64,000 nt of DNA, taken from NCBI GenBank assembly GCA_030599585.1, contig JAUVNS010000005.1, positions 96,001 through 160,000 on the forward strand, in the 5' to 3' direction. Shown here one piece after another: positions 1-64,000 of the stretch; positions within the stretch are counted from its first letter, which is position 1, and every line of letters starts with the position of its first letter. The notes beneath the pieces were generated by a model. It saw only the letters and a program-made list of their open reading frames with translations, did not search any database and was not told the DNA's origin. Made by a program: the position numbers and the translations under genes. Origin of the DNA: Promethearchaeota archaeon. GTDB lineage: Archaea; Asgardarchaeota; Lokiarchaeia; Sigyniarchaeales; SOKP01.

Positions 1-16
1 CTTGGTAAACTGAAAT

Positions 17-547
17 ATGAAGCGCAAATATCTTACAGTTCCTATTCTCGCTCTAATGGCTCTCATTCCAATGGTAAGTATTTTTGGATTTGAGTATATT
101 GACAACATAAACGATGGCATTTCCGTGTATTTTCTAGTAGATTTAGAAGCGGGTGAGAATATTGAAATTAACATAACCCATACCGGGGATGGGAACTTTA
201 CGCTTTTTCTATTCGATTCACGTCCTTCTCAAACTTATGTAAACGATGATAAAACTCTTAACCCTATCATATTCCAGGTAGCCTTAAATTACAGCGTAGA
301 TGACAATCCTTATATCAACTTTACCGTATCACAACCAAAAATATATTACATAGAACTGATTTTAATCGACAATGGGCCAGATACATTCTTCTTAGTATCT
401 AATATTGACGAGCTAACGAGATATTATCTCCCAATTGTACCAGGATATCAAATAGAACTTGTAATCCTCGCATTCGTGCTAACTACGGGTCTACTTCTCT
501 TGTATAAAATGAAATCAATGAAAAAGATTAAATCTAATAGTAATTAA
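17..547 (+). CDS. Exported/surface protein with C-terminal membrane anchor (Loki-CTERM-like)
   Basis: N-terminal KRK plus hydrophobic signal; beta-rich body; C-terminal IVPGY, TM helix and Lys-rich tail. Confidence 0.6.
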   Translation: MKRKYLTVPILALMALIPMVSIFGFEYIDNINDGISVYFLVDLEAGENIEINITHTGDGNFTLFLFDSRPSQTYVNDDKTLNPIIFQVALNYSVDDNPYINFTVSQPKIYYIELILIDNGPDTFFLVSNIDELTRYYLPIVPGYQIELVILAFVLTTGLLLLYKMKSMKKIKSNSN

Positions 548-770
548 ATCTCCAATCATCTATTCGTAATTTCTTATTGTTTGACGGATTCCGAAGTGCA
601 CTATATTTAAGTGATAGCTGATTTTGATAATTTTTTACTACTTTTCTTGTTCAAATCTAACAAAATCATCATTTTAGGCGATCTCTGATCATCCTCCATC
701 ACATAATTTTAAATTTAATTCACCAATAGCCTACTTATAGATTTTATATAAAGAAATAAAGTGTAGAAAA

Positions 771-1961
771 ATGGCGTTCGATGAAATTAGTAAAAAATTG
801 GCCCAACTAATGAAGGAAACAGAAGAAATTGAACTGCAAGATGTAGAACTCTTTGCCGAATACTTAGAATTTCAAATGCTACCTGGTATTATTCAATCTG
901 CAGCACAAGCAGTTCTTCCTGGTATCGGAAAAGCAGAATGGACACCAACAAAATTTTCTCTCGACTTGGATTTTCCGGGACAAATTGAAACTGTCGAATT
1001 TATACGTTCTAACGGAAAGAAAGCAACAATCGGTGGAGAAAAGGTACCTCCGTTCTATAACTTCCTGGGGCTTGATAAAAGAAACCCAAACCCCCCTCTC
1101 GTTACATACGATGTATTCGATATGGGCTCTAAAATGATGTTACCAAAACCTATTAAGAAAGAGTACGGAGAAGTCTTAGGGGATCCCGCAGAATGGGCTA
1201 AATTAGCGGTTAATAAATTTGGCGCAGAAAGTATAACTTTCCACTCTCTAGAAATCGATCCTGGAATGGGCGACGCACCTGTTTCTCAATCTCTAAAATA
1301 TTTAGAAGATATATTGCAAGCAGTTGATGTTCCGGTCATTATTGGTTGTTCGGGAAATAAAGAAAAGGATGTAGAGTTATTTAAAGTCACTGCGGCTGCT
1401 ACTGAAAGCGAAGTATTGATGCTTTCTGCTGCAGACAAAGCTACATGGGAGGAAGTAATTCCATTAGCAGTTAAATACGATCACAATTGCTTGCTATGGA
1501 CGAGTTTGGATTTAAACAACCAAATAAAAATGAACAAAGACGCTCTAGAACTGGGACTCCCTAAAAATAGAATAGTTATGGATCCAACTTGCGCTACATT
1601 GGGCTACGGTATGGAATACTCGTTCAGCATTTATCAAAGAATGCGGATCGCTGGATTGTTGGGAGAAACTGACCTAGCATATCCAATCAGTGGTGGTACA
1701 ACTAACGCATGGGGTGCTCGTGAAGCTTGGATGAGCGAAAAAGTAGCGCCTCAATGGGGGAAGAGAGAGTACCGAGGACCAATTTGGGAAATTATTAATG
1801 CTTTAAGTTTAACTCTTGTAGGCTTAGATCTTGCTATGATGTTCCATCCTATAGCCGCTAAACACGTTAAGGAAATAACAAGTCAATTCTTTGCAGAAAT
1901 TCCTAAACACTTAGAAGGTAAAGGTTATTACGACTGGGTTTCAGCAAGAATTAAGAAATAG
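771..1961 (+). CDS. cdhD: Acetyl-CoA decarbonylase/synthase delta subunit (corrinoid Fe-S protein small subunit)
   Basis: IGGEKVPPFY, DPAEWAK, VDVPVIIGCSGNKEKD, MDPT..LGYGMEYS, AWGAREAW motifs. Confidence 0.92.
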   Translation: MAFDEISKKLAQLMKETEEIELQDVELFAEYLEFQMLPGIIQSAAQAVLPGIGKAEWTPTKFSLDLDFPGQIETVEFIRSNGKKATIGGEKVPPFYNFLGLDKRNPNPPLVTYDVFDMGSKMMLPKPIKKEYGEVLGDPAEWAKLAVNKFGAESITFHSLEIDPGMGDAPVSQSLKYLEDILQAVDVPVIIGCSGNKEKDVELFKVTAAATESEVLMLSAADKATWEEVIPLAVKYDHNCLLWTSLDLNNQIKMNKDALELGLPKNRIVMDPTCATLGYGMEYSFSIYQRMRIAGLLGETDLAYPISGGTTNAWGAREAWMSEKVAPQWGKREYRGPIWEIINALSLTLVGLDLAMMFHPIAAKHVKEITSQFFAEIPKHLEGKGYYDWVSARIKK

Positions 1962-1995
1962 ATTTCTCCTTTTTTCTCATTTTTTTTTAATTAAT

Positions 1996-2880
1996 TCATT
2001 TAGAACTACGATCTTTTAATTCTATACTGTAGACTAAGTCTTTATTCATATCTAACTTAATCAATATTTTTTCTACGATTGTTCTGACTCGGGGTTTATA
2101 ATATTCAAGAATCATCACGCCAGGAAAAGCTGAACCTGCTGCAATAAGAGGGCTAATTATTTGAATTATTACTGCCATTTCGAATTTACCACTTTGTATT
2201 ACAGGGGTTACCCAAAAAATAATCATTATAATTAAATTATATATAAACCCAATCCCGGCATATCCTTTAATTACTTTATATAAGCGGCTACTAGCTAAGT
2301 CAGCGGCTTCAAATTGAACGCCTTTAATCTTTTTAGTCGTTACAACACCAGAATCCATCATTACCCATATAGGAATAACGATAAGAGCACAAGGGATTAC
2401 TACGATCCAGGCTAATTGCCACATTGTAGATACATCGGGTAGCGAATATGTAATTGATGGGTTTACACTTCTCATAAATTCGACAATAGTTTCTTGTCCT
2501 GATAATGTAAAGCAAATATTACCAACAAAAAATCCTAAAATGATAGATCTTATCCAAATTCTACGGTATAATAAAGATCCGCTTAATTTTTCCACATTTA
2601 CAAGTCCTACTTTATTTTTTTTACTAAGTGTTTTCACATATCTCTTGATAAAAATTGGCGAGATAAAAAATATAGAAATTAATCCCGCAATCGTACCAAA
2701 TACCCCTGACATTACTATCGTAAAGACCCATTCAACTTGGACGTTTCCAGGAGTAATAAATTCCCCTTCTGGGTTTGGCATGGGGTCTATCATAAAAGAA
2801 AAAGCTACAATCGTAAGAATTATTAACAATACATAAAGGACTATAAAGAATAAATAGACTTTCCGCGTTTTACCATTCAT
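1996..2880 (-). CDS. Hypothetical multi-pass membrane protein
   Basis: 294-aa ORF with about 6 hydrophobic segments. Confidence 0.7.
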   Translation of the reverse strand: MNGKTRKVYLFFIVLYVLLIILTIVAFSFMIDPMPNPEGEFITPGNVQVEWVFTIVMSGVFGTIAGLISIFFISPIFIKRYVKTLSKKNKVGLVNVEKLSGSLLYRRIWIRSIILGFFVGNICFTLSGQETIVEFMRSVNPSITYSLPDVSTMWQLAWIVVIPCALIVIPIWVMMDSGVVTTKKIKGVQFEAADLASSRLYKVIKGYAGIGFIYNLIIMIIFWVTPVIQSGKFEMAVIIQIISPLIAAGSAFPGVMILEYYKPRVRTIVEKILIKLDMNKDLVYSIELKDRSSK

Positions 2881-3028
2881 AAATCATACATCTATTTTAT
2901 ATATTTAAAATTAATCTATAAACAAGTTTATGAAAAGAAATTGCACTCCAAAACTATATACATAAGATTTAAATAATCTATTTTGTCATCTAGATTGGAA
3001 TTTGTAATGTATTTAGGGGGAAACTAGG

Positions 3029-3136
3029 TTGAAAGCGGTAAATATATATGAAATTATTATGACAATAATCGGATTAACTGCCTTATTTGCTTTAGGCTAT
3101 GTGATCCTTGCTATTGCAAGTCTGTTTTCTCTCTAA
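3029..3136 (+). CDS. Small single-TM peptide (35 aa), below the ORF-track cutoff
   Basis: AGGGGG upstream of TTG; MKAVNIYEIIMTIIGLTALFALGYVILAIASLFSL-TAA. Confidence 0.45.
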   Translation: MKAVNIYEIIMTIIGLTALFALGYVILAIASLFSL

Positions 3137-3165
3137 TTCAAATAAAAAGGATAATAAAAATAAGT

Positions 3166-3414
3166 TCATGTAAGCTTTTTAATTTTGATGTAGTAATCTT
3201 CCCCGTTGATCTTAAACTCTAGTACAGAGTCTCCATGCTTTTCGACATACCTCTTAACATTCTCCCCTGATTCTCCAAAATCACCTGTTACTTCAAGGAT
3301 ATCTCCAGATTCCATTTCTCTTAATTTTTTTTTTGTTCTTGCTACTGGTAATGGGCACACTAATCCATTGCAATTCAAAGTATAAGATTTACTAATAATT
3401 ACCACCTGTTTCAT
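3166..3414 (-). CDS. tusA: Sulfurtransferase, TusA/SirA family
   Basis: LNCNGLVCPLPV (CPxP motif), GDILEV, YYIKIKK; the true start may be a few codons downstream. Confidence 0.88.
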   Translation of the reverse strand: MKQVVIISKSYTLNCNGLVCPLPVARTKKKLREMESGDILEVTGDFGESGENVKRYVEKHGDSVLEFKINGEDYYIKIKKLT

Positions 3415-3416
3415 TT

Positions 3417-3776
3417 CTAACTGAATAACACATTATCGGCTTCTACACACATATTAACAAAACCGTTCATGGTGGTTATTTCAATACCAGGAATTAGTTC
3501 CTCAGCTGCAACGCCTCTTGCTTTAGTGCATACGCCACAAGCTTTAACAACTCCACCTTCCTCGATTATATCTTTAAGCCACTTTTCAAGGTTGTCATAA
3601 GATGAGGGATTCTGATGTTTTTTTCCTACAAACACTCCATCTTCTACTAAAAAGATATTTATTTTATGCCCTTCTAGTAACGATGTAAATGCGAACCTTA
3701 GCATTGTATAGGGCCTTTCGGAAGTATAGGCACCATCACCAATTACGATTGTAAAAGTTTTTATCTTATCGGTCAT
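3417..3776 (-). CDS. DsrE/TusD family sulfur relay protein
   Basis: IFLVEDGV, ACGVCTKARG, ADNVLF. Confidence 0.85.
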   Translation of the reverse strand: MTDKIKTFTIVIGDGAYTSERPYTMLRFAFTSLLEGHKINIFLVEDGVFVGKKHQNPSSYDNLEKWLKDIIEEGGVVKACGVCTKARGVAAEELIPGIEITTMNGFVNMCVEADNVLFS

Positions 3777-3960
3777 GTTGGGTCAAATTTTTAACTAATT
3801 TAAAACAATAGGTTATATTATAGAAATTAAAAAGTATTTATTAATTTTTTCGTATTAATTTATTTATTATTTCGATAAATTATTTAATATTGTAAAGGCG
3901 TTACTTATTTGAACAAGAGAATTATTTTTAACTTAATAGTAAAGAGAAGATAATAGGACG

Positions 3961-4863
3961 ATGAAAATCGAATATCTAAGGAACTTTATAAAATTAGTGA
4001 ACTACAAAAGTTTTTCAGAATTGGCACGCGACATTGCAATTTCCCAGAGTACTATTTCTCATCAAATTTCTCAACTTGAGAAAATTTTTGGAGTAACCTT
4101 GATTAACAGGAGTACAAAAAAGTTCGAAATTACAGAAGCTGGAAATACCTTATTAGATTATTCACAACAAATTATTGATTTATACGATTCTTGCGTTATA
4201 AATTTAGAAAAGTATGGAAACGCAAAATTTGAAGAAATTGTAATTTCGGCGTCCACAACGCCGGGATCTCATATTTTACCAAGATATATCGCAAAGTTCC
4301 GAGATAAAAATCCCAATGTGAATTTCAAAATTAAAATTAATAATTCACTGAAATCGATAGAAAATATCGTTAAAAACTTGGCGGATTTTGCTGGCATAGG
4401 CAGTTTTATAAATTACAATAAGGATGATTTTGATTTCATCAAAATTGGAGAGGATCAGCTTAAATTTATCTGTTCTCCTAATCATAAATTACTTGAAAAT
4501 ACAAAGAGTTTAGTTAATTTCGCAGATATTGTTAAATTCCCTTTTGTTTGGCGAGAAAAAGGTTCAGGGATGAGGAATGCATTTGAACGCCAATTTCCAG
4601 ATTATAAAAAGCTAAAAATTAAACTCGAGATGAATGACAACGATTCCATTATTTCAACAGTTAGCGAATCGAAATATGTTAGCATTATGAGTGAAATGAT
4701 GGCAGTCAATGCCGAAAAGGCAGGATTAATTAAAATTCTAGAAATTATTGGTTTTCCTCAGATTGTAAAAAGAGATTTATTCTTTATCAAATCAAAAAAT
4801 AAAGAATTAAGCGAATTAAAGACTAGTTTTTGGGAATATATAAAAAAAAAATATGATAATTAG
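3961..4863 (+). CDS. LysR family transcriptional regulator (CysL-like)
   Basis: HTH SFSELA..ISQSTISHQISQLE..FGVTLINR; ASTTPG and WREKGSGMR in the effector domain. Confidence 0.9.
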   Translation: MKIEYLRNFIKLVNYKSFSELARDIAISQSTISHQISQLEKIFGVTLINRSTKKFEITEAGNTLLDYSQQIIDLYDSCVINLEKYGNAKFEEIVISASTTPGSHILPRYIAKFRDKNPNVNFKIKINNSLKSIENIVKNLADFAGIGSFINYNKDDFDFIKIGEDQLKFICSPNHKLLENTKSLVNFADIVKFPFVWREKGSGMRNAFERQFPDYKKLKIKLEMNDNDSIISTVSESKYVSIMSEMMAVNAEKAGLIKILEIIGFPQIVKRDLFFIKSKNKELSELKTSFWEYIKKKYDN

Positions 4864-4877
4864 TTGAGTAAGTTTTT

Positions 4878-6314
4878 CTATTTAATTAGCCCTGCATTAT
4901 CGAAATTCAGAAAGTAGCTAATTTTTTCTTTCAAAGGATATATACCCTCTTTAAATAATGTGATAAGAAAGATTACGATAAACACAATAGAACCTAGCCC
5001 TGGAGCAAAATTTCCCATAAAATCAACAGCAGTAGAAGTGGGATCCAAAGAAAATAGAGTATATATTAACGATCCGACCGCAATGATGACTGATAGGAAT
5101 GAGATCACGACTGCAACTTTTTTGCTGATATTTAGATGGAACGGCCCGATATCCAAGCGAAAGTGTTTAGGCTGGACTATTATCGATAAAACGCTGTGAT
5201 TTATAATATTCTCTTCAAATTCGATATAGACGTGCAAATACCTCCTTTCTCCCATTTTCTTTTCTTTCTTAGTTTTGTCCTTTTTTTTAACGGGTAATAC
5301 CGAGAATATCATAACGGGTGGATTGATAGCGTCTTTTTTAATTTCTACTTTGCCGTGTAAGGGGTGAACTTCAAATCCTTCTCCTTTAACTTTTAAGTCT
5401 ACTATAGGAGGTTCTTTCTTTGTAGTAACAATTTGAAAGGATGTTTCAAAAACCGTTTTACCTTCCTCATCAACGATTTTGAGTTCCTTATGTGACAAGT
5501 ACACATAAAACAAATAGCTCGATTGTTCCATCATGACAGAATAATATTGAAGTCCCATATTTATATCGTAGGTCGTGCTTTGAGGTTCTTCCGAAAGATC
5601 TTCTTTTCCTCGTAATGGGCTTTCTTCTTCTGGTTTAAGGGTTTCTCCATACCCCCCTAGAACCTCGCTGGCTGCTTTCGGAGGTCCTCCACCTGGGGCT
5701 ATTGACGGTCGAGAAGGAGGCGCAGGAGCAGAACCAAACGATTCACTTGAAGCATTGTCCATACTGCGAGCTTCCTCCATAAACATGTCTTCATCAATAG
5801 ACTCTTCATCCGCAGCGTATTTCATTGCTTTAGATTCTTGTCTTTTCCCCTTTTTTTTAGCTTTCGGGGCATCCACCATGCGTTCTTTTTTGTCTTGGAA
5901 ATCATAGGCTTTTCCCGATTTTCTGCGTAAAAGATTATCATCTACAGTAATTTTAGAGAGTGTCGCAGGTTCGTCTGAAATGACTATAACTTCCTTTTCT
6001 TTAGCTTTTTCTTTTTTGCCTTCTTTCTCTTTTTTAGAAATTAAATTAAGGTTTTTAAGTTTAGTCTTCTCTAAAAGGGGTGTGAGGGTGACGAAGTCTA
6101 CAAACGAAATATTCGCTCTATTTAATTGAATATCTCCAAATGACTTGTAAATATCATCTAAAACCTTACCCAACTTGGCATTTTTTTTATAATTTCCAAT
6201 AAAGATAAAATCAAGAATGTATACTGAAAGAATTTGAGTTTTTTTGTCATAAAATATTTTATTTGTTTCAATTTTAAGTTCATTAATTGCTTGTAGAGTT
6301 TCCATATTTTCCAC
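4878..6314 (-). CDS. Hypothetical protein with Pro-rich low-complexity linker and two C-terminal TM helices
   Basis: 478-aa ORF; APAPPSRPSIAPGGGPP; hydrophobic C-terminus. Confidence 0.7.
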   Translation of the reverse strand: MENMETLQAINELKIETNKIFYDKKTQILSVYILDFIFIGNYKKNAKLGKVLDDIYKSFGDIQLNRANISFVDFVTLTPLLEKTKLKNLNLISKKEKEGKKEKAKEKEVIVISDEPATLSKITVDDNLLRRKSGKAYDFQDKKERMVDAPKAKKKGKRQESKAMKYAADEESIDEDMFMEEARSMDNASSESFGSAPAPPSRPSIAPGGGPPKAASEVLGGYGETLKPEEESPLRGKEDLSEEPQSTTYDINMGLQYYSVMMEQSSYLFYVYLSHKELKIVDEEGKTVFETSFQIVTTKKEPPIVDLKVKGEGFEVHPLHGKVEIKKDAINPPVMIFSVLPVKKKDKTKKEKKMGERRYLHVYIEFEENIINHSVLSIIVQPKHFRLDIGPFHLNISKKVAVVISFLSVIIAVGSLIYTLFSLDPTSTAVDFMGNFAPGLGSIVFIVIFLITLFKEGIYPLKEKISYFLNFDNAGLIK

Positions 6315-6340
6315 TACATTATTCTTTGTTTTTTATTATT

Positions 6341-7348
6341 TTACGAATTTAAATCTCTTAAATAAGCCTTAAATTCTAAGATGTGTTTTTTAATATCTTT
6401 TATTTTTTCTATTTTTAAATCTTTTCCTATAATTTTTTCAATTGCATCATTCATCAATTGCAGATCCTTATAAGCCTTAAAATTATCGTAGGAGGTAGAT
6501 TCGAACTTAGATTGCCAAGGCTTTAGTTTTGGTCTGGATTCTATTCCTCTTAACTCCCATCTAATTTCGTTTTTAAACGCTTTAGTTAGCGGTTTTATGC
6601 TAAATTCATCCCACTTTTGAATAATCCAAGGTGCATACTTGTGAAGCTTGTCATAATCTAACTCTAAATCGTCTTTCCATTCAAATTGATGGTCCCAATT
6701 TGCAATAGCGATAATATTATTGTTTAATGTTTTTTCTATTGGGAAGAATCTCCAAGAATTTCTGTTAATTTTCTCACTTTTAAAAGGAAATCCTTCTGCG
6801 TATTGAAAATAATATCCTATTACCTTAAATTCCTTAGTATTTGTTGTGCTTAACCTCAGGTAGACCTCGATTTGAGCGATATCTATTTTGCTTTTAAAGA
6901 GTTCTTCTTGAAGTAATTTATATAGCACATTCTTTGCTTGGTTTGGATGACATTTTCCAGAAAAAACGGGAAAATAAGTGAAACAGTAAAAAACATTAGT
7001 TCCTTGAGTTTCTCCCTTATAAATTTCCACCCAATTTTCCAAAGGCTTGATTAAAACGTGAGAACGCAGGTAAATAAAAATTAAAACGATATCCACTACG
7101 GCAGCGATACTAATTACCGCAATAAAAAGAATTAGAAATGTTTCTGCTACTCTAAAGATAATTGATAAAGATACAAAAATGAACAAACCTCCAGTTAGAA
7201 AGAAAAAAGCTATTAAAGAATTCAAAGCTTCATGTTCTTTGTCTTTCTTTGAGTATAGGAAACTTGGAGAGTTGTCAACAATTACTTTCTTGCTAAATTC
7301 ATCAATGAAATCTTGAAAAATTACTTTATTCCAATCTGAATCTGACAT
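6341..7348 (-). CDS. Hypothetical membrane protein (2 N-terminal TMs)
   Basis: 335-aa ORF, co-oriented with the downstream gene. Confidence 0.7.
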   Translation of the reverse strand: MSDSDWNKVIFQDFIDEFSKKVIVDNSPSFLYSKKDKEHEALNSLIAFFFLTGGLFIFVSLSIIFRVAETFLILFIAVISIAAVVDIVLIFIYLRSHVLIKPLENWVEIYKGETQGTNVFYCFTYFPVFSGKCHPNQAKNVLYKLLQEELFKSKIDIAQIEVYLRLSTTNTKEFKVIGYYFQYAEGFPFKSEKINRNSWRFFPIEKTLNNNIIAIANWDHQFEWKDDLELDYDKLHKYAPWIIQKWDEFSIKPLTKAFKNEIRWELRGIESRPKLKPWQSKFESTSYDNFKAYKDLQLMNDAIEKIIGKDLKIEKIKDIKKHILEFKAYLRDLNS

Positions 7349-7543
7349 TTTATTCAGAAAAAAACTTCAATTTAATAGATTTAATTTAATCTCAATAAGG
7401 GGTACTTATTTTTATATTTTAGTAGGTAATTAAGGTCATGTTTTAACAGCTTTATCTTAAATTCAAGCAATAGGTAAATTAAAAAATCGAAGCTCTTTTG
7501 AAATTTTTAATTAATATATTTCATTAATTCTCTTGAGCTATTT

Positions 7544-9871
7544 ATGGTGGATTTTGAAGATTTTCTAAACTATCTCAAGTCTCAAGATTATTATTGCGGT
7601 CAAATACATCATATCGAGCATTTACCCGAATTAAAACCTCGGTTTGAAAATCTGGATAAACCTTTAAGAAGAAGGCTAGAAAGATGGCTAGACAATAAGG
7701 ATATACGATTGTGGAGACATCAAGCTGAAGCTGTGAATTCTATCAGGCAAGGAAACAACACTGTAATAGTTACTTCGACGGCATCAGGAAAATCTTTGTG
7801 TTACAATTTACCCGTATTAGATACTTTATTAAATGACGGGAAAACTACCGCTTTATATCTTTTCCCGACTAAAGCATTAGCCCGAGACCAATTTTTTCAA
7901 CTGAAAGAAATTCTAGCTGACACGAATATTAAACAAAATAGGATTGGAGTTTACGACGGCGATACTAACCCAAATGAAAAAAGATATATCTTAGCGAATG
8001 CTAATATAATAATAACTAATCCATACGGATTGCATTTCTATTTACCTTGGTTAAAACAAAAATGGCGTAGGGTATGTAGTAACTTAAAATATATTGTATT
8101 AGATGAAATTCATGTATACCGGGGAATTTTCGGCTCTAATTTTGCTTTATTATTAAGACGATTGAAAAGAATACTTGATTTTTTTGATGTTAAACCAATT
8201 TGGATCTTATCAAGTGCTACTATAAGTAATGCGAAACAATTCTGCGAAAAACTTATTGGCGAAGATTTTGTGGTTATAGATAAAGACGATTCTCCCTCGG
8301 GTGCTAAAAAAGTAATTCTATGGGATTTGCCATACGATAAAGTTTCGGGTAAATATAGATCCGCTCATCAAGAAACAAAGAACTTGTTTATTTCACACCT
8401 CAAATATAAACAAGGTATCCAAACGTTAACTTTTACCCTTTCAAGAAAAATGGCTGAGCTTCAGGCTATTTGGACAAGAAAAGCTTTACCAACTTTAAAA
8501 AACAAAATTTATAGCTATAGAGCCGGTATTAGTAAGGCCAAAAGGAGAGAAATAGAGGAAAAATTTAAGAGAAAAGAAATTCTAGGAATAAGTTCCACAA
8601 ACGCTCTAGAACTCGGAATTGATATAGGTTCCTTAGATGCTACTATTAGTTCTGGCTTTCCAGGAACTATTTCTAGCTTTAAACAGCAAATTGGTCGTTC
8701 AGGAAGAGGTTCCGATTTATCAATTTCGACATTCGTCCCAATGCAAAATCCATTAGATTTATTTTATGTTCATAATCACGACCAACTCTTCGGAAATATT
8801 CAAGAAGAAATTCTAATAACACTAAAAAACAAATATATTTTAAAAAATCATATGTGTTGCGCAGCTAAGGAGATACCAATAAGTAAAAACGAATACAAAA
8901 AGTTCGGCATAGAAGAACAAAAGCTATTTGACGATTGTATTGAAGAATTAATTTCTGATTCTTTACTAATGAAAAGGAATGAAAAATTTTATTGGAAAGG
9001 GGCATTTTTTCCAAACGAGAAGTATGGATTAAACGCGCTTTCTTCTAAGAGTTATAAAGTAATTCTCAAAGTAAATGATACTGAAACCCTCCTAACAGTG
9101 GAGGATCAAAGCTATGTTTTTCGAGATTTACACCCTGGAGCAGTTTATCTTTATGAAGCTGAAACTTATGTGGTCCAAGATTTAGACTTAGATGAAAGGG
9201 TAGTTTACTTATTACGATCCGATGTTGAATTTTATACTCAATCACTTAAACATACGGATATATATCCACTTGAAATAATATTACAAGATACTACGGGACA
9301 AAAGAATTTAATTGAGAAATTCTTTGGAAAAGTAAAAGTTGAACACGAGTACTATTCTTACAAAGTCATAGATACATTTTCTCAAGAAACCTTATCTCGT
9401 CACCCATTAGATAACATTCCTATTATCGAGTTTGAAACTCAAGCTGTTTGGTTTGGAATTCCCTTTGAATACCAAAAAGAGCTAGAATTGGAAGGATTCG
9501 ATTTAGGGGGTACTATTCACGCTGTTGAACACGCTATGATCGCAATGGCTCCAGCATTAGCTCAAATATCGAGATGGGATTTAGGTGGTGTCTCTATCGA
9601 TTTCGATCCAGTAAAGCAACAACCCCTTATTTATGTTTACGACGCATTTAGGGGGGGTATAGGAATCTCCGAACAATTATATTTTCATTTAATAGATTTA
9701 CTCCATTTATCTTTGAAATTAATCGAATCGTGTAGCTGCAAAACTGATAACGGATGCCCAGCATGTGTGATGAGTCCAAAATGCGGCAATAATAACGATC
9801 CTTTAGATAAGGAGGGCGCCCTTTTTCTTTTAAAAAAACTCCTTAATATCGATCAAGAGATTACCAATTAA
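7544..9871 (+). CDS. SF2 DEAH-box helicase with DUF1998 C-terminus (Hrq1/SftH/MrfA family)
   Basis: TSTASGKS, FPTKALARDQ, LDEIH, SSAT, STNALELGIDIG, QQIGRSGR; C-terminal HAVEHA, YDAFRGGIG, CSC..GCPAC..C. Confidence 0.9.
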   Translation: MVDFEDFLNYLKSQDYYCGQIHHIEHLPELKPRFENLDKPLRRRLERWLDNKDIRLWRHQAEAVNSIRQGNNTVIVTSTASGKSLCYNLPVLDTLLNDGKTTALYLFPTKALARDQFFQLKEILADTNIKQNRIGVYDGDTNPNEKRYILANANIIITNPYGLHFYLPWLKQKWRRVCSNLKYIVLDEIHVYRGIFGSNFALLLRRLKRILDFFDVKPIWILSSATISNAKQFCEKLIGEDFVVIDKDDSPSGAKKVILWDLPYDKVSGKYRSAHQETKNLFISHLKYKQGIQTLTFTLSRKMAELQAIWTRKALPTLKNKIYSYRAGISKAKRREIEEKFKRKEILGISSTNALELGIDIGSLDATISSGFPGTISSFKQQIGRSGRGSDLSISTFVPMQNPLDLFYVHNHDQLFGNIQEEILITLKNKYILKNHMCCAAKEIPISKNEYKKFGIEEQKLFDDCIEELISDSLLMKRNEKFYWKGAFFPNEKYGLNALSSKSYKVILKVNDTETLLTVEDQSYVFRDLHPGAVYLYEAETYVVQDLDLDERVVYLLRSDVEFYTQSLKHTDIYPLEIILQDTTGQKNLIEKFFGKVKVEHEYYSYKVIDTFSQETLSRHPLDNIPIIEFETQAVWFGIPFEYQKELELEGFDLGGTIHAVEHAMIAMAPALAQISRWDLGGVSIDFDPVKQQPLIYVYDAFRGGIGISEQLYFHLIDLLHLSLKLIESCSCKTDNGCPACVMSPKCGNNNDPLDKEGALFLLKKLLNIDQEITN

Positions 9872-9883
9872 TTATTTTATTCA

Positions 9884-11716
9884 TTAGAGAGTATCTAATC
9901 CTAACTGTTTAAGCTTATTTTTACTTGGTTTCCCGGTATTTAATTCCCAATCGCGAAATTTGTAAAAGAGCTCCTTAAGTTTAGCAAAATCGGGAGTCTT
10001 TCCCGCAGAACCACCGCTATTAAAAGGCCTCGTTAAAATTTTAGGTAACCTATCATCTTTAGGAGTTAAGCCCATTTTAATATTAAAAAGTCGTTTCATA
10101 TTGGCTATTCTTTCTCCGTATAACTTAACTTCTTCAAGGCCAAATTTAATTCCTACCGCGTTTTGTATTAACTCGGCATTATGGGACGGTAATGGATTAC
10201 AGAATGAACACATGATCATTGAACTATATAACGCTCTGTAATCCATAATTAAAGAACACACCTCCGCCATTTCTTCGTTATCATTATATTTGTCAATGTT
10301 TTTTATCCCAATTTCTTCTAACGGAACTCCTAATAATACATAGTAGGCATCTAATAAGTTATGAGATGGACCCTTTGATCCAATGCCATATGCTAGTGCC
10401 ATACCATAATTAGAGCGAAGATCGTGATATGTAACTTCTAAACCATTAACCGTAGCAATTTCTTCTTGCGAAATATTAAATTTTTTAGCCAGAGCGTTAG
10501 ATCCTTCTGCTAACACTTTGCCAATTCCTTCCTTGAACACAATTTTTTCTAATAGCTCTTCAACAACCTTAAGATTACCCCAATCAAGCTTTAACCCGTC
10601 AATATCATCCGTTGTTATATTTCTCTGCTTGAAATGGTGTATCAGACAAGAAATGGTAGCTCCTGAACTTATTGTATCAATTCCGTAATCAAAACATTTT
10701 TTATTGATGTAAACAATCCATTCCAAGTTGTCGTTTAGAAGTAATGCTCCGTAGGATACAAGAGTTTCATATTCTGGACCTTCCATCTCGTCTGTTTTAT
10801 ACATACCTTCTTTAATAGCAACCCTTCTACCACAGCCAATAACGCAAGAGTGGCAAAATCTATTTTTTACTAAAATTGTTTCTGCCATCGTTGCACCAGA
10901 TATTTTGCCAGCGCCTTCCCATTGAGGTTGAGAAAAATACTTAATTGGTAGTTCACCAGTCATATTATACATATCCATCGCACCAGATGTTCCTAATTCT
11001 CCTATCATCTGCGAGACAAACGACGATTTTACGTAGTCCCTTGCTGTTATTATTGCCTTTCGTAATTCCTCTTGGTTTGTTACTTCCAATTTAATTTTTG
11101 TTCCTTTAACAATTATTGCTTTAAGTTTTTTTGAACCAAGAATAGCTCCCATTCCTGTTCTCCCGGCAGCCCTTTCTTCGGAAACAATATTAGCATATTT
11201 TACGAGATTTTCGCCTGCTTGACCGATACAGGCAACCTTAGCTTTTTCGTCTCCAAGAAGTTTTTTTAATTTTTCAGTAGTATAGAATGTCCCTCTTCCC
11301 CATAAAAAATTAGCGTCTTTGAGTTGAACCTTATCATCTTTAATTTCTAGATAAACTGGTTCATCTGATGTTCCAGATATTATAATACCATCATATCCCG
11401 CTTTTTTTACCTCCGCTCCAAACCAGCTCCCGCAATTTGATTCTCCCCAAATACCTGTGTAGGGTGATTTTGAACAGACGACCCATCTTCCGGTATTTGG
11501 TGCAAAAGTTCCATTTAAAGGACCAGTCATTATCATAACAATATTTTCTGGAGACAGTGGATCAGTATCTTCGCTTAATTTATCGTACAAATAACGACAA
11601 GCATAACCGGATCCCCCCAAAAAGTGCTTTGCTATATCCTCTACAATTGGATCAACTGAAATGTGTTTAGTAGTTAAATTTATGTTTAATAACTGACCTC
11701 TAAAACCTCCTAAAAT
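9884..11716 (-). CDS. aor: Aldehyde:ferredoxin oxidoreductase (tungstopterin AOR family)
   Basis: KSPYTGIWGESNCG, GRTGMGAILGSKKLKAI, CHSCVIGC, EGPEYE, GIDTIS, DDRLP. The ORF track starts at 11620, but the family N-terminus extends in frame to an ATT at 11716. Confidence 0.9.
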   Translation of the reverse strand: MLGGFRGQLLNINLTTKHISVDPIVEDIAKHFLGGSGYACRYLYDKLSEDTDPLSPENIVMIMTGPLNGTFAPNTGRWVVCSKSPYTGIWGESNCGSWFGAEVKKAGYDGIIISGTSDEPVYLEIKDDKVQLKDANFLWGRGTFYTTEKLKKLLGDEKAKVACIGQAGENLVKYANIVSEERAAGRTGMGAILGSKKLKAIIVKGTKIKLEVTNQEELRKAIITARDYVKSSFVSQMIGELGTSGAMDMYNMTGELPIKYFSQPQWEGAGKISGATMAETILVKNRFCHSCVIGCGRRVAIKEGMYKTDEMEGPEYETLVSYGALLLNDNLEWIVYINKKCFDYGIDTISSGATISCLIHHFKQRNITTDDIDGLKLDWGNLKVVEELLEKIVFKEGIGKVLAEGSNALAKKFNISQEEIATVNGLEVTYHDLRSNYGMALAYGIGSKGPSHNLLDAYYVLLGVPLEEIGIKNIDKYNDNEEMAEVCSLIMDYRALYSSMIMCSFCNPLPSHNAELIQNAVGIKFGLEEVKLYGERIANMKRLFNIKMGLTPKDDRLPKILTRPFNSGGSAGKTPDFAKLKELFYKFRDWELNTGKPSKNKLKQLGLDTL

Positions 11717-11930
11717 AATAACTCACCTCAAAGAAAATAAATTTAATAATTTGGATACTAAAACGCAATTTTAGTTTATCTTTTTTACCCTTTAACTTTA
11801 TAAATGACAAAAAGAAGGTATAAAACGAAATTACTAAAAATCGCCAAAATTGTCTAATAAATCTGCTTGAGTATTATTATTATAAATCATTAATACAATT
11901 TTTTTTAAAGGGGAAAAATATTATAAAAAT

Positions 11931-12431
11931 ATGATGAAAGATCTAGATATAAAGTGGACCGATCTTGTATCTCCTACGATGTCGCCTGATGAGTATCTAA
12001 GAGAATTCGGAGAAAAAATTAAATATAACTATAAGGTTTACGAACCAAAAGCTGATACAGTAAAAGAAATTAACGCGCTTTTAAAAAGTAAGAATGAACA
12101 GCTAAAAATAGTTGCTTTTGGCGCTGATTGGTGTCCCGATTGCCACAAAAATACACCACGCATGATTAAACTTATAAAACGGATGAAAACCAACGATGTA
12201 GAGCTTCGCATTTTGTATGGTATAATGGTAAATGCTTTACACAAATCAGGAGAAACTCCATGGCATAAAACAAGGTCTCCCCCGGAAGCAGTTAATCCTA
12301 AGTTTGAGTTAAAAGCAATTCCAACGTTCTATTTCTTTAACAAAAATGAAGAATATCTCGGTCAGATTATAGAACATCCCAAAGAAACAATGGAAGAAGA
12401 TACTCTAGAAATATTGAAAGAAAAGCTATGA
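11931..12431 (+). CDS. Thioredoxin family protein
   Basis: FGADWCPDC, AIPTFYF, GQIIEHP. Confidence 0.85.
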   Translation: MMKDLDIKWTDLVSPTMSPDEYLREFGEKIKYNYKVYEPKADTVKEINALLKSKNEQLKIVAFGADWCPDCHKNTPRMIKLIKRMKTNDVELRILYGIMVNALHKSGETPWHKTRSPPEAVNPKFELKAIPTFYFFNKNEEYLGQIIEHPKETMEEDTLEILKEKL

Positions 12432-12517
12432 ACAGAATAATATAATATCCTAACTGTTCATTATTATTTTTTTTTAAGGAATCAAAATTTAAATTAGTAA
12501 ATCGATATATACTTTTT

Positions 12518-14566
12518 ATGTCGAAATTAAATGTCAAGAAAGTCATAATTTTCAAACACGGAGTCTCTTATTACATTCATGAAGGTAATGTAATAGGAAC
12601 CGATACCTTTGAGTTAGAGTTTAAAATTGACGAAATGGATGACGTGTTAAAATCGCTCTTTGTTTTGGATACAAGCGAAAAGGGTTATATTAGTTCGATT
12701 TCATACGATGCTGCTTTAGAAACCTCCCAACTTTTAAAATCAATAATGCTCAATATTCCTGATAGAGGGTCTTTATCGTCACTTATCACGCAGATAAAAG
12801 GAGCAGATGTTAAATTAACCGTTGCAGGGGGAAAAACTATAGTAGGGACGATCATTGGAATTGAAGAAATAGAAAAGATGAATAAAAATGAAAAAACAGT
12901 GGAAAAATTGCTAATTTTACTCCAAGAAAATGACGAAATATCTAAATTCAATTTTTCTGACTTCAAATCTTTTGATATTCTGAATGAGGACATTAAAAAA
13001 GATCTTAAATTCTTTTTGGATACCGTTATATCGGGGAAGAAAAAAGACGCAAAAAAAATCAAAATTAATTGCGAATCAGGAGGGGACGACGAAGTTGAGA
13101 GGATCATTTTTGTATATTATATCCGAGAAAGTCCAATTTGGAAAACATCTTATCGCTTAATAATGAGCAAAGAACAAGCTCAAGAAGAAAAATGTCTACT
13201 TTCTGGTTGGAGCCTTATAGAAAACACAACCAATCAAGATTGGGAGAATGTAGAGTTATCCCTCGTAGCTGGAATGCCTGTCTCTTTTAAATACGAATTT
13301 TATCGCCCAATTTTTATACAACGCCCCGTAATACGACCTCCAAGAGTCTTAAGCGTAAAACCAACTGAAATCGAAGAAGGTTTAAAAAGTGAGGATTATG
13401 GAGAGTACGAAATGGACGCTCTAGAAGCCGCACCTAGAGATATGATGAAAAAGGCGAAAATGGGACGGAGGGGGATCCCTCAACCCGCACCTGCTGCGCC
13501 TGCTGGATTTGGTGGGAGGTTGATGGGTATTATGTCTGATGATGCTCTGTTAGAAAAGGTAAAGTCCCAAACGCAAGTACAAACTAAAGATTTAGGAGAA
13601 CTCTTTGAATATAATATATCTAACCCAGTCACCATAAAAAGGAAACAATCTGCGTTAGTCCCAATTTTAACAGAGGTGATTAAAGCGAGGAGAGTGTTGT
13701 TGTATAACAAAAACGAATACGACAAAAATCCAAACGCATGCCTTGAAATCACAAATAATACGAATCTAACGCTTGAAAGAGGACCTGTGACAATTATTTA
13801 CGACGATAATTTAGCAGGCGAAGCAATCGTTCCATTTCTCAACAAAGAAGACACGCGCTTGCTAAATTATGCTGTGGAGCAAGCAGTTTTAATTAGGCAC
13901 GAAACTAAAACCGAAAGCTTAAGCGTACATAAAGTTACTATAGGAAGCGGTTATTCTTACGAATATTACTACACGAACATGATGACTACATACAAAATAC
14001 AAAATAAAACAAGTGAAGAGAAGGAACTCTATCTAGATCACCCTAAAACCCATGGATATAAATTTATTGAAAAACCTATTGATCCCGAAGAAACACCAAA
14101 TTACTGGCGTTTTAAAATCACATTGAAGCCCAAAGATGCTATAACTTTTAAATTGAAAGAACAAAGAGAGGATAACTCAAGCAACTACTTAAGAAATTGG
14201 TCTAGAGATGATATATTTAAGAGAGTTGGATTTTATGTCAAACAGAAATTTATTAATGAAAAATTGGAAAACCAATTAAAAGAAATTGCAGAATCTATCC
14301 AAGATTTAAATCAAAAGAAGCAAAAAAAATCTAAATTGGTTGAAGAGAGAAACCAAATGTCTGACGAACAATCAAGACTTAGAGAGAATATATCTGTATT
14401 AGGAGAGGATACCCAATCTATCGCTTTGAAGGAGCGATATATCAAAAAGTTCAACGATCAAGAGACTAGGTTTGAGAAAATTTCTGTAGAGACTAAAAAA
14501 TTAACACAAGAGATTGATTCACTCAACAAAAAGATCGAGACCAAAATGAACAAACTAAAAACTTAA
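12518..14566 (+). CDS. DUF4139/DUF4140-like protein with C-terminal coiled coil
   Basis: VIIFKHGVSY, DDVLKSL, PIWKTSYRL, ENTTNQDWENVELSLVAGMP, GELFEY. Confidence 0.7.
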   Translation: MSKLNVKKVIIFKHGVSYYIHEGNVIGTDTFELEFKIDEMDDVLKSLFVLDTSEKGYISSISYDAALETSQLLKSIMLNIPDRGSLSSLITQIKGADVKLTVAGGKTIVGTIIGIEEIEKMNKNEKTVEKLLILLQENDEISKFNFSDFKSFDILNEDIKKDLKFFLDTVISGKKKDAKKIKINCESGGDDEVERIIFVYYIRESPIWKTSYRLIMSKEQAQEEKCLLSGWSLIENTTNQDWENVELSLVAGMPVSFKYEFYRPIFIQRPVIRPPRVLSVKPTEIEEGLKSEDYGEYEMDALEAAPRDMMKKAKMGRRGIPQPAPAAPAGFGGRLMGIMSDDALLEKVKSQTQVQTKDLGELFEYNISNPVTIKRKQSALVPILTEVIKARRVLLYNKNEYDKNPNACLEITNNTNLTLERGPVTIIYDDNLAGEAIVPFLNKEDTRLLNYAVEQAVLIRHETKTESLSVHKVTIGSGYSYEYYYTNMMTTYKIQNKTSEEKELYLDHPKTHGYKFIEKPIDPEETPNYWRFKITLKPKDAITFKLKEQREDNSSNYLRNWSRDDIFKRVGFYVKQKFINEKLENQLKEIAESIQDLNQKKQKKSKLVEERNQMSDEQSRLRENISVLGEDTQSIALKERYIKKFNDQETRFEKISVETKKLTQEIDSLNKKIETKMNKLKT

Positions 14567-14691
14567 TAAAAAGTTTTAAAACCCCATATTTTCTTTTTTA
14601 TTACAGAAATTATTTGTTTACAAACTCTATAAAAAAATAAATATTATTTCAAAAATAAGATCTAATGGTATTATTACGATAGGTGTAAAAA

Positions 14692-14916
14692 ATGAGTATT
14701 GATGAACTTCAAGAACAAGTAGAAAAATTTAAGGGTGAAATGGACACGCTCGAGGAAGTTTGCGATACACTTCCAGAGTGTAAAGAAGACGATGCTTGCG
14801 AAACATGCGAAACCTACAAAAAAATTGATGCCCTTAACGCTAAAATCGAAGAATTAGAAGAAAAAATCGAATCTATCCTGAGCGAAGATGACGACGACTA
14901 CGAAGACGACGATTAA
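14692..14916 (+). CDS. Small acidic coiled-coil protein with a 4-Cys cluster
   Basis: AGGTG SD-like site; CDTLPECKEDDACETC between heptad helices; poly-Asp tail. Confidence 0.65.
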   Translation: MSIDELQEQVEKFKGEMDTLEEVCDTLPECKEDDACETCETYKKIDALNAKIEELEEKIESILSEDDDDYEDDD

Positions 14917-14988
14917 TTCCTACACGCTTTAATTGCTCTCTATATTATTTTTTTTTCTTTTATATTTTTTTTTCAAACTTTTACAAAT

Positions 14989-15891
14989 TTAGAAAGATAT
15001 TTTCTTTAGTTCCGCTATAGACAAATCAATTCCCTCATCAAATGTTATTTTTGGTATAAATCCAAGCATTTTTATTGCTTTACTAGGGCTTGCGTAAAAT
15101 TTGTTGACATCATAAGATCGTGGCTTAGTAAATTCAACTGTGCTTTTACTTCGAGTCTTTTTAATAATTGTATTGGCTAATTGTTTTAATGAAATTGGAA
15201 CACCTGTAGATATGTTGAAATCGTCAAAAAGATGAGTGTCCCTCTCTATTTCCTGAATGCAGCCCCATATTCCTTGAATCGTGTCATCAATATAAGTGAA
15301 GTCGAAAATTTCCTCTCCTGTCCCGTTAATAATCAAATCTTCTTCTTTAAAAGCCTGTAAAATAAACTTTGGTATGACTCTATCTAAATGATCGTTTTTT
15401 CCAGTATAAACATTTGAAAATCTTAATACTCTTACTTTTAACCCATAGTTTTCGGAGTACACTTTGCACAATTCCTCTCCCGATAGTTTAGAGACTCCAT
15501 AGACGTTAATGGCTTTACGAATTGACGATTCATTAACTGGCAAGATTGCAGACTCACCATATACCTCACGAGAGGAACCAAATATCACCCAAGGGTAATT
15601 ATTATCTGTATATATCAGCCTTGCAGACTCGAGCACGTTAATCATACCTCCAATATTAGTATTAACGCATTCTAAGGGATTTTCATGAGCAATTTTCACT
15701 CTACTCACAGCTGCTAAATGAACAATGCCATTTATGCCTAATACTTTTGATTGTAAAGCTGAAAAATCTCGAACATCCTCCAATGTGTTATCTTTGATAT
15801 CAAAAGGTATAACTTCAATATTTTTTTCTTCTAGTAATCGCTTTAGGGCAGAACCAATGAAACCAGAGCTTCCAGTGAGTAAAATTTTCAT
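14989..15891 (-). CDS. NAD-dependent epimerase/dehydratase (extended SDR)
   Basis: TGSSGFIG, HLAA, SSREVYG, YGVSK, RFSNVY. Confidence 0.9.
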   Translation of the reverse strand: MKILLTGSSGFIGSALKRLLEEKNIEVIPFDIKDNTLEDVRDFSALQSKVLGINGIVHLAAVSRVKIAHENPLECVNTNIGGMINVLESARLIYTDNNYPWVIFGSSREVYGESAILPVNESSIRKAINVYGVSKLSGEELCKVYSENYGLKVRVLRFSNVYTGKNDHLDRVIPKFILQAFKEEDLIINGTGEEIFDFTYIDDTIQGIWGCIQEIERDTHLFDDFNISTGVPISLKQLANTIIKKTRSKSTVEFTKPRSYDVNKFYASPSKAIKMLGFIPKITFDEGIDLSIAELKKISF

Positions 15892-16102
15892 AGTAGTATA
15901 AAATAGCTTGGATAATAATTAAGATTTATCTTAAATAGAAACAAATTTAAAAAAAAAAGTGATGAAGAAATTGGATGTTTTATATTACTTTTTTTTATTA
16001 TTTTATTCACAATAAACAAAATTAAAAAAAGAATTTGTATTTCTCTTAGTAAGACTATTTCTCTAGTTAATTTCAATAATATTCAATATAGGAGGTTTAA
16101 AA

Positions 16103-17410
16103 ATGGAAGAAAATAAAAAGAAAAAAAAATTTATGACTCAAGCTATAAGTGACGAAATCCTCGAAAAGTTAAGTTTAAAAAACAGATATTCGTTTTTAAA
16201 TACGAACCTAACGGCTATTTTGGAACCAAAGGAGTTTAATTTTTTACGTAAAGCTCAAAAATTCTGCATGCGTTTCGAAAAGAAAAACGAGATTACACAC
16301 GGTCCTGAAGAAGATGTTTACGATTGGATCCCCGCATTTGGAGCCGAAGGATACCTAACTAGATCTCACAGTTTCGACCTGGTTGATGTTAATTACACCG
16401 ATTATGGTCTAACCATGGAATTGATGAGGAATTTAGCCGTAGGTTTTTTTGACCCCCAGTTTGCCATGGCTGGTGGGGCAACCCAATTAGCTATTAATCC
16501 TCTTTTAGAACACCACGAAAATGTCCCAATCAGGTTAGAGGTACTAAAAAAATTTGTAACAGGAGAAACGCCAGGAGCAATATTAATCACGGAACCCGAA
16601 AGGGGCTCGGACGCAGTTCATATGTTAACCACATGTGATGAACAGCCTGACGGATCTTTTCTTCTAAACGGAGAAAAAATATACAGCACTAACGCTCCTA
16701 AAGCAGGATACGTTGTTGCTTACGCTACAGCAGAGGAAAATAACGGGAATACGATGGCTCAGTTCCTTATAGACACATCGTGGGAGGGTTGGAAGGTTGA
16801 ACGAGTTTATATTCCTTATGTCCCAAAAGTGTGGTTAGGTAAAGAATGGTTTAATAACCTTAGAGTACCAAAGGAATACGTGTTAGGTGGTGTAGGTAAG
16901 GGACGAGAACATCTTTTTGAAGGATTGGTTCCGGAAAGAATAGGGATAGCAATCGATTGTATTTCCAAATGTTGGAACGCAATTGCGTATGCGGCTATAT
17001 ATGTAAATAACAGAAAACAATTCGATCAAATGATTTTGAAATTTCAAGGGGTAGGTTTTACTTTAACTGACCTTTGGGCAAGATTAACTAACCTCACGCT
17101 CGGACTTTTAATGTTTTGTAAAAATTATGATGGCAAAATGGAAAAGTTTGGTGGGGAGCTTCCCAGAAATATTTCACAAGCCTTAGTAGCTTCTGCTAGT
17201 CAGTTCAAGTATCATGTTGCTAAACTTACAGAAGAGATTTGCTATGAAGCTGCCAATCTAATGGGGGGCGCGGGCCTATGCGACAACACTTTAATGCACG
17301 ACCTGGTAAACATCTCTAGAATCGCAGAAATCATAGGTGGGAGTAGACAAATTCAAAACTATGTCATGTCGATGTCGTTACGTCAAGTTTACAAGATGTC
17401 TGGTATCTAA
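16103..17410 (+). CDS. Acyl-CoA dehydrogenase family protein
   Basis: ITEPERGSDA, LNGEKIYSTNA, RKQF..FQGV, MGGAG, IIGGS; GGAGG SD. Confidence 0.9.
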   Translation: MEENKKKKKFMTQAISDEILEKLSLKNRYSFLNTNLTAILEPKEFNFLRKAQKFCMRFEKKNEITHGPEEDVYDWIPAFGAEGYLTRSHSFDLVDVNYTDYGLTMELMRNLAVGFFDPQFAMAGGATQLAINPLLEHHENVPIRLEVLKKFVTGETPGAILITEPERGSDAVHMLTTCDEQPDGSFLLNGEKIYSTNAPKAGYVVAYATAEENNGNTMAQFLIDTSWEGWKVERVYIPYVPKVWLGKEWFNNLRVPKEYVLGGVGKGREHLFEGLVPERIGIAIDCISKCWNAIAYAAIYVNNRKQFDQMILKFQGVGFTLTDLWARLTNLTLGLLMFCKNYDGKMEKFGGELPRNISQALVASASQFKYHVAKLTEEICYEAANLMGGAGLCDNTLMHDLVNISRIAEIIGGSRQIQNYVMSMSLRQVYKMSGI

Positions 17411-17505
17411 AACTGTCAATTTATAACTTTTACATTTTTTTTATTTATTTATACATTATGGTTGTCTAAAGCATCGAGTTCTTCGTAAAATTGTTATAAA
17501 CGCTT

Positions 17506-18249
17506 TTACATTATCAGATTTTTGAGTCTCTTCGAAAACTTTTTAGATATTATCAAACTCGTCTCGAATGGACAATTTTTCTTGAACTGGATTATAGATA
17601 TAAAGTTGTCAATTCCAACTAAAGATAATATACCGTATTCCTCGAGTGATATTAATTCACTAATTCTTGAATTCCCAATTATAAATCTACTCTCTAATAA
17701 TCTTATTATCTCTGAAAGGACATTGGAACTAAGGTATGATACGATAACTCTTCCAGTTTGAGTCAATAATGCGGATGAGATTACAAAAGAGGAAAAAGTA
17801 TGAAGTTCCTTAAAGACTTCAATTAGATCCTTTTGAATTTCTTCTGAAACTAACTTCTTGCTCTCTATTATTTCATCGACATTTTTCTCGAAATTTTGAT
17901 ATATCGAAACTTCGCCATTAAAATTATCCGTTAAGTTTTTCAAATCAAATTCGGATATAAACTCGCTTTTAATTTCCCGTAACTGGTTTCTCAGCTCTAC
18001 AAGATTATCAGTTCTATCGCTAAATAGAGCAAACATGAGCTCACTAGAATTAGCTTTTTCTACTTCAAAGATGAATCTAAAAGGTCCAACCTCAATTTCA
18101 GATAACTCTTTAGTTTTCAAAGTTTGTTTAACAAATGAGAAAATTGCGCTTAAAAAGCTACTTGTAAGTTTTATGTCAAAAATATCCTCGTAAGCTTTAT
18201 AAAAAAGTAGTTCGCCCGTTGATTTCATAATAAAGATATTTTTAATCAT
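17506..18249 (-). CDS. Longin-like plus roadblock-like two-domain protein
   Basis: IFIMKSTGELLFYKAY..LTSSFLSAIFSF (longin pattern); SSALLTQTGRVIVSYL (roadblock pattern). Confidence 0.6.
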   Translation of the reverse strand: MIKNIFIMKSTGELLFYKAYEDIFDIKLTSSFLSAIFSFVKQTLKTKELSEIEVGPFRFIFEVEKANSSELMFALFSDRTDNLVELRNQLREIKSEFISEFDLKNLTDNFNGEVSIYQNFEKNVDEIIESKKLVSEEIQKDLIEVFKELHTFSSFVISSALLTQTGRVIVSYLSSNVLSEIIRLLESRFIIGNSRISELISLEEYGILSLVGIDNFISIIQFKKNCPFETSLIISKKFSKRLKNLIM

Positions 18250-18434
18250 TGGAACTCAAGGAAAATTAGGTTAATAACTCAATAATTAAGGTTTTATATT
18301 CTTTTAATAAAAGTTTAGATTTAAAAATTCTTGTATAAATCATTCTATTGGTATAAAACCGATGAAATTACGCTTTTCTTTCTCCGGACTAAAAATATAA
18401 AAAATTTAATGTTATTGTATTGATATTTTTTAGG

Positions 18435-19205
18435 CTAAAATCCATCAAATTTAGCCCATTCGTCGTCATCATCGATTTCCTCGTCATCATCGTAAAGAGT
18501 CTCAGATTTCTCGGCTTTTACGCCTTCAGCTGACTCTTCTTCATAATCGTCGTACTCGTCATCAAAACTTATAGCTTTATCTAAATCCACTGCTACTTCT
18601 CCTTCGCCCACTTGAATTTCTGGGATAGGTTCCTTCTTTAATTTTTTCTTTTCAACTAATTTGAGGTAATCGCCGTGAATTTTAATCGTAATAGGAGTTT
18701 CTTCTTGTAAAAGCCGTACCACTACTTCTTCGCTACTCGATGTATCGTGTGGCATACGCATAACGAGCGCTCTTGAACCTTCGAATACACCACTTATTAT
18801 TTCAACGGTATCACCCGATTCTAAATATTCGGTGACGCTTCTTGGTAGTAAAACGTGTTTTAACTCATCTAAATCGATATTTTGGACGATTCTTCCTTTA
18901 ATATGGGGAATTCCTTGTACAGCAATTTGAACAGATCTTTTTTGAGGTGCTTCAAAAAATACATAACCGGGTAATAAAGGAGATACAAGCATGGCTCTAA
19001 TATCGGGAACTACATCTAAAATTTTAAACCGGTAAAAAATTTGTCGTAATATGTTACTTTCTTGGTTTATCGTAGTTCTCACAGCAAAAAGTGTTGTAGA
19101 AGGTTCACCTTCCTCGAGATCATTGATTTCTGTCGCTGCAAGATCAACATCTACTTTTAATTCTTCTTCTTTATTGTTTTCAGACTGTTCCTCTTGGTTA
19201 ACCAT
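18435..19205 (-). CDS. spt5: Transcription elongation factor Spt5 (NGN+KOW) with acidic tails
   Basis: FAVRTTINQE, LPGYVFFEA, GIPHIKG, GDTVEIISGVFEGSRALV. Confidence 0.9.
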   Translation of the reverse strand: MVNQEEQSENNKEEELKVDVDLAATEINDLEEGEPSTTLFAVRTTINQESNILRQIFYRFKILDVVPDIRAMLVSPLLPGYVFFEAPQKRSVQIAVQGIPHIKGRIVQNIDLDELKHVLLPRSVTEYLESGDTVEIISGVFEGSRALVMRMPHDTSSSEEVVVRLLQEETPITIKIHGDYLKLVEKKKLKKEPIPEIQVGEGEVAVDLDKAISFDDEYDDYEEESAEGVKAEKSETLYDDDEEIDDDDEWAKFDGF

Positions 19206-19386
19206 ATTTTCTCACTTTTTTCTTATTTGAATTATCAAGATTTAGAATGCTTTTATATTGATTTCTTAAAAAAGTAGGATATTATATAAAGGAAATTCTA
19301 AATTATAAAATTTTGCTTTTTAAGGAGATTTTAGTTATGAGAGTAGGTTCCTCAATGTTCAATCAACCTTATCTTCCTATTAATTT

Positions 19387-19767
19387 CTAGAAAGGTATGT
19401 TATTTACATCTAACATTTCAGGAATTCTTCTGTTTCTTTCGAGCCAGGATATTTCTGCCCTAGTATATCTCCAGGTTATTTCGCATTTTCCCAGTTTACC
19501 TTCGACTGGTGTTTCCCAATCCCACGGAGATACTATAACTAAGTCCCCTTTTCTTACCCAAACGCGTTTTTTAATTTTACCGCGAATCCTGCCTACTCGT
19601 TGCTTACCATCCGCGCAAAATACGCCCATTCGTTCGTTCCCATATATCTCAACGACTCTAGCAAACATTTCTCCTATCCTCCTATTGGGAAACTTAACAC
19701 GCGTGACTGGTGGTGGGACATATGGCCCCTTACCTCTCTTCACTTGCTTTCCTTTTTTTTTTGCCAT
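19387..19767 (-). CDS. eif1a: Translation initiation factor aIF-1A
   Basis: GEMFARV..YGNERM.VFCADG..RVGRIRGKIKKRVWVRKGDLVIVSPW, WRYT; start taken at MAKKK (track start 19782). Confidence 0.93.
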   Translation of the reverse strand: MAKKKGKQVKRGKGPYVPPPVTRVKFPNRRIGEMFARVVEIYGNERMGVFCADGKQRVGRIRGKIKKRVWVRKGDLVIVSPWDWETPVEGKLGKCEITWRYTRAEISWLERNRRIPEMLDVNNIPF

Positions 19768-19797
19768 AATTTTTTCCTTCAAATAATGTGTATAATA

Positions 19798-20133
19798 TTA
19801 GTATTTATCATCAGGTTTATAATCACCTTTAATAAAGACGATTTTTATAGATTTTTGAGAGTCGTTCCGAATATTATGCATTTCTTTTGGTTCCACCAAG
19901 AATACACTCCCTTCTAAAGCACCGAATTCTTTGTCATTTACAATCATGACACCATCACCCTCAACGAAATAAAATGTTTCATCAAGTAAATTGTGCCCGT
20001 GAGCTTTTTCAGCCATTTTTTCTCCAGGTTTTAGTAGAATTAAGCCCCAATCTATACTCGGTCCGCGCATCAAATATTTAACACCAGACTCTCCTCCTCT
20101 GAATGGAATCTCTTTTTCATTTACCCGTTTCAT
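19798..20133 (-). CDS. Cupin domain protein
   Basis: HGH..ETFYFVEGDG..EPKEMHNIRN. Confidence 0.85.
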   Translation of the reverse strand: MKRVNEKEIPFRGGESGVKYLMRGPSIDWGLILLKPGEKMAEKAHGHNLLDETFYFVEGDGVMIVNDKEFGALEGSVFLVEPKEMHNIRNDSQKSIKIVFIKGDYKPDDKY

Positions 20134-20232
20134 TTTTTACCGATAAACCTATATCTTATTTACTAAAAACAAATTATCTAAATTAATTTAAGTTAAAAAT
20201 CTTATTAATTTAAATTCTAAGTAGGGTAGTAA

Positions 20233-21420
20233 ATGGTTACTAATTTTAGATTTGCAAGAATACCTAATATAATTTTTGGAGCTGGTAAATTTAGCGAATT
20301 ATACGATATTATCGCAAATTTCGGAAAAAATGTGTTATATGTTATCGGAGGTTCATCGCTTAATGCCTCTGGAAAATGGGATGAAATAGCAAACCAAATG
20401 CTCAGAAGGTCCATTAATTTCTATTCAATATCAATCGCTGGAGAACCTACTCCAAGCTTAATTGATGAGGCTGTTAAGAAATTTCGACAGAAAAAGTTAG
20501 CTTTAATTATTGGAATCGGGGGTGGTAGTGTTATTGATGCTGGAAAAGCTATCTCAGCAATGATTTTTAAGAGCGATTCAATAAAGGAATACCTTGAGGG
20601 CGTTGGAGATAAAATACACAATGGGGAAAAAATCCCCTATATAGCCATCCCTACTACTTCAGGGACAGGCAGCGAAGCAACAAAAAACGCTGTCATAACT
20701 GAGGTGGGTCCTGAAGGATTTAAAAAATCTTTACGGCACGATAATCTGGTCCCAAATTATGCTATAGTGGATCCCAAACTCGTTGTATCCTGCCCACCCT
20801 CAATTACTGCAGCTTGTGGGATGGATGCTTTCACACAATTACTAGAAGCGTATGTATCTCCTCTTTCAAGTCCTATTACTGATGCGTTAGCATATAATGG
20901 AATCAAACAAATGAAAGAAAATATTATATCCGTTTATGGCCGTAAATCTTCAGACATCAATGCAAGATCCACCATGGCCTATGGTTCTTTAATCTCTGGT
21001 ATCGTTCTTGCAAACGCAGGATTGGGAATTGTCCACGGTTTAGCATCTTCAATAGGTGGATTGTTTAACATTCCTCACGGGACTGTATGCGGAACGCTGC
21101 TTGCTGAAAGTACAAAAATGAATGTAAAGCGATTAGAGCAAGCTGGTCGCGGTGGTGAGCATGGGTTAATGAAATACGCAATAGTAGGGGCATTAATCGC
21201 TGGTAAGAGTTATGAGCTAAATCTAGATGTGCCCTATTATTGTTCCGAGTTAGTAGAAACACTTGAAATGTGGACAAAACAATTGAATCTTGATACGTTA
21301 GGCAAATATGGAATAAGACCTAAAGATATTGAAAAAATCGTTAAAAAAACACAATTAAAAAATAATCCAGTTAACCTTAATCCTGAAGATATTAAAGAGA
21401 TAGTAGTAAATCGAATATGA
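20233..21420 (+). CDS. Iron-containing alcohol dehydrogenase
   Basis: GIGGGSVIDAGKA, IPTTSGTGSEAT, DAFTQLLEAY, GLGIVHG, IPHG. Confidence 0.92.
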   Translation: MVTNFRFARIPNIIFGAGKFSELYDIIANFGKNVLYVIGGSSLNASGKWDEIANQMLRRSINFYSISIAGEPTPSLIDEAVKKFRQKKLALIIGIGGGSVIDAGKAISAMIFKSDSIKEYLEGVGDKIHNGEKIPYIAIPTTSGTGSEATKNAVITEVGPEGFKKSLRHDNLVPNYAIVDPKLVVSCPPSITAACGMDAFTQLLEAYVSPLSSPITDALAYNGIKQMKENIISVYGRKSSDINARSTMAYGSLISGIVLANAGLGIVHGLASSIGGLFNIPHGTVCGTLLAESTKMNVKRLEQAGRGGEHGLMKYAIVGALIAGKSYELNLDVPYYCSELVETLEMWTKQLNLDTLGKYGIRPKDIEKIVKKTQLKNNPVNLNPEDIKEIVVNRI

Positions 21421-21852
21421 TTAATCAAAAGAAAGAAACTTTTTCTGTCGAAGAAATATAGTACTGACGCCAATTTTTCTCACTTTTCTGCGTAAATCAG
21501 CATCATTAGACGCTAAATAGACCCTCTTCTCGTTTTCTTTTAGTTCTTTACAATTTCTCACCAAAAAATCATCAGTAGTTTCCTCATTTGATTTTGTTTG
21601 ATGGTTGTAAATAAAATTATATTTTTCATTATTATTCTCTAAATATGAAAGGCCAGACTTTAGATTCATAGTAAACTTTGTAGCGTTTGGTTCTCGAATC
21701 CTTTTCGCTTCTAATTCATCTAAAATTTGCTTAAATAGAATAAAAACAGTGCGCCCCTCTAAACTACTATCTATATCATATAGATAATCAATTTTAAACT
21801 GAAATGGAAGTAATATGAAGTTCGCATCAATTACGATAAGATTTTCTAACAT
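21421..21852 (-). CDS. PIN-domain nuclease (Fcf1/Utp24-like)
   Basis: IDANFILLPFQFKID, ILDELE, TDD, LASNDADLRRK. Confidence 0.8.
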   Translation of the reverse strand: MLENLIVIDANFILLPFQFKIDYLYDIDSSLEGRTVFILFKQILDELEAKRIREPNATKFTMNLKSGLSYLENNNEKYNFIYNHQTKSNEETTDDFLVRNCKELKENEKRVYLASNDADLRRKVRKIGVSTIFLRQKKFLSFD

Positions 21853-21875
21853 TATTTCATTAATATGTTAAAAAA

Positions 21876-22394
21876 TTAATAACTTTGACGGTCTAATATT
21901 TTTGTTGTTAATAATTCAAAAGCCTTCTGGACATTTTCTCCAGATTTACTTGAAATTTTAAGATAATCAAATAATTTGAAAGCATCTTGAAAATCTGAAG
22001 CGTAATCATCGGTTACCATGATATCTTCAGTTAGATCGTTTTTTGTTCCTAAAAAAAGAATAGGCAAATCAGGATCACCTCTACGGCAAAGAGTTACCCA
22101 CTCTTCTAGTTTTTCTAAAGTCATTGGACGAGTTAAATCAAAAAGTAGTAAAGCTCCTTTCGCACCTAACACATAACTCTCTAACAGAAATCTAAACCTT
22201 TGTTGTCCTCCAAAATCCCATAATTGAAGTGTACAATGTTTGCTATCGATATTTACCTCTTTAAGAAAGAATTCCACCCCAATTGTCATCCTCGTTTCAG
22301 CACTAAACTTACCTTCTACGTAACGATGAAGAAGTGTGGTTTTTCCTACTCCTCCTTCTCCTGCAGTAAGTATTTTTAAGATAAACTTCTTCAT
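21876..22394 (-). CDS. Rab-like small GTPase
   Basis: GEGGVGKT, TIGVEF, WDFGGQQRF, GTKND, SSK. Confidence 0.92.
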   Translation of the reverse strand: MKKFILKILTAGEGGVGKTTLLHRYVEGKFSAETRMTIGVEFFLKEVNIDSKHCTLQLWDFGGQQRFRFLLESYVLGAKGALLLFDLTRPMTLEKLEEWVTLCRRGDPDLPILFLGTKNDLTEDIMVTDDYASDFQDAFKLFDYLKISSKSGENVQKAFELLTTKILDRQSY

Positions 22395-22755
22395 ATTTTC
22401 TTGTTTCTCGTTTTCTTAATTGTAGTTGTTATATTGTTGGTATTTATAGAGGTTATGAATATAAAATTTGCTAATTTTTCTTATTAAATGTTTAAAAATG
22501 TGTTTTAATATGTAATAAAAATTTTCATTTTTTACCTTTTTGATTTAGATAATTTAAATTCTATTTTTATTTTAAGGTTTTATTATCTTCTTAACTAATT
22601 TTAGTATCTTACACATATTTTATATTAATAATAAAATTTCTTCCATTAAATAAAGTCCGAAAGGCAATTATACAATTAGTATTTAATTTATTATTGCTTA
22701 TTGTTGATTAAGAAAATCATTGAAATTAGTTTTATCTCATATAAATGTGGTAGAA

Positions 22756-23034
22756 ATGAAAAAGAAAATACCTACTGAGGAAGAGTTAAATGAACTAGGA
22801 GTTAAATCCTGGGGCACATGGGAAAAAGAAAAAAGCGTTTTTGATTGGTCTTACAGCGATACTGAAACCTGTTATATTCTAGAAGGAGAGGTAGAAGTTA
22901 CTGATAATTCTACTGGCGAAAAACTCGAATTTAAAAAGGGAGATTTAGTTCAGTTTCCTAAAGGATTAGAATGCGTCTGGAATGTCAAAAAACCAGTTAG
23001 AAAATATTATAATTTCGGAGATTTGAAAATTTAA
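22756..23034 (+). CDS. Cupin (DUF861/EutQ-like) protein
   Basis: WGTWEKE..FDWSY..TETCYILEGEV..GDLVQFPKG..W; ATG start preferred over TTG at 22720. Confidence 0.85.
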   Translation: MKKKIPTEEELNELGVKSWGTWEKEKSVFDWSYSDTETCYILEGEVEVTDNSTGEKLEFKKGDLVQFPKGLECVWNVKKPVRKYYNFGDLKI

Positions 23035-23185
23035 CAAGATTTACTTTTTTTTAAAATTTTTAATTGTTTCTGGTCAGTACACAAATCATTAAATAATCAG
23101 TTGATGAAATAATATTGAGATCCTATTATTTTTTGTTAGGTTAACAAATTACAAGTAAATAATAGAATTTAACCAAGTACTTTAG

Positions 23186-25297
23186 GTGAAACATATAGCT
23201 AACCTCGGAATAAAGCATTTCCTCTTGGATGAGAACATTAATCAGTTTTTCAACAGTATACCTATTCCATCATATATTTGGCAGAAAACTGAAAACGACT
23301 TTATATTGATTGATTATAACAACGCAGCTTTAAAAGTTACCAAAGGGAAGATTAAGGATCTCCTTCACGAAAAAGCTTCTGTAGTACATAAGGATCGACC
23401 TGATATCATAGATGCAATAAATAAATGTTTTCGTGAAAATAAAAGCGTTTCAGAAAAACTAGAATATCTTATGAAAACGACTGGAGAAAAGGTATTTATT
23501 TCTCTAAAAATTTACCACTTTCCTCCTGATCTGATAGTTGTTCATATAAAAGATATAACCCAATGGAAATTGGCAGAGAAAAAACTTAAAAACTCTGAGG
23601 AGAAGTATAAATTGTTATTCGAAAAGTCTCCAATTCCTATTGTGATTACTGATTTTAAGGGTATCATAATTGATTGTAATAAAGCTACTGAGCAACAGTT
23701 TGGTTACTTTAAAAAATATCTCTGCGGAAAAAACTACTTAAATTTAGGGATATATTCTCCGGATTTAATTCCATTACTTAAAGAAAGAATATCTCAACTA
23801 GAACGGGGCGAATCAACTAAACCCTTCGAACTTGAAATAACTAAAAAGGACGGAAGTATATCGTGGATATATAATCAAATGTCTTTAGTTAATGCGGGGG
23901 GGGGAAAATTGATTCAATCTTTTATAATGGATATCACGGAGCGAAAAAATTTCGAAAAAAAAATTCAGCGCAAACTTGAGAACGAAAAATTCATTTCCAC
24001 GATTTCTTCGAGTCTAATTCGTACTGTAGACATTGATAGAGCAGTAAGCAAGGCAGTCCTAGAAATGGGGGTTTTTATTGGAGCTGTACGCGCTTATATA
24101 TTACTATTCAACGAAGAAGAATCGCTTGAGTTTTACATTCAAGAATGGTGCCTTGAAGAAGTAGAACCTCAATTGATTAACTTAACGACTATAAGTAAAA
24201 ATAGATTTCCTTGGATATTTGATGTAGGGAGCAAAAATGAAATGATACTGATTAAGAACTTATCAGAAATTCCAAAGGAAGCAATCAAAACTAAGGAAGA
24301 ATTGGAAAAATTGAATATAAAATCTTTACTTGGTTTTCCAATTACTATAAACAAGGAATCCTATGGATATATAGGATTCGACAATATTCAAAATATAAGT
24401 GAATGGGAAAAAAAGGATTTCGAGATTTTTAAAACGACTTCTGAGATTATTGGTAATGCGTTAGAACGCAAATGGGCTGAAGAAACTTTAAAAGGAAGTC
24501 ATCAATTGCTTGCTGGTGTTATTTCTTCTTTAACTGAAGTAATTTATCTTGTGGATAACCATTTTAATGTTGTTTGGGCTAACAATGTAGCAAAACAAAT
24601 GTTTGGTTCACGATTAACAGGAAAAAAATGTTATGGAGTATTTTCACATAGGGGTAAACCATGTAAAGAATGTCTAGCTGTTGAAACATTTGAAGATGGA
24701 AAAATACATGAAAAAGAGAAAATCCTGACAAATATAGATGGGAAAAAGAAAATTTACTGGAGTACATCAAGCGTAGCAGGTTTTAACATAGAGGGAGAAA
24801 GGGAGTTAGCCGTTTTGATACTTCGAGACATCACAGAAAACAAAAAGATGGAAAAATCATTGATTGAATCTGAAAATAACTTAAGGTTGCTGAATAAAAG
24901 CCTTCTTGAAAAAATAGAAGAAAGAACCAAAGAATTAAAGATGTCTGAAGAGACATATAAGAAAATATTAAATGATTTAGACGTTGGATTTTACAAAGGT
25001 GAGTTCAAGGGTAAATTATTAATGCATAATTCTGCTCTCAACACTATCTTAGGATTAGATACATCGATATCTCTAATTGGTTCTACATCAACTCGGTTTT
25101 TTAATGATTTAAACGTACAAAAGCGTTATGATGATGAATTATTGGAGAAAGGTTATGTTACTAATTTTAAAGCCCAACTCAAGAATTCCAAAGGGGAGAG
25201 TATAACAGTTCATTTAAATTCTCACTTGATAAGGGATCATGAAGGTAATCCCAAAGAGGTCGAAGGAATTATTGTTAAATTTATAGAAGAAACCTAA
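23186..25297 (+). CDS. Multi-sensor protein PAS-PAS-GAF-PAS-coil-PAS with no output domain
   Basis: DITQWK, DITERK and DITENK PAS ends; YGYIGFD GAF; C-x9-C-x2-C in the third PAS; no His-kinase H/N/G boxes. Confidence 0.8.
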   Translation: MKHIANLGIKHFLLDENINQFFNSIPIPSYIWQKTENDFILIDYNNAALKVTKGKIKDLLHEKASVVHKDRPDIIDAINKCFRENKSVSEKLEYLMKTTGEKVFISLKIYHFPPDLIVVHIKDITQWKLAEKKLKNSEEKYKLLFEKSPIPIVITDFKGIIIDCNKATEQQFGYFKKYLCGKNYLNLGIYSPDLIPLLKERISQLERGESTKPFELEITKKDGSISWIYNQMSLVNAGGGKLIQSFIMDITERKNFEKKIQRKLENEKFISTISSSLIRTVDIDRAVSKAVLEMGVFIGAVRAYILLFNEEESLEFYIQEWCLEEVEPQLINLTTISKNRFPWIFDVGSKNEMILIKNLSEIPKEAIKTKEELEKLNIKSLLGFPITINKESYGYIGFDNIQNISEWEKKDFEIFKTTSEIIGNALERKWAEETLKGSHQLLAGVISSLTEVIYLVDNHFNVVWANNVAKQMFGSRLTGKKCYGVFSHRGKPCKECLAVETFEDGKIHEKEKILTNIDGKKKIYWSTSSVAGFNIEGERELAVLILRDITENKKMEKSLIESENNLRLLNKSLLEKIEERTKELKMSEETYKKILNDLDVGFYKGEFKGKLLMHNSALNTILGLDTSISLIGSTSTRFFNDLNVQKRYDDELLEKGYVTNFKAQLKNSKGESITVHLNSHLIRDHEGNPKEVEGIIVKFIEET

Positions 25298-25836
25298 GAA
25301 TACCTTTTTTTATCTCTATATTCTTTAACTGATACCTTTCTTCCTTTTAATCTATCGTTATTTATTAAGGTGTCTTCGATTGCTTTAATTTCCGCTCTTG
25401 TATTAATCTCAATGTTTTTCAGCTGCTCGAGGATTTCCTTTTCACCCAGCCCTTTATTATAAAACACCTTGAATCTCTTAATCACTTTCTCACTATAAAA
25501 AGAATAGTGCCCGTTATAAAAAATAATCAGCCAATCCTTCTTATTTTGATTTTTTGATAATTTGTACATTTTTTCTTGTACTTGAGCTAAGGGGCGTTTT
25601 AATCTTCGCGCCACTAGTTTATCTTCAATTACATTGATATTGCCTAAAAATTTATTCAATTTCTTAGAAAACATTAAAGTGGGAACATAGGAAATACCAA
25701 ATAAGACTATAGTAATAATTGTAATAATTATAGCAGCGATTTGATTGAAGAAAAATACGATGAGAATAATAACTATAAGAATTATGAACCACTTTCTTCC
25801 AATTGTCTTTAATGCTTTTGCAAATTTTCCGGGCAT
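25294..25836 (-). CDS. Hypothetical membrane protein (N-terminal TM hairpin)
   Basis: Hydrophobic N-terminus and basic C-terminal domain; ATG start preferred over track start 25848. Confidence 0.65.
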   Translation of the reverse strand: MPGKFAKALKTIGRKWFIILIVIILIVFFFNQIAAIIITIITIVLFGISYVPTLMFSKKLNKFLGNINVIEDKLVARRLKRPLAQVQEKMYKLSKNQNKKDWLIIFYNGHYSFYSEKVIKRFKVFYNKGLGEKEILEQLKNIEINTRAEIKAIEDTLINNDRLKGRKVSVKEYRDKKRYS

Positions 25837-25924
25837 ATAAATCTTCAACTTAGAGTTAATCTACTCTTAATATATCTTATAATGTATACTTTAAAAACAT
25901 TATTTATAAGAAAATAACAAAATC

Positions 25925-26123
25925 AGTGATAATCATTAACCACATTTACGATTCCGGGTTCGGATGGTACCGGGTACTATCCTGAATTACCATGACCGTA
26001 GCCGAAGCTACAGTTTGCAAGTTCCCATAGATTTTCAACTACAGTACTATCTGCAACGCAAAACAGTTTAACTTCCGGCGTTGTAGCTAATTGCTACGAG
26101 ATTATGTGGTTAAAACTATCACT
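25925..26123 (-). repeat. Inverted repeat flanking the 5S gene (candidate processing stem)
   Basis: Arms 26104-26123 and 25925-25945 pair over about 20 bp; the mismatches are G-U pairs only on the minus strand. Confidence 0.75.
25952..26078 (-). rRNA. rrf: 5S rRNA gene, circularly permuted (canonical nt 46-117, UUCG linker, canonical nt 1-51)
   Basis: The re-ordered 117-nt sequence folds into 5S helices I-V, with loop C CCAUCCGAAC, the helix III AA bulge, loop E AGUA/GAA and a GAAA-capped helix IV. Confidence 0.9.
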
Positions 26124-26363
26124 AACAACCATTTTATAACTTTGGCTATATTATCGTAAAATGCTTCATTTATATGGTTGTAAGTAATAGGAATAGTACA
26201 AGCTAGTAATTAAACTTTTTCATAATAAATCGTTAAACTTAAAAGACTATATATTGAATTGTTAGTTTTCTACATATCCCTTAAGATTTTTTTTATATGT
26301 ACTCATCTTATAAATAATTAAAAATAAGCATATGATTAAAAAGCTAAAACTCAAATATTTATT

Positions 26364-26591
26364 ATGCCACTTAGATTTAACACCTGTCCTTATTGTAATC
26401 AGAGGATAGTGTTTAGGATAGATGAAAAAGATGTAAATACCTCTCATTATCCCGCTCCGATTTATATTCATCATGTAAGCGAATCTTGTGGAAAAACATC
26501 AACTTTTTATGTCGATAGTCTTTTACGGGTGTCTTATAAAGAGCTAGAGAAGAAATCTGGGGCAATAAAAACATTAAAAACAATAGATTAA
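26364..26591 (+). CDS. Small zinc-ribbon-like protein
   Basis: CPYC..IHH..SC..FYVD. Confidence 0.6.
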   Translation: MPLRFNTCPYCNQRIVFRIDEKDVNTSHYPAPIYIHHVSESCGKTSTFYVDSLLRVSYKELEKKSGAIKTLKTID

Positions 26592-26727
26592 CATTTCTCC
26601 CTAAGTCTTTATGAAAATCTTATTATTTGACGATTAATTAATTTACAATACTGCTTACAATTTTTGTAGCGAGTTAAGAACATTTTTTAAAATTATTATT
26701 AACTAAAGTAGAATATTTTAGGCTGAT

Positions 26728-28314
26728 ATGACTAACGATTTAGAAAAAGTTTCCGGAATAGGTAAAGCAACAGCAGACAGATTGAGAACGGCTGGCATTG
26801 ATACAGTTGAAAAATTAGCTTCAACGACAACAGAAGAATTAACTGAATTAAAAATTAAGGGAGTAGGCGAATCTACAGCTTCAAAGTATATTAAAAACGC
26901 TCAAAAATTAATTAAAGAAAAATCACCTGATCTTGAACCTCAAATAAAGAAAGAAGATCCTCCATCCAAGCCGGAAAAACATCAAAAACTTGAACCATCT
27001 AAAAAACAAAAGTCTGAACCAACTAAAAAACAAAAGCCAGCAAAAAGTGGAACTCTTAAAGAATTAATAAAAAAACAAGCAGAATGTAATATTGGACTAG
27101 TCGGCCATGTCGATCACGGTAAAACTACCCTAGTTAAAGCCCTTACGGGTGATTGGACTGATAGACACTCTGAAGAACAAGAACGGGGTATTTCTATTAA
27201 ATTAGGATATTCTAACGCAACAATTCTATATTGTCCTGAGTGCGACGAATATTTAACATACTATATGGCGGAGGTTGCTAGAAAAAAAGGACAACCTAGA
27301 TATAATTGTCCAAACTGTTCAAAAACCTTAGAATTTAAAAGAAATATCTCCTTTGTTGATGCTCCAGGTCACGAAATTTTAATGGCTACTATGTTGAGCG
27401 GGGCTTCTTTAATGAACGGTGCTTGTTTGTTAATTTCAGCTGATGAGAAATGTCCTCAACCACAAACTAGAGAACATTTAGAAGCGTTAAATATTGCTAG
27501 TATAAAAAACATCATAATTATCCAAAATAAAATTGATGCTGTTTCAAAAGAACAAGCTTTAGAAAATTATAAACAGATTAAAGAATTTGTGAAGGGTACT
27601 ATCGCTCAAAATGCACCTATTATTCCAGTTTCTGCCGTGTTTGGAGCAAATCTTAATTTAATCGTTCGAGCGTTTGAAGAAATAATTAAATCACCTGTAA
27701 TTCATGAGGACGAGGAGTTCCAATTTCTAGTTGCTCGTTCATTCGATATAAATCGCCCCGGCACACAAATTAACGATTTAAATGGTGGTGTTATTGGTGG
27801 ATCGGTTTTAAAAGGAACGGTTAAAGTTGGAGAAGAAATTGAGATCAGACCGGGATTACGAGTTAAAAATAAATATAAACCCATCAGAACCAAAATAGTT
27901 AGCATAAGTCAAGGATCTAATTTTTTAGAAGAAGCCAAGCCAGGAGGATTAATTGGATTAGGAACTATGTTAGATCCTGCTATGACGCGGGGAGATTCTC
28001 TTATAGGACACTTAGTTGGTAGACCGGGCACACTGCCTGAAATACTCTCTGAAGTCGAAGTTCAAGTAAATCTTATGGAAAGAGTGCTAGGTACCGAGGT
28101 TCAGATGAAAGTTCAACAGTTGAAACACAACGAGAAGTTATTACTCGTCGTTGGAACGGAAAAAACAGCTGGAACTGTAATAAAAATCTTAAAAGATTCA
28201 TATATTCTTAGTTTGAACCCTCCAATTTGTGCTCCAGTGAATTCAATTTTTGCGATTTCAAGAATTATAAATCGCCGTTATCGTTTAATAGGTTATGGTA
28301 AGGAGATAATCTAA
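26728..28314 (+). CDS. eif2g: Translation initiation factor aIF-2 gamma subunit with N-terminal HhH domain
   Basis: NIGLVGHVDHGKTT, EEQERGISIKLGY, CPEC/CPNC, DAPGHEILMATMLSGA, QNKID, RSFDINRPG, YRLIGYG. Confidence 0.95.
   Translation: MTNDLEKVSGIGKATADRLRTAGIDTVEKLASTTTEELTELKIKGVGESTASKYIKNAQKLIKEKSPDLEPQIKKEDPPSKPEKHQKLEPSKKQKSEPTKKQKPAKSGTLKELIKKQAECNIGLVGHVDHGKTTLVKALTGDWTDRHSEEQERGISIKLGYSNATILYCPECDEYLTYYMAEVARKKGQPRYNCPNCSKTLEFKRNISFVDAPGHEILMATMLSGASLMNGACLLISADEKCPQPQTREHLEALNIASIKNIIIIQNKIDAVSKEQALENYKQIKEFVKGTIAQNAPIIPVSAVFGANLNLIVRAFEEIIKSPVIHEDEEFQFLVARSFDINRPGTQINDLNGGVIGGSVLKGTVKVGEEIEIRPGLRVKNKYKPIRTKIVSISQGSNFLEEAKPGGLIGLGTMLDPAMTRGDSLIGHLVGRPGTLPEILSEVEVQVNLMERVLGTEVQMKVQQLKHNEKLLLVVGTEKTAGTVIKILKDSYILSLNPPICAPVNSIFAISRIINRRYRLIGYGKEII
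26977..27048 (+). repeat. Three degenerate 24-bp tandem repeats in the aIF-2gamma linker
   Basis: KHQKLEPS/KKQKSEPT/KKQKPAKS. Confidence 0.6.
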
Positions 28315-28341
28315 AGAAACATTGACAAATTCTGATAACTT

Positions 28342-28671
28342 TTATTGAGAGTAAGAAAGAAAAATTTCTCTGATTTTACCTTTCACTAATTTTAATGAAG
28401 TATCTGCTTTATCAAAAATGTTTTGCAGAGTATTAATTACATCGACATCACTATTAGAATCAATTACTTTTGAAATTTTTTGACTTGTTTCGTATAGGAT
28501 TAAAGTATCTCCGATTTTTGCTAAATAGTGAAGAACAATCTTAATTTTTATTTCTTTAGATAAATCAGTCTCGTCTTTTATCTCTTTAAATTCATAAAAC
28601 ACTTGATCCATTATTCTCTTGTCGAGAAAACTTAAGAAATTTTCAATGTCATCGATGAAAATTACTATCAA
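28342..28671 (-). CDS. Hypothetical protein
   Basis: 109-aa ORF; start overlaps the upstream stop by 4 nt. Confidence 0.65.
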   Translation of the reverse strand: MIVIFIDDIENFLSFLDKRIMDQVFYEFKEIKDETDLSKEIKIKIVLHYLAKIGDTLILYETSQKISKVIDSNSDVDVINTLQNIFDKADTSLKLVKGKIREIFLSYSQ

Positions 28672-30389
28672 TTTTTCTGAGATCTTTTCGTGTAGTTAAA
28701 ATATAAGATTAAACCTAACAGTATTAAAATACCGTTAATTCCCCCAAATATTAGAATCCAGATTGGAAAATGAAAAACATCTGTAATTAAATAGTTAACT
28801 TCTCTAAAAGTATTAATTTGAAATTCCGTAATTGGCTCAGTGCCTTGAAATACTTTAACAGTATAATTCCCATTAGGGACATTTTCGATTAAAATCTCCC
28901 CGTTTTCATCTGAGTACGCATAAGCCATTGGTTGGTTATAATCGTTCGAGATATACGTGCCATAATTTTTACCGTAATAGGTTAATTCTATTCTATATCC
29001 AACTAAAGGCATGAGAATATTATCGGTAATCACAAGCTTTAAGTCATTAGTAGCAGAATATTTCAAGGAGCATGGATTTGTTTCACCAAGAATTATATAT
29101 GGAATGGTAAGTTTTAAACCCTTCCTTTTCACCGCATTCTTAGTAAAAATCAAGCTGTTCTCGATGGTTTCTTGCGTTATTGAAATGATCTCATCGTAAA
29201 TGTTCAAATTTCGTCCAAATAATGAACTATTACTAATTATCTGATCTACGATTATTGTACTCTCAAGTAGTGTGATATCTTCGAGAAATATGTGCTCTGG
29301 ACCAGAGATAAGAGAGGGAAAGTAAATTCTTTCGCGAATATTTCTAGCTCCTATTAATCTATCAATAGCCCAGCTAAAATCAACCGAATCTTCAAACATA
29401 AAAGTAAAATTAGCACTAAATTTTAATGAAAAAAATTTAGCGTCAGCAGAAATTGTTACATTTATCTTTTTGTCTGGTTCTAAAAAATCAATTTTAGTTT
29501 GATTATCTATTTCTAAGATATGATCAAAAAATAAATCATTATCTAAGGGATTTACAATTACTTCTAAAACGAGATTATCAGCAGGTAATAGGGGGATTGA
29601 TAGGTTATCGGATATTTTTGTTCCAAACAAAGTAAAGTTATAATAAAATGAAGGACTAAAAGTTTGAGCTTGTTGCGTCAATAATAAAATATCCATAGGA
29701 TTTTGAGTTAAATCCCAAGATTCTAGTGTTAGAGTATACTCAAATATGAAGTAGATCGAAAAATTGTGAAAAGTTGTTGAGAAGAAATTCTCATAGTTGA
29801 ACACGAAATAATCATCAGAATCAATCGTGTAATCTCCTTCGTTAAGTTCCTCGATAATAGCACTAGAGCTATTTTTCACAAGTACCTGATTAAGGACTCT
29901 CGGATATAAAACGGAACTATAGATTAAATAACCCTCAGAATTTTCTATGGAAGTATTAAACTGAACACTAATAGATTCGTTAATCATCACCGTTATCTTG
30001 TTCGATTCAGGGAGAGAATCATCGAGATTATTAAATTGGGCGATTTCCGTAGTTTGAATATATTTAGTTTCTAAATATGTAATATTTAAAGCTCCAGAAC
30101 TTAAATCGTCAACGAGATTGGGGTAATTAACTGGTTGATTAAAAAAACCTTCTTCGTCAAATGAAAATTGTGTTATAGTGATGTTCCCAAGTCCCTGTTC
30201 AGGATCGTTAATAATAGGAGAGTAATCTTCTTCCGAAAAAGAACCAAGTTCGGGAACTATAAAGGTATCATCATTATCAAGAATTAAAGAGCTGTCCTTT
30301 AAAGAAGGATCTATAAATAACAATGTGATCACCGTGCTCATTAGTATTACAACGACTATAATAGATTTCCAGTGATTATTGTTTTTCAT
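28668..30389 (-). CDS. Membrane-anchored surface glycoprotein-like protein
   Basis: N- and C-terminal TMs, many N-x-S/T sequons, SDENGEILIENVPNGNYTV prealbumin-like module; ATG start preferred over 30422. Confidence 0.65.
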   Translation of the reverse strand: MKNNNHWKSIIVVVILMSTVITLLFIDPSLKDSSLILDNDDTFIVPELGSFSEEDYSPIINDPEQGLGNITITQFSFDEEGFFNQPVNYPNLVDDLSSGALNITYLETKYIQTTEIAQFNNLDDSLPESNKITVMINESISVQFNTSIENSEGYLIYSSVLYPRVLNQVLVKNSSSAIIEELNEGDYTIDSDDYFVFNYENFFSTTFHNFSIYFIFEYTLTLESWDLTQNPMDILLLTQQAQTFSPSFYYNFTLFGTKISDNLSIPLLPADNLVLEVIVNPLDNDLFFDHILEIDNQTKIDFLEPDKKINVTISADAKFFSLKFSANFTFMFEDSVDFSWAIDRLIGARNIRERIYFPSLISGPEHIFLEDITLLESTIIVDQIISNSSLFGRNLNIYDEIISITQETIENSLIFTKNAVKRKGLKLTIPYIILGETNPCSLKYSATNDLKLVITDNILMPLVGYRIELTYYGKNYGTYISNDYNQPMAYAYSDENGEILIENVPNGNYTVKVFQGTEPITEFQINTFREVNYLITDVFHFPIWILIFGGINGILILLGLILYFNYTKRSQKN

Positions 30390-30668
30390 CGCTATTTTTG
30401 AAGTGAATTTTTTTAAACACAAAATTAAATAAAATTAATTAATTTTTCTTAGGATTTTAATTTTTACTTAAATTTCCGTGAATGACTGCTTATACGAATA
30501 TTTATATTTATTGAATATATTTTTATATCATTCATAATGTCTTTAAAAGGCATATCTATTACCTTAAAACACATTTTCAATAACGAGGTAAATAGGAAGC
30601 AAAGTATGATATATTAGATTTTTCCAATTACACCAGATTAAACACATTATTATCGAAAATCCTACAAA

Positions 30669-32069
30669 ATGATTTTTATGGGCACAAAACCAGATCGCAC
30701 TAAATTTTTAAAACACCTCAACACTGCTGTAGATTCCTTCGAGGATTATTCTAAAAATCTTTATAATAACGTTATTGCAATTTCACATAATGACGCAGAT
30801 GGAATTAGTAGCTTACAAATTATTCAAAATTTGCTCCATAAAATGAAATTCAATTATGATTATTTCATCTATAATCGATCTGTTTCATGGGGGAATTATT
30901 TAAATGGAATATTATCGAAAACTCAAAATAGTAGAACTGCACTAATCTTTACTGATGTGGGTTCTAATCTAGCTGAACTAGTGCCTATTATTAAGAAGCG
31001 AAAAGAACATTTTTACATTCTTGATCATCATGAAGTCGATTCCGATTTTGTTTTAGAAGAGCTTCCGGAAAATTTATTCTTTGTTAATCCTACGGTTTTT
31101 GGATTTGACGGCTTAGATCATGTATCGGGTGCTACTTTAGCTTATTTGTTCGCTAAAAAAATTAATTTATCGATTATAAAACAGGGTTGGCTAGCCGTTA
31201 TTGGAATCGCCGGAGACTCACTAAGGTCCATGGAAAAACTCCAATCTTTTAACAAGGAAATTTATCAAGAAATATGCGACGAAGAATTGGTCGTCGATAA
31301 AGAAGGGTTAATACTCTTTGGAAGCATGCACGAATCAATAAAAAATGGTTTAAAGAATAGCATTTTACCTTTCCTAATTGGATATGGTGGGGAAAATGAT
31401 CAAACCATTAAATCATTTTTAAATAACATAAACATAAACCCTAATAAGAAAGTTGTTGATTTAGAGCAAGATGAAATTCAGAGAATTCTTAAAAGCATTG
31501 ATATAGATGTCGGACACTTTGCTTTATTGCCTCAAAAGCAAGGCATACTAAGATTCGCGTTTGAACACGCAATACTACTAAATATCCTATCCTTTAAAAA
31601 TATTAGCGCTGCTATTTCGATCATCCACCAAAAGTCTATTACTAGATACGCTAAAGAACTATATAACGAATACATCAATACACTGGTTAAAAATTTAAAA
31701 ATATTAGCAAATGAATTGCCTCGTTACGAAACTAAAAATACAATCTTCATAGATGCAGGAAACGGCAAAATTCCGCCAAGTAATTGGTCAGACACAGCAA
31801 GTTTTACATCCGTCAACGGACTACTAAAACCCGATAAGATGTTGTTCTTAGGTGGTCTCGAGAAGAAAACTCAAATGGTTAAACTTAGTGTGAGGTGCTC
31901 TCGAAAATACTTAGAAGATGATCACATGGGTGTCAATGAGGTTATAAGCACGATCAAACAAAAACTTGGAGGAACGGGTGGTGGACATAAATTAGCCGGA
32001 GGTATAAGACTATCTGTGCCCTCATTTAATATACTTAAGAAAAATGCTGACGATTTTATTGCATTTTAG
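30669..32069 (+). CDS. DHH/DHHA1 phosphoesterase (RecJ/GAN/Cdc45-like)
   Basis: SHNDADG, FTDVGS, LDHH, NP, SGA, GGTGGGHKLAGG. Confidence 0.85.
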   Translation: MIFMGTKPDRTKFLKHLNTAVDSFEDYSKNLYNNVIAISHNDADGISSLQIIQNLLHKMKFNYDYFIYNRSVSWGNYLNGILSKTQNSRTALIFTDVGSNLAELVPIIKKRKEHFYILDHHEVDSDFVLEELPENLFFVNPTVFGFDGLDHVSGATLAYLFAKKINLSIIKQGWLAVIGIAGDSLRSMEKLQSFNKEIYQEICDEELVVDKEGLILFGSMHESIKNGLKNSILPFLIGYGGENDQTIKSFLNNININPNKKVVDLEQDEIQRILKSIDIDVGHFALLPQKQGILRFAFEHAILLNILSFKNISAAISIIHQKSITRYAKELYNEYINTLVKNLKILANELPRYETKNTIFIDAGNGKIPPSNWSDTASFTSVNGLLKPDKMLFLGGLEKKTQMVKLSVRCSRKYLEDDHMGVNEVISTIKQKLGGTGGGHKLAGGIRLSVPSFNILKKNADDFIAF

Positions 32070-32087
32070 GTTTAAGGAATCATTATC

Positions 32088-32393
32088 ATGGTTTTTTTCG
32101 AAGATGAATCAGAGCGTACAATTTTTTTAAAGATAAGAGTTAAAACAAACTCTAAAGTACAAAAAATATCATTCAACCAATTAACAGATACTTGGATTTC
32201 AATTAATTTAAAATCTAAACCCGTTAAAAATAAGGCGAATAAAGAATTAATTAAATTATTAAGTAAAAAGCTAAATATTGCGACCAATCAGATTCAAATA
32301 ATTGCGGGACCGAAAAACGCGAGTAAAACGATTCAAATTAGATTTTATCAAGATATGTCTAAATCAAAAATATTAGAAAAATTAGCAAATTAA
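32088..32393 (+). CDS. DUF167 (YggU/UPF0235) family protein
   Basis: LKIRVK..P..NKANKELIKLLSK..IQIIAG..K. Confidence 0.8.
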   Translation: MVFFEDESERTIFLKIRVKTNSKVQKISFNQLTDTWISINLKSKPVKNKANKELIKLLSKKLNIATNQIQIIAGPKNASKTIQIRFYQDMSKSKILEKLAN

Positions 32394-32744
32394 TTAAGAT
32401 CCAATTTTTATCATTTTTCCGCATTTCAAACAGGTAATAAAGTGAGTCATACCCTCGTCGGCGCTTCTAGTTTGCCTTGTTTCTAAGTGTGCTTTATTGT
32501 AACCACATCTCCGACACTTAAAACCCTTAATAGAACTTCTTAAATATTTTTCCTTCCATTGCATTACTTCTGTAAGGTTTGAGACTTCCTCCCTAATGGG
32601 CTGCTCGATTTTGGTTTTTAAGATATAAGAATCAGCATTTTCTTCCAAAAGAGGTTTGGTGTAACCACATTTACATTTAAACACTTTCTGACTATTCACT
32701 GTAGTGGGTAACATCATAGAGCCACATTCATCGCAATATTGCAT
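32394..32744 (-). CDS. tfs: Transcription factor S (TFS/RpoM family)
   Basis: YCDECGSMM, CKCG, CRRCG..QTRSADEG.T.F..CLKCG. Confidence 0.88.
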   Translation of the reverse strand: MQYCDECGSMMLPTTVNSQKVFKCKCGYTKPLLEENADSYILKTKIEQPIREEVSNLTEVMQWKEKYLRSSIKGFKCRRCGYNKAHLETRQTRSADEGMTHFITCLKCGKMIKIGS

Positions 32745-32817
32745 TTTTAAAGTCGAGTTAAGAAATTTAATTATAATTAAAATAGTATTTCAATAACAAA
32801 AATTTTTCCTCCTATAT

Positions 32818-33780
32818 CTAAAAATTCAAACCAGATAATAAAGCGCAAAAAATTACACCCGTTAAAAGATCTGCGGTTGTACCTGGGTTTAACTTTCCAT
32901 TTTGTTTTTGAAGGTTCTTATCAAATTCAAGTGTTAACTTCAATCCTTTTTTAGTAGAAATTCCTCCTTGTGAAATGATTTTTAAAGCCATTTCTGAAAC
33001 TTTCAATGCTTCTGGTTTACCTTCTTTACGAATAATCAATGTATCTAAATGATTAGCTAGTAGTTTCAGATATGTATTCACAATTGTTTTATTGATGTTT
33101 CGTTGTTCCTTAAAACTATCAAGAAAATAAGGTAAACCTTCCTTTAAAATGATTTCAAACCCCGTAGCGTACTCTCTGCTTATTAAATCGTATTCTTGAG
33201 ATTTTTTAAAAATTTCTTTAAGATTTATTTTATCTCGGATGATTTCGTCGTAAGCACTTGGATCATTGATATCATACTTATCAATTTGACCTAATCCTCC
33301 TGGATTGCTAAGTTTAATTGCCTCATATAAATGCAATGTGTCATTAACAGTAGTATCTTCGATGATCTTGTTTAATATTGACTCAAAATCTATAAATCTG
33401 CGTTTTTTTAACTTTATACATATTGAAGCGGCAGATGAGAGGGGCGCTAAGATTAGAATATGCCCTAGTATCACATTTCCACCGGTTTGCCACTTCATCA
33501 TTTCTACAACTGCTTCTTTAAAAAATACACCTAATTCGATGTTACTAAACGATTGCTTGTCGTTATCAATAGTAGTATAAACTTTTTCGCATAAAACTCT
33601 TAAATTAGGTTGAATGGCAGAAATCCCCGATAGAAAATGTTCAAAACTTGTACCTTTAAAATTTTTCGTTCTGTGTACATTTCCTGGTTTTGGCCATCCA
33701 GAAAGCTCTAACAAACTCGATAGGTTTATGCACCTTAGCAAATCATCGAGTGACTTGATAGCAATTTCTATACTTGACAC
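32818..33780 (-). CDS. citG: Triphosphoribosyl-dephospho-CoA synthase-like protein (archaeal CitG family)
   Basis: LLE..PKPGNVHR, NVILG, PGGLG, DTLIIRK.G, NPGTTADL. Confidence 0.8.
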   Translation of the reverse strand: MSSIEIAIKSLDDLLRCINLSSLLELSGWPKPGNVHRTKNFKGTSFEHFLSGISAIQPNLRVLCEKVYTTIDNDKQSFSNIELGVFFKEAVVEMMKWQTGGNVILGHILILAPLSSAASICIKLKKRRFIDFESILNKIIEDTTVNDTLHLYEAIKLSNPGGLGQIDKYDINDPSAYDEIIRDKINLKEIFKKSQEYDLISREYATGFEIILKEGLPYFLDSFKEQRNINKTIVNTYLKLLANHLDTLIIRKEGKPEALKVSEMALKIISQGGISTKKGLKLTLEFDKNLQKQNGKLNPGTTADLLTGVIFCALLSGLNF

Positions 33781-33828
33781 GTTAGAAATATTTATTTTTA
33801 AAATTAATATATGTTAGTTATAGATGAG

Positions 33829-34140
33829 TTAGTAATAGGTTAATTCTAAGGTTCTTTTCTCCTTAATTCTGTAACCCTTAATATCAGAGGTGTTGTAAGA
33901 AATCGGTCTGTATTTCTCTTTTAAATTTTTTCGATGCAGAAATTTCTTGATCCTTAATTTTATTACTCTATTTGACATACTACTAGGCACAATCAATTCA
34001 ATGCTGTTTCCACTTCGAGAAATTTCTATTTGGGGTAATTGTTCTTCGAGAAACCTTTGTAGATCCTCAATATATTGTTCCTTTTCAATTGATAAATCTT
34101 TTACGTCAATAGTTAATTCTTTAGTATTATCTTCACTCAA
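33829..34140 (-). CDS. rpl22e: Ribosomal protein eL22-like
   Basis: TIDV..FLEE..SNRVIKLRIKKFLHRKNLKEKYRPI..Y parallels the eL22 pattern [24 protein letters not shown]. Confidence 0.75.
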   Translation of the reverse strand: MSEDNTKELTIDVKDLSIEKEQYIEDLQRFLEEQLPQIEISRSGNSIELIVPSSMSNRVIKLRIKKFLHRKNLKEKYRPISYNTSDIKGYRIKEKRTLELTYY

Positions 34141-34238
34141 ATTCTAATCACTCTATAATATAATTAAGGACATTATTAATCTTTTTCCAATAAATAATAT
34201 GACAAAAATATAAGTGAATAGATAATGTTAAAATAGAA

Positions 34239-35513
34239 TTATATCGGTGTTTCGTCTCCCCACATATCTAATGCTTTTTTTAGTTCAGCATGACTTTTAG
34301 CGTATTCTTTTACGCTAACATTATCCATGTAAGCATTAATTGCTTGTCTTAATGCTTTCGCACCGTTTTGTGTACCATCTGGGTGACCAAGAACACCTCC
34401 TCCGACTTGAACAGCAATGTCTGTTGATAAAAGCTCTATTAAACGATGTATTATTCCCGGATGAACTCCTCCTGAGCATACGCTCAAAACATTTTTCATT
34501 CCGTACCAATTCTGCTCTAAGACCTCTAAATCGGCCTCGTTAGAATTTTGAGCAATCTTCTTATAATTATTCAACACTTCTATTTTATCACCCACTAATT
34601 TTCCCAAACCTCCAATGTGAAGCTGGTCTACGCCTTGCATTCTCGCTATTTCCGCAAGTACTTTCATGCTCATTCCATGATTTGGATTTCTATCAAAAGC
34701 AGCATGAAATGCCCTATGAGCATGTATAGCTAAACCCAATTTTTCACATTCCTTTCTAACTGTTTGAACAGCTGCCCAACCAATAGTTAATATGTCGATC
34801 ATAACATATTCGTTGTTAAAATCTTTTACTAACTTCGCACGACGCTTCATTTCGTCAACTTCAGCGGTAATATTTATTAAATAACTTTTTCTTTCTCCTG
34901 TTTCATTTTCTGCTTTATCTCTCATTTTCATGCTAAGATCGAGTCTTTTTTCGAATCTATTAAACTTCTGATTCGATAAGTTTTCGTCGTCTTTTAACAG
35001 ATCTACCCCTCCTGTCCAAATCTCGTACCCATGTTGAGCGTGCTCTTCGGCATAATACCCTACTTTGGGTTTCGGAACTGTAGCTGTAATTGGTCTCTTT
35101 TTAACTTTAAGTAAATCCCTAATTCCCTTTATTCCATACTGAGGCCCCTGAAATGAATTTATTAAGTTTCTAGGCCATTTCACGTCGACTAATCTTAGAC
35201 CGTCTAAAGCTTTCATGCCAAAAATATTTCCGGCAATAGAACTTAAAATTTGAGGCATATTACCTTCCTCAAATAAATCGTTGGGATATGCGATTTTAAC
35301 ATAACTATTATTTATGTCATAAACTTTAGCACTTAATGCCCGAATATGTTCAGGAATTTTAAGTGTCGTCCAAGTACCGTTGCTGCTTTCAGCAGCTACC
35401 CTAATAGCTACTTTTTCAATTGGAAAACCGCTTGCGGGTTTAATTTTAAACAAGCAAATTAAGTCTTCTTCTATTGGTTCATACGCTAAATCTAAAAAAT
35501 CTTCATATTTAAT
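34239..35513 (-). CDS. rbcL: RuBisCO large subunit, form III
   Basis: AESSNGTW, GNIFGMK, KPK, GGVDLLKDDE, HAHRA, HIG..GK, SGG, GGG.GHP; N-terminus extends in frame from track start 35453 to an ATT at 35513. Confidence 0.93.
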   Translation of the reverse strand: MKYEDFLDLAYEPIEEDLICLFKIKPASGFPIEKVAIRVAAESSNGTWTTLKIPEHIRALSAKVYDINNSYVKIAYPNDLFEEGNMPQILSSIAGNIFGMKALDGLRLVDVKWPRNLINSFQGPQYGIKGIRDLLKVKKRPITATVPKPKVGYYAEEHAQHGYEIWTGGVDLLKDDENLSNQKFNRFEKRLDLSMKMRDKAENETGERKSYLINITAEVDEMKRRAKLVKDFNNEYVMIDILTIGWAAVQTVRKECEKLGLAIHAHRAFHAAFDRNPNHGMSMKVLAEIARMQGVDQLHIGGLGKLVGDKIEVLNNYKKIAQNSNEADLEVLEQNWYGMKNVLSVCSGGVHPGIIHRLIELLSTDIAVQVGGGVLGHPDGTQNGAKALRQAINAYMDNVSVKEYAKSHAELKKALDMWGDETPI

Positions 35514-35535
35514 TTCTAAATCACCTTAAACTAAT

Positions 35536-36486
35536 TTAAATCATATCTGGATATAACTTTTCAAAGTAATTATGCACATGGCTACTCGCAAAAATTCCCG
35601 CCTCTGTAATTAAACCGTCTATATACCTTCTACTTACGGTTTCAAAGGCAGGATTTAAAATTTCTAAACCTGTTGGTGGATTTTCCCATACTTCTGAAGT
35701 TTCTCGCATTTCAATTTTTTCAATGACGCCAAAGGAAGTTTGAGGATTATATTTCAAGAGAGGAGTAGCAACATAAAAAGGAACATGTTCTTCGTGGGCT
35801 ACTAAAGCTAATAATCTTGAACCTATTTTGTTTAAAACAGTTCCCTCGCTTGTAACACTATCTGCTCCAATAAGAATTAGGTTAACCTCGTAATGATTTA
35901 CAGCCCACCGCATAGCACTATCCACGACATGAAAAACTTTTATTCCAGCGTCTAATAACTCTTTCGCTGTTTGTCTTCCTTGAAGGCGCGGTTGGGTTTC
36001 GGTATTTATTACGTTAAAGTGTTTACCTTGCTTTCTTGCTTCTAATAGGATACCCGTTACCACAGATGAGTGACAATGCGTCATAATGAGGTAATCATCA
36101 TCTGCTTCTACAAAAGGAATTCTTCTAGCTCCAATTTCAGCTATCTTTTTTTTGGAATTATGAATTATTGTTTGATATTTATTTTTATAGCGATTGATTA
36201 ATTCTAAAAAGTGATCTTCCTTGAATTCGTGTTTAGGTTTTTTCAATCTATTTATTATGAAATTTAGTCCATTCCTCAACGCTGGTTCAGTGGGACGCGC
36301 ATTAAACAGTATTTCCTTTGCTTCTTCTAATTTAATTAAAAAATCTTCAGCAGTACTGTAATCTGTTAGCCTCTGGGCGTAGTTATTCAAAAAATCGATA
36401 GCACTTAGGGCTACATTTGTCGCTCCTTGTATTTCTAACGATTTAATCTTTTCAGCATCTTTCAATAATTGTTTAATTTCAACCAC
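35536..36486 (-). CDS. Ribose-1,5-bisphosphate isomerase (eIF2B-like family)
   Basis: IQGATNVA, ARPTEP, THCHS (catalytic Cys), GADSV (catalytic Asp), NKIGS, NPAF; adjacent to RuBisCO. Confidence 0.88.
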   Translation of the reverse strand: MVEIKQLLKDAEKIKSLEIQGATNVALSAIDFLNNYAQRLTDYSTAEDFLIKLEEAKEILFNARPTEPALRNGLNFIINRLKKPKHEFKEDHFLELINRYKNKYQTIIHNSKKKIAEIGARRIPFVEADDDYLIMTHCHSSVVTGILLEARKQGKHFNVINTETQPRLQGRQTAKELLDAGIKVFHVVDSAMRWAVNHYEVNLILIGADSVTSEGTVLNKIGSRLLALVAHEEHVPFYVATPLLKYNPQTSFGVIEKIEMRETSEVWENPPTGLEILNPAFETVSRRYIDGLITEAGIFASSHVHNYFEKLYPDMI

Positions 36487-36534
36487 CTATTTTTTCTTAA
36501 ATAATATTAAAACAACCATGATTTTTCAGTGTAT

Positions 36535-36729
36535 TCATTCATTATTCGTATCACCATCATAAGAATTAGCGTCTTTTTTAAAATCCTTAGGATCGATTTC
36601 TATAAACAGAGAACCTATGTAATCACACGACGTACACTCAAACATATTTGGTGTTAACCAACCAGAAACATTGACAGCATTTTTTAAGGTAGCGTTCTTA
36701 CACTTTGGACAAATTCTAATGCGTGCCAT
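36535..36729 (-). CDS. Small zinc-ribbon protein
   Basis: CPKC..GWL.P..FECTSCDY.G. Confidence 0.7.
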   Translation of the reverse strand: MARIRICPKCKNATLKNAVNVSGWLTPNMFECTSCDYIGSLFIEIDPKDFKKDANSYDGDTNNE

Positions 36730-36952
36730 TGTGCTCTTATTAACTTATTTATTTGGATTGTTTTTAGCGTGATAAAGAATTAGCAAAAATTAATCTTCTG
36801 CTCTCTCTCACCTAAAAATTGGTAGCTATATTAAATAATCATAAATAACATTTAGTCTCTTTTATTATTAATATAGTAAATTACCATTAAGTAGAACCGA
36901 TTTAAAACTAAGAATCCTAATCTATATTCGAAAAATTGAATCTTTAAAAAAA

Positions 36953-38785
36953 ATGAGTAAAATTGACCTAAAGCGGAAAAGTTTACCCAACGAACCAGGA
37001 GTATATTTTTTTCTAAATGATAAAAAAACGATTATTTATATCGGGAAAGCTATAAATTTAAAGAGAAGGGTAAATCAGTATTTTCTCAAAACGAATTATA
37101 ATGATCCATTTTACGAAGAGAAAATCAAGGAACTCGTTAAAAATATTCAATTTATTGATTATATAGTTACAGAAAACGAAAAAGAAGCAAAAATACTCGA
37201 AAATATACAAATTAAGAAGCATCTACCGCGATTTAATGTGGTAATGCGCGACTCAAAGACATATCCTTGGGTTGGGATTTTTTATTCAGAAAAATTTCCA
37301 AGAATCAGAATTATAAGAGGACCAGAAAAATATTCTAAAGAAAACCTATTTTTGGGTCCTTTCACTGATAAAAAGGAAATTACTAGAATATTACGTGATT
37401 TACGCAAAATATTCCCCTATTGTTCATGCAAGAAAAGAGTTAAAATAAAAAAAAGACCGTGCTTATATTATCAATTAAAACTATGTCCGGGACCTTGTAT
37501 AGAAGCTATATCAGAAAAAGATTACGTCCAAAATGTGAAGCAAATAGAGATGTTTCTCAAAGGACAAACAGATGAATTAAAAGAGCAGATTAACGAAAAT
37601 ATGAAGTCTGCGGCTCTGGCACAAAATTACGAAATAGCTGCTTTTTGGAGAGATAAACTTCAAGCGATTGATAATTCAACAATCTCTCAGAATGTTTTAT
37701 TAGATCGCAAAGAAAATAAGGACATTATAGGGTATTTTAAAGACGAGGAGCAGAAATACATTGCAATGGTTATAATTCATATTCGCGAAGGTAAGATCGC
37801 TAAAAAAAGCTCTTTTCCTGTGAACATAGAAGATAAAATTGTTCAAAAGAATGATATTTTCCCTTTGATTGTGGAACAATTTTACCAAGACCTTACACAC
37901 GATTTACCTGATATCATAATAATTCCCGAGTTTTATGAAGGAATTAATTTATTTAGGGAAATCCTTACCGAACATAAAATAGACATAAAAATAAGGGTTC
38001 CTCTTGAGGAGGAATATGGTTTACTTAGAATTGCTAATAAGAACGCGAAAGTTATAGTAGATCAAGAAATCCTAATGAAAGAAATTAAAAGAAAAGATGA
38101 CAACAAAATTCAGGAAGCTCTGGAAGAAGCTAAAGAGATATTGAATTTACCTAAAATACCAAGGGTTATAGAAGGATTTGATATTTCGAATATCGAAGGA
38201 ACTGATGCAACCGGGTCTATGGTTTATTTTCTTGAAGGACGCCCATATAATAAATACTATCGACACTTCAAAATTCGCACAAAATCAACTCCCGACGATG
38301 TAGCAATGATGAAAGAAGTGATCAAGCGAAGATATACAATGTTAATTGAGAAAAATTTATCATTACCTGATTTAATTCTTGTTGATGGGGGAAAGGGGCA
38401 ACTCAATGCGGGGTATTCTGTTTTAAAAGAACTCGGTATTGAAGGCATTCCAATCATCGGATTAGCTAAAAAATTTGAAGAGATTTTTGTTCCTAACGAG
38501 AAAAATCCTATAATTTTACCAAGAAATTCAAATCTCCTTAAAATCTTTCAAAGAGTTAGAGATGAAGCTCACCGTTTCGCTGTTAAGCTTCACAAAAAGC
38601 AACGGGAGAAGCGTGTGAAAAGATCGGTTTTAGATGACATTAGAGGGGTAGGACCTGCGACTAGAAATAAGTTACTTAAAGAATTTGGAAGCGTGAACAA
38701 AATTAAACAAGCCTCTCTTGAAGATATCGCTGATCTAGTTGGTAAAAAGTTAGCAGATATTATATTAAAAGAATTAAATAATTAA
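36953..38785 (+). CDS. uvrC: Excinuclease ABC subunit C
   Basis: PGVY..YIGKA.NLK.RV, Cys cluster, UVR domain, EGFDISN, DDVAMM, VDGGKGQ, RVRDEAHRFA, HhH. Confidence 0.96.
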   Translation: MSKIDLKRKSLPNEPGVYFFLNDKKTIIYIGKAINLKRRVNQYFLKTNYNDPFYEEKIKELVKNIQFIDYIVTENEKEAKILENIQIKKHLPRFNVVMRDSKTYPWVGIFYSEKFPRIRIIRGPEKYSKENLFLGPFTDKKEITRILRDLRKIFPYCSCKKRVKIKKRPCLYYQLKLCPGPCIEAISEKDYVQNVKQIEMFLKGQTDELKEQINENMKSAALAQNYEIAAFWRDKLQAIDNSTISQNVLLDRKENKDIIGYFKDEEQKYIAMVIIHIREGKIAKKSSFPVNIEDKIVQKNDIFPLIVEQFYQDLTHDLPDIIIIPEFYEGINLFREILTEHKIDIKIRVPLEEEYGLLRIANKNAKVIVDQEILMKEIKRKDDNKIQEALEEAKEILNLPKIPRVIEGFDISNIEGTDATGSMVYFLEGRPYNKYYRHFKIRTKSTPDDVAMMKEVIKRRYTMLIEKNLSLPDLILVDGGKGQLNAGYSVLKELGIEGIPIIGLAKKFEEIFVPNEKNPIILPRNSNLLKIFQRVRDEAHRFAVKLHKKQREKRVKRSVLDDIRGVGPATRNKLLKEFGSVNKIKQASLEDIADLVGKKLADIILKELNN

Positions 38786-38800
38786 ATTTTAATAAAATCC

Positions 38801-40231
38801 TTAAGATTGATTCCCAATTACTATTTTTATTAATTCTGTGGTTGTTTCACAGAAAATCCGGGCAAAAGTATCAACTTTTGACTCACAAATAACTCTAATT
38901 ATTGGCTCTGTATTTGACGGGTGGATGAGAACAAACCAATCTTTTTCTTTACCAAACCTTAGATCATTACCATATTGACTAACTTCTTCACCTTCGTTAA
39001 TCAATTCTTGCTTAATTCCAGCTATAATTACTTTGACATCCTTAGGATTGATGGAAATTTTTCTTCGATGGGAAAAGAACTTTGGAAGTTGAGCGACAAG
39101 ATTCGATATACTCTCTTCTGTATCAAGCATAATTTCAATAATTTTAGCTGCTGCAAAAAGACCGTCCCTAGTATTGTTAAAATCGGGAAACATAACCCCT
39201 CCACATGAGCCTTCTCCGCCAAATATTAAAGATTTTGGTCCATCATTCAAGAGTTTATGCATTTTTTCGACCAAAAAAACCTCTCCGATTTGGGTTCTTA
39301 TTACTTGTGCATTGTATTTCTCAGCTATAACTTCAAACATAAGCGAAGAAGCTAAATTTGTAACAAATATGAATTCTTTTGCTTCGTTAATATTATTCTT
39401 CATTAAATGTTCTGTTATAAGCGCTAATCCAATATCTTCAGGGTAACAAACCCCATTTTCACCTATAATTGCAAGGCGATCTGCATCCGAATCGTGGGCG
39501 AAACCTACGTCAAATTTACCTTGCCAAACTTCCATAATTATATCTTTAAGGTTTTTAGATATTGGTTCAATCTCTCTTGGAAAAGTATCATTTACAAGTA
39601 GATCGTTATTGATAACTTTTACTTCACACCCCAGACCAGCAAGAATTTGATGTGTAGCATATTTTCCTGCTCCTGCCCCCGTATCAAGGACTACTCTAAG
39701 ATTATTCTCTTTTTTTATTTTTTTTATGTTTATATGGTTATAAAGTGCTTTGATGTAATTTGGAATAGGGTTAATGAATCTTACATTTTTCTTTATTGCC
39801 TTTTTATTCGTGTGATAATTTCTAAAATTGGCACTCTTTAAAGAAAGAGAAATTTCTTCTAGATCACGATTATGTAAATAAGATATTGGAGATAATAGTT
39901 TTAGGCCGTTCCATTCCGGTGAATTGTGAGATCCTGTAATTATGATTCCGAGGGGAACTTTTAACTGATTTTTAGTATGAATGATAATTGGTGTTGGACA
40001 TATACCAACATTGATTACCTTGAAATCCGTTGCAACCAATCCTTCTACTATACCTTTCTCGATAGACTTACCACTAGGTCTCGTGTCTCGCCCTACTATA
40101 ACTTCTCTATTCACACTATCAAAAATTTTACCAAACGAGATAGCAATTTTATTTGCGACTTCAAAGTTAAGATCTTTTCCAGATAACCCTCGGATTCCAC
40201 TAAAAGTGAAAATTAAGCTACTCCCTTCCAT
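38801..40231 (-). CDS. Phosphohexomutase (PMM/PGM/GlmM family)
   Basis: SGIRG, GRDTR, TGSHN, HDSDADR, GGEG, RDG, PSNTEP. Confidence 0.9.
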   Translation of the reverse strand: MEGSSLIFTFSGIRGLSGKDLNFEVANKIAISFGKIFDSVNREVIVGRDTRPSGKSIEKGIVEGLVATDFKVINVGICPTPIIIHTKNQLKVPLGIIITGSHNSPEWNGLKLLSPISYLHNRDLEEISLSLKSANFRNYHTNKKAIKKNVRFINPIPNYIKALYNHINIKKIKKENNLRVVLDTGAGAGKYATHQILAGLGCEVKVINNDLLVNDTFPREIEPISKNLKDIIMEVWQGKFDVGFAHDSDADRLAIIGENGVCYPEDIGLALITEHLMKNNINEAKEFIFVTNLASSLMFEVIAEKYNAQVIRTQIGEVFLVEKMHKLLNDGPKSLIFGGEGSCGGVMFPDFNNTRDGLFAAAKIIEIMLDTEESISNLVAQLPKFFSHRRKISINPKDVKVIIAGIKQELINEGEEVSQYGNDLRFGKEKDWFVLIHPSNTEPIIRVICESKVDTFARIFCETTTELIKIVIGNQS

Positions 40232-40254
40232 GATTTATCGTGGATTGAAAACAT

Positions 40255-41295
40255 TTATAAGATTAATGGATTCCCTTCCAATTTATATTTAACCAGCGTT
40301 AAAGCTCCCATTACGCCTATTTCGTCTAAATTTTTTGTTACTTTAAGTTGAGGTGGAGTATTAATGGTAAATAAGATAGGTTCTGTTTTGAATTGTTCAA
40401 TCACAGGTGGTAGAATTAAATCATTATCATTCATCATAGCTCCTCCAAAATATATAGAAGCAGAGTCATAAAAATTGTTCACTAAACCAACCCCTACTTT
40501 AGTATAAAAGATGCATTGGGCTACTATACTTTTGGAAAATTTATCTCCTCCTCTTGCTGCTTGGAACAGTTCTTTTGCAGTGATCTTTGTTTCGTCGCTA
40601 TCAACCATGAACATTAAAATTTTTGAACTGAATTTGGATGTTTTTATTGCTTCTAAAGCTCTGTTTTTAACCCCTGTACCAGAACTATATACTTCCCAAC
40701 AACCGAACGCACCACAATTGCATTGGAAGCTGCTTTGGTGATTTACGATTCCATGACCAATTTCTGCTGCATTACCCTCTTTACCAAGAAGTAGATGTCC
40801 GTTACAAATTACTCCACCTCCAATTCCTGTTGACATCGTTATATAGACTAAATTATCTTTTTCATCGTCACTTGCTTCAAAATAATGAATAGCTAAAACT
40901 GAAGCGTTTCCATCGTTAATAAGATAAATAGGAATGCCCAAAAATCTCTCTTGGATAGGGTTTTTTAGTGGAATTTCCTTAAAACCTAAATTCGCATTAT
41001 TGAAAACTTCCCCGCTTTCAGTATTTATCGGCCCAGCGGAAGCTAAACCAATTCCTAAGATTTGGTCCTTCTCAATATTATTATCAATGAGTAGTTCAGT
41101 GATTAAGGAGATAATAGCATTACTGATCGAATATTCATTTACCTTTGGTGTCTGAGTCTTTTTAACAATAATTGCCTCTTTTTTTAAGTCAATATGGCTT
41201 ATAGCAACTCGAATCCAAGTACCTCCAATATCCGCACCAATAATGAATTCTTTTTTACTCATCGTCTCTTCCATTAGAATTATGAATGTATACAA
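40255..41295 (-). CDS. ROK family sugar kinase (glucokinase-like)
   Basis: DIGGT, NDGN, STGIGGG, EIGH..CNCG..GCWE; start probably 41274 or 41262. Confidence 0.9.
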   Translation of the reverse strand: MYTFIILMEETMSKKEFIIGADIGGTWIRVAISHIDLKKEAIIVKKTQTPKVNEYSISNAIISLITELLIDNNIEKDQILGIGLASAGPINTESGEVFNNANLGFKEIPLKNPIQERFLGIPIYLINDGNASVLAIHYFEASDDEKDNLVYITMSTGIGGGVICNGHLLLGKEGNAAEIGHGIVNHQSSFQCNCGAFGCWEVYSSGTGVKNRALEAIKTSKFSSKILMFMVDSDETKITAKELFQAARGGDKFSKSIVAQCIFYTKVGVGLVNNFYDSASIYFGGAMMNDNDLILPPVIEQFKTEPILFTINTPPQLKVTKNLDEIGVMGALTLVKYKLEGNPLIL

Positions 41296-41298
41296 AAA

Positions 41299-42090
41299 CT
41301 AATAATAATTAATCTCAATATTATCGTTATTAATTAGTTCTCTTAAAATTTTTACGATCTCCCTTTTTCTATTTTCATCAATTGCGTAAACAAAATATTC
41401 AGAAGGAATTCTAGCAATTGAATACACCTGCACCATATCAGGTTTAATTTTAGTTATTAACTCTGCAAGGTGCCTAATATTTTTGGGATTATTGTTAGAA
41501 TAGTAATTTTTATTATAAGAATTAGAAATTAGGCTCTGTATTGCTAATTTCTTATCTGGCATATCATTTCTCAACTTTACCAGAGATTTAACGATTCTAT
41601 TTATATCAGGACAGTCATTATGTGGCCTATTCGTCTTATTTAGATCTTCATCGGTTGCAGCATCTAATTTTGCAAGCACAAGATCAAAATGCTTTACTCT
41701 ATCACGAATTTCATCGATATATAATGTGCTGGAATTAGTAAAAAGCGTGAGGAGGGGCGGTGTTCCTGTCCATTTCAATTCATTTCTAACATCATAAGCT
41801 ACTTTATAGAAATCTAACAAACTCTCGTTTAAGCTCGGTTCTCCATGATAGCCGAAAGTAATTGAGTCCAAATGAGGAACATATTTTAATATGTCTTTAA
41901 GTTCTTTTCTAAAATTTGATGACGGAGGTGCTTTTATTCTATGTTCTGGAGACACAACTTGATATGTCGGGCCGATTTCACAATAAACACAATTGTAGGA
42001 GCATAATTTATATTTAGGTAAGATATCCACTCCAAGTGAGACTCCTAATCTTCTAGAGTTAAATGGACCATATGTATATTCTCTTGGCAT
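41299..42090 (-). CDS. Radical SAM protein (TYW1-related, COG0731-like)
   Basis: YGP..SRRLG.SLG.D, CSYNCVYC, GEPSL, FTNS, KLDA. Confidence 0.85.
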   Translation of the reverse strand: MPREYTYGPFNSRRLGVSLGVDILPKYKLCSYNCVYCEIGPTYQVVSPEHRIKAPPSSNFRKELKDILKYVPHLDSITFGYHGEPSLNESLLDFYKVAYDVRNELKWTGTPPLLTLFTNSSTLYIDEIRDRVKHFDLVLAKLDAATDEDLNKTNRPHNDCPDINRIVKSLVKLRNDMPDKKLAIQSLISNSYNKNYYSNNNPKNIRHLAELITKIKPDMVQVYSIARIPSEYFVYAIDENRKREIVKILRELINNDNIEINYY

Positions 42091-42103
42091 GCTATTTTTA
42101 TCG

Positions 42104-42871
42104 CTAAAAATGATTATTGATAAAATTCTCTATAACTTGATTAACCTCGTTTGGTTTTTCAAGCATTACCATATGTCCAGCTTTGTTTATTATGTGGAGT
42201 TCTGAATTTTTGATGCTATTGCGAAAGAATTTCGAGTATTTAACGGGAGTTAGTTGGTCATTTTTCCCCACGATAATTAAACATGGAACTTCGATTGTGC
42301 TTAGCTTACTTAGAACGTCGAACCCATCGCAAATCTTAAAATCGTTGTAGGTGACATCAGCACTAATTTTAGATGTTTCTTGAATATAGAGTTCTATCGT
42401 TTCTTTTGGAGTCGCGCTATAAAATGCACCAGCTGGTAGAGAATCCACGAATTCTTGATAATTACTTTTTAAAGATTTAAGGATGAAAGGAGCAACTCTT
42501 AATTTTCCTCCTGTATTAAAAAGGATCAAACCTGAAACATCCTTAGGGTATGTAAAATAATATTGTTGAACAATTGCGCCTCCTAAAGAATGACCACACA
42601 AAATAACTTTTTCATAGTTTAAAGACTTAATTAACTGGTGAACTACATCGACATACAAATGGAGTGATAAATCTGAAAAATTATCTGATTTATCATGAGA
42701 AGGTAAATCGAGTGTGATTAAATCATAATCAATATCTAAACTCAATTGATTTTTCCAAGTATATGAACTTCCTCCAGAACCATGTACAAATATAATAGCT
42801 CTGTTACTTCCAGATTTTTTATTATTATAGTAAATCCTCTTATCTTCAATTGTTAAATACATCTTTACCAA
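42104..42871 (-). CDS. Alpha/beta fold hydrolase
   Basis: FVHGSGG, GHSLGG, D.LTP, AGHM. Confidence 0.9.
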   Translation of the reverse strand: MVKMYLTIEDKRIYYNNKKSGSNRAIIFVHGSGGSSYTWKNQLSLDIDYDLITLDLPSHDKSDNFSDLSLHLYVDVVHQLIKSLNYEKVILCGHSLGGAIVQQYYFTYPKDVSGLILFNTGGKLRVAPFILKSLKSNYQEFVDSLPAGAFYSATPKETIELYIQETSKISADVTYNDFKICDGFDVLSKLSTIEVPCLIIVGKNDQLTPVKYSKFFRNSIKNSELHIINKAGHMVMLEKPNEVNQVIENFINNHF

Positions 42872-42985
42872 TCGTAATCAATGATATAAATTTAGTATAG
42901 AGAAAGAAGGAAACAATATAGATTTATCAAATTACTAATCGTTGATATTTAAAAATCAAGATGAATAAAATATTTAAAAAAAGAT

Positions 42986-45532
42986 TTAATTTTGGAACTC
43001 AATATCTCGATGCTGCATCTCTATTAACCGCGTGTATTTCCCGTTTAATGCTAGTAATGATTCATGTGTTCCTTGTTCTATTATACCCTTTTTATCTGTG
43101 CTTAACACAATAATATTATCTGCATTTTTAATCGTTGATAATCTATGGGCGATAATAATTGTGGTTCTTCCTTTTCTGGCTTTATCTAAAGCGTCCTGGA
43201 TAAGCGTCTCGGTGTAAGGGTCTACTGATGATGTTGCCTCATCTAAAATTAAGATTTTCGGATCTGTAATTAACGCACGAGCAAAAGCGATTAATTGACG
43301 TTGTCCAATCGAAATATTTGAAGCATTTTCTTTAAGTTTGGTATTGTATTTCTTGTGCAAAGCTTCAATGAAATTATGCAAACCGAGAAATTTAGAAACG
43401 TCTATCATTTTTCTCTCTTCCTCTGGAGTAGGGTTATCGAATGCATATAATAAATTTTCTCGTATAGTTCCTGTAAAAAGATAAGCATCTTGGGGTACTA
43501 AACCTATCATGTTTCTAAGATCTTTCTTTGTGATATCACGAATATCAATCCCATCTATCAATACTTCTCCATCGTTTACATCGTAAAACCGGGAAATCAA
43601 TTTAGTTATCGTTGTCTTACCAGATCCCGTTTCTCCAACAATAGCCATGGTTTTTCCTGAAGGTATTGTTAAATCTACATTTTTTAGGACGAAACCAGTA
43701 GATTGTTCGTGTCTAATAATGATTTTTTGTTCTTCTATAGCCTCTTTAACTATTTTCGGGATTTGTTCATAAGTTTCTTCGTTGATTTTCATAGATGCTA
43801 ACATTTTTACCATAGATTGAGGCGACATTTGAGGCATACCCCCTCCCATCATTCCTGATTCTCCACCCATTCCACTAGAAGCTGGTGTTACACTTTTACT
43901 TTTCAAACTTTTTTCTAGAAATTTGCTCATTTTTAATATTGATTCAGGGGGTATTGTTGGCATAGAGGGCAATTTTTCTTGATCTTCATGTGCATCCGGT
44001 AGCGTATCGAAAGAAATTTTTAGTTTTGGATTATTTTTTGCAAATTCTGTACCTGGAACAGCATATCCAAATTCTGCAAGGATATTATCTATTAATGAAG
44101 GTGTTTTAGAGGGATCTTGACCCATAAGGCTCATAAATAACTTCTGTCTTATGTTCTGAGGCATGTTCATGGTATTTTTCATCAAGAAAGAAGAATATGG
44201 CTCTGGTAACGACTTCATAAAATCCATAGCTCTTTTTCTCATTTGCTCCATCATTGGATTATCTGAGTGCGCAACACCTGGTGTTTTGGGTGGTGTCATA
44301 GTCTTTGGACTAGTTTGAATTGGATCGGACTCACGATTAGTAATTTCTCCATTTTCCAATATATAACCAAAATTTACGGAATTAAACTTAATTTCTCCAA
44401 TTACATTTTCAATTTGTTTTGGACTCTCATTATCAGGTATTTCAACTCTCTCTTCTAATAAGGTATATATTCTATCACTCGCAGCTAAAGATGCAGTGAT
44501 TATTTCTTGAATCTGCATTAATGTCATGAATGGTCTAAAAAATTGACCCAGAATCGATATGTATGCGCTAAGCACTCCAACTGTAACCGTAATACCAAAT
44601 ATCGAGACATTTCCTAAGACTGCAAACCCTCCTGCTAATAAAATTCCTGCCGTAAGTATGGTTGTTACTAATGAAATTAATGGAAAGATCGTTGCCATAA
44701 ACTTTCTTATTTTTAACATTGCATTATAATTAGCCGTATTAGCTTCATCAAACTCTGAGGATGCTTTTTTTTCCTGTCCGTAGGCTTGAACTACTTTAGC
44801 TCCCGCAATATTTTCTTGAATTGAAGATGTAATGGTCCCAATTGTTTTTCTAGATTCCTTAAAAAGTCCCATTGCTCTCTTTCTAAATATATATATAAAA
44901 ATAAAAAATATCGGGAAAATAATTAAAGAAAGTAAAGCTAGGAACACATTGAGAAAGAACATTATGGTTACTGTAAGGGCTAAACTAACAATACTTGAAA
45001 TTATCGAAACGAATTGACCCCCAACCAATTGATTTAGCTGAGACACATCATTAGTTGTTATAGACATTATATCTCCCGAGGATCTCTTATCAAAATAACT
45101 TAATGACATATCTTGAAGCTTATAGAAAAGGTTATTTCGAATCTCGAATGTAATATTTTGTGATATTTTTCCCATTCCGTACTGTGCAAAATACGTCGTT
45201 ATAGCCATAGCTACAAGAAGCGAAAAGTAAAATGTAGTCATAACTATGATATAAACACTATCTTTGGCCACAATACCGTAGTCTATTAAATTTGCTGAAA
45301 TGATGGGAGTTATTGAAGTTATTAAAGTTCCAAGTAACAACAAAATTAAAAAGGTTACAAATTTCCATTTGTATCCTCTTAAATATGAAAACAACCATTT
45401 CCACAATTCTCGATTAGAGTGTTCTAATTTAGATTTACCACTATCCATCATAAAGCCACGATGCATACCAACCCCTGGTTGAATAATTTTCTTTTCTTCT
45501 TCTTCTTTTTTCTTCTGATTATTGTTACTCAT
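42986..45532 (-). CDS. ABC exporter, fused TMD+NBD subunit with a large NBD insertion
   Basis: GETGSGKT, SIGQRQ, LDEATSSVD, AHR; ATG 45532 has GGAGGA SD and overlaps the upstream stop (track start 45598). Confidence 0.9.
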   Translation of the reverse strand: MSNNNQKKKEEEEKKIIQPGVGMHRGFMMDSGKSKLEHSNRELWKWLFSYLRGYKWKFVTFLILLLLGTLITSITPIISANLIDYGIVAKDSVYIIVMTTFYFSLLVAMAITTYFAQYGMGKISQNITFEIRNNLFYKLQDMSLSYFDKRSSGDIMSITTNDVSQLNQLVGGQFVSIISSIVSLALTVTIMFFLNVFLALLSLIIFPIFFIFIYIFRKRAMGLFKESRKTIGTITSSIQENIAGAKVVQAYGQEKKASSEFDEANTANYNAMLKIRKFMATIFPLISLVTTILTAGILLAGGFAVLGNVSIFGITVTVGVLSAYISILGQFFRPFMTLMQIQEIITASLAASDRIYTLLEERVEIPDNESPKQIENVIGEIKFNSVNFGYILENGEITNRESDPIQTSPKTMTPPKTPGVAHSDNPMMEQMRKRAMDFMKSLPEPYSSFLMKNTMNMPQNIRQKLFMSLMGQDPSKTPSLIDNILAEFGYAVPGTEFAKNNPKLKISFDTLPDAHEDQEKLPSMPTIPPESILKMSKFLEKSLKSKSVTPASSGMGGESGMMGGGMPQMSPQSMVKMLASMKINEETYEQIPKIVKEAIEEQKIIIRHEQSTGFVLKNVDLTIPSGKTMAIVGETGSGKTTITKLISRFYDVNDGEVLIDGIDIRDITKKDLRNMIGLVPQDAYLFTGTIRENLLYAFDNPTPEEERKMIDVSKFLGLHNFIEALHKKYNTKLKENASNISIGQRQLIAFARALITDPKILILDEATSSVDPYTETLIQDALDKARKGRTTIIIAHRLSTIKNADNIIVLSTDKKGIIEQGTHESLLALNGKYTRLIEMQHRDIEFQN

Positions 45533-47267
45533 TAATGTTTCCTCCTTTCGATTTTTGTTTTTGAAACAGAGTTTCATATATTTGCTTATATAATACATTT
45601 GATTTAATTAATTCTTCGTGATTACCGAATCCTACCACGCGACCTCGATCTAGAATTAATATCAAATCCGCATTTCGAATGGTAGATATACGCTGTGTTA
45701 TTATAATGGTTGTCGTATCTTTCATTATTTTTGTAAGGGCTTCTTGAATTTTAAATTCAGTTTCAACATCAACAGAACTTGTAGAATCATCAAAAACCAA
45801 AATCTTAGGTTTTACAATTAAGGCTCTAGCAATGGATAACCGTTGCTTTTGGCCTCCTGATAGCCGTGTCCCTCTTTCTCCTACAATTGAATCGTACCCT
45901 TTCGGTAAAGTTATGATAAACTCATGGAGTTCGGCAATTTGTGCTGCTTCAACAATTTCCTCCTCCTTAGCATCCTCCTTACCATAGGCTATATTTTCTG
46001 CTATGCTCTTATTAAAAAGATAAGTTTCTTGGGAAACTATCCCAATATTTCTTCTTAAATCTTTCAATCTATAATTTTGGATATTTATTCCATCAATTTT
46101 GATACTACCATCATTAACTTCGTAAAATCGTGGAATTAAATTTATTACTGTTGACTTACCAGAGCCAGTCGTCCCTAAAATTGCTAATTTCTTTCCCTCG
46201 GGTATTTTAAATGTAACATCCTTCAAAATTCTATGCTCAGACGTATAACCAAACGATACATTTTCAAAAACTATTTCACCTTTTACATTTTCCAGGGGGA
46301 GAGCGTCTGGAAGATCTTCAATTTCAGGAGCAGAATCAAGAATTTCTCTAACACGCGTTAAAGCAGCATCCGCTTGAACATAAAGCAGCATAATTTGTCC
46401 TAACATCATTAAAGGGAAACCTAGAACGGCTATATAGGAAATTAAAGTGATTATTGCTTCCAATGTTATTTTTCCCTCAATATACCACATTCCTCCTAAG
46501 AAAAATGTGATAATTATCATAAATCCGATAACAATATATACAAGTGGCATGTAAAGCGAGTTGTATTTTACTGAGTCAACACTCGCTTTGTAGAATCTTC
46601 GATTGTTTAGTTGGAATTTCTTGTGTTCTTTATCTTGAGTGCTAAACATTCTAACAACTTCAGCTCCTACGATATTCTCCCTAATCGTATTAGTTAACTC
46701 GCCAAAACTTTCCCGCGTTTCTATAAAAATCGGTTTTAATTTTTTAGCTATAAAGTAGGATATAGTTAAGGATACAACAAAAGCTGTTATCAAAATAAAT
46801 GAAAGTTCTAAGCTAAAAAGTAAAAAACCAACAAAAACACCTGTCATTTGAAGAATCGATTGTAATCCTAAAGTTAAACCCATCCCAAAAATCATTTGAG
46901 TTTCTTCGATGTCACTTGTAGCTCTTGATATCAACTGACCAGTTTCAGTCTTATCAAAAAATGAAAATGATTGTCGGTATATAGCATTACTAATATCTGC
47001 TCGTAAGTAATATATGGCTCTAGAAGATACTTCTGCTCCTTTAAGTCTAGCGGCTCGACTGGTAAAGTATATCAATACTGCGAACAATACAATCAGTAAA
47101 AAATTTATTAATAAATCTGGAGCATTTGTTAATGCTCCAATCATTCTCCCTATAAATATGGGAGTGAATGTGTAAAAAATCGTTGATATTAAGAGAAGTG
47201 TAAACTGATAAATGAAGTTTTTTCTCGATTTTGCCCAATATTTGAATATCATGCGAAGTGAATTCAT
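45525..47267 (-). CDS. ABC exporter, fused TMD+NBD subunit (degenerate-site partner of a heterodimer)
   Basis: GTTGSGKS, LSGGQ, FDDSTSSVD (catalytic E to D), TQR (switch H to Q). Confidence 0.92.
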   Translation of the reverse strand: MNSLRMIFKYWAKSRKNFIYQFTLLLISTIFYTFTPIFIGRMIGALTNAPDLLINFLLIVLFAVLIYFTSRAARLKGAEVSSRAIYYLRADISNAIYRQSFSFFDKTETGQLISRATSDIEETQMIFGMGLTLGLQSILQMTGVFVGFLLFSLELSFILITAFVVSLTISYFIAKKLKPIFIETRESFGELTNTIRENIVGAEVVRMFSTQDKEHKKFQLNNRRFYKASVDSVKYNSLYMPLVYIVIGFMIIITFFLGGMWYIEGKITLEAIITLISYIAVLGFPLMMLGQIMLLYVQADAALTRVREILDSAPEIEDLPDALPLENVKGEIVFENVSFGYTSEHRILKDVTFKIPEGKKLAILGTTGSGKSTVINLIPRFYEVNDGSIKIDGINIQNYRLKDLRRNIGIVSQETYLFNKSIAENIAYGKEDAKEEEIVEAAQIAELHEFIITLPKGYDSIVGERGTRLSGGQKQRLSIARALIVKPKILVFDDSTSSVDVETEFKIQEALTKIMKDTTTIIITQRISTIRNADLILILDRGRVVGFGNHEELIKSNVLYKQIYETLFQKQKSKGGNINE

Positions 47268-47274
47268 AATTTTC

Positions 47275-47814
47275 TCATTCTTCCTTTTTCAAGTTAGTAA
47301 TTTTTTGAATTTTTTGTTTCTCTTTTCTAATTTTTCTCAATATTTCATTTACATCATCTTCCATATATGTCAATGCATTCAATTTTTCTTCAATAGAAAC
47401 GTCCTTCTGCATTATATATTCAACTGGACTAGACCACACGCAAAAGGTTGCTCCTTTTAGAAACGTCTCATGATCAAATTCTAAACCACTTTCTGGAAAT
47501 CGATGTTTGATAAACTCAAATAATTTTCCGATTTTTTGACGAAGATCTGATGATTTTCTTATGCCTTTTTCGGTTAGAAAATATAGGTGTTTAGGTCGAC
47601 CGGTATCCTTACTTACATCGTCTTTTATTGATAAATAGCCTTCTTCTGCTAATTCTTTCATCATCCGATAAATCTTTGAGTGTGGTATATTTCCAAACTT
47701 CTTCAAATCGTAGTAAGTTAATCCTTCTGGAAAATCTTTGACTGTGTTGAATATAAATATGGTTTTTAAATCCTCTGAGAATTCTATGAAGAATTTAAAC
47801 CCTTTAGGCCACAT
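47275..47814 (-). CDS. PadR-like winged-helix transcriptional regulator
   Basis: YDLKK..IYRMMKELAEEGYL..GRPKHLYFLTEKG; start taken at MWPKG (track start 47883). Confidence 0.8.
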   Translation of the reverse strand: MWPKGFKFFIEFSEDLKTIFIFNTVKDFPEGLTYYDLKKFGNIPHSKIYRMMKELAEEGYLSIKDDVSKDTGRPKHLYFLTEKGIRKSSDLRQKIGKLFEFIKHRFPESGLEFDHETFLKGATFCVWSSPVEYIMQKDVSIEEKLNALTYMEDDVNEILRKIRKEKQKIQKITNLKKEE

Positions 47815-47840
47815 TTTTGTATAAAAGATATAAATAAGAA

Positions 47841-47915
47841 AATTTTTTTCAAAATGAAATATTATGAAAGGCGAAATATTCATTAATTTATAATTTTTTT
47901 CATTTTGAAATATTA
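47841..47915. promoter_or_regulatory. Duplicated palindromic operator candidate TTTCA-N3-TGAAA
   Basis: 24-nt direct repeats at 47841-47864 and 47892-47915, differing only in the 3 central bases, between divergent genes. Confidence 0.55.
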
Positions 47916-47984
47916 ATATTTTTATGAAATCCTTTTATAATTAATCGCGATTATCTATATTAAAATTAATATTAAACGATTAAA

Positions 47985-49313
47985 ATGACAGACGTATTTA
48001 TAGCAGACACAAAAAAGGGTGTTAGTAAAGCCGTAAATGAAATCTTTTCAAACTTAACGAAAACGGAATCGATTTTAAAAAGCTCAAAAGAAGTCTATAT
48101 TAAGGTAAATGGAATTGATTTTAAGAAGCACGCATATACATCTCCCGAAGTACTTAAAGAAGTGATAATATATTTAAAAGGCAAGGATGCCAAGATTTAC
48201 GTAATGGAGAACTCTACTCAAGCAAACATGACTCGAATAGTCTTTGCAATCAACGGTTTTAAAGAAGTATGCGAAAAAACCGGCGCTGAAATCGTATATT
48301 TAGACGAAGAGGATACAGAAACTTTTGAATTTAAGGGGAAACCTTCTGCAGAAGATAAACATACGGGATACAATCTAAAGACTTTTAGATTACCTAAAAC
48401 GATCGTTAAAATCATGAAAAATAGGGATTCGATAACATATATAAATCTTCCCAAGCTTAAAACTCATTCAATGGCAGGAGTAACTCTCGGAATTAAAAAT
48501 CAATGGGGATTTCCCCAACATGCTGATCGAGGAAAAGATCATAACTATAATCTACATTCAAAATTAGTTGACGTTTATGAATATATTAAACCAGACATAA
48601 CGATTATTGATGGAATTGAGGGCACAATTCATGGACATTACCCTCCTACAGCATGGGAAGATCGACTAGTTAAAAAATTTAACATTTTAATAGGTGGAAG
48701 AGACACCTTAGCTGTAGATGTCGTTGGAGCAAGAGTTTTTGGTTTAACCTTAGATGATGTCCCTCACCTTAAAATAGCTAACAAGAGAGGATTAGGAGAA
48801 GGGGATTTAAGTAAAATTCAAGTAATAGGAAAAAACTTGGACGAATATACAGAGAAATACCCCTGGGATTTATTACAAGAGTTCCCTGAGAATGTTATGA
48901 TTGTGAAGGGCACTAAATTATTATGTAGAGAAGGTTGCCAAAACAATCCCTTAGCTACTTTACAAGTATTTGCTTATGATCATAAAGAGAAATTCAAAGG
49001 AGGTTGGTTTTTAGTAATGGGTAAAGGTCACGACGAAAATCTTGTAGAAATCTTGAAGGAAAAAGGTTTTACTAAAGGATTAGTAGCAGGATATTGTGCG
49101 ATTGATGAAGTCGGCGAAAAAATTAGGAAAGAATTCGGGAAACGGAAAGTCTTTTTTTCAGGTGATTGCAATAATTTAGCTGAAACAGTTAAAGCAATTC
49201 TTAAATTATCAGGTATGACGGTTTTTGATTTAGTATCAATTTCCACTGAAGAGATAATGTCCCTTATTGATAGTGCTAAGGAACACGGCAGTACCGCTTT
49301 AGTTCCATTGTAA
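47985..49313 (+). CDS. DUF362 domain-containing protein
   Basis: IKVN..T.PE, INLPKLKTH..GVTLGIKN.WG, IIDG..G, D.LAVD. Confidence 0.8.
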   Translation: MTDVFIADTKKGVSKAVNEIFSNLTKTESILKSSKEVYIKVNGIDFKKHAYTSPEVLKEVIIYLKGKDAKIYVMENSTQANMTRIVFAINGFKEVCEKTGAEIVYLDEEDTETFEFKGKPSAEDKHTGYNLKTFRLPKTIVKIMKNRDSITYINLPKLKTHSMAGVTLGIKNQWGFPQHADRGKDHNYNLHSKLVDVYEYIKPDITIIDGIEGTIHGHYPPTAWEDRLVKKFNILIGGRDTLAVDVVGARVFGLTLDDVPHLKIANKRGLGEGDLSKIQVIGKNLDEYTEKYPWDLLQEFPENVMIVKGTKLLCREGCQNNPLATLQVFAYDHKEKFKGGWFLVMGKGHDENLVEILKEKGFTKGLVAGYCAIDEVGEKIRKEFGKRKVFFSGDCNNLAETVKAILKLSGMTVFDLVSISTEEIMSLIDSAKEHGSTALVPL

Positions 49314-49466
49314 TACTACAACAATTAGAAATACATTATTTAGCTTTCAGATAGGATTGGATCTAAAACAATTAGTACCTATTTTTATTACTTCTTCTTA
49401 TTTTATTTACCTTTTTGTAAAAGAAAAATAATGTTTTATTAATAAGATGGTTCAATAAATTTAATA

Positions 49467-50216
49467 ATGGATTTTGAATCAAAATATTTTGAAATAAGAC
49501 AATTCTTATCGATTTCTGAGCTAGATTTTAACTTGGATAAGAAGATTGATGAAATTTTTGATTCAGATAGTCTTAAGATGGAAATATTAAGTAATATTAC
49601 CCAATTTATCTATTATTTTTCACTTTTTAAGAATGTAAAACCTTTTATGAATTCCGTTTACTACTGCATTGAAACTACTTTAGAAATTCGGGTTGAATCT
49701 GTAAGCGATTTTAAAGAGCTACTAGTAAAAAATGCATTGATGAGATTTGTTCAAGAATATATAGATTACTCACAATTAACACAAAAAAGACAAGTAATGA
49801 AGTTTTTATCCGATTCATTTGAGAAACTTCAAATTCAGCCTATTATTATTAATTTAGGGTTACTTCTTAAACCTATGTATCAGGATAAGGCTTATCTTGA
49901 TAGAGCACTCAAGACTAAGGAAGAAAAAATCAATTATTCCCTTCTTACTGAAAATGAAAATGAAATTGAAATTAAGACCATAATTGACGAATGGTTAAAG
50001 GTTCAAGTTATTACATTAAACAATCAAGACGAGATTAAAACAGAATTAGGAAAAAAATATGAAGATTTAATGATTAATTTTAAAATTATTAAAAGCTCTG
50101 AGATTTACAAAAAACTTTTCAAGGAAATAATGGAAATGCTCTCATTGAGACTTACTCTTATTAGTTTAACGGAATCAATATCAGACGATTCATTTGAACC
50201 TATTCCAATTAAATAA
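49467..50216 (+). CDS. Hypothetical helical protein
   Basis: 249-aa ORF with no recognised motif. Confidence 0.65.
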   Translation: MDFESKYFEIRQFLSISELDFNLDKKIDEIFDSDSLKMEILSNITQFIYYFSLFKNVKPFMNSVYYCIETTLEIRVESVSDFKELLVKNALMRFVQEYIDYSQLTQKRQVMKFLSDSFEKLQIQPIIINLGLLLKPMYQDKAYLDRALKTKEEKINYSLLTENENEIEIKTIIDEWLKVQVITLNNQDEIKTELGKKYEDLMINFKIIKSSEIYKKLFKEIMEMLSLRLTLISLTESISDDSFEPIPIK

Positions 50217-50385
50217 ATGCCTTACTCGAAGTTCTGATTCTTGTTCTATTCCAAAATTCCATATTTTTAAAAATTCGAATAATTTGAACATTTAGGATAT
50301 TGAAATCTATTAAATCTTGGATAAGTAAATTATTAAATACAAATTTTGATATTATATTTAAAAAAAACAATAATTTACTCCTAGC

Positions 50386-51867
50386 GTGAGAAAATTGGAA
50401 GAAAACGATAAACCTTTATCCACCGAAGAAATAGAGAAGCAAAAAAAGATAGTTGATGACCTATATAGAAAAGAAAAAGAAGATAGAGAAAGTTACTTCA
50501 AGAGCTTTGAGGAAGAACGAAAAACTGCTTTTGAAGAGAGTAAAGATCTTATATCCTCATTAATCTCAAAGAAGAGCTTCATGAGAGAAAAACAAAGAGA
50601 AAAAGATATAATAAGAATGGAGATTAAACCTGAAATCGAAAAAACTGGCGAAGCGATTGAAAAATCCATAAGTGAAAAAGCTTTTATGAGAGAGAAACAC
50701 AGAGAAGAAGATCATATAAGGATCGATCTAAAACCTGATATTAGAGGGGTAGGTGAAGCAATAAGTAAAACTGTTGACGACAAGGCTTTCTTAATTGAAA
50801 AAAGGAGAGAATCTGATGAACACAGAATGAAGATCAAACCTAACTTCGAGCAAACAGGAGAGGTAATAAGTAAAAATATTGATGAAAAAGCTTTTTTAAT
50901 AGAAAAAAAGAAAGAGAGCGATTCGGTATTGCTAGATTTAAAACCAGACATGCAAACTGCTAGCAACGCAATTAGTAAATCAATAGGAGAGAAGGCTTTT
51001 TTAAGAGAAAAACAAAGAGAAAGCGATCTGAGTAGAATGCATATCAAACCAGACTTTATGAAAACGGGTGAAGCGATAAGTAAAACAATAGCCGAAAAAG
51101 CTTTTAGAATTGAGAAAAAAAAAGAGACCCAGCACAAAAAAATGGAACTACATCCAGATATTGAAGGTAAAGGAGAGGCAATAAAGGAATCTATTAACGA
51201 AAAAGCATTTAGGATTGATATGCAAAAGGATAGAGAAAGAAAAATAAAAGAGTTAAATCCAGATATTAGCAAAGCTGGAGAATCCATTGCCCAATCTATT
51301 GGAACAAAGGCCTTTTTACGCGAAACGCGCAGAGAAAAGGATCATGAGAGAATAGATTTGAAACCAGATTTTATGAAAACTGGAGACGCAATTAGCGCTA
51401 CAGTAGCTGAAAAAGCCTTTAGAATGGAAAAAAGTCGCGAAATTGACGAAAAAAAACATGACCTAAAACCTGATATAAAAAAAACTGCAGAATTAATTAG
51501 CAAATCTATACAAGAAAAAGCGTTTTTACGAGAAAAACACAGAGCCGAGGATTCTAAACGTATGGAAATAAAACCAGACATAACAAAAGCAAGTCAAGCC
51601 ATTAAATCTTCAATTGACGAAAAGGCTTTTAGAATTGAGAAGCAAAAAGAGATGGACCATAAAAGAATGGAATTAAAACCGGACTTTGAGAAATCCAGTG
51701 ACGCTATTCAAAAAACAATAGGGGAAAAAGCATTTATTATCGAAAAACAAAAAACTCGCGATTCTGAACTAATAGAGCTTAAACCAGATATTAAAGGTAT
51801 CAGTTCTTTAATCGAAGGAAAAATTGAAAAAATTGAACAGAAGAAAAAGGACGAGAATACTACATAA
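50386..51867 (+). CDS. Uncharacterised tandem-repeat protein (35-aa units)
   Basis: 11 clear units plus 1 degenerate and 1 partial of KPD....GEAISKSI.EKAF..EK.RE.D..RM.L. Confidence 0.85.
   Translation: MRKLEENDKPLSTEEIEKQKKIVDDLYRKEKEDRESYFKSFEEERKTAFEESKDLISSLISKKSFMREKQREKDIIRMEIKPEIEKTGEAIEKSISEKAFMREKHREEDHIRIDLKPDIRGVGEAISKTVDDKAFLIEKRRESDEHRMKIKPNFEQTGEVISKNIDEKAFLIEKKKESDSVLLDLKPDMQTASNAISKSIGEKAFLREKQRESDLSRMHIKPDFMKTGEAISKTIAEKAFRIEKKKETQHKKMELHPDIEGKGEAIKESINEKAFRIDMQKDRERKIKELNPDISKAGESIAQSIGTKAFLRETRREKDHERIDLKPDFMKTGDAISATVAEKAFRMEKSREIDEKKHDLKPDIKKTAELISKSIQEKAFLREKHRAEDSKRMEIKPDITKASQAIKSSIDEKAFRIEKQKEMDHKRMELKPDFEKSSDAIQKTIGEKAFIIEKQKTRDSELIELKPDIKGISSLIEGKIEKIEQKKKDENTT
50626..51780 (+). 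repeat. 11 x 105-bp degenerate coding tandem repeat
   Basis: Exact 105-nt period with no indels; units diverged at the DNA level. Confidence 0.9.
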
Positions 51868-51898
51868 AGATTGAAATCTTCTCTACTCTTATCTAAAG

Positions 51899-52402
51899 CT
51901 ATAAATGGACATCAAATTTGAATAAAGTATTTAAATTCATATTTTCTAATCTTTTTTTATATTGTAGAATTGAAGGATCTACATTTCCATTAAAATTCCT
52001 TATTGCAGACTCGAATCTATAGTAAAAATCTTCCATAATTTGATGTAAAATTACTCTCTCTACTTGTAAATTGGTTTTCTTCGAAATCGCAATCACTGAC
52101 AATCGCCCTCTCCTTTCGTATAAAATTCTACTCTCCTTAAAATTCACTTCTTGAATCTCGTCGTTCACTGATTCAGGTTTAATCTCGCTAATAAAAAGAT
52201 TAAGCGCATTAAGAAAACCACTTATCAAATCTTCATGAGACGAAAATCTAGAGTTGTGCGTATATTTTTTGCTAAGCAGTAAAGAACCCGATACATTGTC
52301 TAAGAAGTAAATTGCGTGAAAACGATTAACATCTAAATTAATCTTTTCTAAATTAAATCCATACGACTTCTCTATATTTTTATTAATCCATCTATTCGAC
52401 AT
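51899..52402 (-). CDS. Longin-like domain protein
   Basis: IYFLD..SG.LL..KKY..DLISGFLNALNLFISEI..IQEVNF..RILY. Confidence 0.6.
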   Translation of the reverse strand: MSNRWINKNIEKSYGFNLEKINLDVNRFHAIYFLDNVSGSLLLSKKYTHNSRFSSHEDLISGFLNALNLFISEIKPESVNDEIQEVNFKESRILYERRGRLSVIAISKKTNLQVERVILHQIMEDFYYRFESAIRNFNGNVDPSILQYKKRLENMNLNTLFKFDVHL

Positions 52403-52652
52403 CTTTCGACTGCTTTCTAACCTAAAACTATTCCTATTAAAAAATGAAAACGATTACGATTTAAAATGTAAATATTATCTTAGTGACATATAAATAGTTT
52501 TTTTAGCTAGTTGAAGCTTAATCCAATTAATATTGCGCTTAACTGGGTAGTTTGAGTTAAAATGATAGAAAAACTTTTCAAGAAAAACCTAAAAATTTAA
52601 AATAAAATCATTTTATTATTAGACATATACTATTCTTATCACATTTTAATTT

Positions 52653-53129
52653 TTGATGAATATGGGTCTAAATAACAACCACGGAAAACAAAAAAATAAA
52701 ATTTCTATTGGTAAAATCCTATCAAGAGAGGATTTTAATTCCACTATTTTTCCAGAGGAGGTTAAAGCGGAAATCAACCAGACTCCTTATTACTTGCTAA
52801 TTTTCATTTCTCGCGAAGATTCAATAAAAATTAGCTGCTTTCCTACTAATACGAATGAGATAAAAAAAATTCTCATTAAGTTAATTGAGTTCTCGCCCGA
52901 TCTAGTGAAGGGAATATCGACCGTACTTAACGATCTTGGTTTAAGTAAAGATATTCTGCATACTACCGGAATTTGTTATGAGTTGGAAACTTGCTTCTAT
53001 GAAACCTATCTATTAGGAGACACTCTAAAATCGAAGAAAATGTCTATGGACCTTATAAAAGAAAAATTCCTCGCAATTGAGAAAATTGTTAATGTCTCAA
53101 TAGAAGATATTCCAATTCATAACGAATAG
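52653..53129 (+). CDS. Hypothetical protein, possible C-terminal ACT-like domain
   Basis: LVKGISTVL..ILHTTG..IVNVSIEDI beta-alpha-beta-beta-alpha-beta pattern. Confidence 0.5.
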   Translation: MMNMGLNNNHGKQKNKISIGKILSREDFNSTIFPEEVKAEINQTPYYLLIFISREDSIKISCFPTNTNEIKKILIKLIEFSPDLVKGISTVLNDLGLSKDILHTTGICYELETCFYETYLLGDTLKSKKMSMDLIKEKFLAIEKIVNVSIEDIPIHNE

Positions 53130-53140
53130 ACTTCTTATAA

Positions 53141-53346
53141 ATGAGCAATAAAAAATTACACCCTCCCTCAATTTTACCTCCTTCTTTTACCGCATCAAGT
53201 AAGTTTTGCCTGTTTCATAAGGGTGATTTGTCAGAAGATATTTATACTTGTCCTAAGTGTAAAATTATATATTGCCCAGAATGCGTAAAAAAGCTCAGGC
53301 TGATAGGAAATCGTGTATTAAATGTAAACAGATCGTTTTACTCTAG
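53141..53346 (+). CDS. Small RING-like zinc finger split by a -1 frameshift (programmed, mutational or sequencing error)
   Basis: Frame 0 gives CLFH..CPKC..CPEC; the -1 frame after A_AAA_AAG adds AQADRKSCIKCKQIVLL-TAG. Confidence 0.65.
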
Positions 53347-53775
53347 TTATTGTAAATGATCCTCCTCAAGTGAACCTGTTCTTATTGAACTCAAACTACG
53401 CCACGCCTTCCAAAAAATTAACCATAATATGATAAATATAAATAGAGTTGTAGCGAAAGTGTAACCTCCAATAAAAAGATCAACAATAATTAAAAACGGG
53501 ATACCTGCAATCGCAAATCCTATCAAATAACCATACCCCCAATACCTGTTAACTAAGGCTATTATTATTCCCGGAATCATCGTTGTGAATATGATTGAAA
53601 GAAACGCTAAAACTTCAATTGAGCGAGGAGCATCTTGTATGAACGTCATATTTACCCAAGATGCTACAAAACCAATTACTACAAACAATAAAGTCCACAC
53701 ATTTATACTTAAATCTTTCTCCGCCTTATCTCGATCGTTTCGATTTGATTCTGTTTTTTTCTCCAACAATGTCAC
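53347..53775 (-). CDS. Hypothetical 4-TM membrane protein
   Basis: Four hydrophobic segments. Confidence 0.7.
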   Translation of the reverse strand: MTLLEKKTESNRNDRDKAEKDLSINVWTLLFVVIGFVASWVNMTFIQDAPRSIEVLAFLSIIFTTMIPGIIIALVNRYWGYGYLIGFAIAGIPFLIIVDLFIGGYTFATTLFIFIILWLIFWKAWRSLSSIRTGSLEEDHLQ

Positions 53776-54099
53776 TTCTTACCAAACAATTAAAAAAAAA
53801 TAAATTCTTTTAAGTTGTAAAAGATAATTCTCATTATAAAAAATATTTGACGATTGAATAACTGAAAATTAGGTAACTTTTAGTTAGAAAAGGGTAAGAC
53901 CCTTTAAATTCCGACAAAAGTTTCAAAATATTGTCAATTCTTTTAAATAAGACTAAAGATATTAGTATAATAAGATAAAAATTTATATGTGTAAAACATA
54001 TAATAATCGTTGAAGATAAAGATTTAAATATTAAACAAAACAAATTTAAAAAAAATATAAGATTTAAAAAAATAAAATAGGGATTTTATAAAAAATCAT

Positions 54100-54214
54100 G
54101 ACTCCTGCCCCGCCCTGGATTTTTGTCTTTTGGTAGTGTGTAATACACACTCATTTCGCCCTCCTCCCCCTATTTTATTTCTGACCTTCTTATTAGGTCT
54201 TGGTGGCAGGAGTC
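54100..54214. ncRNA. Candidate structured non-coding RNA of unknown family
   Basis: GC-rich island closed by perfect 10-bp GACTCCTGCC/GGCAGGAGTC, with two internal hairpins. Confidence 0.45.
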
Positions 54215-54671
54215 TCCCTTTATTATACCTGAAAAAATTAAAAAAAAAGATATATTTAGTAGGTTAATTTTCAGTTGGTGAATATGGAATATAAAGGTTA
54301 CACTGAAATTAACCGGTAAGTTTTCATTTTTTACCAGTAGTTTTTAAATAAAAACACATTTCATAAGATTTAATTATAGAGATAACTAAAGTAAGAAACG
54401 CCTCCTTCTGTTTCGTTTTTTCAATAATTATAACTATAAATAATCTTTCACTCAAATTACGTTATTTTTATGTGTAGCTTAACTAGAAAATTTTGAAGTA
54501 GAAAAAGTAGAAGAAAAGGATTGCCTTTTAGATGTAAAAGCGTTCTTTTTTTATTCGATAATACTTAAAATACTATTAATTTTCTTATAAAATTAAAATA
54601 GAATAACGTGTTATTTGATCAAATTGTTATTTAAATAAAATAAATCGTAAAAATTAACGAAATTGAAACTT

Positions 54672-56372
54672 ATGACAGAAGATATTATAAGACGGACAAC
54701 GAGTATTTGCCCAGAATGCTTACAACCCATTCCAGCGGAGATCTATGTTGATCCAGAAACTAATTGGGTCATGATGAGAAAAGATTGCAAGGAACACGGG
54801 CATTTTAAAGACAAACTTTCCATCGATCCAGATGAATACAAATGGGGCGAAACTTTCACTGACGACATAGGATCTACAGTCGATAACTCTACTAAACCTG
54901 AATATGTTAGTTCAGGTTTAAAGGAGTGTGTTGAAGGCTGTCCATACGATTGTGGCCTCTGTGAAAATCATAAAAGCGCACCTAATATATGCCTAATCGA
55001 TATTACAAATCGCTGTAACTTAACCTGCCCAATTTGTTTTGCTAACGCAAGCGCGAAAGGGTATGTTGTAGAACCTACGCTCGAACAAGTCTTCCAAATA
55101 ATGGAACATTTCAGGTCAATGAAACCTGTTCCAGCAGTTATGCTCCAAATATCTGGGGGAGAACCTACGATCAGAGATGATCTTCCAGACATCATCCGGG
55201 AAGGAAAAAGACTCGGTTTCTCTGAAGTAATGGTTACAACTAACGGTATAAGGTTCGCCAAATCGATTGACTTTTTAACGAAGTGCAAAGACGCGGGAAT
55301 GGATGCCATCTATTTACAATTTGATGCAACTGACGATCCTGAAGCTTGGAAAAAGGTTCGTGGCGTTAATTTATGGCCGTTAAAGAAACGTGTTATTGAA
55401 AACTGTCGCAAAATTGGATATTTTGGTTTAATGCTAGTTCCTGTTATAGCCAAAGGAGTTAACGACCACGAAGTCGGAAACATTTTAGACTTTGCTAAGA
55501 ATAATAGCGACGTGGTTTCTGGAGTAATTTTCCAGCCAGTCTCACTTTGTGGACGGATCAGTTTTGAAGAACTGATGGATTTAAGATATACAACCTCAGA
55601 CCTCAAAGTAGCAATAAATAAACACACAAACAATGCTATTGAAAAATTCTATCCTATCGCAACTACAGCAAAAATGACCCGTTTATTAGCTTGGTTTGAT
55701 AACATGCCCGAATTTGGTATGACGAGCCATAAAGATTGTGGGTTTGCCACAATACTCATCGTTAACGATAAAGACGAATGGGAATCCCTCGATGATTATT
55801 TTGACGCAGAAGGACTTATTAAGTGGTCAAACAAGGTTTATGACATGGTTCAAGGAAAAGAAGTCCCAAAACCAACTGGGTTCTTAAAAGGTATAAACTT
55901 GCAAGATTTCGGGGCTGTAGCTAGTACTGTAGGGAAATTCATAGACGAAATGACTGATTTAGGATATCGGCAAATGATGAAAGCTTATTATTTTGCTGGA
56001 GGAATTAAGTTCGTAAAACATCCAGAAAAAATCTTAACGAGTAAAACCTACCAGAGTTTTGCACGAGTTATCGCTTCCCCGAACTTAGCAAGCGCCGCGA
56101 ACTTCCTTCATAACAAGAATCTAATGATCTCAGCTATGCACTTTCAAGATGCCTACAACTTCGATTTGGACAGAGTTTGTAGATGTTTAGTCCATTATGG
56201 TGTAGTAGATCCAGAAGACAACACAAAAACATTGGAGATACCATTTTGTGCTATGAATACACTACACAGGGAAAGAATTGAACTTGCAAACGCCATTAAA
56301 GGCGAGGAAGCTAAAAAAGCCGAAGTTATTCAAGCAGAAATTAAAGAGCTTTTAGAAACCGTAAAACAATAA
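54672..56372 (+). CDS. tes: Tetraether lipid synthase Tes (GDGT-forming radical SAM, MJ0619 family)
   Basis: TTSICPEC..CKEHG, CPYDCGLC..H, TNRCNLTCPICFANA, SGGEPT, FQPVS..GR, MHFQD.YNFD..RV.RC..HY, IPFC..N; ATG start preferred over 54663. Confidence 0.85.
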   Translation: MTEDIIRRTTSICPECLQPIPAEIYVDPETNWVMMRKDCKEHGHFKDKLSIDPDEYKWGETFTDDIGSTVDNSTKPEYVSSGLKECVEGCPYDCGLCENHKSAPNICLIDITNRCNLTCPICFANASAKGYVVEPTLEQVFQIMEHFRSMKPVPAVMLQISGGEPTIRDDLPDIIREGKRLGFSEVMVTTNGIRFAKSIDFLTKCKDAGMDAIYLQFDATDDPEAWKKVRGVNLWPLKKRVIENCRKIGYFGLMLVPVIAKGVNDHEVGNILDFAKNNSDVVSGVIFQPVSLCGRISFEELMDLRYTTSDLKVAINKHTNNAIEKFYPIATTAKMTRLLAWFDNMPEFGMTSHKDCGFATILIVNDKDEWESLDDYFDAEGLIKWSNKVYDMVQGKEVPKPTGFLKGINLQDFGAVASTVGKFIDEMTDLGYRQMMKAYYFAGGIKFVKHPEKILTSKTYQSFARVIASPNLASAANFLHNKNLMISAMHFQDAYNFDLDRVCRCLVHYGVVDPEDNTKTLEIPFCAMNTLHRERIELANAIKGEEAKKAEVIQAEIKELLETVKQ

Positions 56373-56515
56373 TCGTTTTTTTAAATTTTAATCTTATTTT
56401 ATTATTTATTTTTTCTTCATTTTTAAGAAATTAAAGAATAGCTTCCTAACAAATAGTATTTAAATTCGGACTCTTATTTATTAGATATATAAGGTAGTAG
56501 TTTTATTCAGATTTT

Positions 56516-57103
56516 ATGGTAAGCAATACGGATATAATAGGGGAATATCGGGGAACAGTCAAAAACAGGGTTTTAACTGCGTTATTGCAGTCTTATATGG
56601 ATAACTTAGATTACGATGGGATGAAATCGATTTTAAAGGAAGCGGGGCTCTTAGAACTGAAAGATATACGAGATGTAGATCCAGAGGGGGAAATCGACTT
56701 TTTTTCGTTTAAAAAGATTATATCTGCTCAAAATTGTTTGCTGTACGATTCAACTGATTTATTATCTGAAATTGGGAGAAAATTCTCATTTTACTTGTTC
56801 CCTTTTGGAAAAGTTTTCGAAGAGATTGTCGAAGAGATTAATAAAATGGTTGTTACTGATTGGCAAGTCAAAATTGTGGAAAATAGAGCTGAATCCGTCA
56901 TCATTCGGGTTGATAAATGTATTTTTTGTTCGGAAATCGGAGTTTCCTGCGAGTTGTTTAAGAGTTTTTTGATTCATTCGTTAGAAAAAAGTTTGCCTTC
57001 TGATTATCGAGTAGTTTCCTACGAAACGAAAGAAAATATTACTAATCCTAATCATAATTCTTTTATTTTGAAATTACGAATTGAGAAAACATTTATATCA
57101 TAA
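56516..57103 (+). CDS. V4R-like domain protein
   Basis: MKSILKEAGL N-terminus, IGRKFS, IRVDKCIFC..C..F..FL. Confidence 0.55.
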   Translation: MVSNTDIIGEYRGTVKNRVLTALLQSYMDNLDYDGMKSILKEAGLLELKDIRDVDPEGEIDFFSFKKIISAQNCLLYDSTDLLSEIGRKFSFYLFPFGKVFEEIVEEINKMVVTDWQVKIVENRAESVIIRVDKCIFCSEIGVSCELFKSFLIHSLEKSLPSDYRVVSYETKENITNPNHNSFILKLRIEKTFIS

Positions 57104-57193
57104 AATAACGAAAGCTTATATATATCAAAAATCAAGATACTTTTTGTTATTATTAATTCAATTTTAAAAATCATAACTTAATTATTATTAAAA

Positions 57194-57757
57194 TTGCCAG
57201 CAGAAGGACTTTCCACCGAAGCTAAGGAATATGTATTCAAGATAACAATTCTTGGACAAAGTGCCGTTGGTAAAACTTCATTAATTAATCAATTTGTGGA
57301 GGGCTCGTTTCAGGAAGATTATAAACCAACACTCGGCGCAAATATAATCCGAAAAGATGTTAATATAGGAGAGGTCAACGCTAAAGTTCGATTAATTATG
57401 TGGGACTTAGCGGGTCAAGAGAAATACAATGTGATACGAAGTATGTATTTTCAAGGATGTGTTGGGAGTCTACTCGTGTATGATGTCACTCGTCACGAGA
57501 GTTTTGCTGCGATTGAATCTAAATGGCTTAAAGATTTCAAAAACTACGTGAAAAAAGAGGGCGCTTACATTTTAATCGGCAATAAAGTCGATCTAGACGA
57601 CGAACGAGTCGTCAGTAAAGAAGAGGGTGAAAAATTAGCTAAACAAATCGGTGCAAGTGTTTTTGTTGAAACCAGCGCTAGATTGGGAAAAAATGTAGAA
57701 GAAGCCTTCAAAAGTCTAGTATACCAAATTTTACGAAATTATGGAGAAAAAATATAA
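57194..57757 (+). CDS. Rab-like small GTPase
   Basis: GQSAVGKT, YKPTLG, WDLAGQEKY, GNKVD, ETSA. Confidence 0.93.
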   Translation: MPAEGLSTEAKEYVFKITILGQSAVGKTSLINQFVEGSFQEDYKPTLGANIIRKDVNIGEVNAKVRLIMWDLAGQEKYNVIRSMYFQGCVGSLLVYDVTRHESFAAIESKWLKDFKNYVKKEGAYILIGNKVDLDDERVVSKEEGEKLAKQIGASVFVETSARLGKNVEEAFKSLVYQILRNYGEKI

Positions 57758-57840
57758 GGACGCTTAATTAAATAAGAAATCTCCATTTCAGTTTTTTTTA
57801 ATTACAAATCATTATTATAATTATAAATTGTTTTTATTAA

Positions 57841-59001
57841 ATGGTAACAATGAAAGAATTATCAAACAAGATAAGAAACGCTCCAAAATCAAAAATACGT
57901 GAACTTTTTGACCTTGCTGCGGGACGATCAGATGTTATAAGCTTAGGGATTGGGCAACCGGATTTTTCCACGCCTCAACCCGCAATAGAGGGGAATATTA
58001 ATGCCTTAAAAGAGAAAATCACATATTACGCCCCTACGAAAGGTATTCCAGAATTATTACAGCATCTAGAAACCAAATTAAATTCTGTGAATAACATTAA
58101 AACAGCCTGGAAAGATAATATTATTATTACAAACGGCGGTTCCCAGGCTCTTCATCTTGCTTTTGCCTCCATTTTTAATTCTGGAGATGAGATAATAATT
58201 TCCTCTCCAAATTTTATCTCTTATTTCTATTTGAGTGCTTTTTTTGACTTAAGAGTGATTGAGGTTGAGAGGAAAAGCGACTTTAGTCCTAATATTGACA
58301 AAATAAAGAAATCAATTACTGATAAAACTAAAGCGATTTTAATTAATTCACCTAACAATCCAACTGGATATTCGTTAAGCACAAATGAATTACAGGAGAT
58401 CGTTGAAATTGTTAAGAAACACGACTTATATTTAATCTCCGATGAAGTGTACGAAAATTATCTATACGACGATTCCAAGCATACAAGTCCAGCTTCGTTA
58501 AATGATATGTTTGAACGGACTATTACTATAAACGCCATGTCAAAACTGTATTCTGCTACGGGATTTAGATTAGGGTATGTAGCTGCAAGTAAGGATATAA
58601 TAGATACAATGGAAAAATATCATCAATATACCGTAGCAGGTACAAACCACGCGGCTCAATATGGTTTTTTAGAGGCTTTAAAGATGGGTAGTAGTTTTTT
58701 TGACGAAATTTTAAAGAGTTTTGATGAAAGACGTTTATTAGCTTACAATCGTTTAACCGAATTGGGTTTTGATGTTGTTAAGCCAAAAGGAGCTTTTTAC
58801 GTTATGCCGAAAATCAACGATTTTGGGTTAACTGGTGCTGAATTTTCGAAAAGAATAATGAAAGATCAGGCAGTCGCAATAGTTCCAGGTAATATTTTTG
58901 GATCTTACTCAGAATATATGTTAAGAATGTCTTATGCGACTAAATTAGAAAAGCTCGAAGAAGCGATGGATAGGATTGAAAAATTTGTAAAAAAAATATA
59001 A
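57841..59001 (+). CDS. PLP-dependent aminotransferase, class I/II (AspC-like)
   Basis: LGIGQPDF, NSPNNPTG, SDEVY, SKLYSATGFRLG, GAFY, LRMSYA. Confidence 0.92.
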   Translation: MVTMKELSNKIRNAPKSKIRELFDLAAGRSDVISLGIGQPDFSTPQPAIEGNINALKEKITYYAPTKGIPELLQHLETKLNSVNNIKTAWKDNIIITNGGSQALHLAFASIFNSGDEIIISSPNFISYFYLSAFFDLRVIEVERKSDFSPNIDKIKKSITDKTKAILINSPNNPTGYSLSTNELQEIVEIVKKHDLYLISDEVYENYLYDDSKHTSPASLNDMFERTITINAMSKLYSATGFRLGYVAASKDIIDTMEKYHQYTVAGTNHAAQYGFLEALKMGSSFFDEILKSFDERRLLAYNRLTELGFDVVKPKGAFYVMPKINDFGLTGAEFSKRIMKDQAVAIVPGNIFGSYSEYMLRMSYATKLEKLEEAMDRIEKFVKKI

Positions 59002-59004
59002 ATT

Positions 59005-60132
59005 CTATTTTTCTAAATAAGTTCGTATTAGAGCTTGAGATAGATATTCTGTTGATTTTATAACGTCATCTATCCTTATATATTCATCTGGTTTATGGAT
59101 TACTCCTGGGTCTCCTGGTCCATAGATCACAAATGGAATAGCATTCTTTTTTTGAATGAGAACACCCGCATCTGTAGCGTAGGGTAAGCCTATAATTTCT
59201 TTTCCATTAATCTTTTTTAAATTCTGAATAAATGGAATTTCCATATCAGTCTGAAGTGCTGGGAGTGTATGGGTAATTTTTACTTCTAATTTACAAGGAG
59301 AAGCATTGATCGACCGTAATTTCGCATTTAATCTTGCAAAATCTTGTTCAGGGATATATCTATAGTCAACAGATAAAATAGTTTTATTTGGAACTATATT
59401 GTACGCGACTCCTCCTGAAATTTTCCCAATATTCAGTGTAGAGGAGCCCAGAAATCTATTTTCAACATCATCCAAACATTCATGAAGTTGTGGAACAATT
59501 TTTAATGCACACTCAATAGAATTTATTCCGCCTTCGGGGGTTGAGGCATGTCCGGGTTTTCCATTAATATGGATATCTGCCCATAATAATCCTTTTTCGG
59601 CTATACCTATATTCATATTAGTTGGTTCTCCAACTATAAGTAGAACAGAATCTTTCATAAAACCCTTTCTAGCAAAGTTATAAGCTCCAGTCATACCAGA
59701 TTCTTCATCCGCACTAGCTAAAAAGAAAATTGTGTAATTTTCTAATAATTCCGGATATTCTTTTAGATTTATTAATGTTCCAATAAGCATGGTTAATCCT
59801 CCTTTCATATCACATGCCCCTCTACCATACAATTTTCCATCAATAACTTCAGCAGAGAACGGAGGATACTTCCATTGTGAATCTTCACCTGCCGGTACAA
59901 CATCCAAATGCCCTGAGAGCATTATTTTTTCCTTACCAGTTCCGATTCTTGTTATAAGGTTCTTTAGCTCGATACCTTTTTTTCTGTAATTCATGACCTC
60001 ATTATGAAAACCGTCAGACTCCTTAAAGATATCCGTGATTAGGTAGTTAATGATTTCATCGGTTTTCCCAGGTGGATTCTCCGTAGGTATTTGTACTAAA
60101 TTCTTAAGAATTTGCTTTAAATTAGCTTTCAT
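59005..60132 (-). CDS. M20 family metallopeptidase/deacylase (ArgE/DapE-like)
   Basis: GHLDVVP, GRGACDMKGG, DEE, GEPT, GHASTP, GPG..H.PDE. Confidence 0.9.
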   Translation of the reverse strand: MKANLKQILKNLVQIPTENPPGKTDEIINYLITDIFKESDGFHNEVMNYRKKGIELKNLITRIGTGKEKIMLSGHLDVVPAGEDSQWKYPPFSAEVIDGKLYGRGACDMKGGLTMLIGTLINLKEYPELLENYTIFFLASADEESGMTGAYNFARKGFMKDSVLLIVGEPTNMNIGIAEKGLLWADIHINGKPGHASTPEGGINSIECALKIVPQLHECLDDVENRFLGSSTLNIGKISGGVAYNIVPNKTILSVDYRYIPEQDFARLNAKLRSINASPCKLEVKITHTLPALQTDMEIPFIQNLKKINGKEIIGLPYATDAGVLIQKKNAIPFVIYGPGDPGVIHKPDEYIRIDDVIKSTEYLSQALIRTYLEK

Positions 60133-60306
60133 GAATCATCTAATCAATTTAGAATTTGATGTATAAAAACTTTGAAAATCATAATAAATTTTCCCTTTTT
60201 AGAATTTATCGACAAACATCTGTTAAAAATCTCTATGAACTCTAATTATTGTACTCATTTAGTATAAAAATAGAGAAAAAATAGAATTTAACAAAATGTA
60301 AACAAA

Positions 60307-61515
60307 TTAAATGTAATCCACTTCAAATGGAGTTTTTGGGAGTACCTCTGCTCCTTTTTTAGTAATCAATGTTGGAGATTCTAACCTTAGTCCACCAAGT
60401 CCAGGACGATTGAATACAACAGCAGCAATTTCGACCATATATTCTTCAAAGACCATAGGACCCCATTCTTTGCCAGGTACTACTACTGGCCACGATTCAT
60501 TCCCTATAAGACCAATTCCGTGGCCTAATCCAAAGAAAAGATCATTAGCATAACCTTCTTTATCAGCTACTTTTCTAACCGCTTGGTAACATTCCTCAAA
60601 GGTATTTCCAGGGTACATGTTATCAATAAGAGCGTAACATAGTTGCTCGTATACATCATTAAATTTTTTTAGCTTAGATGGGCACTTTCCTAGCACGTAA
60701 TTATGGCTTAAATCTCCGAGATAACATCCATATTCGCTGTGTAAATCTACAAGCAAGGATTCTCCCTCCTCTACTTTTTTGTTCGTCGCAGGCGTGCATC
60801 CATTAAAAGTCCAACTCGCTCGATAACCAGAACCTATTTCTTGACTACCGGTAAATGTCCATTCATAATTACTACCAGCTTTTCTCATCGCAAGGGTCCC
60901 TATACCTGCGATTTCGTTCTCAGTAAAAACTTTTCCTCTAGGTCGTTCACTTAATGCTTTTTTCACAGCTATCTGGCCAATATCCGTAATTTCGCTTGCC
61001 TTCCTTAACATCGCTATTTCTTCGGGCTCTTTAATAAATTGAATCCTCTCAGTCTTCTCGTTAAAATCGACTAATTCACATCCAGGAAAAATCTGCTTAA
61101 GTAATTGTGCTTCCGTATAAGAGAGCATTTGCCCAGTAATACAAATATCCAAGCCCAGTTCTACTCCAATTCGAGGAGGAGATCCTTTCGGATTGTATAA
61201 TCCCGTCTTTTTTGCGATTGATTGAATTTTTTTTTCCCAGAAAAATCCTTTCATAGGACCCCACCCACTCACGTTTTTTAGGTGACCCTCCGCCTTAACC
61301 CGTTCAACATCTAAAAGGACCGTAAATAGTGAGGGATCACCAGCTCCCTCTTTTGGTAAAAAAATTGCACTTTTCCAAGGAACAAAACATCCTGTTAAAT
61401 AGGTAATTGATTTAACTCGAGTAAGAACACAAAAATCTAGGTTGAGTTCTTCCATTGCTGTTTGATATTTTTTAATATGTCCTTCCCAATTTATCTCAAT
61501 TTCACTCATTTTCAT
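60307..61515 (-). CDS. M24 (Xaa-Pro peptidase/creatinase-like) family protein
   Basis: ITYLTG, IKEPEEI, VDL..Y.GDLS, GLGHGIG, GGLRLE; start 61515 or 61509 (track 61566). Confidence 0.85.
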   Translation of the reverse strand: MKMSEIEINWEGHIKKYQTAMEELNLDFCVLTRVKSITYLTGCFVPWKSAIFLPKEGAGDPSLFTVLLDVERVKAEGHLKNVSGWGPMKGFFWEKKIQSIAKKTGLYNPKGSPPRIGVELGLDICITGQMLSYTEAQLLKQIFPGCELVDFNEKTERIQFIKEPEEIAMLRKASEITDIGQIAVKKALSERPRGKVFTENEIAGIGTLAMRKAGSNYEWTFTGSQEIGSGYRASWTFNGCTPATNKKVEEGESLLVDLHSEYGCYLGDLSHNYVLGKCPSKLKKFNDVYEQLCYALIDNMYPGNTFEECYQAVRKVADKEGYANDLFFGLGHGIGLIGNESWPVVVPGKEWGPMVFEEYMVEIAAVVFNRPGLGGLRLESPTLITKKGAEVLPKTPFEVDYI

Positions 61516-61715
61516 TTCACTATGTTTTTTTACATTTTTTGCTTGATGGTTATAATTTAATTTCATTATTTTATAATTGTTATTATTTAGTTAAAATACT
61601 GATATAAGTATAAAAAAAGAATTGCTTGTAGCTTTTAATAAAATAAAGGCGTAATTGAAAAATAGAAATTATTATGATTAATTCATTGATATTGCTAGCA
61701 TTTCTTTATACTCTC

Positions 61716-63995
61716 TTATTGATACAAGTTAGAATCGCCATTTTTTACTTTTTGGTCTTGAACGAGCTGTTTTGCTAAATTTTCGTACTTAACAATAGTT
61801 TCTTTTTGTAGTGTTGAGCCAACTTTGGAAAGAGCATACTCAAAATGTTTAAATTCAACAAAATCAAAATCTTCTAGTTTTTCTCGTATTGCTTGCATAC
61901 CTGCTTCTCTACACAAATTTTCTAGATCTGCTCCACTATATTTTTCTGTCATTAATGCTATGTTTTTCAGAGAAATACCTTCTTTAAGTGGCATATTTTT
62001 CGTATGAACTTCTAAAATCTTAATTCTTCCTTCATAATCTGGAGCAACTACATATAATAGTTTATCGATTCTTCCAGGCCGTAGTAGGGCTGGGTCAACC
62101 AAATCAGGCCGATTAGTACTAGCTACAACGACGATCCCGCTATTACTCTCGATCCCATCCATTTCCGTTAATAATTGGGTTAATACATTGTCGTGAACTG
62201 CTGATCCTTTCCATCCTCCTCGATTAGCAGAAAGGGCTTCAATTTCATCAAAATAAATAATAGAAGGGGCTAATTCTCTGGCTTTTGCGAATATACTCCT
62301 GATATTTTTTTCAGATTCACCAATCCATTTTGATATTAGTTCTGGACCTTTAATTGTTATAAAATTCGACTGTGTTTCGCTCGCTACAGCTTCTGCTAAG
62401 AGCGTTTTTCCGCAACCAGGAGGGCCAAAAAGTAGAATTCCCGCAACAGGGCGAATTCCCGCTTTCTTGAACAGGTTTGGATGCATTAATGGCCATTCAA
62501 TGGCTTCTTTTAACTCTTGTTTTATTTCATCCAATCCACCAACGTCATCCCATGAAATTTCGGGAATTTCTCTAAGATACTCTCTTAAAGCAGATGGTTT
62601 TATTTCTTTGGATGCTTTTAGAAAATTTTTATCTTTTACAAATAATTTCTGAATGATCTCAATTGGGATAGGTTCGTCAATATTAATTTCAGGTAACATA
62701 TCTCTAATAGCATCCATAGCAGCTTCTCGAACGAAAGCCATGATATCTGCTCCAACAAAACCGTGGGTGATCCCAGAATAGTAATCTATATCTACATCAT
62801 TTGCAACTGGCATTCCTCGAGTGTGAATTTTAAAAATTTCATTCCTTGCGCTTTTATTTGGAACTCTAAATCTTATTTCGGTATCAAATCTTCCTGGTCT
62901 TCTTAGAGCTTGATCAATAGCGTCTACTCGGTTTGTAGCTCCAATCACGATCACTCCCTCTCTTCCTTTCATTCCGTCAAGAAGTGTAAGTAATTGAGAC
63001 ACTACTCGTCTTTCAACTTCGCCTGTAACATCACTTCTTTTAGGGGCTATTGAGTCAAGTTCATCAATAAAAATTATTGTAGGTGCGTGCTTTTCAGCTT
63101 CGTTAAAAACATTTTTCAAATTTCTCTCGCTATCCCCATAAAATTTACTCATTATCTCAGGACCATTAATAGTAATGAAGTGAGCATTTGCTTCTTGAGA
63201 AACCGCCTTTGCCATCAATGTTTTTCCTGTACCGGGTGGTCCATAAAACAAAACTCCTGTTGGGGGTTCAATATTCAATCTTCGGAATAATTCGGGATGT
63301 CTAATGGGTAATTCAATTACCTCTCTAATCCTTTGAATTTCATCAGTTAAACCTCCAACATCATCGTATGTAATAATTTCTCCGGCAATATTTAGAAGTG
63401 CAACTTTTTTATTTATTTTTATCCTTGTTTCCCGAGTAAGTCTAACTACCTTGTCCATAGGTTTAGTGCTAAGCACTACTAATCTTAAAGGGCCTAAAGT
63501 TGCTCTCCTCTGAGTTCCCCCCATATTGAGCATTCTCATAAATCCATTCATAGGATTGTTTCCTTCATCAGATTTAATATAAGCCCCGGGAACATCTATC
63601 AAATCTCCAACCATCACGGGTTTATCAATCAGTTTTCCCTTTATGGCATCTGCTTGCTTTTTAATGTCGTAAATTCCCTTAGTCGGTGCGAGTTCAATTT
63701 CTCTCGCTGGTTCTACATTAATGTATCGAATAGTAACCAATTCACCAATAGTAGATCCAAGATTTAATCTTTGTATTCCGTCTATTCTTATAATCTCCTT
63801 TCCTTTATCTGCAAAGCTCGCCACAACAATACCCGCAGTTTTCTTCCTCCCAACGATTTCTATAATATCACCAGTAGACAATCTTAATCTTTCCATAATT
63901 GATTGATCTACATAGCATAAACTTCTCCCGCTACGGCTTGACTCTAACCTTTCAATTCTCAGTTTTGCTGATTTAGGCATTCCTTCGTTATTCAT
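61716..63995 (-). CDS. cdc48: Cdc48/VCP family AAA+ ATPase
   Basis: N-domain ([10 protein letters not shown]) and two AAA modules: [22 protein letters not shown] and [22 protein letters not shown]. Confidence 0.95.
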
Positions 63996-64000
63996 TTTAT

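What the first reader, a model, noticed from the sequence alone, without database searches (positions are those of the whole stretch)
25952..26078. Circularly permuted 5S rRNA gene in an archaeal chromosome
Seen: the minus strand reads CCGGAAGUUAAAC...CUGUAGC (26078-26007), then UUCG (26006-26003), then GCUACGG...CCAUCCGAACCCGGAA (26002-25952). The 3' half of 5S therefore precedes the 5' half. Swapping the blocks gives GCUACGGUCAUGGUAAUUCAGGAUAGUACCCGGUACCAUCCGAACCCGGAAGUUAAACUGUUUUGCGUUGCAGAUAGUACUGUAGUUGAAAAUCUAUGGGAACUUGCAAACUGUAGC (117 nt). This has helix I (GCUACGGU/ACUGUAGC), helix II, helix III with its AA bulge, loop C, helix V, loop E AGUA/GAA and GAAA-capped helix IV. The normally free ends of helix I are closed by the very stable C(UUCG)G tetraloop. 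Known: permuted 5S genes occur in some mitochondria and permuted tRNA genes in some archaea and algae; I know of no archaeal chromosomal permuted 5S. Inference: this is an evolved, functional gene that standard rRNA finders would miss or split.
Basis: partly seen in the sequence, partly recalled or inferred. Interest (0 to 1): 0.97.

Follow-up and report, generated by a model that had tools for sequence, protein, structure and literature searches.

The report
Back-to-front 5S rRNA gene, ring-forming
This Loki-type Asgard archaeon encodes its only 5S ribosomal RNA with the back half first, between cut signals of the tRNA-splicing enzyme, so a working 5S most likely arises by cutting the transcript and joining it into a 121-base ring.

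Summary
On the minus strand, 26072-26007 is the 3' part of a 5S rRNA, 26006-26003 is a UUCG loop closing helix I, and 26002-25952 is the 5' part.

- **Standard tools miss it.** Rfam finds nothing at its cut-off.
- **The re-ordered sequence is a 5S.** It aligns end to end with a profile of canonical 5S genes from a sister family. All five helices show compensatory changes.
- **It is the only 5S candidate.** The 4.85-Mb genome holds no other.
- **It is widespread.** The same layout occurs once per genome in 119 of 135 species of the family, and in at least 14 further families of the phylum.
- **The ends form a bulge-helix-bulge (BHB) motif.** Cutting at the canonical positions and joining restores helix III exactly.
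- **The enzymes are present.** Two splicing-endonuclease genes and RtcB are encoded.
- **Relatives vary as expected for a ring.** Some break the gene at other points, and some carry 30-nt BHB introns.

No RNA data could be obtained, so the ring is inferred. No paper in the searchable library describes it. The closest precedent is the permuted, circular SRP RNA of Thermoproteus. This scan has noted the same thing before on other Asgard genomes.

The parts
26131..26180 (-). Conserved upstream palindrome (AACCAUAUAA ... UUAUAAAAUGGUU) holding two TATA-like boxes. It is a candidate promoter region; the transcription start was not determined.
   Evidence: Sequence. The same block is conserved in genus relatives and in other genera. 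The promoter role is inferred.
26104..26123 (-). 5' arm of the outer processing stem (AGUGAUAGUUUUAACCACAU).
   Evidence: It pairs with 25945-25925 in the minimum-free-energy fold of the precursor (-69.7 kcal/mol, z -5.78). The arms change together across species: ACCACAU/AUGUGGU, ACCAUAU/AUAUGGU, ACCACAAAA/UUUUGUGGU.
26083..26097 (-). Leader hairpin GUAGC-AAUUA-GCUAC between the outer stem and the BHB motif.
   Evidence: Predicted. Relatives keep a hairpin here with other sequences, such as GUGC...GCAC and UAGC...GCUA.
26079..26081 (-). BHB flanking helix h1, 5' strand (ACG).
   Evidence: It pairs with CGU at 25950-25948. All four h1 columns show compensatory changes in 27 species.
26075..26078 (-). 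BHB central 4-bp helix, leader strand (CCGG).
   Evidence: It pairs with CCGG at 25957-25954. The second pair is C-G in 19 species and U-A in 8.
26072..26074 (-). BHB bulge 1 (AAG). The predicted cut lies between 26073 and 26072, so G26072 becomes the 5' end of the excised RNA.
   Evidence: The cut position follows the canonical rule (after the second bulge base), which I take from established knowledge of archaeal tRNA introns.
26007..26072 (-). 3' portion of 5S: the 3' strands of lower helix III and helix II, then helix V, loop E, helix IV with a GAAA loop, and the 3' strand of helix I.
   Evidence: HMM positions 47-116. Rfam partial hit. Covariation.
26003..26006 (-). UUCG tetraloop closing helix I where a normal 5S has its free ends.
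   Evidence: The loop is 4 nt in 53 of 53 species of the family, and UUCG in 28 of them. The three pairs next to the loop all show compensatory changes.
25952..26002 (-). 5' portion of 5S: the 5' strand of helix I, loop A, the 5' strand of helix II, helix III with loop C, ending in CCCGGAA.
   Evidence: HMM positions 3-51. Rfam hit to model positions 27-51 at 25952-25975.
25954..25957 (-). BHB central helix, 3' strand (CCGG). The same bases are the 3' strand of upper helix III in the finished RNA.
   Evidence: Column 132 covaries with both the leader (column 6) and the helix III 5' strand (column 114).
25951..25953 (-). BHB bulge 2 (AAU). The predicted cut lies between 25952 and 25951, so A25952 becomes the 3' end of the excised RNA.
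   Evidence: Joining A25952 to G26072 gives ...CCCGGAA|GUUAAAC..., the normal 5S helix III sequence, in a circle of 121 nt.
25948..25950 (-). BHB flanking helix h1, 3' strand (CGU).
25925..25945 (-). 3' arm of the outer processing stem (AUGUGGUUAAUGAUUAUCACU).
25909..25922 (-). T-rich run (UUUUGUUAUUUUCUU), a candidate archaeal terminator.
   Evidence: Sequence. The terminator role is inferred.

Best explanation
This is the organism's only 5S rRNA gene, written in circularly permuted order: 3' part, then a UUCG loop that caps helix I, then the 5' part. It is transcribed as a precursor of roughly 200 nt whose flanks pair. The pairing gives a 20-bp outer stem, a leader hairpin and, next to the gene ends, a BHB motif. 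In that motif the leader CCGG pairs with the CCGG at the 3' end of the gene. Each strand is followed by a 3-nt bulge (AAG, AAU), and a short helix ACG/CGU closes the motif. The tRNA-splicing endonuclease cuts after the second base of each bulge, and RtcB joins the two ends. That restores helix III and yields a covalently closed 121-nt 5S rRNA. I think the ring itself is the form that enters the ribosome, because helix I is capped by a constant 4-nt loop with nothing to trim.

Shown here: the permuted order, the 5S identity, the covariation, the motif, the exact restoration of the sequence in silico, the presence of the enzymes, and the wide conservation.

Inferred: transcription, cutting, joining, and that the ring is the mature form.
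For: **5S identity**
- End-to-end match of the re-ordered sequence to a canonical 5S profile (31.4 bits, E 9e-11).
- 97% pairing and 16 compensatory pairs in the 5S structure. The model-fitted 53-species alignment agrees.

**Sole gene**
- No other RF00001 hit in a 4.85-Mb, 100%-complete assembly.
- One hit of the permuted model in this genome, as in nearly every family genome with a hit.
- The canonical hits in family genomes G014 and G073 lie beside bacterial 23S rRNA.

**Conservation**
- 119 of 135 species and 12 of 13 genera of the family.
- Full-length hits in 31 genomes of 14 other families of the phylum.
- By family, these are mutually exclusive with canonical 5S hits.

**BHB motif**
- 93.1% of cells paired against 78.5% in shuffles. 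Covariation 0.468 against 0.170 (0 of 500). Slid controls at or below 0.16.
- The rival pairing of the leader with the 5' strand of helix III shows only wobble changes.
- Re-pairing leaders and trailers across species drops pairing from 7.61 to 6.10 of 8 (0 of 2000).
- In other families the flanking helix is 7-15 bp and directly abuts the 4-bp helix and the 3-nt bulges.

**The cut rule gives the right product**
- In 53 species, the circles are 119-122 nt, or about 30 nt longer per intron. The junction always reads as normal 5S.

**The break point moves**
- 43 genes break after the AA bulge of helix III, and 10 break at the start of loop C.
- Both types occur in each of three genera and give nearly identical products.
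- A third break point, in loop B, occurs in another family.
- This is expected if the ends are joined.

**5S precursors are splicing substrates**
- In 16 of 16 longer genes, the excision that best restores a 5S has a fully paired 4-bp BHB central helix (15 of 16) or ranks just ahead of one that does (L097). The excised piece is 29-31 nt.

**Enzymes**
- Two EndA-family ORFs and one RtcB.

**Precedents**
- The permuted SRP RNA gene of Thermoproteus gives a functional circular RNA through the splicing endonuclease (PMC4731332).
- E. coli tolerates a 5S whose native ends are joined by a tetraloop (PMC7283268).
Against: - No RNA evidence was obtained.
- A scan of metagenome contigs for the joined junction found only canonical 5S genes of unrelated archaea.
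- In this family the flanking helix h1 is only 3-4 bp.
- The bulge on the leader strand can also be read as the native 2-nt AA bulge of helix III followed by G-C, so the motif is a relaxed BHB.
- Energy-based folding of the precursor prefers pairing the leader CCGG with the 5' strand of helix III, because CCGG is a palindrome.
- The literature states that archaeal 5S, unlike 16S and 23S, is not circularised in the species studied (PMC12918454).
- Related species are not independent, so shuffle counts overstate significance.
Confidence: 0.62

Rival explanations
1. The ring is only an intermediate. After cutting and joining, an unknown nuclease opens the loop that caps helix I. The ribosome then receives an ordinary linear 5S with ends at helix I, as happens with the permuted tRNA genes of Cyanidioschyzon.
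For: Permuted tRNA genes work this way (cited in PMC4267664). Circular 16S and 23S precursors are generally thought to be re-opened (PMC12918454). Nothing in my data excludes a cut in the loop.
Against: - The linker is a bare 4-nt loop in 53 of 53 species of the family, mostly of the stable UNCG type. No spacer or recognisable processing element is present.
- Compensatory changes run right up to the loop-closing pair.
- In other classes helix I is lengthened to as much as 12 bp under the loop. That fits a permanent hairpin better than a trimmed end.
- A tetraloop-closed helix I is functional in E. coli.
Confidence: 0.18
2. The mature 5S is linear and permuted. The precursor is trimmed or cut at the motif but never joined. 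Helix III is held together by base pairing alone, with a nick after the AA bulge, as in the permuted mitochondrial 5S of brown algae.
For: Brown-algal mitochondrial 5S is permuted in the final product (PMC4267664). My evidence for ligation is indirect.
Against: - Ends made by the splicing endonuclease are the natural substrate of RtcB, which is encoded.
- The nick would leave upper helix III and loop C attached by only 4-6 base pairs.
- Closely related species of one genus would carry the nick at different places (types A and B).
- In the Thermoproteus SRP RNA case the ends are ligated.
Confidence: 0.12
3. The locus is a dead or silent relic, or an assembly artefact, and the ribosomes use a canonical 5S that was not assembled.
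For: rRNA genes are often missing from metagenome bins. This assembly has 52 contigs and 8.9% estimated contamination.
Against: - The layout is found in 119 of 135 independently assembled species, with one hit per genome in nearly all (three have a second hit), unique flanks and covarying stems.
- Single-contig genomes of the family carry it (G084, G085). At E<=0.01 their only 5S-family matches are sub-threshold and lie at that same locus.
- Selection keeps all five helices and the loop motifs.
- The only canonical hits in the family are bacterial contaminants.
Confidence: 0.02

Closest known systems
Permuted, circular SRP RNA of Thermoproteus tenax (Plagens et al. 2015, eLife, PMC4731332)
   Same: A structured, essential non-coding RNA gene in an archaeal chromosome is circularly permuted. 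[quoted passage not shown] I propose the same logic here.
   Different: The RNA here is ribosomal 5S rather than SRP RNA. That case is confined to a few Thermoproteus species, whereas this layout spans a whole family of 135 species and at least 14 other families of the phylum. Here the break point differs between relatives, and extra BHB introns occur. The circle is experimentally shown there and only inferred here.
Circularly permuted tRNA genes (Cyanidioschyzon merolae, Soma et al. 2007; also Thermofilum pendens, from my own knowledge)
   Same: The 3' half is encoded before the 5' half. A BHB motif at the ends leads to a circular intermediate (as cited in PMC4267664).
   Different: In tRNAs the linker between the native ends is removed, so the mature RNA is linear. 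Here the linker is a 4-nt tetraloop with no visible processing signal.
Circular pre-16S/pre-23S rRNA and circular or permuted mature 23S rRNA in archaea (PMC12918454; Pyrococcus furiosus, PMC7758197)
   Same: A processing stem with a BHB motif flanks an rRNA, which is then excised and ligated by the tRNA-splicing machinery.
   Different: Those genes are in normal order, and any permutation arises at the RNA level. 5S is explicitly stated not to take part. Here the gene itself is permuted, and ligation is needed to rebuild an internal helix.
Permuted mitochondrial 5S rRNA of brown algae (Valach et al. 2014, PMC4267664; Rfam mtPerm-5S)
   Same: Helix I is a closed hairpin instead of an open-ended helix.
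   Different: That RNA is organellar. Its ends sit at the three-way junction, there is no BHB motif and no ligation, and the final RNA is linear. Here the break is in helix III or loop C, and the ends are predicted to be joined.
Engineered circularly permuted 5S in E. coli (Huang et al. 2020, PMC7283268)
   Same: The native 5S ends are joined by a tetraloop and new ends are opened in an apical loop. Cells are viable.
   Different: That construct is artificial and is fused into 23S rRNA. It has no circle and no splicing.

Membership tests
5S rRNA (Rfam RF00001) | Scores above the family's gathering cut-off (38 bits) with the covariance model | tested here: not met
   The native order gives no hit at the gathering threshold. 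It gives two fragments of 16.5 and 14.7 bits. The re-ordered sequence could not be given to Infernal with these tools.
5S rRNA (Rfam RF00001) | Full-length sequence homology to canonical 5S once the two blocks are swapped | tested here: met
   I ran nhmmer with a profile of ten canonical-order 5S genes (nine of sister family f2, one of f4). The window's product matches positions 4-114 at 31.4 bits, E 9e-11. All 37 intron-free products match end to end at 27.5-60.7 bits.
5S rRNA (Rfam RF00001) | Three-way junction with helices I-V supported by compensatory changes | tested here: met
   97.0% of cells are paired. Sixteen of 34 pairs carry changes on both sides, and five of the six helix segments scored (all but the 2-bp lower part of helix III) have at least two such pairs. 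The 53-species alignment agrees.
5S rRNA (Rfam RF00001) | Conserved loop motifs (loop A CAU, loop C CCAUCCGAAC, loop E AGUA/GAA) | tested here: met
   The motifs are read directly. Loop C and helix III match model positions 27-51 with posterior 1.0.
5S rRNA (Rfam RF00001) | Present in the large ribosomal subunit | not testable with these tools
   This needs RNA from purified ribosomes.
Permuted RNA genes restored by splicing-endonuclease circularisation (tRNA, SRP RNA) | The 3' part is encoded upstream of the 5' part, and the native ends are linked | tested here: met
   two swapped partial hits, with a 4-nt linker.
Permuted RNA genes restored by splicing-endonuclease circularisation (tRNA, SRP RNA) | The gene termini form a BHB motif: a 4-bp helix, two 3-nt bulges on opposite strands, and a flanking helix | tested here: met
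   - Window: ACG-CCGG-AAG and CCGG-AAU-CGU.
- Covariation 0.468 against 0.170.
- 35 of 36 distinct contexts have at least 7 of 8 pairs.
- Other families have flanking helices of 7-15 bp.
- In this family the motif is relaxed: the flanking helix is short, and the inner helix is the native helix III.
Permuted RNA genes restored by splicing-endonuclease circularisation (tRNA, SRP RNA) | Cutting at the canonical bulge positions and joining gives the uninterrupted functional sequence | tested here: met
   In silico, in 53 species, the junction reads as normal helix III or loop C. Circles are 119-122 nt, plus about 30 nt per intron.
Permuted RNA genes restored by splicing-endonuclease circularisation (tRNA, SRP RNA) | Splicing endonuclease and RtcB ligase are encoded | tested here: met
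   PF01974 hits of 97.7 and 73.0 bits in two ORFs of about 200 aa. PF01139 hit of 567 bits.
Permuted RNA genes restored by splicing-endonuclease circularisation (tRNA, SRP RNA) | Junction-spanning or circular RNA is detected | not testable with these tools
The metagenome scan for the junction found only unrelated canonical genes.
Permuted mitochondrial 5S (mtPerm-5S) | The ends lie at the junction of domains alpha and gamma, and the product is linear | tested here: not met
   The break here is in helix III (window) or loop C or loop B (relatives), with a BHB motif. No match to that Rfam family was listed.

The most novel reading that the evidence does not exclude
In many lineages of Asgard archaea, including this family of about 135 Lokiarchaeial species, the mature ribosomal 5S rRNA is a covalently closed circle made by the tRNA-splicing machinery. 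Because the ends are joined, the place where the gene is broken is selectively neutral. Gene termini and BHB introns are then interchangeable. That would explain the three break points and the several intron sites seen among relatives.
Probability: 0.55. Interest if true: 0.9.

Novelty: new variant of a known kind. Interest (0 to 1): 0.86.

Why it matters
5S rRNA is a universal ribosome part, and its gene is assumed to be trivially recognisable. If this reading holds:

- A core ribosomal RNA of many lineages of the closest archaeal relatives of eukaryotes can only be made by RNA splicing. It would be the first natural circular 5S.
- It explains why 5S genes appear to be missing from Asgard genomes. 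None of the roughly 135 genomes of this family has an archaeal 5S above the Rfam cut-off. That also makes them fail the usual 'high-quality draft' criterion, which asks for 5S.
- It extends the moonlighting of the tRNA-splicing enzymes from tRNA, SRP RNA and 16S/23S precursors to 5S.
- The shifting break points and mini-introns offer a natural experiment on how permuted genes arise.

In practice, a permuted covariance model such as R1 would let annotation pipelines find these genes.

Tried and rejected
- **Read evidence.** I did not try to get round this.
- **Metagenome scan for the joined junction.** The pattern spanned both break points. It returned seven hits, all ordinary canonical-order 5S genes on large contigs of about 45% G+C from unrelated archaea. 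This is uninformative.
- **Unconstrained search for BHB-like patterns around the gene.** It picked spurious A+T-rich pairings. Such motifs are easy to find by chance in these flanks. I therefore fixed the leader position from the 5S alignment and judged the motif by covariation.
- **MAFFT alignment of intron-bearing genes.** It misaligned the 3' ends. I used intron-free sets and a covariance model instead.
- **Single-sequence folding.**
  - The circle is not distinctive (z -1.59).
  - The precursor fold prefers an alternative pairing of the palindromic CCGG.
  - I rejected that pairing as the conserved one, because it shows only wobble changes.
- **Canonical 5S hits in family genomes G014 and G073.** I rejected these as the archaeon's own, because each lies directly after a bacterial 23S rRNA.
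- **Borderline RF00001 hit in G255.** It is the 5' half of a permuted gene plus flank.
- **Literature.** Six searches found no description of an archaeal permuted or circular 5S.

Full report
**What is there**

Read on the minus strand, the interval holds these parts in order:
- a leader copy of CCGGAA (26078-26073);
- the 3' two-thirds of a 5S rRNA (26072-26007), starting with GUUAAAC;
- a UUCG loop (26006-26003);
- the 5' third (26002-25952), ending in CCCGGAA.

Rfam at its curated thresholds reports nothing in the whole 64-kb window. At permissive thresholds it reports two 5S fragments of 16.5 and 14.7 bits in swapped order.

**Is it a 5S?**

I could not feed a re-ordered sequence to Infernal. 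I therefore built a profile HMM from ten canonical-order 5S genes (nine from sister family f2, one from f4), which score 53-69 bits with RF00001 for f2.
- The re-ordered window sequence aligns over profile positions 4-114 (31.4 bits, E 9e-11).
- All 37 intron-free products from relatives do the same (27.5-60.7 bits).
- The native order gives two partial hits, with positions 47-116 upstream of 3-51.

On a plain MAFFT alignment of 27 species (A6), the 5S secondary structure written in permuted order is well supported:
- It pairs in 97.0% of cells, against 82.9% in shuffles.
- Sixteen pairs carry compensatory changes.
- The covariation score is 0.427 against 0.150 (0 of 500), and slid controls stay at or below 0.076.

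A model-fitted alignment of 53 species agrees. The three helix I pairs next to the loop vary by compensation, for example C-G 22, G-C 18 and A-U 9 at the closing pair. Helix I is therefore selected as a closed hairpin.

**Is it the working gene?**

The window's genome has 4.85 Mb in 52 contigs, with completeness 100% and contamination 8.9%. It has no other match to RF00001, even at E 10. It has exactly one match to my permuted model R1.
- R1 finds a match in 119 of 135 species-level genomes of the family and in 12 of 13 genera, once per genome in nearly all (three genomes have a second hit). This includes single-contig genomes.
- Across the family, only two genomes have a canonical 5S above the cut-off.
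- Both of those hits lie directly after a bacterial 23S rRNA, so they are contaminant contigs.

A pattern built from this gene's conserved blocks in permuted order matched 87 loci in the genome collection. Their record titles are almost all 'Promethearchaeota/Promethearchaeia archaeon' MAGs such as Loki_b31 and Loki_b32. In NCBI taxonomy that phylum belongs to the Asgard kingdom Promethearchaeati.

**The ends**

The flanks pair. The precursor 26123-25925 folds at -69.7 kcal/mol (z -5.78) with a 20-bp outer stem and a leader hairpin.

Next to the gene ends I read a BHB motif:
- Leader: ACG, CCGG, AAG.
- Trailer: CCGG, AAU, CGU.

That is a 4-bp helix, a 3-nt bulge 3' of it on each strand, and a closing helix. 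The established rule for archaeal introns is a cut after the second bulge base. I checked that rule here on introns in relatives (see below). Under it, the excised RNA runs from G26072 to A25952. Joining the ends gives ...CCCGGAA|GUUAAAC..., which is the normal helix III with its AA bulge, in a 121-nt circle.

Covariation supports this pairing on alignment A6:
- The eight pairs of the motif are paired in 93.1% of cells, against 78.5% in shuffles.
- The covariation score is 0.468 against 0.170 (0 of 500), and slid controls stay at or below 0.16.
- All four closing-helix pairs, and one central pair (C-G 19, U-A 8), change by compensation.

RNAalifold and the single-sequence fold prefer another pairing, leader CCGG with the 5' strand of helix III. 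That pairing shows only wobble changes and no signal above shuffles. Swapping leaders and trailers between species lowers pairing from 7.61 to 6.10 of 8 (0 of 2000).

In this family the motif is relaxed. The closing helix is only 3-4 bp, and the inner helix is the native helix III. The genome encodes two EndA-family proteins of about 200 aa and one RtcB. From my own knowledge, archaea with two different endonuclease subunits accept relaxed motifs.

**Relatives add three independent arguments**

*1. The layout is far wider than the family.* In a draw of 151 genomes of the phylum:
- R1 gives full-length hits in 24 of 25 family members.
- It also gives full-length hits in 31 genomes of 14 other families.
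- RF00001 passes its cut-off in seven families (f2, f12, f15, f17, f21, f30, f31); the f30 hit (G255, 38.4 bits) is the 5' half of a permuted gene plus flank. Apart from it, no family shows both states.

I read 16 of the outside loci. They have the same order. Most have textbook motifs, with closing helices of 7-15 bp abutting the 4-bp helix and 3-nt bulges, and circles of 120-129 nt. Canonical genes of the sister family have a TATA box about 25 nt upstream and a T-run right after the gene, and no processing stem.

*2. The break point moves.* Among 53 species of the family:
- 43 break after the AA bulge of helix III (type A, as here).
- 10 break at the start of loop C (type B).
- Both types occur in each of three genera.
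- Both give products of the same length and nearly the same sequence.

A genome of another family breaks in loop B. A drifting break point is what one expects if the ends are joined. It is awkward if a nick stays in the RNA.

*3. Sixteen genes are about 30 nt (one about 60 nt) longer.* In each, among some 400-600 candidate excisions, the one that best restores a 5S has a fully paired 4-bp BHB central helix (15 of 16) or ranks just ahead of one that does (L097). Most also have a paired inner helix and AA-starting bulges. The excised piece is 29-31 nt, and the scored excisions fall at three sites: loop C, the helix IV strand and the helix IV loop. A second insert, in helix I of L093, was read by eye only. 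Their spliced products equal the intron-free sequences of close relatives. So 5S precursors in this group are substrates of the splicing machinery, and the cut rule I used is validated internally.

**What the mature form is**

The linker across the native ends is 4 nt in 53 of 53 species of the family. It is UUCG in 28, and otherwise mostly other UNCG or YNNG loops. In other classes helix I is simply longer under its loop. No spacer or processing element is present. This favours a permanent cap and hence a circular mature 5S. An engineered E. coli 5S with its native ends joined by a tetraloop supports viability (PMC7283268).

I have no RNA data. A metagenome scan for the joined junction found only unrelated canonical genes. 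I therefore put about 0.6 on 'cut, joined, and the ring is the ribosomal 5S'. I put about 0.18 on a ring that is re-opened at helix I, and about 0.12 on an unligated, nicked molecule.

**Comparison with what is known**

The closest precedent is the permuted SRP RNA gene of Thermoproteus tenax. Its termini are cut by the splicing endonuclease and ligated into a functional circle (PMC4731332). I took this lead from earlier notes of this scan and checked the paper myself.

Other comparisons:
- Permuted tRNA genes use the same route, but the linker is trimmed off.
- Archaeal 16S and 23S precursors are circularised at BHB motifs, and 23S can stay circular. Those genes are in normal order, and 5S is stated not to take part (PMC12918454).
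- The permuted mitochondrial 5S of brown algae is linear, has its ends at the three-way junction and has no splicing motif.

Six literature searches found no archaeal permuted or circular 5S. The mechanism is of a known kind. Its application to 5S rRNA, its spread across a phylum, the moving break points and the introns in a 5S gene are new as far as I can tell.

**Earlier notes of this scan**

A word search returned eight notes and follow-up reports describing the same layout in other Asgard genomes, some claiming junction reads in environmental RNA. I could not check those claims and do not count them as evidence.

**A speculative origin (inference only)**

A tandem pair of 5S genes with a BHB intron in helix III would contain a unit made of the 3' part of copy 1 and the 5' part of copy 2. 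That unit would be flanked by intron halves able to re-form the motif. Shrinking the spacer to a tetraloop would give this gene. The sister family does keep tandem canonical copies. The same logic would let termini and introns trade places.

Noticed in passing
L041:1518-1682, L042:1518-1682, L078:1501-1664 (helix IV strand); L031, L033, L034, L039, L040, L089, L093, L101 (loop C); L094, L096, L097, L098 (helix IV loop); L093 also in helix I: About 30-nt inserts in the 5S genes of relatives have the form of BHB introns. An example is CUGC|AA^A|AGUGC...GCACU|GCAG|AA^U. Removing them by the canonical cut rule gives exactly the intron-free sequence of close relatives. I know of no described introns in 5S rRNA genes.
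   Followed up: partly
L043, L044, L088, L092, L095-L098, L100, L102 (type B); L013:~1420-1560 minus strand (loop B break): The permutation break point differs between relatives. The two types found within the family sit on either side of loop C, and both occur in each of three genera. A third break point, in loop B, occurs in another family. Products are nearly identical.
   Followed up: partly
window 26131-26180 (minus strand): A conserved palindrome upstream of the precursor (AACCAUAUAA...UUAUAAAAUGGUU) has a TATA-like box in each arm. It is kept in several genera of the family. It could be a promoter, a protein-binding site or another stem.
   Followed up: no
window 26083-26097 (minus strand): The leader hairpin GUAGC-AAUUA-GCUAC has the same stem as the top of helix I (GUAGC-UUCG-GCUAC). 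In other species the two stems differ, so this may be a relic or a coincidence.
   Followed up: no
L012 (G014:C263) and L105 (G073:C68): Two genomes of the family carry contigs with a bacterial 23S-5S operon. These are bin contamination that would be mistaken for the archaeon's own 5S.
   Followed up: yes
G032:C1:1399892-1400758 (L005); also G039:C66: The sister family keeps canonical 5S genes in tandem arrays (three copies about 375 bp apart). Each has its own TATA box and T-run.
   Followed up: partly
L082 (G124:C1), loop C region: The 31-nt loop-C insert of this gene contains a copy of the gene's own helix III 5' strand (GGAUAAUACCCGGUCCC). This suggests an origin by local duplication.
   Followed up: no
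families f8, f19, f26 and 12 of 13 genomes of f10 in the phylum draw: Neither the canonical Rfam model nor my permuted model finds a 5S in these genomes, although some are single-contig. Their 5S may be permuted at yet another point or may be more divergent.
   Followed up: no
G000:C24:165764-165988 and G000:C35:67256-67504: The window's genome has two separate EndA-family ORFs of about 200 aa. This is the arrangement linked (from my own knowledge) with tolerance of relaxed BHB motifs.
   Followed up: no
G019:C51:21554-21594: A second, partial hit of the permuted model (positions 27-67 only) lies on another contig of one genus relative. It may be a gene fragment.
   Followed up: no

What the first reader, a model, noticed from the sequence alone, without database searches (positions are those of the whole stretch)
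25948..26081. Duplicated CCGGAA forms a BHB-like splice motif whose cleavage would give a perfect circular 5S rRNA
Seen: the leader strand is 5'-ACG CCGG AAG UU (26081-26070) and the trailer strand is 5'-AAC CCGG AAU CGU (25960-25948). The self-complementary CCGG copies can pair as a 4-bp central helix, each followed 3' by a 3-nt bulge (AAG, AAU). ACG/CGU closes the outer side; the inner side is relaxed (U-C mismatch, or GUU/AAC with a 2-nt bulge). Known: archaeal splicing endonuclease cuts after the second bulge nucleotide on each strand, and archaeal pre-16S/23S are excised and circularised this way by EndA and RtcB. Inference: both cuts fall after CCGGAA. Ligating the inner piece (26072-25952, 121 nt) restores exactly the canonical CCGGAA|GUUAA junction. 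The 5S would be made as an excised intron and could remain a closed circle in the ribosome. This explains why exactly these 6 nt are duplicated.
Basis: partly seen in the sequence, partly recalled or inferred. Interest (0 to 1): 0.93.

Follow-up and report, generated by a model that had tools for sequence, protein, structure and literature searches.

The report
Back-to-front 5S rRNA joined into ring
This Asgard archaeon writes its only 5S ribosomal RNA gene back half first, between cut signals of the tRNA-splicing type, and public RNA data from two studies hold the predicted 121-base ring; whether the ring stays closed inside the ribosome is likely but not shown.

Summary
Confirmed. Window 26072-25952 (-) is the only 5S rRNA gene found in this Loki-type Asgard genome. 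It is circularly permuted: 3' half, UUCG loop, 5' half. Leader and trailer form a relaxed bulge-helix-bulge (BHB) motif. Two independent metatranscriptomes contain the predicted joint (26072 to 25952, back 121) as closed 151-nt contigs identical to the window; the DNA-like run lacks it. In 118 of 122 relatives the 4-bp helix pairs fully at the register that restores canonical 5S, and never at shifted registers. In 31 the break has moved 18 nt into loop C, and the cut rule still restores the sequence. 45 loci carry 29-31-nt BHB introns. The genome has EndA (alpha plus beta) and RtcB. One correction: pairing is conserved, not a duplication; the two hexamers are identical in only 46 of 122 loci. 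Permuted hits occur in 19 of 29 Asgard families sampled. I found no paper on this; the scan noted it before in at least 41 other genomes. Odds: splicing into a ring about 0.9; ring as the ribosomal form about 0.6.

The parts
26207..26221 (-). BRE/TATA-like element, probable promoter of the precursor (inferred; predicted start near 26185)
   Evidence: Sequence; a similar AT-rich box lies upstream in relatives. One RNA-library contig reaches 26164 but may be DNA. Not tested.
26104..26113 (-). 5' arm of a 10-bp outer processing stem
   Evidence: Perfect complement of 25945-25936; formed in the precursor fold; motif on both sides in 90 of 118 family loci
26083..26097 (-). Small leader hairpin between the outer stem and the BHB
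   Evidence: Fold; similar hairpins in many relatives
26072..26081 (-). Leader strand of the BHB: outer helix ACG, central helix CCGG, bulge AA|G; cut between 26073 and 26072
   Evidence: the discarded base before the cut varies (A47 C5 U2 G1), the kept G after it is invariant (55/55)
26007..26072 (-). 3' half of the 5S rRNA (helix II 3' strand, helices IV/V, helix I 3' strand), encoded first
   Evidence: Rfam RF00001 partial hit; profile hit at model positions 47-115; compensatory pairs
26003..26006 (-). UUCG tetraloop that joins the canonical 3' and 5' ends and closes helix I
   Evidence: four-base loops, mostly UNNG, in relatives; inside the closed RNA contigs
25952..26002 (-). 5' half of the 5S rRNA (helix I 5' strand to helix III and loop C), encoded second
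   Evidence: Rfam RF00001 model positions 27-51 at 25975-25952
25948..25957 (-). Trailer strand of the BHB: central helix CCGG (also the 3' strand of helix III), bulge AA|U, outer helix CGU; cut between 25952 and 25951
   Evidence: the kept AA is invariant (55/55), the discarded base after the cut varies (A34 U12 G8 C1)
25936..25945 (-). 3' arm of the outer processing stem
25952..26072 (-). Product: 121-nt circular 5S rRNA
   Evidence: Joint 26072 to 25952, back 121, in RNA runs X5 and X11; 151-nt contigs (121+30) with no differing letters; absent from DNA-like run X15 and from the genome

Best explanation
The gene is a circularly permuted 5S rRNA that is made like an excised intron. (1, inferred) It is transcribed on the minus strand with a leader and a trailer. 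(2, strongly inferred from covariation) A 10-bp outer stem brings leader and trailer together. The leader CCGG pairs with the trailer CCGG, which later serves as the 3' strand of helix III, giving a relaxed BHB. (3, inferred) The alpha2-beta2 tRNA splicing endonuclease cuts after the second base of each bulge. (4, product seen, enzyme inferred) RtcB joins A25952 to G26072, giving a 121-nt ring with the canonical 5S sequence; helix III can then form. (5, inferred, about 0.6) The ring is not reopened: helix I is capped by a tetraloop with no spacer to remove, and the ring is the ribosome's 5S. The confidence given is for steps 2-4.
For: RNA: exact joint in two studies as closed cycles that include the tetraloop, no depth on the flanks, none in the DNA-like run. 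Twelve RNA runs hold 0.42-0.54 of the words of a 251-nt query, about the share of a 121-nt product. A second contig in X11 matches relatives whose break lies in loop C (1 gap, 2 mismatches, exactly as L050/L081/L110) and carries their joint, where there is no repeat to switch on (only 4 bases past the joint are visible). Only copy in the genome; its protein partner uL18 is present. Helix 4/4 in 118 of 122 loci, 12 site-and-helix combinations, 0 at shifted registers. In 31 loci the break lies 18 nt away, and there the cut is fixed unambiguously by sequence and obeys the same rule. A third break, in loop B, also has a BHB (L039). 36 distinct 29-31-nt inserts in 45 loci; 31 have a 4/4 helix plus an inner stem, against 0.5 in shuffles (maximum 4). 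In 27 loci an intron leaves a 7-nt piece between two cuts, so ligation is obligatory. EndA catalytic subunit with Tyr, His and Lys, best matches crenarchaeal enzymes at E 1e-33; second subunit lacking the His; RtcB.
Against: No cleavage assay. The 6-nt repeat at this joint is the kind flagged for reverse-transcriptase template switching (Danan et al., PMC3326292). Minor 5S circles also occur in archaea with ordinary genes, possibly as decay products. Contigs give no ends or levels, and short circles can be over-represented in libraries. The predicted minimum-energy fold of the precursor pairs the leader CCGG with the other CCGG of helix III, not with the trailer. Four loci have a mismatch in the central helix, and in some other families the helix is 3/4. 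Run X15 has no recorded library type.
Confidence: 0.9

Rival explanations
1. The ring is only an intermediate. After EndA/RtcB circularisation it is reopened at the helix I loop to give an ordinary linear 5S, as with permuted tRNAs and circular pre-16S rRNA. This shares steps 1-4 with the best explanation and differs only in step 5.
For: Permuted tRNAs mature through a circle that is reopened (Soma et al. 2007, cited in PMC4267664). Archaeal 16S circles are re-linearised (PMC12918454). The loop sequence varies. Related families use ordinary linear 5S genes. Contigs cannot show ends.
Against: There is no spacer to excise: the linker is four bases closing helix I directly, and U at the first and G at the last position are kept in most loci, as for a stable cap. 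Other lineages extend helix I with a capped GC-rich hairpin. All 31-mers across the loop are in the RNA contigs. The permuted SRP RNA and many archaeal 23S rRNAs stay circular (PMC4731332, PMC12918454).
Confidence: 0.33
2. The precursor is cut at the BHB but not ligated. The working 5S is a linear permuted RNA with a nick beside helix III, like brown-algal mitochondrial 5S, and the joint in the RNA data is a template-switch or library-ligation artefact.
For: 6-nt repeat at the joint; such joints are artefact-prone. Permuted linear 5S exists in brown-algal mitochondria (PMC4267664).
Against: The joint is base-exact in two studies with different libraries and sits in unbranched cycles. A second joint type without any repeat is indicated. 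Relatives with a loop C intron would lose a 7-nt strand of helix III without ligation (27 loci). The break falls in the uL18/uL5-binding arm (own knowledge).
Confidence: 0.06
3. Assembly artefact or dead copy: a collapsed tandem 5S array, or a rearranged pseudogene beside a normal gene that was not assembled.
For: The genome is a metagenome assembly in 52 contigs, and rRNA genes often fail to assemble. Two family genomes hold a canonical 5S on another contig (L025, L037), probably contaminants.
Against: 120 of 135 family genomes have the permuted gene, nearly all once, beside the same neighbour gene. It is present in single-contig genomes. The DNA-like run reads straight through both ends with no joint. 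Helices show compensatory changes. The RNA is identical to this sequence.
Confidence: 0.01

Closest known systems
Permuted, circular SRP RNA of Thermoproteus tenax / T. uzoniensis (Plagens et al. 2015, PMC4731332)
   Same: Permuted gene of an essential RNA; leader and trailer form a BHB; heterotetrameric EndA cuts; the circle restores function; standard gene finders miss it.
   Different: Here the substrate is a ribosomal RNA; it spans most Asgard families sampled rather than one genus; the break point moves between at least three sites; the genes also carry BHB introns; no enzyme assay yet.
Circularly permuted tRNA genes (Cyanidioschyzon merolae, Soma et al. 2007, cited in PMC4267664; Thermofilum pendens, own knowledge)
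   Same: 3' half before 5' half, BHB at the ends, circular product of the splicing machinery.
   Different: The tRNA circle is reopened by removing an intervening sequence; here the linker is only a four-base loop on helix I.
Circular pre-16S/23S rRNA and circular 23S rRNA in archaeal ribosomes (PMC12918454; PMC7758197)
   Same: BHB processing stem, EndA and RtcB, rRNA circle that can persist in ribosomes.
   Different: Those genes are in normal order and the joint lies outside the conserved core; that paper states 5S is not processed this way. Here the joint lies inside the conserved core and is obligatory.
Permuted mitochondrial 5S rRNA of brown algae (Valach et al. 2014, PMC4267664)
   Same: 5S gene with helix I closed by a hairpin and shifted ends.
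   Different: Ends at the three-way junction and stays permuted in the final product; no BHB repair.
Minor 5S circles in Sulfolobus and Halobacterium (Danan et al., PMC3326292; PMC12558985)
   Same: Circular 5S reads in archaea.
   Different: From ordinary genes, low-level, with variable ends, proposed as decay products; here the gene cannot give a normal 5S without the joint.

Membership tests
5S rRNA (RF00001) | Score above Rfam's cut-off in genomic order | tested here: not met
   Two partial hits of 16.5 and 14.7 bits against a cut-off of 38, in swapped order; expected for a permuted gene
5S rRNA (RF00001) | Full-length canonical sequence after rotation and ligation | tested here: met
   41.7 bits, positions 4-115, on a profile from unpermuted Asgard 5S; rotated beats genomic order in 122 of 122 loci. 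The rotated form could not be scored on RF00001 itself.
5S rRNA (RF00001) | Helices with compensatory changes | tested here: met
   16 of 26 and 18 of 26 predicted pairs have changes on both sides
5S rRNA (RF00001) | Bound in the large ribosomal subunit | not testable with these tools
   Indirect only: sole copy found, uL18 present
EndA substrate (BHB motif) | 4-bp central helix with a 3-nt bulge 3' of it on each strand and an outer helix | tested here: met
   118 of 122 loci pair 4/4, 0 at shifted registers
EndA substrate (BHB motif) | Inner helix of the strict form | tested here: not met
   U-C mismatch on the inner side; relaxed form only
EndA substrate (BHB motif) | Joint after the second bulge base | tested here: met
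   RNA joint consistent within a 6-nt ambiguity; base conservation and the loop C break fix it exactly
EndA substrate (BHB motif) | Heteromeric EndA of the relaxed-specificity type and RtcB in the genome | tested here: met
   its specificity is inferred from likeness to crenarchaeal enzymes
EndA substrate (BHB motif) | Cleavage by the enzyme in vitro | not testable with these tools
   No assay
Permuted gene with a permanently circular product (Thermoproteus SRP type) | Circular RNA with the exact joint exists | tested here: met
   Closed contigs in X5 and X11
Permuted gene with a permanently circular product (Thermoproteus SRP type) | The circle is the dominant, functional form | tested here: inconclusive
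   No flank RNA in X5 or X11 and the loop is retained, but contigs show neither ends nor levels

The most novel reading that the evidence does not exclude
Most Asgard lineages, including those closest to eukaryotes, build ribosomes with a covalently closed 5S rRNA made by the tRNA splicing machinery from a permuted gene. In Loki-type archaea the break point hops around the ring and 30-nt introns move in and out, so making 5S depends on up to three splicing events.
Probability: 0.55. Interest if true: 0.93.

Novelty: new variant of a known kind. Interest (0 to 1): 0.86.

Why it matters
5S rRNA is treated as a universal, linear, easily found RNA, and a 2026 paper says archaeal 5S is not processed through circles (PMC12918454). 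Authors of closed Heimdallarchaeum genomes could not predict a 5S gene (PMC8813620). A permuted gene explains these missing genes and makes tRNA splicing essential for ribosome assembly. Permuted and linear genes are spread over different Asgard families, which raises the question of what the archaeal ancestor of eukaryotes had. The claim is directly testable in existing Asgard enrichments and in raw metatranscriptome reads.

Tried and rejected
Rfam at its cut-off and ARAGORN found nothing in the window; the snoZ199 and mir-367 hits are chance. The sigma-70 promoter scan is at chance level and is the wrong promoter type; no terminator was found. Minimum-energy folding does not recover the BHB; this is reported as evidence against, not used as support. 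'True duplication' was rejected. Run X13's loose end beside 25952 was not counted, because relatives with the loop C break have those letters in their DNA; its 142-nt contig with period 122 is only a hint. X13's contig into the leader may be DNA. Weak R2 hits under 40 bits in families with canonical 5S are half-matches and were not counted. My first register script mis-anchored nine loci and missed one; this was fixed. Heimdallarchaeum-like loci (L146, L149-151, L155) are permuted, but their BHBs were not tabulated. No tree was built, so the direction of change (permuted ancestral or derived) is open. Paper searches for permuted or circular 5S gave only the organelle paper or nothing; the library lacks most subscription journals.

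Full report
Setting. The window comes from a Promethearchaeia (Lokiarchaeia) genome: near-identical stretches lie in records named Promethearchaeota or Promethearchaeia, including SOKP01. The feature sits on the minus strand between a divergent aIF2-gamma gene and a 184-aa gene of no known family.

Observation. Rfam finds nothing at its cut-off but shows two weak 5S pieces in swapped order. The inner piece is the 3' half (26072-26007), a UUCG loop (26006-26003) and the 5' half (26002-25952). Rotated and joined, it scores 41.7 bits over nearly the whole length of a profile built from unpermuted 5S genes of another family. Genomic order scores 21.2 and shifted joints 26-37. It is the only 5S-like sequence found in the genome, and the joined sequence is absent from the assembly. 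uL18 is encoded.

Relatives. A covariance model of the permuted core hits 120 of 135 genomes of the family, in 12 of 13 genera, nearly always once, beside the same downstream gene. I cut out 122 loci. The central helix pairs 4/4 in 118 and in none at registers shifted by 1-3 nt. It changes in concert: CCGG with CCGG, CUGG with CCAG, CUGG with UCAG, CGUG with CACG. The two hexamers are identical in only 46 loci, so pairing is selected, not a repeat. Conservation also locates the cuts. In the leader the base before the cut varies and the G after it is invariant; in the trailer the AA before the cut is invariant and the base after it varies. Kin are not independent, so these counts overstate the number of events; the distinct helix types are the stronger evidence.

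A movable break. In 31 loci the break lies 18 nt away, at the start of loop C. There the leader bulge begins with AA where the mature RNA has UC, so the joint is fixed by sequence, and it falls exactly after the second bulge base. Three genera hold both forms, so the break has moved several times if the genera are monophyletic. A genome of another family has a third break, in loop B, again with a BHB (L039). The flanks stay while the inside rotates, which points to a circular template (inference). The leader CCGG can pair with either strand of helix III, a possible route for the move (inference).

Introns. 45 of 122 loci carry one or two inserts of 29-31 nt, 36 distinct, at about seven positions. 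Removing them by the BHB rule restores the intron-free sequence; 30 of 36 coincide with the best alignment. 31 have a full helix plus an inner stem, against a mean of 0.5 in shuffles. In 27 loci a loop C intron leaves a 7-nt piece between two cuts, which must be ligated on both sides.

Enzymes. The genome has two endonuclease genes and RtcB. One subunit keeps the catalytic Tyr, His and Lys and best matches crenarchaeal enzymes, including the N-terminal loop region; the other lacks the His. Such heterotetramers have the most relaxed substrate recognition (PMC4731332), which fits the unpaired inner side here.

RNA. Twelve RNA runs hold about half the words of a 251-nt query. Laying three RNA runs and one DNA-like run gave a single joint: 26072 to 25952, back 121, in X5 (wetland, 2020; depth 22) and X11 (sediment, 2025; depth 13). 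Both contigs are 151 nt, that is 121 plus a 30-nt overlap: closed cycles with no differing letter and the tetraloop inside. These two runs have no depth on the flanks. X15 covers everything evenly, reads through both ends and has no joint. A second X11 contig (depth 53) matches the loop C-break relatives L050, L081 and L110 exactly and shows their joint, which has no repeat, though only four bases beyond it are visible. Caveats: joints with five or more repeated bases can arise by template switching, and minor 5S circles occur in archaea with ordinary genes. Contigs show neither ends nor levels.

Spread. A broader model gives full-length hits above 40 bits in 19 of 29 phylum families sampled. 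I read the sequence in 12 of them and in two more families of the order, and all were permuted. Canonical genes above the Rfam cut-off occur in six other families. Two single-contig genomes of 3.08 and 3.33 Mb, by size probably the closed Heimdallarchaeum genomes (inference), have permuted copies; the paper on those genomes says 5S could not be predicted.

Mechanism and odds. Shown: the permuted gene, the conserved pairing and register, the enzymes' genes, and a ring-shaped sequence in RNA. Inferred: that EndA and RtcB make it (about 0.9), and that the ring stays closed in the ribosome (about 0.6). The latter rests on a four-base cap with no spacer, mostly UNNG, on the loop being inside the RNA cycles, and on precedent from SRP RNA and 23S rRNA. 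Rivals: reopened intermediate (0.33), nicked RNA plus artefact (0.06), assembly artefact (0.01).

Comparison and novelty. It works like the permuted SRP RNA of Thermoproteus and like permuted tRNA genes, on a substrate for which I found no report. The one published permuted 5S, in algal mitochondria, is not repaired by splicing. I class it as a new variant of a known kind. The scan noted the same gene type in at least 41 other genomes, and the introns in several; those notes are not counted as evidence.

Noticed in passing
L009-L012, L017-L020, L046, L048, L051, L080-L142 (45 loci): BHB-shaped introns in 5S genes are almost all 30 nt (29-31) at about seven positions despite unrelated sequences; the uniform length is unexplained.
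   Followed up: yes
L083 (G125), intron near canonical position 39: The intron holds a near-copy of the adjacent 5S segment (loop B to helix III), suggesting birth by local duplication.
   Followed up: partly
L132, L134, L135, L141: Introns in the 3' strand of helix I just before the linker loop; removing them restores helix I and the tetraloop.
   Followed up: partly
window 26728-28314 (+): aIF2-gamma with an N-terminal helix-hairpin-helix domain and a Lys/Pro/Glu-rich linker; divergent from the 5S gene.
   Followed up: partly
window 25294-25848 (-): 184-aa gene with a hydrophobic N-terminus and no Pfam match, directly downstream of the 5S gene in nearly all family loci long enough to check.
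   Followed up: partly
window about 26190-26115 (-): The leader folds into a long hairpin whose arms recur in relatives; role unknown.
   Followed up: no
L173 (DATKTW010000142.1): Record labelled as a Nanopelagicaceae bacterium carries this 5S motif and the neighbour gene at 86% identity; probably a mis-binned Loki contig.
   Followed up: partly
L025 (G072), L037 (G014): Canonical 5S genes unlike the family's sequence, in genomes that also have the permuted gene; probably contamination.
   Followed up: no
window 21876-22394 (-): Ras-family small GTPase, a typical Asgard eukaryote-like protein.
   Followed up: no
L180 (G000:C22:27027-27283): SRP RNA scores 63.8 bits, below the family cut-off of 96.5; not examined for inserts or permutation.
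   Followed up: no
L154, L156, L158, L159, L160, L163: Other Asgard families extend helix I with a longer capped GC-rich hairpin, giving rings of 128-131 nt.
   Followed up: partly
G109:C109, G019:C51, G084:C211: Second, partial 5S-like copies, two of them at contig ends.
   Followed up: no

Follow-up and report, generated by a model that had tools for sequence, protein, structure and literature searches.

What kind of protein is built from exact 35-residue repeats in a Lokiarchaeal genome, and what might such a chain bind? The question is raised by a gene at positions 50,386–51,867 of the forward strand of the window (the whole 64,000-nt stretch of contig JAUVNS010000005.1 that was analysed), which consists of 493 codons followed by a stop codon at 51,865–51,867 and encodes a 57.7-kDa protein with a pI of 8.9. 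In a first-pass annotation the period had been likened to that of nebulin, and the protein was taken for a candidate ruler, an extended helical binder of a periodic polymer such as Lokiactin. The very high charge noted at that time is borne out by the composition, with 46% of the residues charged (K + R 118, D + E 111) and a GRAVY of −1.12. The protein carries no signal peptide, transmembrane segment or lipobox cysteine, and it contains no hydrophobic segment, the maximum Kyte–Doolittle value over a 19-residue window being 0.41.

When the protein is compared with itself, a shift of 35 residues gives an identity of 0.417, against a mean of 0.081 for all shifts other than multiples of 35; in shuffled sequences the maximum over all shifts averages 0.129, which gives z = 42 for the 35-residue period. 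Set out in a 35-residue register, the sequence agrees with the reading of 11 indel-free units at aa 81–465 between a degenerate first and a partial last unit, all on the forward strand. The 35-residue register is kept by unit 1 (aa 81–115, 50,626–50,730), unit 2 (aa 116–150, 50,731–50,835), unit 3 (aa 151–185, 50,836–50,940), unit 4 (aa 186–220, 50,941–51,045) and unit 5 (aa 221–255, 51,046–51,150). Unit 6 (aa 256–290, 51,151–51,255) is the most divergent one and begins with HPD, unit 7 (aa 291–325, 51,256–51,360) is modelled by AF2 as a helix over its residues 4–34, and unit 8 (aa 326–360, 51,361–51,465) forms the closest pair with unit 5 (68% identity). The register continues through units 9 (aa 361–395, 51,466–51,570), 10 (aa 396–430, 51,571–51,675) and 11 (aa 431–465, 51,676–51,780), which are included in the five-unit AF2 model described below. 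The degenerate unit 0 (aa 46–80, 50,521–50,625) has KSF instead of KAF, is devoid of the proline and shares 20–45% identity with the other units. At the other end, aa 466–493 (51,781–51,864) comprise the partial unit and a K/E-rich C-terminal tail that is conserved in the alignment (KPDIKG...IEKIE.KKK). The whole array is preceded by a conserved N-terminal region at aa 1–45 (50,386–50,520; EEIE...Y..K..E..RK) recognised by its invariant alignment columns, and this region is predicted to lie within one long helix of aa 13–114, with a pLDDT of 78–89 over aa 11–70 in the AF2 model.

The consensus proposed initially, with its invariant proline and KAF, was recovered, and I11 turned out to be invariant as well, the residues common to all of units 1–11 being P2, I11, K18, A19 and F20. 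The strong divergence at a conserved length was also confirmed, as the units are 31–68% identical in protein and 50–73% in DNA with no indel. Tandem Repeats Finder reported no 105-nt array in the DNA; together with the low identity of the units, this marks the array as old and diverged, with its unit length preserved. The logo derived from 446 distinct units exceeds 2.6 bits at 16 of the 35 positions. The strongly conserved positions are I11, I15, E17-K18-A19-F20, E23-K24, R26-E27, D29, R32 and L35; G, S, A or D prevail at position 16, and a proline stands at the unit boundary in 351 of the 446 units.

The gene is real: its orthologues are widespread in the family, the start and the neighbourhood are kept, and dN/dS is about 0.15. 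The latter value holds with little variation (about 0.14–0.15) across the N-terminus, the repeats and the tail, and it indicates purifying selection; in three of four close comparisons the C-terminal tail has the lowest dN/dS (0.03–0.07), the fourth giving 0.14. The GTG at 50,386 is kept in the 26 inspected orthologues of family f1. In the start region (50,386–50,397, forward strand) there is a second candidate, the TTG at 50,395, and this codon 4 is a start codon in all of these 26 orthologues (TTG, but ATG in five of them), so the actual start may lie three codons downstream of the GTG. About 20–40 nt upstream of the start, an A/T-rich box, ATATTATATTTAAAAAAAA (50,345–50,369, forward strand), can be read from the sequence; it is possibly an archaeal TATA/BRE element, in which case the leader would be very short. 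RNA libraries of three studies contain contigs that are 90–99% like the gene region, a weak sign that the gene is transcribed. In two vent metatranscriptomes the depth over the repeat gene is greater than over its neighbours, which is not evidence of high expression, since the repeat gene served to choose the runs and genes cannot be ranked by contig depth.

The neighbours in the window that reach the curated Pfam cut-off are limited to DUF362, ABC exporters and a radical-SAM gene, and a PadR-type winged-helix match falls just below its cut-off. Since the entire block is syntenic throughout the source family, adjacency is hardly informative. The upstream 249-aa neighbour gave only scores below 0.8 in the ESM Atlas feature search, and the genes flanking a sister-family relative (glycosyl hydrolase-like, metallo-beta-lactamase, AsnC HTH and Dus) have none in common with the neighbourhood in the window.

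The phyletic distribution, an examination of which had been proposed along with the ruler, was found to be nearly restricted to one family. Orthologues are present in 109 of the 134 genomes of the source GTDB family, the two sister families have the gene in 1 of 14 and 2 of 4 genomes, and none of 118 genomes from 23 other Asgard families has it. Because most Asgard archaea do not possess this protein, the partner that it binds may be lineage-specific, or elsewhere it does without the repeat protein. The number of whole units varies among the orthologues, to fewer or more than 11 (roughly 3 to 13 among the relatives). The idea of a ruler with one fixed geometry was weakened. The 35-residue register is exact in all in-genus orthologues read, where the sole irregular spacing is an assembly gap, and it is also kept in the other sampled genera of the family; on the other hand, some arrays within the family include 32-residue or 30+40 units, and remote relatives have periods of 37 or 32 residues, so the spacing is not universal. 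As it stands, this is an uncharacterised and unnamed gene for a lineage-restricted structural protein of one Loki-type Asgard family.

Comparisons with known families were of limited yield. For the whole protein, a word-indexed homologue search returned no match and missed even the protein itself, and an exhaustive HMMER search returned 50 matches, which were fragments for the most part. The search against NCBIfam produced matches at chance level only, the single-sequence search of the PDB none, and the ESM Atlas feature search with the 493-aa protein no usable one. Neither Nebulin nor Thymosin, WH2, TPR or PPR is listed in Pfam at E ≤ 10 for the window protein, and all five are likewise absent among the 25 families listed at this threshold for 23 orthologues. 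The kinship with nebulin was therefore not sustained: in addition to the missing profile match, the repeat is without SDxxYK, its core being E-K-A-F, and the seven-unit super-repeat is absent, as lag 7 does not stand out (identity at the variable positions 0.24, against 0.22–0.34 at other lags). What is shared with the simple repeats of nebulin, nebulette and LASP (PF00880) is the use of tandem modules of about 35 residues that vary in number as whole modules, a single short, aromatic-containing conserved motif in each module, and a mostly helical, extended chain, whereas the Lokiarchaeal repeat is archaeal and found in one family. As far as the sequences tell, the resemblance to nebulin is one of layout only, and a literature search for a link between nebulin and Asgard archaea found nothing relevant. 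Beta-thymosin and WH2 were also rejected as relatives, as LKKT/LKKV is absent from the units in addition to the lack of a listed family. By description, the protein may be likened to GvpC with its 33-residue repeats, a prokaryotic protein that is likewise a string of constant-length helical repeats. The repeats of GvpC lie on the periodic protein lattice of gas vesicles; a search for GvpA (PF00741) gave no match in the source genome, and the control genomes gave none either.

The predictions of structure for the protein alone, also among the checks proposed at the outset, yielded extended single helices with no packing. The full-length AF2 model has a single helix per unit, interrupted at the KPD sites, and the model of five units with a 122-row alignment (pLDDT 84) places this helix at residues 4–34 of each unit. 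The MAFFT alignment of the five-unit windows in forced register had rows displaced by whole units (350 columns) and was still used. The pTM of the five-unit model, 0.24, implies that no fixed arrangement of the helices is predicted. Mean-field DCA was carried out on 521 pairs of adjacent units (Meff 261); among its top 70 couplings, 56 are at separations of 9 or less (mostly 1, 3, 4 and 7) and seven at exactly 35, and the 521 pairs show no clustered contacts, whether of hairpin type or between units. Taken together, AF2 and DCA point to a single 31-residue helix per unit with no helix packing, which argues against a hairpin of the TPR/PPR type and fits an extended rod; the earlier claim of an extended helical chain with no PPR-type two-helix core thus gained support from both predictions. 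With either AF2 model, Foldseek matched zero folds in the PDB. In the ESM Atlas shape search about 100–115 residues align to long helices of the SMC and kinesin type (TM < 0.5), which suggests that the model is rod-like. AF2 has a tendency to render charged sequences as isolated helices; given the G, S, A or D found at position 16 in most units, a bend there is possible.

The explanation which we tentatively prefer, at somewhat less than even confidence, is a multivalent hydrophilic rod or scaffold that offers one conserved patch per helix to a candidate periodic partner. The protein would be a cytoplasmic and strongly hydrophilic rod made up of a long N-terminal helix and then 11 modules, each of the latter a solvent-exposed alpha-helix of about 31 residues and ~4.6 nm that has a Pro-Asp cap at its start, with a four-residue L-K-P-D break before the next one. 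Although the modules are predicted not to pack against each other, conservation is strong at almost half of their positions, which would point to the same external binding patch in every module. Such a scaffold or side-binder might run along a repetitive cellular structure or bridge it, and unequal recombination would gain or lose whole modules. We infer the binding of the patch to a partner as well as the periodicity and the identity of this partner, and it is only for their compatible spacing that Lokiactin filaments lead the candidates. In the logo of the 446 units, the conserved residues surround the central part of the helix and do not mark a single face, an arrangement that would fit self-association as well.

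Self-association, in which the helices would pair with their counterparts in other chains as a segmented coiled coil or bundle and build a dimeric rod or filament like those of the bacterial coiled-coil-rich proteins, is an unlikely explanation, albeit one with several points in its favour besides the conservation on more than one helix face. Arithmetically, 35 residues are five heptads, so the heptad phase would be preserved between units; I4, I11, I15 and I22 have an a/d-like spacing, the N-terminal helix of ~100 residues is confidently predicted, and the Atlas shape search matched coiled-coil proteins. However, the core would then contain G8, K18, Q25, D29 and R32, the C-terminal half of each helix is without an apolar stripe, proline occupies almost all boundaries, and past helical spacing DCA gave no couplings interpretable as contacts between chains. 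Somewhat less probable still is a hydrophilin- or LEA-like protectant or single-alpha-helix spacer, abundant and with no specific partner. The ER/K single-alpha-helix (SAH) domains and LEA/hydrophilin repeats have the same very high charge and, like the present protein in AF2, no predicted tertiary fold, and the hydrophilic composition, the many pairs of opposite charges at i/i+3 and i/i+4 and an 11-residue hydrophobic stripe (I4-G8-I11, I15-A19-I22, R26-x30-M33), from which 35 = 33+2 and 37 = 33+4 can be derived, are all consistent with this role. SAH domains and LEA/hydrophilin repeats are stable lone helices without strict apolar residues, exact length or Pro-Asp caps, whereas the Lokiarchaeal protein has all three; the invariance of I11, A19 and F20 and the length fixed over 446 units exceed the needs of a bulk role, against which the dN/dS of 0.15 throughout also speaks.

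A far-diverged alpha-solenoid of the TPR/PPR type, with a helix-turn-helix bent near G16-E17 and a superhelix binding protein or RNA, appears very improbable. The period of PPR (35 aa) is the same and that of TPR (34 aa) is near, though TPR itself was rejected on this count, and the inter-repeat motif (hydrophobic-K/x-P-D-hydrophobic) is common to them. The HMM comparison suggested by the first-pass annotation gave a mixed outcome, for outside Pfam, which lists neither family, HMMER matched TPR proteins weakly (20–28% identity, E 1e-13 to 1e-4), with one gap per unit in the alignments (259 query vs 252 target residues), and a profile search matched the designer PPR dPPR10 (6een), in register at 35 residues and again weakly (E = 0.0011). 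Small residues at position 16 would suit a turn, and in the metagenomic protein P0008 two units pass directly into TPRs at the LKPDF motif. Against this, hhalign with a TPR array reached 42% probability with shifting gaps and the I-x-P-D-F motif as its only anchor, the unit is predicted as one continuous helix and not two, unbroken through positions 16–18 with pLDDT above 90 in several units, DCA revealed no contacts between a helix A and a helix B, and the apolar positions are far fewer (about 9 of 35), the C-terminal half of the unit being charged. The least probable explanation is an amphipathic repeat for membrane or lipid surfaces, as in apolipoproteins, perilipins and entericidin, to which the Pro-punctuated helices and the 11-residue rhythm of the apolar stripe would be suited. 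The hydrophobic moment is low (0.15 for the mean unit at 100 degrees, maximum 0.23), which argues against a lipid-surface helix and led us to reject the apolipoprotein-type repeats; the mean hydrophobicity is strongly negative, and the apolar stripe, in which Gly and Lys also occur, has a width of a single residue. Unit residues 3–14 (D-I-x-K-x-G-E-A-I-x-K-S) do align to positions 8–19 of the Entericidin EcnA/B profile (PF08085), where the window protein scores 8.9 bits vs a cut-off of 23.3 and several orthologues pass with up to 46.6 bits. They pass by the summed score only, no stretch of this 12-residue motif doing so singly, and a protein of 493 aa lacking both signal peptide and lipobox does not belong there; on this alignment the match is a chance resemblance of a short motif that the repetition multiplies. 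The weak TPR, designer PPR and Entericidin matches alike probably rest on brief motifs added up across many units.

A rival explanation, which continues the proposal of the first-pass annotation, is a nebulin- or tropomyosin-like side-binder of Lokiactin, with one 35-residue module per actin protomer, which would stabilise the filaments or set their length; we regard it as improbable, on a par with the protectant. The helix of ~4.6 nm and a linker of up to ~1.3 nm per module are arithmetically compatible with the spacing of actin, the strand repeat of which is roughly 5.5 nm. Each module has one strongly conserved motif containing an aromatic residue, and the source genome encodes Lokiactin and three other actin-family proteins. 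On the opposite side, neither a sequence relation to nebulin nor its seven-module super-repeat is present, the actin gene is on a different contig from the repeat gene, and the remote relatives have 37- and 32-residue periods. Lokiactin is 88–100% identical across the order, with 96–100% within the family and 88–92% in the sister family, while the repeat protein is almost confined to a single family. The main regulators of Asgard actin named in the literature are profilins and gelsolins only (PMC13716822), so that a side-binder would fill a gap. It would have to be an independent invention of one family, in which one 35-residue helix per protomer lies along Lokiactin and the number of modules tunes the length or stiffness of the actin-based protrusions, a scenario to which we likewise assign a low probability.

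If the protein were indeed a filament side-binder or ruler, it would represent a third, independently evolved class of Asgard actin regulator and would have a bearing on the way in which these relatives of the eukaryotes build their complex cell shapes. Even with no actin partner, the protein is a clean natural tandem array of single helices whose length is exact over hundreds of diverged copies, and the repeat family offers a tractable system for studying what constrains the length of a repeat.

The gene at 50386–51867 of the window (+ strand) encodes a protein of 493 residues, the central part of which (residues 81–465) consists of 11 units that keep a 35-residue register with zero indels. 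In the register printout, a degenerate unit stands ahead of this array (residues 46–80) and a partial unit with a K/E-rich tail behind it (residues 466–493). Positions P2, I11, K18, A19 and F20 are invariant across the 11 units. The self-identity of the protein is 0.417 at a shift of 35 and averages 0.081 at shifts other than multiples of 35; in shuffled sequences the best-shift identity averages 0.129, which places the observed value at z = 42. Since the units are only 31–68% identical to each other as protein and 50–73% as DNA, and no 105-nt array is reported by TRF, the array is an old one that has diverged in sequence while its length was kept. The first-pass annotation, which had described exact units in this arrangement, a consensus that matches ours and an old array of constrained length, is borne out in these respects.

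The reading frame is a real gene. Its pairwise dN/dS against close orthologues is 0.14–0.15, being alike for the N-terminus and the repeats and lower in the tail in three of four comparisons. The GTG start is kept in 26 orthologues of the host's GTDB family, but translation may begin at 50395 instead of 50386, because codon 4 is also a start codon in all of them (TTG, or ATG in five). RNA libraries from three studies contain short contigs 90–99% alike to the gene, which provides weak evidence that it is transcribed.

The gene, single-copy in its own genome, is present in 33 of 36 other genomes searched within the genus, at 52–92% identity, and a profile built from 23 orthologues detected it in 109 of the 134 genomes of the family (11 of 13 genera). 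Outside the family it is nearly absent: 1/14 and 2/4 genomes of two sister families were positive, the four single-contig sister-family genomes searched gave no match, and none of 118 genomes across 23 other families of the phylum carries it. The repeats seem to break short-read assemblies; a run of N, marking an assembly gap, lies inside the array of one orthologue (locus L026, G025:C91), and several others are divided across contig ends.

The surrounding gene order is maintained within the genus and in other genera: DUF362, an optional 249-aa gene, the repeat gene, a convergent 167-aa gene, a 158-aa gene and, beyond it, genes for a small zinc-finger protein, a membrane protein and a radical-SAM protein. 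The 167-aa gene (51899–52402, − strand) adjoins the repeat gene throughout the family and matches nothing in Pfam, even at E ≤ 10. The 249-aa gene (49467–50216, +), immediately upstream of the repeat gene and co-oriented with it, is kept in most of the family and absent from at least six in-genus loci that retain the repeat gene (L007, L010 and L014–L017); family searches found none for it. Elsewhere in the window, two adjacent ABC exporter genes of 870 and 580 aa (42986–47267, −), the first about 290 residues longer than the second, are followed by a winged-helix regulator gene (47275–47883, −).

The AF2 model of the full-length protein (23-row alignment; pLDDT 63, pTM 0.18) has residues 13–114 as one helix and then a single helix per unit, with four-residue breaks at L-K-P-D. 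A model of five units, for which the alignment had 122 rows of unit windows, is helical at residues 4–34 of every unit; its pLDDT of 84 and pTM of 0.24 mean that the local structure is confident and that no inter-helix arrangement is predicted. Independently, mean-field DCA of 521 distinct adjacent-unit pairs from 75 proteins (Meff 261) placed 56 of the strongest 70 couplings at separations up to 9, chiefly 1, 3, 4 and 7, the signature of a helix. Seven more fall at exactly 35 (the same position in neighbouring units) and reflect changes shared by whole lineages, KAF to KSF among them; the last seven are scattered, and no cluster of helix A–helix B or unit-to-unit contacts is seen among the 70. 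Model and couplings thus both favour one predicted helix per unit over a hairpin solenoid, in line with the earlier remark that an obvious PPR-type two-helix core is lacking. Foldseek matched neither model to the PDB; the Atlas shape search found SMC- or kinesin-type models whose long helices align over 100–115 residues, which suggests that the predicted shape is roughly a rod.

A diverged TPR/PPR solenoid is accordingly very unlikely, even though the sequence is not without resemblance to such proteins. The exhaustive search gave weak matches to TPR proteins (20–28% identity), and the PDB profile search matched the designer PPR dPPR10 in register at 35 residues (E = 0.0011). Both matches hinge on (I/L)-K-P-D-(I/F), the motif at the unit boundary and a common helix stop–start signal. 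The hhalign comparison with a TPR array reached 42% probability with inconsistent gaps, and no TPR or PPR model is listed by Pfam. Membership was rejected in view of the single helix predicted per unit. In the 199-aa metagenomic protein P0008, the N-terminal region and two units pass directly into TPR repeats at LKPDF, a join produced either by natural fusion or by a chimera in the assembly. Entericidin (PF08085) is listed for 17 of the 23 orthologues, with summed scores above the gathering cut-off in several (L022, L021, L013, L024 and L011; up to 46.6 bits) and 8.9 bits for the window protein. The match spans just 12 residues per unit and no single stretch passes alone, so we reject it as a repeated short-motif coincidence; automatic annotation could nevertheless mislabel orthologues in this way. 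Thymosin and WH2 matches are not listed.

The likeness to nebulin seen in the first-pass annotation holds for module length and extended layout and no further. The core motif is another, a seven-module super-repeat is lacking, and at E ≤ 10 the Nebulin profile is listed neither for the window protein nor among the families shown for the 23 orthologues; a nebulin repeat was therefore rejected. As for the proposed ruler function, the spacing of the KAF cores is 35 almost everywhere in the family, the exceptions being a few units of 32 residues and pairs of 30+40; one apparent irregularity is an assembly gap. Orthologues vary by whole units, in-genus proteins having 385–495 aa and those of other genera about 3 to 12 cores (some of these frames are cut by contig ends). 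Short forms combine the N-terminal region with one to four units, some with a K-W-L-x-Q-L-K-x-x-R-K tail; the short relatives L051, P0006 and P0002 have 3–7 units and end in a conserved K-W-L-(D/E)-Q-L-K-x-x-R-K tail, which the window protein lacks, P0002 with an additional Pro-rich C-terminal extension. Against the ruler, a sister-family genome and two metagenomic proteins have a 37-residue period without Pro, and another metagenomic protein a period of 32. The best of four actin-family genes in the host genome (contigs C4, C20, C35 and C8), of 381 aa (L061:1498–2640, −), is 96–100% identical to its orthologues across the whole family; Lokiactin is still 88–92% identical in the sister family, and several relatives have an additional actin paralogue at 81–85%. 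Several periods and a narrow distribution are not what a fixed actin spacing predicts. They weaken the ruler reading and do no more, since nebulin modules too vary in length. The Lokiactin gene also sits on a different contig. We regard the side-binder of Lokiactin proposed in the first-pass annotation as improbable.

The logo of 446 distinct units of the family is strongest at K1-P2-D3, I11, I15, E17-K18-A19-F20, E23-K24, R26-E27, D29, R32 and L35. One side of the helix carries a thin apolar stripe (I4, G8, I11, I15, A19, I22, then R26, D29, M33), and the opposite side would, from helical geometry, hold F20, K24, E27 and L35. Such heavy conservation on a lone helix, in units that apparently do not pack together, implies that the helix makes contact outside its own chain, with a partner or with further copies of the protein. 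The latter would make the protein a self-associating rod or filament, which we consider unlikely. A hydrophilin- or SAH-like protein with no specific partner, for which one might cite the 46% charged residues, pI of 8.9 and GRAVY of −1.12, has in our estimate a small chance of being correct. The mean unit is weakly amphipathic (hydrophobic moment 0.15 at 100 degrees, maximum 0.23) and the protein has no hydrophobic segment; a lipid-surface binder is the least probable reading of all. Our preferred, still tentative, reading is that the protein would form an extended chain of single helices, each module offering one conserved patch to a putative repetitive partner, so that the chain could serve as a multivalent scaffold. 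GvpC-type lattice binders offer an analogy; the gvpA search gave no match in the host genome, but no signal in the control genomes either, and is thus uninformative.

The observation behind the first-pass annotation is thus confirmed and its interpretation partly supported. The repeat protein represents a new family, restricted to its lineage, of a generally known kind, the tandem single-helix scaffold, and only proven binding to actin would make it one of high interest.
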